This document shows, piece by piece, positions 1 to 13,263 of a DNA stretch of 13,263 nt. Both the position numbers and the translations under genes were made by a program. This stretch comes from Oligoflexus sp. (GTDB lineage: Bacteria > Bdellovibrionota_B > Oligoflexia > Oligoflexales > Oligoflexaceae), in NCBI GenBank assembly GCA_041736305.1, contig JBGSTX010000353.1, positions 1 to 13,263 on the forward strand, given 5' to 3'. The notes under the pieces were generated by a model. It had not been told where the DNA came from and did not search any database. It worked only from the letters and a program-made list of their open reading frames with translations. Numbering within the stretch: position 1 is the first letter of the stretch; each line of letters begins with the position of its first letter.

Positions 1-1210
1 TTGCGTAGCACATAACAGACACGCAAACTATTGTCTCCGGGTCTGAGGTATCTAGCATCATCGTTTCAAAATTATGCTGAAGTCCTAAGGCGTGTCCCAG
101 TTCGTGAGCAGTCAATCTTGCGATTTCTCGGCTTATTTTGAGATCCAAAGGGTCTGAAGAAGATGGCAAGGGGTCATCTACAAATTCTACGGGAATTTGA
201 AATTCGAATCCTGGTACAATCATTTCTCCGGTTTCAGGGTCACTATTCGATCCGGCACCTGCGCCCATGATGCGCTGTTTGGGAATGCCAATTATATTCT
301 GACCAAGACTAAAAATTGAGCGCTTCATTGGCTCGCCCAACACAAACAATTTTCTTCCCAGTATCATGTTCCAATAATTGACGCCTGCGGCAATTCCAAC
401 TTGCACGGCCGGAGGAGTTCCCTCCTCCACATGCATTACGATCGGTCGATTTAAGTTCATTTTCTGAGCAAGATTATTATCATCGGTGAAGAATTGCTCG
501 GCTGCAGCCTCATCAGCCAAGACCAACGGCTCGTAGTCTAGGGATTTCTGCGGGATGGAAAAACTATACTGAACTTCGCAGATAAATGCCGCAGGAGCAT
601 AGGCGTCACGATATAGGCTAACCAATTTTAAGGCTTGGTTCACTAACACCTGCTCCCCATTAATGATCGAACGAACAGACGCGGTGCCGGGAACAATATC
701 AAAATCTTTTGGCTCAGGCTGGGCAGGCAACTTGATTCCATCTTCACTACCAAACGCATTTTCTCCCAGTATAGGATTGCCAGCCTCATCTCGCTTCGTT
801 TCCAATTCTGTGATTTTTGTAAAACCAGCTAGGAAATCAACAGTGATAAATGACTCATCCGCACTTAATATAGGCAGTGAAAAGAGCGTCGCGCCAGTGG
901 CCAAAGATTTTGCGATCAAAGTCTGCTCTACTACCTGAAACGAATAGTATTCAATTTGGTCGTGACTTGTGGTCCCCCAGATCTTGGTATTACCGCCCTC
1001 ACAAACAGTATTTTGTTTTTGAAATAATAATTTTATCCCATCTGCAAATTCTCGCGGGAATTTTACAAGCTGAGTCTTATCGATATTTTTTACAGAATTG
1101 GAGTCGGAATTGGAACCTTGACATTGAATCATCGATGCACTCAAGCTGAGCAAAATCGATAGTTTTACAAGGTGTTTTTTCTTAAAAAGCGCTGCCACGG
1201 GAAAGCTCAT
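1..1210 (-). CDS. Secreted or lipoprotein Zn-dependent metalloprotease (metzincin, EcxA/DUF4953-like); 3' end lies outside the window
   Basis: Manual minus-strand translation is open from ATG 1210 (MSFPVAALFKKKHLVKLSILLSLSASMIQC, signal-like) to base 1. It contains TAHELGHALGLQHNF (HExxHxxGxxH at 74-106), a Met-turn SVMCY, and the upstream motifs RPIVMHVEEGTPP...GVNYWN and DPETGEMI typical of this family. Probably absent from the ORF track because no stop lies in the window. Confidence 0.88.
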   Translation of the reverse strand, partial: MSFPVAALFKKKHLVKLSILLSLSASMIQCQGSNSDSNSVKNIDKTQLVKFPREFADGIKLLFQKQNTVCEGGNTKIWGTTSHDQIEYYSFQVVEQTLIAKSLATGATLFSLPILSADESFITVDFLAGFTKITELETKRDEAGNPILGENAFGSEDGIKLPAQPEPKDFDIVPGTASVRSIINGEQVLVNQALKLVSLYRDAYAPAAFICEVQYSFSIPQKSLDYEPLVLADEAAAEQFFTDDNNLAQKMNLNRPIVMHVEEGTPPAVQVGIAAGVNYWNMILGRKLFVLGEPMKRSIFSLGQNIIGIPKQRIMGAGAGSNSDPETGEMIVPGFEFQIPVEFVDDPLPSSSDPLDLKISREIARLTAHELGHALGLQHNFETMMLDTSDPETIVCVSVMCYA

Positions 1211-1421
1211 AATCAGGTGCGCTCCATTCTGGGAAGTCAAGGTAGTTTCATTCGTTCTGGATAAAAGCGCTCGCTTAAAAGATTCTTGAACGAGCTCAGG
1301 AACTCAATGCAAATTATGGCCCAGGGGTAACGTTCGAATATCTAAGATACTGTGAACTCAAACTGTCTATGTATTAACATGAAAGTGTCTGCCTTGTTAG
1401 GCGACTTTTAAATTAGGGCCA

Positions 1422-1532
1422 AAGGGAAGGTTTACCGACAAAGAAGAAGGGGCCAGTTACGAGGGGCTATCTTTTGTCAAGGAAGACCCCACGCTCGATC
1501 GGATGTTTCAAGGCGCGATCAACAGGCAGGTC
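1422..1532 (+). pseudogene. Possible internal fragment of an ISCR/IS91-family transposase
   Basis: Startless frame KGRFTDKEEGASYEGLSFVKEDPTLDRMFQGAINRQV resembles the variable acidic segment preceding RIAxGxRAG in these transposases. No hallmark motif is present. Confidence 0.3.
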
Positions 1533-1609
1533 CGCTGCTCAGCTTTTGCCTGCGGCTCCTCCTCGCATCGGCGGTGTCAGGATAAGAAGGGCAGTTGTCG
1601 GCACAGCAG

Positions 1610-2926
1610 TCAGTCTTGCCCTAACGCTTGGTGTATTTTAAGGGTTAAGGCTTGATTGATGCCGTGAGAAGTCATATTGCCAACAACACGACCCTGAAGA
1701 TTGTATCCAAGTAGAAAAAGGTCGCCGAGCAAGTCGAGAATCTTATGGCGAACAAATTCATCAGAAAAATTCAACTTGGTGTTGATCACCTTGCCGTCGT
1801 GGATAATGATGTGGGAATTCAAGTAGCCAGAGCCAACCATACCCATTTGCTGGGCAGTGTCGATGTTCTCGAAGGTATTGAAAGAGCGCGCTCGCGCTAT
1901 TTCTTCTTCGAAGGAGTGCTCGGCGGAATTAAAGCGGTATCGTTGCTCGAAAATAGGGGCAGGGTAGTCCACCCGCATCACGATTTCAAAACCTGCAAAG
2001 GGTTCGACGTAGATATATTTTTCGCTCTCCGCCTCGCCGCCTATGCTGATCTTTTTGAGTATGACGGCATCCAGGCGGTTCTTAGACTGCACCTCGATGC
2101 CAGCCTCAGCGATGATCCGGCAGAAATCAGCGGCAGAACCATCGATATTGGGAATCTCCTCATCGACCTTGATCGAGGCATTGGTGATTCCAAGCATATG
2201 CAGGGCTGCGAGTAGATGCTCGACCGTTCGTATGCGTCGTCCACCGCTGCTGAGAACCGTTGAGTTCGCCGTAAAGGACTTACCCTGACCAATTCGATCG
2301 ATATTTTCGAGGGACGTGATGTTCCCTGGTATCGCCACCCCATCGAGGGTCCTGAAGACGATCCCATAGTCGATGGGAGCCGGACTGATGATAACGCCCG
2401 TTGGACGACCCGACAGCAGCCCTACGCCATTGAGGACGGCGTTTCTGCGAACGGTTTTTTGTGCCTCTTTCGAAGAGGTCAAATAGGCTTCTTCACCCCG
2501 CATCAGCGTGAGGGCATGACTGGGAAATACACCCTCTGAACCTTGAGTTCTGACGTCGGTCACGGCTAGGTGAAGGGCAAGCTTCTCGAGCAGAACGTCG
2601 AGATTGATAGGCTTTTCTAAAAAATCACACGCTCCTAATTTCATGGCTTTAACGGCGGTATCTATGCCTGCATGCCCACTCATGAGCACGACAGGCAAAT
2701 TGGGGTATTCGGTCTTTAAAGATCTCAAGGCTTCGAGGCCATCGATTCCAGGCAGCCAAATGTCGAGGAGTATCAGGTGGGGGCGTTCCGACTTCAATCC
2801 TTCTTCTAAGGCTTCTGCGCTAGTAAAAGTCGATATGCGATAGGACTCGTCCATCAAGGCTGACCTAACTGCCGATAGAATAGATTCCTGATCATCGACG
2901 ACAAAAATAGTGCGGGTCTCTGACAT
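1610..2926 (-). CDS. lpxC: Response-regulator receiver domain fused to LpxC (UDP-3-O-acyl-GlcNAc deacetylase), 438 aa
   Basis: Start reassigned to ATG 2926 (MSETRTIFVVDD, GAGG upstream). Residues 1-120 are a REC domain with D11/D12, D55 (LLDIWLPG), S83 and K105-P. Residues about 156-435 are LpxC: QKT..GVGL.SG, APIDYGIVFR, TVEHLLAAL, EIP.IDGSA, IARARSF, DEFVRHKILDLLGDL, SH..N. Confidence 0.93.
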   Translation of the reverse strand: MSETRTIFVVDDQESILSAVRSALMDESYRISTFTSAEALEEGLKSERPHLILLDIWLPGIDGLEALRSLKTEYPNLPVVLMSGHAGIDTAVKAMKLGACDFLEKPINLDVLLEKLALHLAVTDVRTQGSEGVFPSHALTLMRGEEAYLTSSKEAQKTVRRNAVLNGVGLLSGRPTGVIISPAPIDYGIVFRTLDGVAIPGNITSLENIDRIGQGKSFTANSTVLSSGGRRIRTVEHLLAALHMLGITNASIKVDEEIPNIDGSAADFCRIIAEAGIEVQSKNRLDAVILKKISIGGEAESEKYIYVEPFAGFEIVMRVDYPAPIFEQRYRFNSAEHSFEEEIARARSFNTFENIDTAQQMGMVGSGYLNSHIIIHDGKVINTKLNFSDEFVRHKILDLLGDLFLLGYNLQGRVVGNMTSHGINQALTLKIHQALGQD

Positions 2927-3083
2927 TTTAAATCGAACCTCTACGGTTGAAGAAGATCGCGACGATCCTTGAGCAAAGCCATCATAGCAGACCTCCTTCG
3001 AACTTAAAATCCAATAAGTCATAATGACTATGTGGTGCAATATTCGGAGTCGGCATCGCTTTTAATTATGTACCGAGGAAGCA

Positions 3084-3290
3084 CCTCAGCAGAACATTGC
3101 CGTCATCCCGGATCTCGAGCCTGTCGTTGGAAAGAGGGCCACGCGGCATATATTGAGATAGTGCCGGGTGCCGGGTCATTGAGACCCAAGGCTTTGTCCT
3201 TATAGTGCTGGTGCAGCTCACACCGATGACGATTCCCTGGACCCTGCTCAGAAGTTTTCTGTTGGTTTGTAGCCAACAGCGCCTGAGAGG
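3084..3290 (-). pseudogene. Internally deleted, frameshifted ISCR/IS91-family transposase relic
   Basis: Reads PLRRCWLQTNRKLLSRVQGIVIG, then a +2 shift at 3220-3221, then ELHQHYKDKALGLNDPAPGTIS (the segment just before the QRxGSALN/HUH motif). This is joined directly to YMPRGPLSNDRLEIRDDGNVLLR, the catalytic-Tyr segment (compare YMARPPIT.DRLERTATGDILYK at about 11590-11660). Confidence 0.7.
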
Positions 3291-3315
3291 CTTTCAACAC
3301 CCCGCTATTATTACC

Positions 3316-3347
3316 TATCCAAAATTTCGGAATTTTGTTTATCCAAA
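3316..3347. promoter_or_regulatory. Operator-like dyad and direct repeat upstream of the patatin-like gene
   Basis: CAAAATTTCGGAATTTTG (3320-3337) is a near-perfect palindrome. TATCCAAA occurs at 3316 and 3340 in the AT-rich upstream region. Confidence 0.35.
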
Positions 3348-3412
3348 CTTTACATAGATATTTTTAAATCATCTCAAAGATCAATGAAAAATCCTAAAGT
3401 AAGGGAGTTCGC

Positions 3413-4975
3413 GTGCGAACCATCATCGGCATGTTTTTGCTTACCTCACTTCTACCAGCCTGTCGTACCTCAGAGTCAACAGTCAAGAGCAGTCAGCCTA
3501 GTGCAAAATCTCGTCTGGAAGAACCCAAAATCTGCGCGGCGATGCGCGGCAATGGTACGAAACTACCTGCCCTTTTCGGAGCGATGGCTCAGGTGGTGGA
3601 GCAGCACGGCGTCATCAGCCGCGTCGCGGGCGGAAGTTCGGCGTCCATAGCTAGCATGATGTACGAGAGCATGGCGATGAATCCCGCCGTCTGGCAATGC
3701 GGCAGCAGCGATTGCAGCGATGCTGAAGTGCAGGCTAGACTCTCGCTGCTTCTGAAGTCCCTTTCGGGTTTGGTCGACGGAATAGTCGAGTTGCCTGAAG
3801 GTCAGGCCCTGAACTACTTTAAGAATGTTGGTGAGCAGCTTACCCAGGACATGCGTAGTATCCGAAGCGTGGATCCGGCTGCGATCCGTGACAATATGCT
3901 TACCCTCTTGGGGGGAATAGGACAGCTTAAGGGTTTAGCTAATCCAGAACTACGCCGCTACCTCGGTTTCAATGCTTCGCTACAATATCGCATCGATCAG
4001 ATCAAAAGTACCATAGGCAACCTCGGCAAGTTCGAGGCTACGAACGATATTATCTTCTATCGACCAGGCCTCCTCAACTTTCATACGGTAGCCCGCATTT
4101 GGGGGCGCTTAGGTGCTTTCTATGCATCCTATGCCCCTGCCGATAGCAACAGCTGGAAAACTTACCTGGACCAGTGTGCAGAGCCTAACCGAGGCAAACT
4201 TTGGACCGAATTCTCCCCTAGTTGCAAAAGCAGTTTTGCAAAAATGCTCGCTGGCTTCTTCAAGCAAGCTCCCGGGAAAAACCGAGCGGACGATAATGTT
4301 GGTGGATTCGTTAGGTCTTACATTTCGACGGCAGTCATCCTTGATGCACCAACGATCAAAAAATTCACAGATGCCGAAGATGGCTTCTTCAAAGGTCGCC
4401 CGAAGTCTCTAGGGCGGGTCTACGATCAGGTGCGTTTTGGCTACTGGGGTGATTCCGATGACTTGAGCAAAGCAGCGGCCAAAGCCCAATCTCCCACTTT
4501 GCGTGAGAATCTGCACTGGCAGAAGTTTGTGGCTCTGGAACCAGCGAGCTGGGAACAGGCTCTAGCAACCTCGCCGGCAGAACCAGGGCTGGCCAGTATT
4601 CAGCCTTTCAAAAACGGTTCCCAAGACGCGCTATCCTTCGGTGGTTGGGCTAATCTCTTTCCAGCCCAACTTTTGAAAGAAGGGGCGGAGTGTCGCGACG
4701 TCTTTTTTATTACACGAATCGGAGACACGGCTTTTGATGTCGAGGTGAGCAGGCTGCTGGGCATCAATGAAGACGAGCAAAAGGCTCTTTACGACCACTC
4801 CAATCCCATGAGCTCGGTAAAGCAGTCTATTGCCAGCGCTGACCACGTTATTTGCACCGACTGGGATAACGTCGACGCACCAGGGGTAGCAGGAATCGAA
4901 GCCCTGATGCGAGAAGGTTACAGCAAAACAGCCTTCAGCCGCGAGCAGCCGTCGAAGCAGATCGGATGCTATTGA
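3413..4975 (+). CDS. Lipoprotein with divergent patatin-like motifs, 520 aa
   Basis: GTG start after GGGAG; lipobox LPAC. Motifs occur in patatin order: MRGNG (oxyanion-like), VAGGSSASI (nucleophile elbow), ALATSPAEPG and SFGGWANLFP (DGG position). Confidence 0.7.
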   Translation: MRTIIGMFLLTSLLPACRTSESTVKSSQPSAKSRLEEPKICAAMRGNGTKLPALFGAMAQVVEQHGVISRVAGGSSASIASMMYESMAMNPAVWQCGSSDCSDAEVQARLSLLLKSLSGLVDGIVELPEGQALNYFKNVGEQLTQDMRSIRSVDPAAIRDNMLTLLGGIGQLKGLANPELRRYLGFNASLQYRIDQIKSTIGNLGKFEATNDIIFYRPGLLNFHTVARIWGRLGAFYASYAPADSNSWKTYLDQCAEPNRGKLWTEFSPSCKSSFAKMLAGFFKQAPGKNRADDNVGGFVRSYISTAVILDAPTIKKFTDAEDGFFKGRPKSLGRVYDQVRFGYWGDSDDLSKAAAKAQSPTLRENLHWQKFVALEPASWEQALATSPAEPGLASIQPFKNGSQDALSFGGWANLFPAQLLKEGAECRDVFFITRIGDTAFDVEVSRLLGINEDEQKALYDHSNPMSSVKQSIASADHVICTDWDNVDAPGVAGIEALMREGYSKTAFSREQPSKQIGCY

Positions 4976-5002
4976 TATGAACACTTTTTGAACGGCAGCA
5001 TC

Positions 5003-5467
5003 TCAGTGGGTCAAAAGTCTGCTGCACTTCATCGCATCTCGGACCTTTTCCCAACGAATGTTGTGCAATAAGCCCCTATCCGGCTTATTGCTATTCATAT
5101 TAAAGACCAGAGGCTTGATCGTAAGTTTGCCGAAGTTATAGGAATAATTTAGCGATACCGCATGGGTTCCCTTGAGTTGGACTTGAAAGATACTGCGCAT
5201 GTTCGCACTGAGTTCGCTAGCCTCCACTGGATCGATGTGCGAAATATTCAAGAATTTGAAGATATCCTTCGCATGATATTCCCTGACTATTTTGTCACAA
5301 GATCTCAAATATTTTTGATCGCGAGCTGCCTTTATCCAGAGCTGGATCACATAGTCCGAGGTTCTCTCATCTATACTCTCAGGAGGAAGAATCACAATCG
5401 TCTTACAAGCGATGGGATCTAAAGCAGGCATGGTCTGGCAGCCCAAAAGTAGCAGCAAGGGACACAT
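5003..5467 (-). CDS. Hypothetical lipoprotein, possibly degenerate
   Basis: Lipobox LLGC at residues 7-10. The frame stays open upstream to an ACG at 5521 that has an AGGGAAG RBS. The C-terminus ends abruptly near the convergent gene. Confidence 0.5.
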   Translation of the reverse strand: MCPLLLLLGCQTMPALDPIACKTIVILPPESIDERTSDYVIQLWIKAARDQKYLRSCDKIVREYHAKDIFKFLNISHIDPVEASELSANMRSIFQVQLKGTHAVSLNYSYNFGKLTIKPLVFNMNSNKPDRGLLHNIRWEKVRDAMKCSRLLTH

Positions 5468-5639
5468 TAGCCAGTCGATGCCCTTGCTGATTCTCCAAAA
5501 CCCAAGGTCGTGGGTCAGCGTATGTTACTTCCCTAATAGGACTTCGCTGCCTGGCCTTGCCTGGATCTATGATGAGGGCGGTGAACTGCTTGCCAAGAAA
5601 GACGGGTCAACATCTGCCTATCTGCACTTTGTGGGTTTT

Positions 5640-5744
5640 CAGCTGACGCAGGCTTTGCCGATCATCACGGCTCACCCTGCGCGCGGCGTGCAGACTGAAG
5701 CCGGATAAAGCTACGCACTGAGGCCCCTTAAACTCCGGGCTCCC
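5640..5744 (-). pseudogene. ISCR/IS91-family transposase fragment
   Basis: GSPEFKGPQCVALSGFSLHAARRVSRDDRQSLRQL. The peptide ALSGFSLHAARRV is identical to the relic beginning at 11509, although the codons differ. Confidence 0.85.
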
Positions 5745-5870
5745 CGCAGGTCGTGAGTGCGCGCTCAAAATCAGAGGCCAGATTCAGGCAAAAAGTCTCG
5801 GGAATTGAGCGCTCAGACTCTCAACAGAAAAGCCAAGAAAATTTCATTTTTAGTGTCTTTTCAGAGGTTT

Positions 5871-5935
5871 TAGACAGCTGTCTATCTTTTACTCAATGTA
5901 TTGAGTAAAATCAAAAGAGTGATTGAGTAAAATCA
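5871..5935. promoter_or_regulatory. Operator-like array upstream of the AAA_14/DUF4143 gene
   Basis: Perfect palindrome TAGACAGCTGTCTA (5871-5884); perfect 11-bp inverted repeat TTTTACTCAAT-gt-ATTGAGTAAAA (5887-5910); 14-bp direct repeat ATTGAGTAAAATCA at 5900 and 5922, ending at the RBS. Confidence 0.7.
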
Positions 5936-5946
5936 GGATGTGACTT

Positions 5947-7125
5947 GTGTATAGACGACAACTAATTGATACTATTATGAAAAGACTGATTGAACCGCGT
6001 TCTTTCATTCAAATCCTCTTAGGGCCGCGCCAAGTCGGCAAGACCACTCTGGTGATGCAGCTAGAAGAGAGCAGCGCGGTACCGCAGATCTATGCCTCGG
6101 CCGATGAAGCACAGACGCGCGATCGGCACTGGCTGGAAACACAATGGCAACGCGGAAGAGTGCTTGTCGCAGGCAAGGGCAAAGCAGTTTTGGTTATAGA
6201 TGAAATCCAAAAAGTTTCAGATTGGTCTGAGACTGTAAAAGCCTTGTGGGATGCAGACAGCCGCAACAAGATTCCATTGCATGTCTTGTTGTTAGGAAGC
6301 ACGCCACTATTCGCCGCACGTGGGACGACGGAAAGCCTCGCTGGGCGCTATGAGACAATATATGCCCCTCATTGGTCGTACATAGAGATGGCAAATGCGT
6401 TTGCTTATTCATTTCCTGAGTATCTCTATTATGGTGGATATCCTGGATCTGCTGTCTTACGTCATGAACCTCAGCGTTGGCGGCGCTATATACGAGAATC
6501 CATTATTGAGGCTACTGTATCAAGAGACTTAATGGCTACCGTGCGAATCGATAAGCCGGCACTGTTACGCAATTTATTCTTCCTGGCTTGCCATTATGGA
6601 GGAAGAATACTTTCCTACACTAAAATGCTTGGACAGCTGAACGATGCAGGCAATACCACAACTCTTGCCCATTACCTCGATCTCTTGGCTCAATGCGGAT
6701 TAGTATGCGGGCTGCAAAAATTCAGTGGTGAAAGTGTCCGATCCCGAGGATCGAGCCCTAAACTACTTGCCCTGGATCCCTCTCTTATTACCGCCAATGA
6801 TGAACGAGAAGCTGCCGATTGGCAGCAAGACCCCGAATCTATGGGTCATCTTATTGAAAATATAATTGGTTCCCACCTGTGGCGTGCGTCGAAAGAAAAA
6901 GGTCAGCTGTATTATTGGAGTGAAGGTAAATGGGAGCTGGATTTCGTTTATACAATTGGTTCCAAGATACTGGCTATCGAAGTTAAAAGTGGTCAACGGC
7001 AACACTCGCTGTCTGGACTTACAGAGTTTAAAAAACGCTACCCGGAATGCCGCTCTCTGATTGTTGGCTCAGGTGGTGTGCCGCTTGAAGAATTTCTCGG
7101 TTCCTCGCCTTGGGATTGGCTGTAA
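5947..7125 (+). CDS. AAA_14 ATPase with DUF4143 and a C-terminal PD-(D/E)xK nuclease-like domain (COG1373 type)
   Basis: Walker A GPRQVGKT, Walker B LVIDEIQ, LLGS, ESLAGR, YLYYGGYPG, TLAHYLDLL, SSPK, C-terminal ELDFV...LAIEVKSG. Confidence 0.92.
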   Translation: MYRRQLIDTIMKRLIEPRSFIQILLGPRQVGKTTLVMQLEESSAVPQIYASADEAQTRDRHWLETQWQRGRVLVAGKGKAVLVIDEIQKVSDWSETVKALWDADSRNKIPLHVLLLGSTPLFAARGTTESLAGRYETIYAPHWSYIEMANAFAYSFPEYLYYGGYPGSAVLRHEPQRWRRYIRESIIEATVSRDLMATVRIDKPALLRNLFFLACHYGGRILSYTKMLGQLNDAGNTTTLAHYLDLLAQCGLVCGLQKFSGESVRSRGSSPKLLALDPSLITANDEREAADWQQDPESMGHLIENIIGSHLWRASKEKGQLYYWSEGKWELDFVYTIGSKILAIEVKSGQRQHSLSGLTEFKKRYPECRSLIVGSGGVPLEEFLGSSPWDWL

Positions 7126-7229
7126 GAGAAGTGCTGTAAAGCTGGTTACTGAGAAGAGAATGAAAGCTTCCGATGCGGTAAGTTGGGAAAGTGAGTTCGA
7201 TGAGAGGCAACAAAGGCTTTTTGCCCACG

Positions 7230-7458
7230 AGCTTCCAACGCTTCGCTGTCGGTTGCATAAGAGTATTGAGCACGGCCGGTATCATGCAGCAGGGCATGTT
7301 CGGGCCCTACGGCTGGATAGTCGAGGCCGGCTGAAATGCTGTGCGTATCCTGCACCTGACCATCATCATTTTGCAAAAGCCAGGTAAGAGTGCCATGCAA
7401 AACTCCGAGCACACCCCCCTGCAAAACGAGCCGCATGCTGGCCAAGAACGTTCCCATG
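7230..7458 (-). pseudogene. trpB: Internal fragment of tryptophan synthase beta subunit with a frameshift
   Basis: [15 protein letters not shown], then a +1 shift in a G6 run (7414-7419), then [61 protein letters not shown]. This is the TrpB [16 protein letters not shown] signature. Both ends of the gene are missing. Confidence 0.92.
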
Positions 7459-7459
7459 T

Positions 7460-7570
7460 GTCTCCGAATCCACGATGAGACGTCGAATTCGAGAAGGTAA
7501 AGTAAAATTCCAGAAACTCAGCGGAAAGGACTATAGGTTTAACAAAGCGGATCTTCTAAAAATGGCCTAA
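7460..7570 (+). pseudogene. 5'-truncated excisionase-like / HTH_17 DNA-binding gene fragment
   Basis: [36 protein letters not shown] fits the HTH_17/Xis pattern (VSxxTxRRxIxxGKL...xRF...DL). The first helix and the start are replaced by the trpB fragment. Confidence 0.7.
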
Positions 7571-7765
7571 TCAATCTTTGTCCGAGTCGGGGAGTAGGAA
7601 ATCAAAAGCATCTTACCTTGAATTTTTCACCCCTCGTGTGCGTGACCCATCTCGGTTTCAAGGCAAACTTATCGCGCTTTAGGACTTCAAGACTCTTCTC
7701 GCTGCTCGCCTATGGCCACCAAGGCGTTTAACTTTCCTCTTTTTCTTAATTATTTTCGTTGAGAC

Positions 7766-7819
7766 AATGTTTCGCACGCGCTGGCCAGCTCGCTCACCGA
7801 AGGCTATTCGCTGGGCTAC
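7766..7819 (-). pseudogene. Short ISCR/IS91-family transposase fragment
   Basis: VAQRIAFGERAGQRVRNI matches the conserved RIAxGxRAGxKVRxI motif of ISCR-type transposases. Confidence 0.7.
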
Positions 7820-7866
7820 TGTCGTGTCCGTTTATCCAGGTAACGTCACTCAACCATTCACAGACA

Positions 7867-8187
7867 TCAACGCATGACGTTGCCACCCAGTTGGTCGAGG
7901 ACGGCAAGGCTATTATCTACATCAGTGATCAACTCATAAGAAGTCATCGTTTCACCAAAATACTTGTTCGCAGGATTCTCCACGATGCTGTTCACATTGG
8001 GACTTAGAAAAATGCTGATCGCCACACTCAGGAGCACGAGTGCCACACAGCAAAAGACAAGTAGAGGCTGCGGCCGCTCTTTAGCGCGCCTGAAGCGGAG
8101 CATGATTTGTTCAAATTCATCATGTGGCGCCTCTGGAGCAGGAACCCAAGCGGAACGGATACGGCTCTTAAGTTCTTCAGGAAGCAT
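7867..8187 (-). CDS. Putative single-pass membrane anti-sigma factor, 106 aa
   Basis: ATG 8187 with an AAGGGG RBS overlaps the end of the sigma gene. Short cytoplasmic N-domain, one TM helix (LLVFCCVALVLLSVAISIFL) and a small acidic extracytoplasmic tail. Confidence 0.75.
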   Translation of the reverse strand: MLPEELKSRIRSAWVPAPEAPHDEFEQIMLRFRRAKERPQPLLVFCCVALVLLSVAISIFLSPNVNSIVENPANKYFGETMTSYELITDVDNSLAVLDQLGGNVMR

Positions 8188-8698
8188 GACTTTTCCCCTT
8201 CTCGATGAGGTTCTCAAGTTTACTGCGAGCTTGATGAAGTCGTGACTTCACCGTACCGAGCGGTATGTTTAATGTCTCTGCAATATCCTGCAGTTCCCAA
8301 TCTTCAACGCAAAATAAGATAACAACCTCCCGCAGTTTGGGACTCAGACCAGCGATAGCTTGTTGTATCTCTTCTTGTTCGGAAAGCGCAGCCACAAGAT
8401 CTCCTGTCCCTGCTACCTGTTCTTCCTCGCCGTTAAAGAATTCGAGCCAGCTGCTTCGCTTCCGCTTTCTGTGATAATCGCGCGCTGTATTCAGGGCGAT
8501 GCTGAAGATCCAGGTACGCAATGCACTCTTGCCACCGAATTCCTTGTGCGATCCGAACACCTTAATAAATGTTTCCTGCACCACATCATCCAACTCGTCC
8601 TGAATACCCATGCGAAACAGAAAATTCCTCACGGCACACGCATGCTCATCGTAGATGAGGCGGAAATCTTCAGTTTTGGGAGGAGCGGTCTTAAACAT
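8177..8698 (-). CDS. ECF (sigma-70 group 4) RNA polymerase sigma factor
   Basis: Region 2: DDVVQETFIKV..F.GKSALRTWIFSIALN. Region 4: LSPKLREVVIL...DIAETLNIPLGTVKSRLHQAR. Confidence 0.95.
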   Translation of the reverse strand: MFKTAPPKTEDFRLIYDEHACAVRNFLFRMGIQDELDDVVQETFIKVFGSHKEFGGKSALRTWIFSIALNTARDYHRKRKRSSWLEFFNGEEEQVAGTGDLVAALSEQEEIQQAIAGLSPKLREVVILFCVEDWELQDIAETLNIPLGTVKSRLHQARSKLENLIEKGKSHAS

Positions 8699-8706
8699 GA
8701 GTATCC

Positions 8707-9273
8707 TTAGAATGGAGGTGGACCGTCGCGTTCAGGTGAAAACCGTCTACCCCCGGGGAACGGCCGACCCTCCTTATCGCGCGGTGGACCACCGCGATCA
8801 TAAAAATAGCCGTCAAACATGCCTCGCCCAATGCCTCCACCCCGACGAGGATGGCGGCCTTTCGGCCGTTTTTCAGCCAGTTTCTTAATTTGATCGGGCG
8901 AAAGCAGTCTGTGGATCGCGATCATGGATTCGAAGTGATCGGCCTCAAACTTGACTTTGAATTCACTCATGGCCTTAAACTTTTCGCGCAGTAATCTTTG
9001 ATCCTGACTCGAATCCAGGGCAGACTCGAACTCTGCACGCGCTTTCGCGAGCTCCTTTCTGTTCCCCCGCATCAAATCTTTCTGCTGCTCACGAATCGCT
9101 TGGATCTGGACCTTCTGATCAGCAGTGAGACCAATATCATCGAATAGGGTCTCGGGGCTTGGGGGACCTCGGTGACTGCCCCAGAAGGGGATCCCGAAGC
9201 GCCATACGCTCCCTGCCCAGCCTAAAGCATAACCAAAACTGATAAAGACTAGTATTTTTAGCGTCTGACGCAT
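8707..9273 (-). CDS. Spy/CpxP/ZraP-like periplasmic helical sensor or chaperone
   Basis: ATG 9273 with GGAGG 9 nt upstream. N-terminal signal or anchor, two LTxxQ motifs (GLTADQK, LLSPDQ) flanking long helices, and a Gly/Arg/Pro-rich tail. First gene of the ECF operon. Confidence 0.85.
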   Translation of the reverse strand: MRQTLKILVFISFGYALGWAGSVWRFGIPFWGSHRGPPSPETLFDDIGLTADQKVQIQAIREQQKDLMRGNRKELAKARAEFESALDSSQDQRLLREKFKAMSEFKVKFEADHFESMIAIHRLLSPDQIKKLAEKRPKGRHPRRGGGIGRGMFDGYFYDRGGPPRDKEGRPFPGGRRFSPERDGPPPF

Positions 9274-9313
9274 TCGCAAAAACCTCCAGAGATCAGAGAA
9301 GTCTCCTACAAGT

Positions 9314-9340
9314 GAGACGCGGGCAGGGTCTGAAAAGTTC
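9314..9340 (-). promoter_or_regulatory. ECF-type promoter for the spy-sigma-antisigma operon
   Basis: Minus strand reads GAACTT-ttcagaccctgcccg-CGTCTC: -35 GAACTT, 15 nt, then CGTC, about 40 nt before the start codon. Confidence 0.75.
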
Positions 9341-9412
9341 TATTTGTTCAGAGAAATTTGCTTGCAGCTAAGGCTATGATTTCATAGTCACGTCTTTTTT
9401 TCCAGGTTCATC

Positions 9413-9439
9413 GAACTTTTCCAATTCAGACGACGTCAA
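9413..9439 (+). promoter_or_regulatory. ECF-type promoter facing the cytochrome c genes
   Basis: GAACTT-ttccaattcagacga-CGTCAA has the same GAACTTTTC and CGTC, with identical spacing, as the divergent promoter. Confidence 0.72.
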
Positions 9440-9613
9440 ACTGGTTAAGGTGAGCAGATGTCTGAACCTCGTTTGAATTGGTTCGCGCAGTAAGGCTTCG
9501 GTTTTATACTTCAGGAATTTCCACTTCAAGTGGACCTTTCTGCAGTCCTGCACTCACAAACAAACATCCGACCTCAATTTCGAGGCGGCTTAGCAAAAAG
9601 GTGAGGGTTTGAT

Positions 9614-10462
9614 ATGAATGCTGCTACGAAGAAGTACTTGTTGGTTCTAGGGCTCGGTATACCACTCCTCCATGGATGTCAGCAATCGAAGCAAGTGGCA
9701 GCCAACGCTCAAGCGACAGCCACTCCATCAGACAGCAACGCAAGCGCTGGGGGCAATGACGCCTATTATACTGGCTACGATGGCAACACAGATTTCAGCA
9801 TACTTCTCCCGCGCTTTCGATCTATCGTCGTAAAGGATCCATCCATCGCCAAAATTGAAGCCGTTACGGTGACTCTCTCCGCGACTATCATTGACCAGCT
9901 TGTGCTTGAAGCCAAAGCTGCAAATTCAGCCTTCGAGGAGACTCGCTTTCGCGAGAAGCTCGGGAAGCAGCAGACAACTTATAGAATCACACCTCTCAAA
10001 GCAGGGAAGACCGTTCTCGTCACTTCTGGTGGCCGCGGCGGGGCACCTGGAAAAAGCCAAAGCGGCTTCAGCAAATCGGTAGATATCGATCTCATCGTTT
10101 CCCCTTACACAATTCAGCAGCAGACGGCTGGGAAAGCACGCTATGATGCAGAAGGTTCAGGGACCTTGACTTCCTGTAAATCCTGCCACGAAACGGGCGA
10201 AGAGAATGCACCACCTCACGAGTTAGGGCGCATTATGGAGATCTCTGATAGCGAAGCGCTCTCTTGGGTTAAGACGGGGGAGATCGGATCGCGCAGCGCG
10301 CGCATCCCCCACGCTTGGGAATTCAGCAGCGATGAAGAAGAAAGTGGGATCGTTCCCTATCTGCGCAGCAAGCAGACCCATGACGTCGAAACTCTGACCA
10401 AACTCGTCGTGGAAGAGCAGCTGGCGAACGGAGGATTCATGGGGCCTCCCGTTAAAAAATAG
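9614..10462 (+). CDS. Lipoprotein with a C-terminal monoheme c-type cytochrome domain
   Basis: GAGGG RBS; lipobox LHGC; beta-rich Ig-like middle (VKDPSIAKI..YRITPLKAGKTVL); one CxxCH (CKSCH); candidate distal His in PPHE or IPHAW. Confidence 0.8.
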   Translation: MNAATKKYLLVLGLGIPLLHGCQQSKQVAANAQATATPSDSNASAGGNDAYYTGYDGNTDFSILLPRFRSIVVKDPSIAKIEAVTVTLSATIIDQLVLEAKAANSAFEETRFREKLGKQQTTYRITPLKAGKTVLVTSGGRGGAPGKSQSGFSKSVDIDLIVSPYTIQQQTAGKARYDAEGSGTLTSCKSCHETGEENAPPHELGRIMEISDSEALSWVKTGEIGSRSARIPHAWEFSSDEEESGIVPYLRSKQTHDVETLTKLVVEEQLANGGFMGPPVKK

Positions 10463-10472
10463 AGTAGTGAAC

Positions 10473-10498
10473 GCGGGGCGCCTATTATGGTGCCTCGT
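10473..10498 (+). other. Intercistronic GC-rich hairpin with no U-tract
   Basis: GCGGGGCGCC-tattat-GGTGCCTCGT forms a 10-bp stem with G:U pairs between the two cytochrome genes. Confidence 0.4.
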
Positions 10499-10531
10499 TC
10501 CTTCATCCAACTACGAAGGACTTGAACCATA

Positions 10532-11491
10532 ATGAGCTGTCGCCTTATCCTCAGTCTTACTCTGCTGCTTACTCTGCAACTGGGTGCATGTAAAGATAAA
10601 GATGGTGAGCAACGCTCGCTATTGCAGGATGCCTTTGCTAAGGATTTTCCGCCCTCGCTCGCCGCATCTACACTTTTTATCGGCAATGATCCGGCCCGTC
10701 CTAATCCCGAATTGTTGACTTACGATCCTCGTCTCCCGCTCTGGTCCGATGGAGCCAGCAAGAGCCGCTTTCTTTATCTGCCACCTGGGACGCAGATCGA
10801 GAGTGATGAGGATCTTAGTCAGTTTAAATTTCCCATAGGAACATTGTTCATCAAGCACTTCACTGACCCCCAAAGTACGCTACCTGTGGAAACACGCATC
10901 ATGATCCGGCGCTTAGACGCAGGTTGGAGCTTTGCGACTTATACATGGGCAGCGGACGGCACGTCCACGCGCAGTACTCGACCTCATGAGGAGGTGGTCG
11001 GAGGTTTGCGCTATCGCATTCCTTCAGAAAAGGAGTGCGAACAGTGTCATAGTCGCGGCGAAGAGGTTCTGGGCTTCACTGCATGGCAACTCTTATCAGG
11101 AGGACTGCTCAACACGCTTGCCCGCGGCAATCGCATTCTACCCGAGGCAGCAGTGCGCGCCGCCAGCCAGGAAGTAGGAGTTTCTAAGGCAGAGGTTAAA
11201 GAAGACCGGGTGGCATTCGCGCTCCGCTACCTGGATGTCAACTGTGGAAGCTGTCACCAGCCTCAAGGTCCAAGCAAGGCAAGAGATTTTGATTTGCGCT
11301 GGGGGCAGCAAACCCGCGCAGGCTTGATCGCTAGTGGCAAGATGGTTGAAGGCTCGCTGGAAAATTCTGCTATCTGGAAGCGTTTTATAGCAGAAAGCGA
11401 GCGAATGCCTCAGCTCAGCCTACGGCAAGATCCTCAGGGTCTCGAGCTCATCAAAGACCTGATCCAGGGTGAGGATACTTCTCAGGATTGA
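10532..11491 (+). CDS. SO2930-like diheme c-type cytochrome lipoprotein
   Basis: Lipobox LGAC; family motifs PLWSDGASKSRFLYLPPG, FPIGTLFIKHF, ETRIM and WSFATYTW; two CxxCH (CEQCH, CGSCH); RMP distal Met. Confidence 0.85.
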   Translation: MSCRLILSLTLLLTLQLGACKDKDGEQRSLLQDAFAKDFPPSLAASTLFIGNDPARPNPELLTYDPRLPLWSDGASKSRFLYLPPGTQIESDEDLSQFKFPIGTLFIKHFTDPQSTLPVETRIMIRRLDAGWSFATYTWAADGTSTRSTRPHEEVVGGLRYRIPSEKECEQCHSRGEEVLGFTAWQLLSGGLLNTLARGNRILPEAAVRAASQEVGVSKAEVKEDRVAFALRYLDVNCGSCHQPQGPSKARDFDLRWGQQTRAGLIASGKMVEGSLENSAIWKRFIAESERMPQLSLRQDPQGLELIKDLIQGEDTSQD

Positions 11492-11508
11492 AGAGATACT
11501 ATTTTATC

Positions 11509-12030
11509 TTAGCCCTGTCAGGTTTTAGTTTGCATGCAGCGCGCCGAGTGGGGAGTGAAGACCGGCGGAATTTGAGTCAGTTGATCAACTATATGGCCCG
11601 CCCTCCTATTACCGAGATCGCTTGGAGAGAACTGCCACTGGCGATATCCTTTATAAGCTTAAAACGTCTTGGAATGATGGCACCATTGGCATTCAATTAA
11701 GCCCGTCAGAGCTGATTGAAAAACTGATCGCTCTGATACCTCCCCGGCGCAGCCCTCTCGTATGCTAAGGTGGAGTGTTCGCCCCGAACTTCAAACGTCG
11801 TGATGAAATAATCCTGGTCCCGGGCAAGCGTAAACGCAAGATCTCACTGAGGCCAGAGGGCACTGAAAAATCCGAAAAAAGCAAAGTAAGCTCTGGCTGC
11901 TGGGCGAGGCTCTTAAAACGAGTCTTCGCCATCGATGTTTCACGGTGTCCCCGTTGCCGCAGTGAACTGGAAATCATTGCGGCGGTATTGGATCCCATAA
12001 GTTCGCCCGAACGGCCCAAGTCGTTCGATC
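11509..12030 (+). mobile_element. ISCR/IS91-family transposase pseudogene, C-terminal half
   Basis: LALSGFSLHAARRV..DRRNLSQLINYMARPPIT, a 1-nt deletion near 11615, then DRLERTATGDILYKLKTSWNDGT..LSPSELIEKLIALIPP, TAA at 11766-11768, then GGVFAPNFKRR...WARLLKRVFAIDVSRCPRCRSELEIIA. It has a single catalytic Tyr (ISCR type). The N-terminus and HUH motif are missing. Confidence 0.92.
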
Positions 12031-12064
12031 CAGACTCTATCTGTTCACCCCGAGGTCGACCCTG

Positions 12065-12949
12065 TCACATACCCAGAACCGCGTAGAGGCCCAGCATCTC
12101 ATGCTGATAATCGGGGTTCACAATGGACTTTCCCCAATTTGTGACAGCTGATCCCCGGTATTTCTCGTACTGCAGCCCGATACCGAACATCTCATAGCGG
12201 TACTCGGCTGCGGCATTGATGAAGATATCCAAAGGAATTTTCTGACCCTGACGGTCACCGACATGACGAACGAGAGTAATAGGATCTAAGCCATACTCGG
12301 CAAGAGCCTGAAAGCCTAAGGGCAGAAAGAAGGTCATGCGATAGGAAAGAGGAAGATAGAGGTAACCCACGTTCTTATATTTGTCTGACTCATCGGATGC
12401 TTTCAGATCATTCACACGGATACCCCCCCAGCGTCCTCCAAAAACGATGTCGTAGCGGGTGGTAAACCAATCGTTCCCGAAGATGATATCGCCGGACACG
12501 GGAGCTATCATTGCGATTTCCGCATAGGTCACCATCCCGTCCTTGTTTCTGTCGGTGTCGAGGGTTTCCATGGAGAATGCATTTTTCGTCGAGCCCAGTC
12601 TGAGGCTATAGATCTTAGCATCCCCGCCCTGGGCCTGGGCTCGTTCGTAGGTGTAGGAAAGAGTCTTGGGTCCACCCAGGGATTCGCCCTTTTGAATCTT
12701 CTGCCGTTCCTCGTTGATCGCGCCCGCTTCCGCCGAGATACGATTGCCGGCCGTTTGCAGCCCTGCGCTCAGTTCGCCGCTGGCATCGCTGAGCGAGAAT
12801 TCATGGACTTTCACGGTGGCATCTTTGGTGCGGACGCCCGTGTAGTAGGCGAAGTCGGACTTGAGTTCTGAATACCAGTACTTGATACCACTCTCCGCAC
12901 GGGCGAGATTAGGCAAAAGGATGGCGAAGACGAGCAAGGATCGTTTCAT
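12065..12949 (-). CDS. Secreted hypothetical protein, probable outer-membrane beta-barrel
   Basis: Sec signal peptide (MKRSLLVFAILLPNLARA). Many amphipathic aromatic/Gly strands (AAAEYRYEMFGIGLQYEKY) and a terminal strand LGLYAVLGM. Confidence 0.65.
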   Translation of the reverse strand: MKRSLLVFAILLPNLARAESGIKYWYSELKSDFAYYTGVRTKDATVKVHEFSLSDASGELSAGLQTAGNRISAEAGAINEERQKIQKGESLGGPKTLSYTYERAQAQGGDAKIYSLRLGSTKNAFSMETLDTDRNKDGMVTYAEIAMIAPVSGDIIFGNDWFTTRYDIVFGGRWGGIRVNDLKASDESDKYKNVGYLYLPLSYRMTFFLPLGFQALAEYGLDPITLVRHVGDRQGQKIPLDIFINAAAEYRYEMFGIGLQYEKYRGSAVTNWGKSIVNPDYQHEMLGLYAVLGM

Positions 12950-13065
12950 AGGAGTCCTCAGATCTGATTATCGGTATGATATCGCGAATGGGCTCCCAGG
13001 GAAACTTTTTGCATATTATTACGGCTAAGCCATAGGCGTTCTCGACCAGATCACCCGACTAACGC

Positions 13066-13263
13066 AAAATCTCGAGAGCTGCGATCTACAAATCACCCAG
13101 GATAATCAACATGGCTTTCTAACGAAAGGCCGATGACGAGATCTATTTGCCTGTGATCCGGCAAGTTATCGAGAAGAGACCAACGTATGGCTATAAGCGC
13201 GTAACGGCTCTCGTCAACCGTATTCTCCGAGGCACTTATAGAGCAGAAATAAATCGAAAACGT
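13066..13263 (+). mobile_element. IS3-family (IS2-like) OrfB transposase pseudogene, running off the window
   Basis: KISRAAIYKSPRIINMAF*RKADDEIYLPVIRQVIEKRPTYGYKRVTALVNRILRG....INRKR contains the HTH_21 motif PTYGYxRVTA..NxKR. There is an in-frame TAA at 13120-13122 and no recognisable OrfA. Confidence 0.85.

Follow-up and report, generated by a model that had tools for sequence, protein, structure and literature searches.

The REC-LpxC gene and its product

The window analysed here, a stretch of 13,263 nucleotides from Oligoflexus sp., carries at positions 1610-2926 a gene whose single reading frame joins a receiver domain (REC) to the lipid A enzyme LpxC. The gene lies on the minus strand, running from an ATG at 2926 to a stop codon at 1610-1612 (included in the coordinates), and its product, referred to here as REC-LpxC, has 438 amino acids; the plus strand of the same interval contains many stop codons. 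The original prediction had placed one uninterrupted frame in this interval with no strand given, and the frame is indeed present. An in-frame TTG at 3040 could extend REC-LpxC by 38 amino acids; the homologues start at the position of the ATG. Upstream of the gene is a divergent intergenic region of 486 bp (2927-3412), in which a consensus promoter scan detected no sigma-70-like site on the strand of the gene. Across the whole window, no Rfam family was matched and a tRNA scan found nothing. All coordinates given below for parts of the gene refer to the minus strand.

The receiver domain occupies residues 7-116 (2579-2908) and matches Pfam Response_reg (PF00072) with an E-value of 3.9e-29 and 101.5 bits. 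It is of the NtrX/NtrC/FixJ type and carries the motifs DIWLPG, MSGHAG and DFLEKP; its best NCBIfam matches are FixJ (96.8 bits) and NtrX (95.9 bits). The best solved relatives are 4d6x and 5m7n, given as 'Nitrogen assimilation regulatory protein', which we take to be Brucella NtrX. The receiver residues named in the original prediction (D11, D12, D55, S83 and K105) were all found at their predicted positions. When 90 relatives with 55-77% identity were aligned, D11, D55, S83 and K105 were invariant (90/90) and D12 was conserved in at least 90%; the codon of D55, the predicted phospho-acceptor, lies at 2762-2764. With the PF00072 match, the acidic pair, the phospho-acceptor, the switch serine and the lysine all in place, this part of the protein can be assigned to the receiver family by its sequence.

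The LpxC deacetylase domain covers residues 156-432 (1631-2461, the interval also returned by a genome profile match). It was matched by Pfam LpxC (PF03331) at 2.6e-69 and 234.2 bits, against a cut-off of 27, over positions 1-267 of the 268-position profile, and by TIGR00325 (lpxC) at 200.3 bits (cut-off 187.25). E236 and H237 (2216-2221), within the motif TVEH, correspond to the general base E78 and the zinc ligand H79 of E. coli LpxC; H394, K395, D398 and D402, within HKILDLLGD (1721-1747), correspond to H238, K239, D242 and D246; and H421 (1664-1666) corresponds to the general acid H265. Every LpxC equivalent that had been named beforehand was therefore recovered, all seven are invariant in the same 90 relatives, and the catalytic set is identical in the three groups that we compared, namely the clade of the window protein, the other fused forms and the stand-alone LpxCs. 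An AlphaFold2 model of REC-LpxC (pLDDT 84.7, pTM 0.82) was aligned by Foldseek with P. aeruginosa LpxC at a TM-score of 0.83-0.87 and an rmsd of about 2 Å, and matches to LpxC chains of P. aeruginosa, E. coli and A. aeolicus had E-values of about 1e-28 and target TM-scores of 0.80-0.92. By the curated cut-offs passed, the zinc ligands and acid/base residues present and the fold of the model, the domain is assigned to LpxC. Between the two Pfam matches lies a linker of 39 amino acids (residues 117-155, 2462-2578), close to the approximately 35 estimated originally, which is poorly conserved in the alignment and predicted to be disordered at residues 123-140, where the pLDDT falls below 50.

REC-LpxC as sole or second LpxC

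The distribution of REC-LpxC was examined in 116 kin genomes, together with three genomes from other lineages (G002, G003 and G005). The REC-LpxC type occurs in 20 of the 116 kin genomes and is the sole PF03331 match in 10 of those 20, seven of which are 91-96% complete. It is also the sole match in G002, G003 (a chromosome record of 4.26 Mb) and G005. Among the REC-LpxC-only genomes tested, LpxA was above the equivalog cut-off in five of five, and LpxB was found in eight of eight. As the REC-LpxC-only genomes that were checked retain LpxA and/or LpxB, REC-LpxC most probably functions as a lipid A deacetylase. The source genome (G000) also contains a canonical LpxC on contig C284 (319.7 bits), as well as the intact kinase-regulator pair described below, so the fusion there is a second copy, probably a signal-controlled isoenzyme.

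A different view of this second copy is that it is a paralogue of changed function, acting on another UDP-acyl-sugar, another chain length or a glycolipid, with lipid A being made by the C284 enzyme. This view draws on the presence of that canonical enzyme and on five replacements found in the clade of the window protein (H to L171, T to S348, G to S366, N to S371 and G to S420). In 52 stand-alone LpxCs these five columns show 90-100% conservation of the canonical residues, which the other fused forms retain as well. One of the replaced residues corresponds to E. coli T191, which the available text of a recent review lists with E78 and H265 as catalytically critical (PMC13333357). Its equivalent, S348, keeps the hydroxyl and is serine in 82% of the window protein's clade, and the column is threonine in 100% of the 52 stand-alone and 40 other fused LpxCs. 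Because five near-invariant columns are changed, the specificity or kinetics of this clade may differ from those of canonical LpxC. The gene is also variable in its own genus, being present in 9 of 13 genomes, and the one-contig genome G071 has the canonical type only. Nevertheless, the same tight clade, with the same five replacements, provides the sole LpxC found in genomes that retain LpxA and/or LpxB, so its members must be capable of the LpxC reaction, and neither the zinc ligands nor the general base or the general acid vary. We therefore consider a changed function in the source genome unlikely.

Descent of the receiver and the proposed switch

REC-LpxC belongs to a widespread and unstudied family. 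The window protein groups in a tight clade of short REC-LpxC proteins, which is nested in a larger clade of LpxC fused to NtrX-like regulators, and in the tree a single branch (SH-aLRT 93) has every fused LpxC domain to one side of it. An exhaustive search recovered long relatives of 650-736 amino acids with the architecture REC, Sigma54_activat, AAA_lid, HTH_8 and LpxC, and an intermediate relative of 491 amino acids with REC, HTH_8 and LpxC; with residues 150-438 as query, no fused forms of at least 768 amino acids appeared, which is weak evidence. For the long relatives, the best NCBIfam model is NtrX (335 and 250 bits, profile positions 3-450, cut-off 600), and at both loci read the long-form gene directly follows that of a kinase composed of NtrY_N, HAMP, PAS, HisKA and HATPase_c. 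The NtrX equivalog (NF051870) covers only the receiver of REC-LpxC, which with the 95.9 bits given above is not a member at a cut-off of 600. The long relatives also stay under this cut-off. The receiver is regarded as derived from an NtrX-like regulator, and the protein itself is no NtrX. Across the complete fused forms read, the receiver is the only N-terminal domain in common, AAA+ and HTH having been lost in some. By its relationships, then, the receiver is what remains of an NtrX-like regulator. The ancestor would have had the order REC-AAA+-HTH-LpxC, with its gene immediately downstream of that for an NtrY-like sensor kinase, and the short form would have retained from the regulator the receiver alone, which would single out this domain as the important one for LpxC control.

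No kinase gene was found in the window or among the conserved neighbours at short-form loci. Elsewhere in the source genome, a protein query located an NtrY-like kinase (C215:54003-56219) related to the kinases next to the long forms, and its gene adjoins that of a REC-AAA+-HTH regulator. Such a regulator adjoins the NtrY-like kinase in all 13 neighbourhoods read from genomes with canonical LpxC, and it is absent from that position in all seven well-assembled REC-LpxC-only genomes as well as in G002 and G003. When the receiver of the kinase-adjacent regulator was compared with five REC-LpxC-only genomes, its best genome-wide match was in each case the receiver of REC-LpxC (90.7-98.9 bits, with the runner-up at 62-70). 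Three of these five genomes gave no match at E<=1e-25 to the second type of candidate kinase (C378). Within the source genome, the REC-LpxC receiver scores 95.1 bits against the C378 regulator and 93.2 bits against the NtrY-adjacent one. Co-occurrence of the kinase with REC-LpxC does not discriminate, because the NtrY-like kinase is present in 104 of the 116 kin genomes with or without REC-LpxC. In G005, the kinase query found no NtrY-like kinase, matching just the catalytic core (residues 516-733, 146.8 bits). NtrY_N (PF19312) had no match in the source genome, and this model is weak even on the long-form-adjacent kinases (32 and 24 bits). The genomes with an orphan kinase are themselves kin, five of them coming from one genus, so they represent perhaps three independent lineages overall. 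From these comparisons, the NtrY-like kinase is proposed as the candidate kinase for REC-LpxC.

We propose that a receiver of NtrX-like descent gates LpxC through D55, most likely under an NtrY-like kinase, and that the protein serves as a second isoenzyme in this organism; we assign this reading a probability of about 0.6. In the proposed mechanism, the NtrY-like membrane kinase would phosphorylate D55 of REC-LpxC, and the receiver, in its phosphorylated or unphosphorylated state, would alter deacetylase activity or protein stability. Lipid A flux could then follow an envelope signal without a transcription step and outside the FtsH/LapB/YejM route, and in the source genome REC-LpxC would act as a signal-gated second isoenzyme on a branch of the NtrY-like phosphorelay. 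The original prediction, which called the protein a candidate phosphorylation-switched lipid A enzyme, agrees with everything testable here and is supported at the level of sequence. The data show the architecture, its conservation, the catalytic residues, the status of orthologues as sole LpxC and the genomic pattern around the kinase; we infer that the protein is catalytic, which kinase acts on it, in what direction and by what mode the switch works, and that phosphorylation of D55 affects activity or stability.

If the protein is a genuine LpxC, its receiver might still be no switch and have a constitutive role in dimerisation, membrane or partner localisation, or folding, any phosphorylation being non-regulatory. 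The lack of a linked kinase gene at the short-form loci read would fit such a role, and so would the linker, whose length, poor conservation and predicted disorder argue against rigid allosteric coupling. Against it stand the four invariant receiver residues and the highly conserved D12, since receivers that no longer use phosphorylation usually lose such residues, as is established for pseudo-receivers (compare PMC12632262). In addition, of the N-terminal domains it is the receiver alone that all complete fused forms read have retained, AAA+ and HTH having been lost. A purely constitutive receiver is accordingly judged quite improbable. Information could also flow in reverse, with the LpxC domain sensing its substrate or product and tuning the phosphate on the receiver, so that the fusion would be a phosphate sink reporting lipid A precursors to the NtrY-like kinase and its regulator. 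The source genome does contain the kinase, the DNA-binding regulator and a REC-LpxC with a closely related receiver, and the ancestral long forms have HTH and LpxC on the same chain; yet the REC-LpxC-only genomes have no adjacent transcription-factor partner to be informed, and we find this direction of flow very unlikely.

The same architecture is shared well beyond this assembly. Of the 120 best database clusters listed (query included, 55-77% identity), 119 have both PF00072 and PF03331, and without the query the count is 118 of 119. Cultured isolates named among the carriers are Desulforhopalus sp. 52FAK and 'Deltaproteobacteria bacterium TL4'. One continuous frame was found at 55 of 57 genome loci. 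The junction at 2462-2578, for which the original prediction asked for read support across 2460-2570, is bridged by contigs from runs of other studies, namely X2 (2023-3100), X3 (2360-2558) and X4 (2482-2730); a further contig, X1, covers the whole stretch and may be the source of this DNA. No RNA data set was among the sequencing runs listed as carrying the sequence. An assembly chimera or frameshift artefact fusing two separate genes, which the fragmented source assembly of 392 contigs might bring to mind, is rejected as next to impossible in view of the shared architecture, the continuous frames at other loci and the bridging contigs.

A wider and more tentative extension of the proposed switch concerns the lineages in which REC-LpxC is the only LpxC. 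In the Oligoflexia genera g23, g25 and g26, a SAR324 genome and the lineage of G003, REC-LpxC may have taken the place of the canonical LpxC as well as that of the NtrX-type transcription factor, which would leave direct phosphorylation of LpxC as the single, non-transcriptional output of the conserved NtrY-like envelope sensor. We regard this scenario as possible, with the odds somewhat against it. If it is true, these bacteria would have a one-step feedback loop for outer-membrane homeostasis, an evolved alternative to FtsH/LapB/YejM proteolysis, and the source genome would represent an intermediate stage with the old and new circuits together.

Relation to known systems and significance

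[quoted passage not shown] It is known to be controlled by proteolysis (FtsH/LapB/YejM in E. coli), by partner proteins (LapB and MurA) and at the level of transcription. Compared with the canonical LpxC of E. coli, P. aeruginosa and A. aeolicus, REC-LpxC has the same fold, zinc ligands and acid/base pair and presumably the same reaction and pathway position, but it carries an N-terminal receiver and linker and has five near-invariant residues replaced. REC-LpxC also lacks a C-terminal tail, ending six residues past the Pfam match, and the canonical paralogue of the source genome has about 40 more. The LapB zinc-ribbon (PF18073) was matched in none of five genomes, with a 28-position model that also matches Gram-positive controls and so says little. 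Response regulators with enzymatic output are well known, including the methylesterase CheB, the diguanylate cyclases PleD and WspR and the HD-GYP protein RpfG. These have the same order of REC, linker and enzyme, and by analogy phosphorylation of the receiver would be expected to gate catalysis in REC-LpxC. However, their outputs are signalling enzymes, whereas that of REC-LpxC is a committed-step biosynthetic enzyme.

The NtrY/NtrX system of Alphaproteobacteria, which also shapes the cell envelope, has an NtrX-type receiver and the regulatory target LpxC in common with REC-LpxC, and the long fused relatives, whose genes come after that of an NtrY-like kinase, align with the NtrX model along its full length. 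In Rhodobacter sphaeroides, loss of NtrYX raises lpxC mRNA 8.8-fold and increases LPS (PMC7240162), and a 2025 review describes reduced lpxC transcription under NtrYX both in this species and in Caulobacter (PMC12444477). In contrast to NtrX, REC-LpxC is without AAA+ and HTH domains, and it would be regulated after translation, in cis, instead of via DNA binding. LpxC-FabZ (PRK13188/NF009667; PF03331-FabA in the FCB/PVC groups) is likewise a natural fusion that ties LpxC to another function on one chain, as described in the accessible part of a preprint (bioRxiv 10.1101/2025.10.16.682753). There LpxC is followed on its C-terminal side by a metabolic partner, a dehydratase, whereas in REC-LpxC the partner is an N-terminal signalling domain. 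REC-LpxC is not a member of NF009667 (169.6 bits over the LpxC part only, cut-off 465), and Pfam found no FabA/FabZ domain in it. The closest published case in our searches is Desulfovibrio DVU2934, a DNA-binding regulator targeting the lpxC promoter (PMC3333781), a mechanism other than a receiver on the LpxC chain.

The original prediction knew of no characterised example of such a fusion, and our literature searches and recent reviews of LpxC regulation likewise gave no description of a receiver-LpxC fusion; a bare listing in supplementary tables or InterPro is possible. In these two reviews (PMC13333357 and PMC12444477), the words 'receiver', 'fusion' and 'fused' are absent. Allosteric regulation of LpxC is named as an open goal in the 2026 review, and REC-LpxC offers a tractable single-protein system for learning about it. 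The fusion is also a natural 'Rosetta stone', in which NtrYX is physically tied to LpxC across several phyla; the NtrYX-lpxC link in Alphaproteobacteria is, by contrast, indirect and transcriptional. Outer-membrane synthesis in these bacteria is probably under the direct control of a membrane sensor kinase via REC-LpxC. A receiver on the LpxC chain would thus represent a new and directly testable mode of control, in which the kinase signal acts on the enzyme itself.

Architecture of the receiver-LpxC gene and its surroundings

The gene of the receiver-LpxC fusion (REC-LpxC) runs on the minus strand from an ATG at 2926 to a stop at 1610-1612 and encodes 438 aa; the plus-strand translation of 1610-2926 is riddled with stops, the reverse complement is open throughout, and the start position is common to the homologues and the window gene. 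The uninterrupted frame claimed in the original prediction was confirmed on the minus strand, and so was the joining of the receiver by a linker to a full LpxC, on which Pfam and TIGR00325, an NCBI equivalog model, agree. Response_reg matches residues 7-116 (101.5 bits) and LpxC residues 156-432 at full length (234.2 bits, profile 1-267 of 268), and TIGR00325 scored 200.3 bits (cut-off 187.25). The linker (residues 117-155) has pLDDT <50 at 123-140 in the AlphaFold2 model, in which both domains are confident (pLDDT 84.7, pTM 0.82). All residues listed for a complete receiver (D11, D12, D55, S83, K105) and for LpxC catalysis (E236-H237 in TVEH; H394, K395, D398 and D402 in HKILDLLGD; H421) were found in place, and in a HMMER alignment the latter fall on the catalytic positions of LpxC from P. 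aeruginosa. Among solved structures, the receiver is nearest to 4d6x and 5m7n (named 'Nitrogen assimilation regulatory protein'), with NtrC-family receivers next. The window gene encodes, with high confidence, a genuine receiver-LpxC enzyme.

An artefactual join was rejected on the basis of an architecture shared among clusters, one-frame loci and junction-crossing contigs. Both Pfam domains, Response_reg and LpxC, were found in 119 of the best 120 clusters (query included, 55-77% identity) from a 5.8-billion-protein collection, the sole exception being P0068, a 362-aa record with LpxC and no receiver. Species-representative genomes yielded 377 relatives by tblastn, from which 76 loci were retained; the fused gene is present in 57 (L003-L059), as a single frame in 55 of these by ORF clustering. 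The junction is crossed by contigs of other studies' sequencing runs: X2 (2023-3100), X3 (2360-2558) and X4 (2482-2730). The X1 contig covers the entire window and is possibly the source of the window DNA itself. In a contig of run X2, 277 other letters stand in place of 39 bases at 1546-1586, just 3' of the REC-LpxC stop, which is a strain-level intergenic indel.

Several other genes were observed in the window. An ORF directly 3' of REC-LpxC (2-1240, minus strand, extending past the window edge) has weak Met-zincin/matrixin matches at an HELGHALGLQH motif, and its relative (cluster c38) adjoins the fusion in locus L009 as well. About 5 kb from REC-LpxC, the minus-strand region 7867-9279 looks like an envelope-stress module, with Pfam matches for an LTXXQ/Spy-like periplasmic protein (8707-9279) and an ECF sigma factor (8177-8698). 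The latter is overlapped by a 116-aa ORF (7867-8217) with one hydrophobic stretch and no Pfam match, which could be its anti-sigma factor. Two neighbouring plus-strand ORFs at 9614-11491, with signal-peptide-like N-termini and CxxCH motifs (CKSCH; CEQCH and CGSCH), gave nothing beyond a sub-threshold PSCyt1 match and are possibly secreted c-type cytochromes. An AAA_14 plus DUF4143 ATPase lies at 5947-7125 (plus strand); such genes often occur in mobile or defence-like contexts.

Distribution and family of the fused enzyme

The window's genome (G000; 5.02 Mb, 392 contigs, 92.7% complete) has two PF03331 loci, a canonical, stand-alone LpxC on contig C284 (319.7 bits, 328-aa open frame) and that of the window (235.7 bits). 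Among 116 kin genomes of the same class, each at least 80% complete, PF03331 scores are bimodal, with canonical copies at 283-352 bits (frames of about 276-390 aa) and receiver-type copies at 231-247 bits (424-526 aa). The receiver type was found in 20 of the 116, a count outside which stand unclassified partial matches in G024, G030 and G031. Both types occur together in 10 kin genomes, and another 10 have no LpxC but the receiver type, seven of them 91-96% complete (G028, G029, G033, G034, G035, G038, G039) and three 81-86% (G061, G066, G070). Since G061 and G070 belong to this less complete group and to the window's own genus, an assembly gap probably accounts for their lack of a canonical LpxC. 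The receiver type is present in 9 of the 13 genomes of that genus, and G071, assembled in one contig, has canonical LpxC only. Outside the class, the receiver type is the sole LpxC found in G002 (SAR324), G003 (a 4.26-Mb record titled 'chromosome: 1') and G005 (a Leptospiraceae MAG), and a canonical copy accompanies it in G001 and G004. LpxA exceeded the equivalog cut-off in all five sole-type genomes checked (G002, G003, G005, G028, G034), and LpxB was found in all eight checked (these five plus G029, G035, G039). Because LpxA and LpxB are kept, we infer that the fused protein would perform the LpxC reaction in the sole-type organisms checked.

By depositors' own record titles, fusion carriers include Oligoflexus/Oligoflexales/Bdellovibrionota, SAR324, Desulfobulbaceae, Nitrospirota and Leptospiraceae/Leptospirales. 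In SAR324-type loci (L020, L025, L028-L040, L057), the short fusion lies within a housekeeping gene row; by eye, peptide deformylase and a DUF192-like protein precede it in 11 loci and a NusB-like gene lies 3' of it, in 19 loci in all.

Searched exhaustively with HMMER, 1.84 billion representatives gave 390 matches at E <= 1e-30, many of them fused forms of 650-736 aa. By Pfam, the long forms combine REC, Sigma54_activat, AAA_lid_14, in some cases HTH_8, and LpxC; a 491-aa form has REC, HTH_8 and LpxC, and the fused-family records without a receiver are probably N-terminally truncated. The top NCBIfam model for the long forms is NtrX, above AtoC and NtrC, with scores (335 and 250 bits, profile 3-450 of 452) short of its 600-bit cut-off. 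When 117 LpxC domains were placed in a quick maximum-likelihood tree, every fused form was divided from 53 stand-alone LpxCs by a branch supported at SH-aLRT 93. The fused side comprises 36 short, 15 long and 7 intermediate forms, 2 rows with a 60-120-residue N-terminal extension and 4 fragment-like records of about 285 aa, and the window protein falls within a strongly supported short-form sub-clade (97-100). Because sampling was skewed to the query's best matches and the root was set at the midpoint, one origin for all fused forms is consistent with the data, not proven. Selection appears to preserve the coupling of receiver and LpxC, since the receiver is retained where AAA+ and HTH were lost.

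A candidate kinase

In long-form metagenome loci L090 and L093, which are 80% identical and hence not independent, the gene order is DUF4390 (3047-3631, plus strand, in L090), a 744-aa NtrY-like kinase (NtrY_N, HAMP, PAS, HisKA, HATPase_c) and the long fusion. A protein search with this kinase found one relative per genome at full length in G000 (C215:54003-56219, 496.5 bits, 37% identity, residues 14-742), G028 and G003; the match in G002 was limited to the C-terminal two-thirds, and in G005 the query matched a catalytic core alone and found no NtrY-like kinase. Three genes make up the G000 NtrY-like operon (L146, C215:52503-57719): a 224-aa ORF, a 784-aa kinase with HAMP, PAS, HisKA and HATPase_c domains, and, after the kinase, a 478-aa regulator of REC-AAA+-HTH architecture. 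The sigma-54 contact loop of this regulator carries GAFTNA in place of GAFTGA. In the position equivalent to DUF4390, upstream of the kinase, G000 and G028 have ORFs of 219-224 aa with no Pfam match, and in G028 (L147, contig C2, 213-1541, minus strand) a 442-aa DUF4388 protein follows the kinase in the response regulator's place.

With a single copy in each of 104 of the 116 kin genomes, the kinase is too common for its presence alone to be informative; its neighbourhood (24 read) does discriminate. A regulator adjoins it in six of six picked canonical-only genomes (G040, G053, G058, G065, G071, G072) and in seven of seven both-type genomes read (G000, G036, G059, G060, G062, G067, G068; G032, G037 and G069 stand outside this count). 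No kinase-adjacent regulator was found in seven of seven well-assembled REC-LpxC-only genomes (a count without G066), nor in G002 and G003, and G061 and G070 have it as fragments only. When the receiver of the G000 kinase-adjacent regulator was the query, the REC-LpxC receiver was the top genome-wide match in all five 'orphan kinase' genomes searched (90.7-98.9 bits, 41-46% identity; runner-up 62-70 bits). In G000, two regulators are about equally near the window receiver, that on C378 at 95.1 bits and that on C215 at 93.2 bits, ahead of a next match at 74.3. The C378-type kinase went unmatched at E <= 1e-25 in G028, G034 and G002, and in G003 it matched solely the catalytic core of the NtrY-like kinase. 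Taken together, the orphan-kinase pattern, the receiver matches and these absences point to the NtrY-like kinase as the best candidate for the partner of REC-LpxC, with the reservations that the supporting genomes are kin and represent perhaps three independent lineages, and that the query found no such kinase in G005.

The proposed switch and its setting

The original prediction of a phosphorylation-switched lipid A enzyme is supported as a candidate, and we put the probability that the NtrY-like kinase switches REC-LpxC through D55 at roughly 0.6. Phosphorylated D55 would alter the contact of the receiver with LpxC, or the oligomeric state, and either change would in turn alter LpxC activity or turnover, in either direction.

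For G000, a live alternative is that REC-LpxC is a neofunctionalised paralogue, as five residue replacements and a shortened C-terminus would suggest. At columns at least 85% conserved among 52 stand-alone LpxCs, the window's clade (n=17) retains the zinc ligands and the equivalents of E78, H265, K239 and D246, and replaces five near-invariant residues: H by L171 (H19 in P. aeruginosa numbering, from the alignment offset), T by S348 (T191 equivalent), G by S366, N by S371 and G by S420. In the 40 other fused forms, these columns retain their canonical residues. REC-LpxC ends 6 residues past the Pfam match, whereas the canonical LpxC of G000 has about 40 further C-terminal residues; the E. coli FtsH degron lies in the LpxC C-terminus, according to a review (PMC12444477). 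Such changes may stem from co-adaptation to the receiver, or they may mark changed kinetics or specificity.

No study of a receiver-LpxC fusion was found in the literature searched, and the words 'receiver', 'fusion' and 'fused' are absent from two reviews (PMC12444477, PMC13333357). In PMC7240162, R. sphaeroides without NtrYX showed lpxC mRNA up 8.8-fold and increased LPS, and no NtrX site was found 5' of lpxC. The 2025 review (PMC12444477) describes lpxC transcription lowered by NtrYX in R. sphaeroides and Caulobacter within large regulons, and in that of 2026 (PMC13333357) LapB and MurA are cited for direct control of LpxC activity, which is termed 'an emerging paradigm'. In view of this comparison, the fusion is a new variation on two known kinds, namely LpxC under regulation and response regulators whose outputs are enzymatic.
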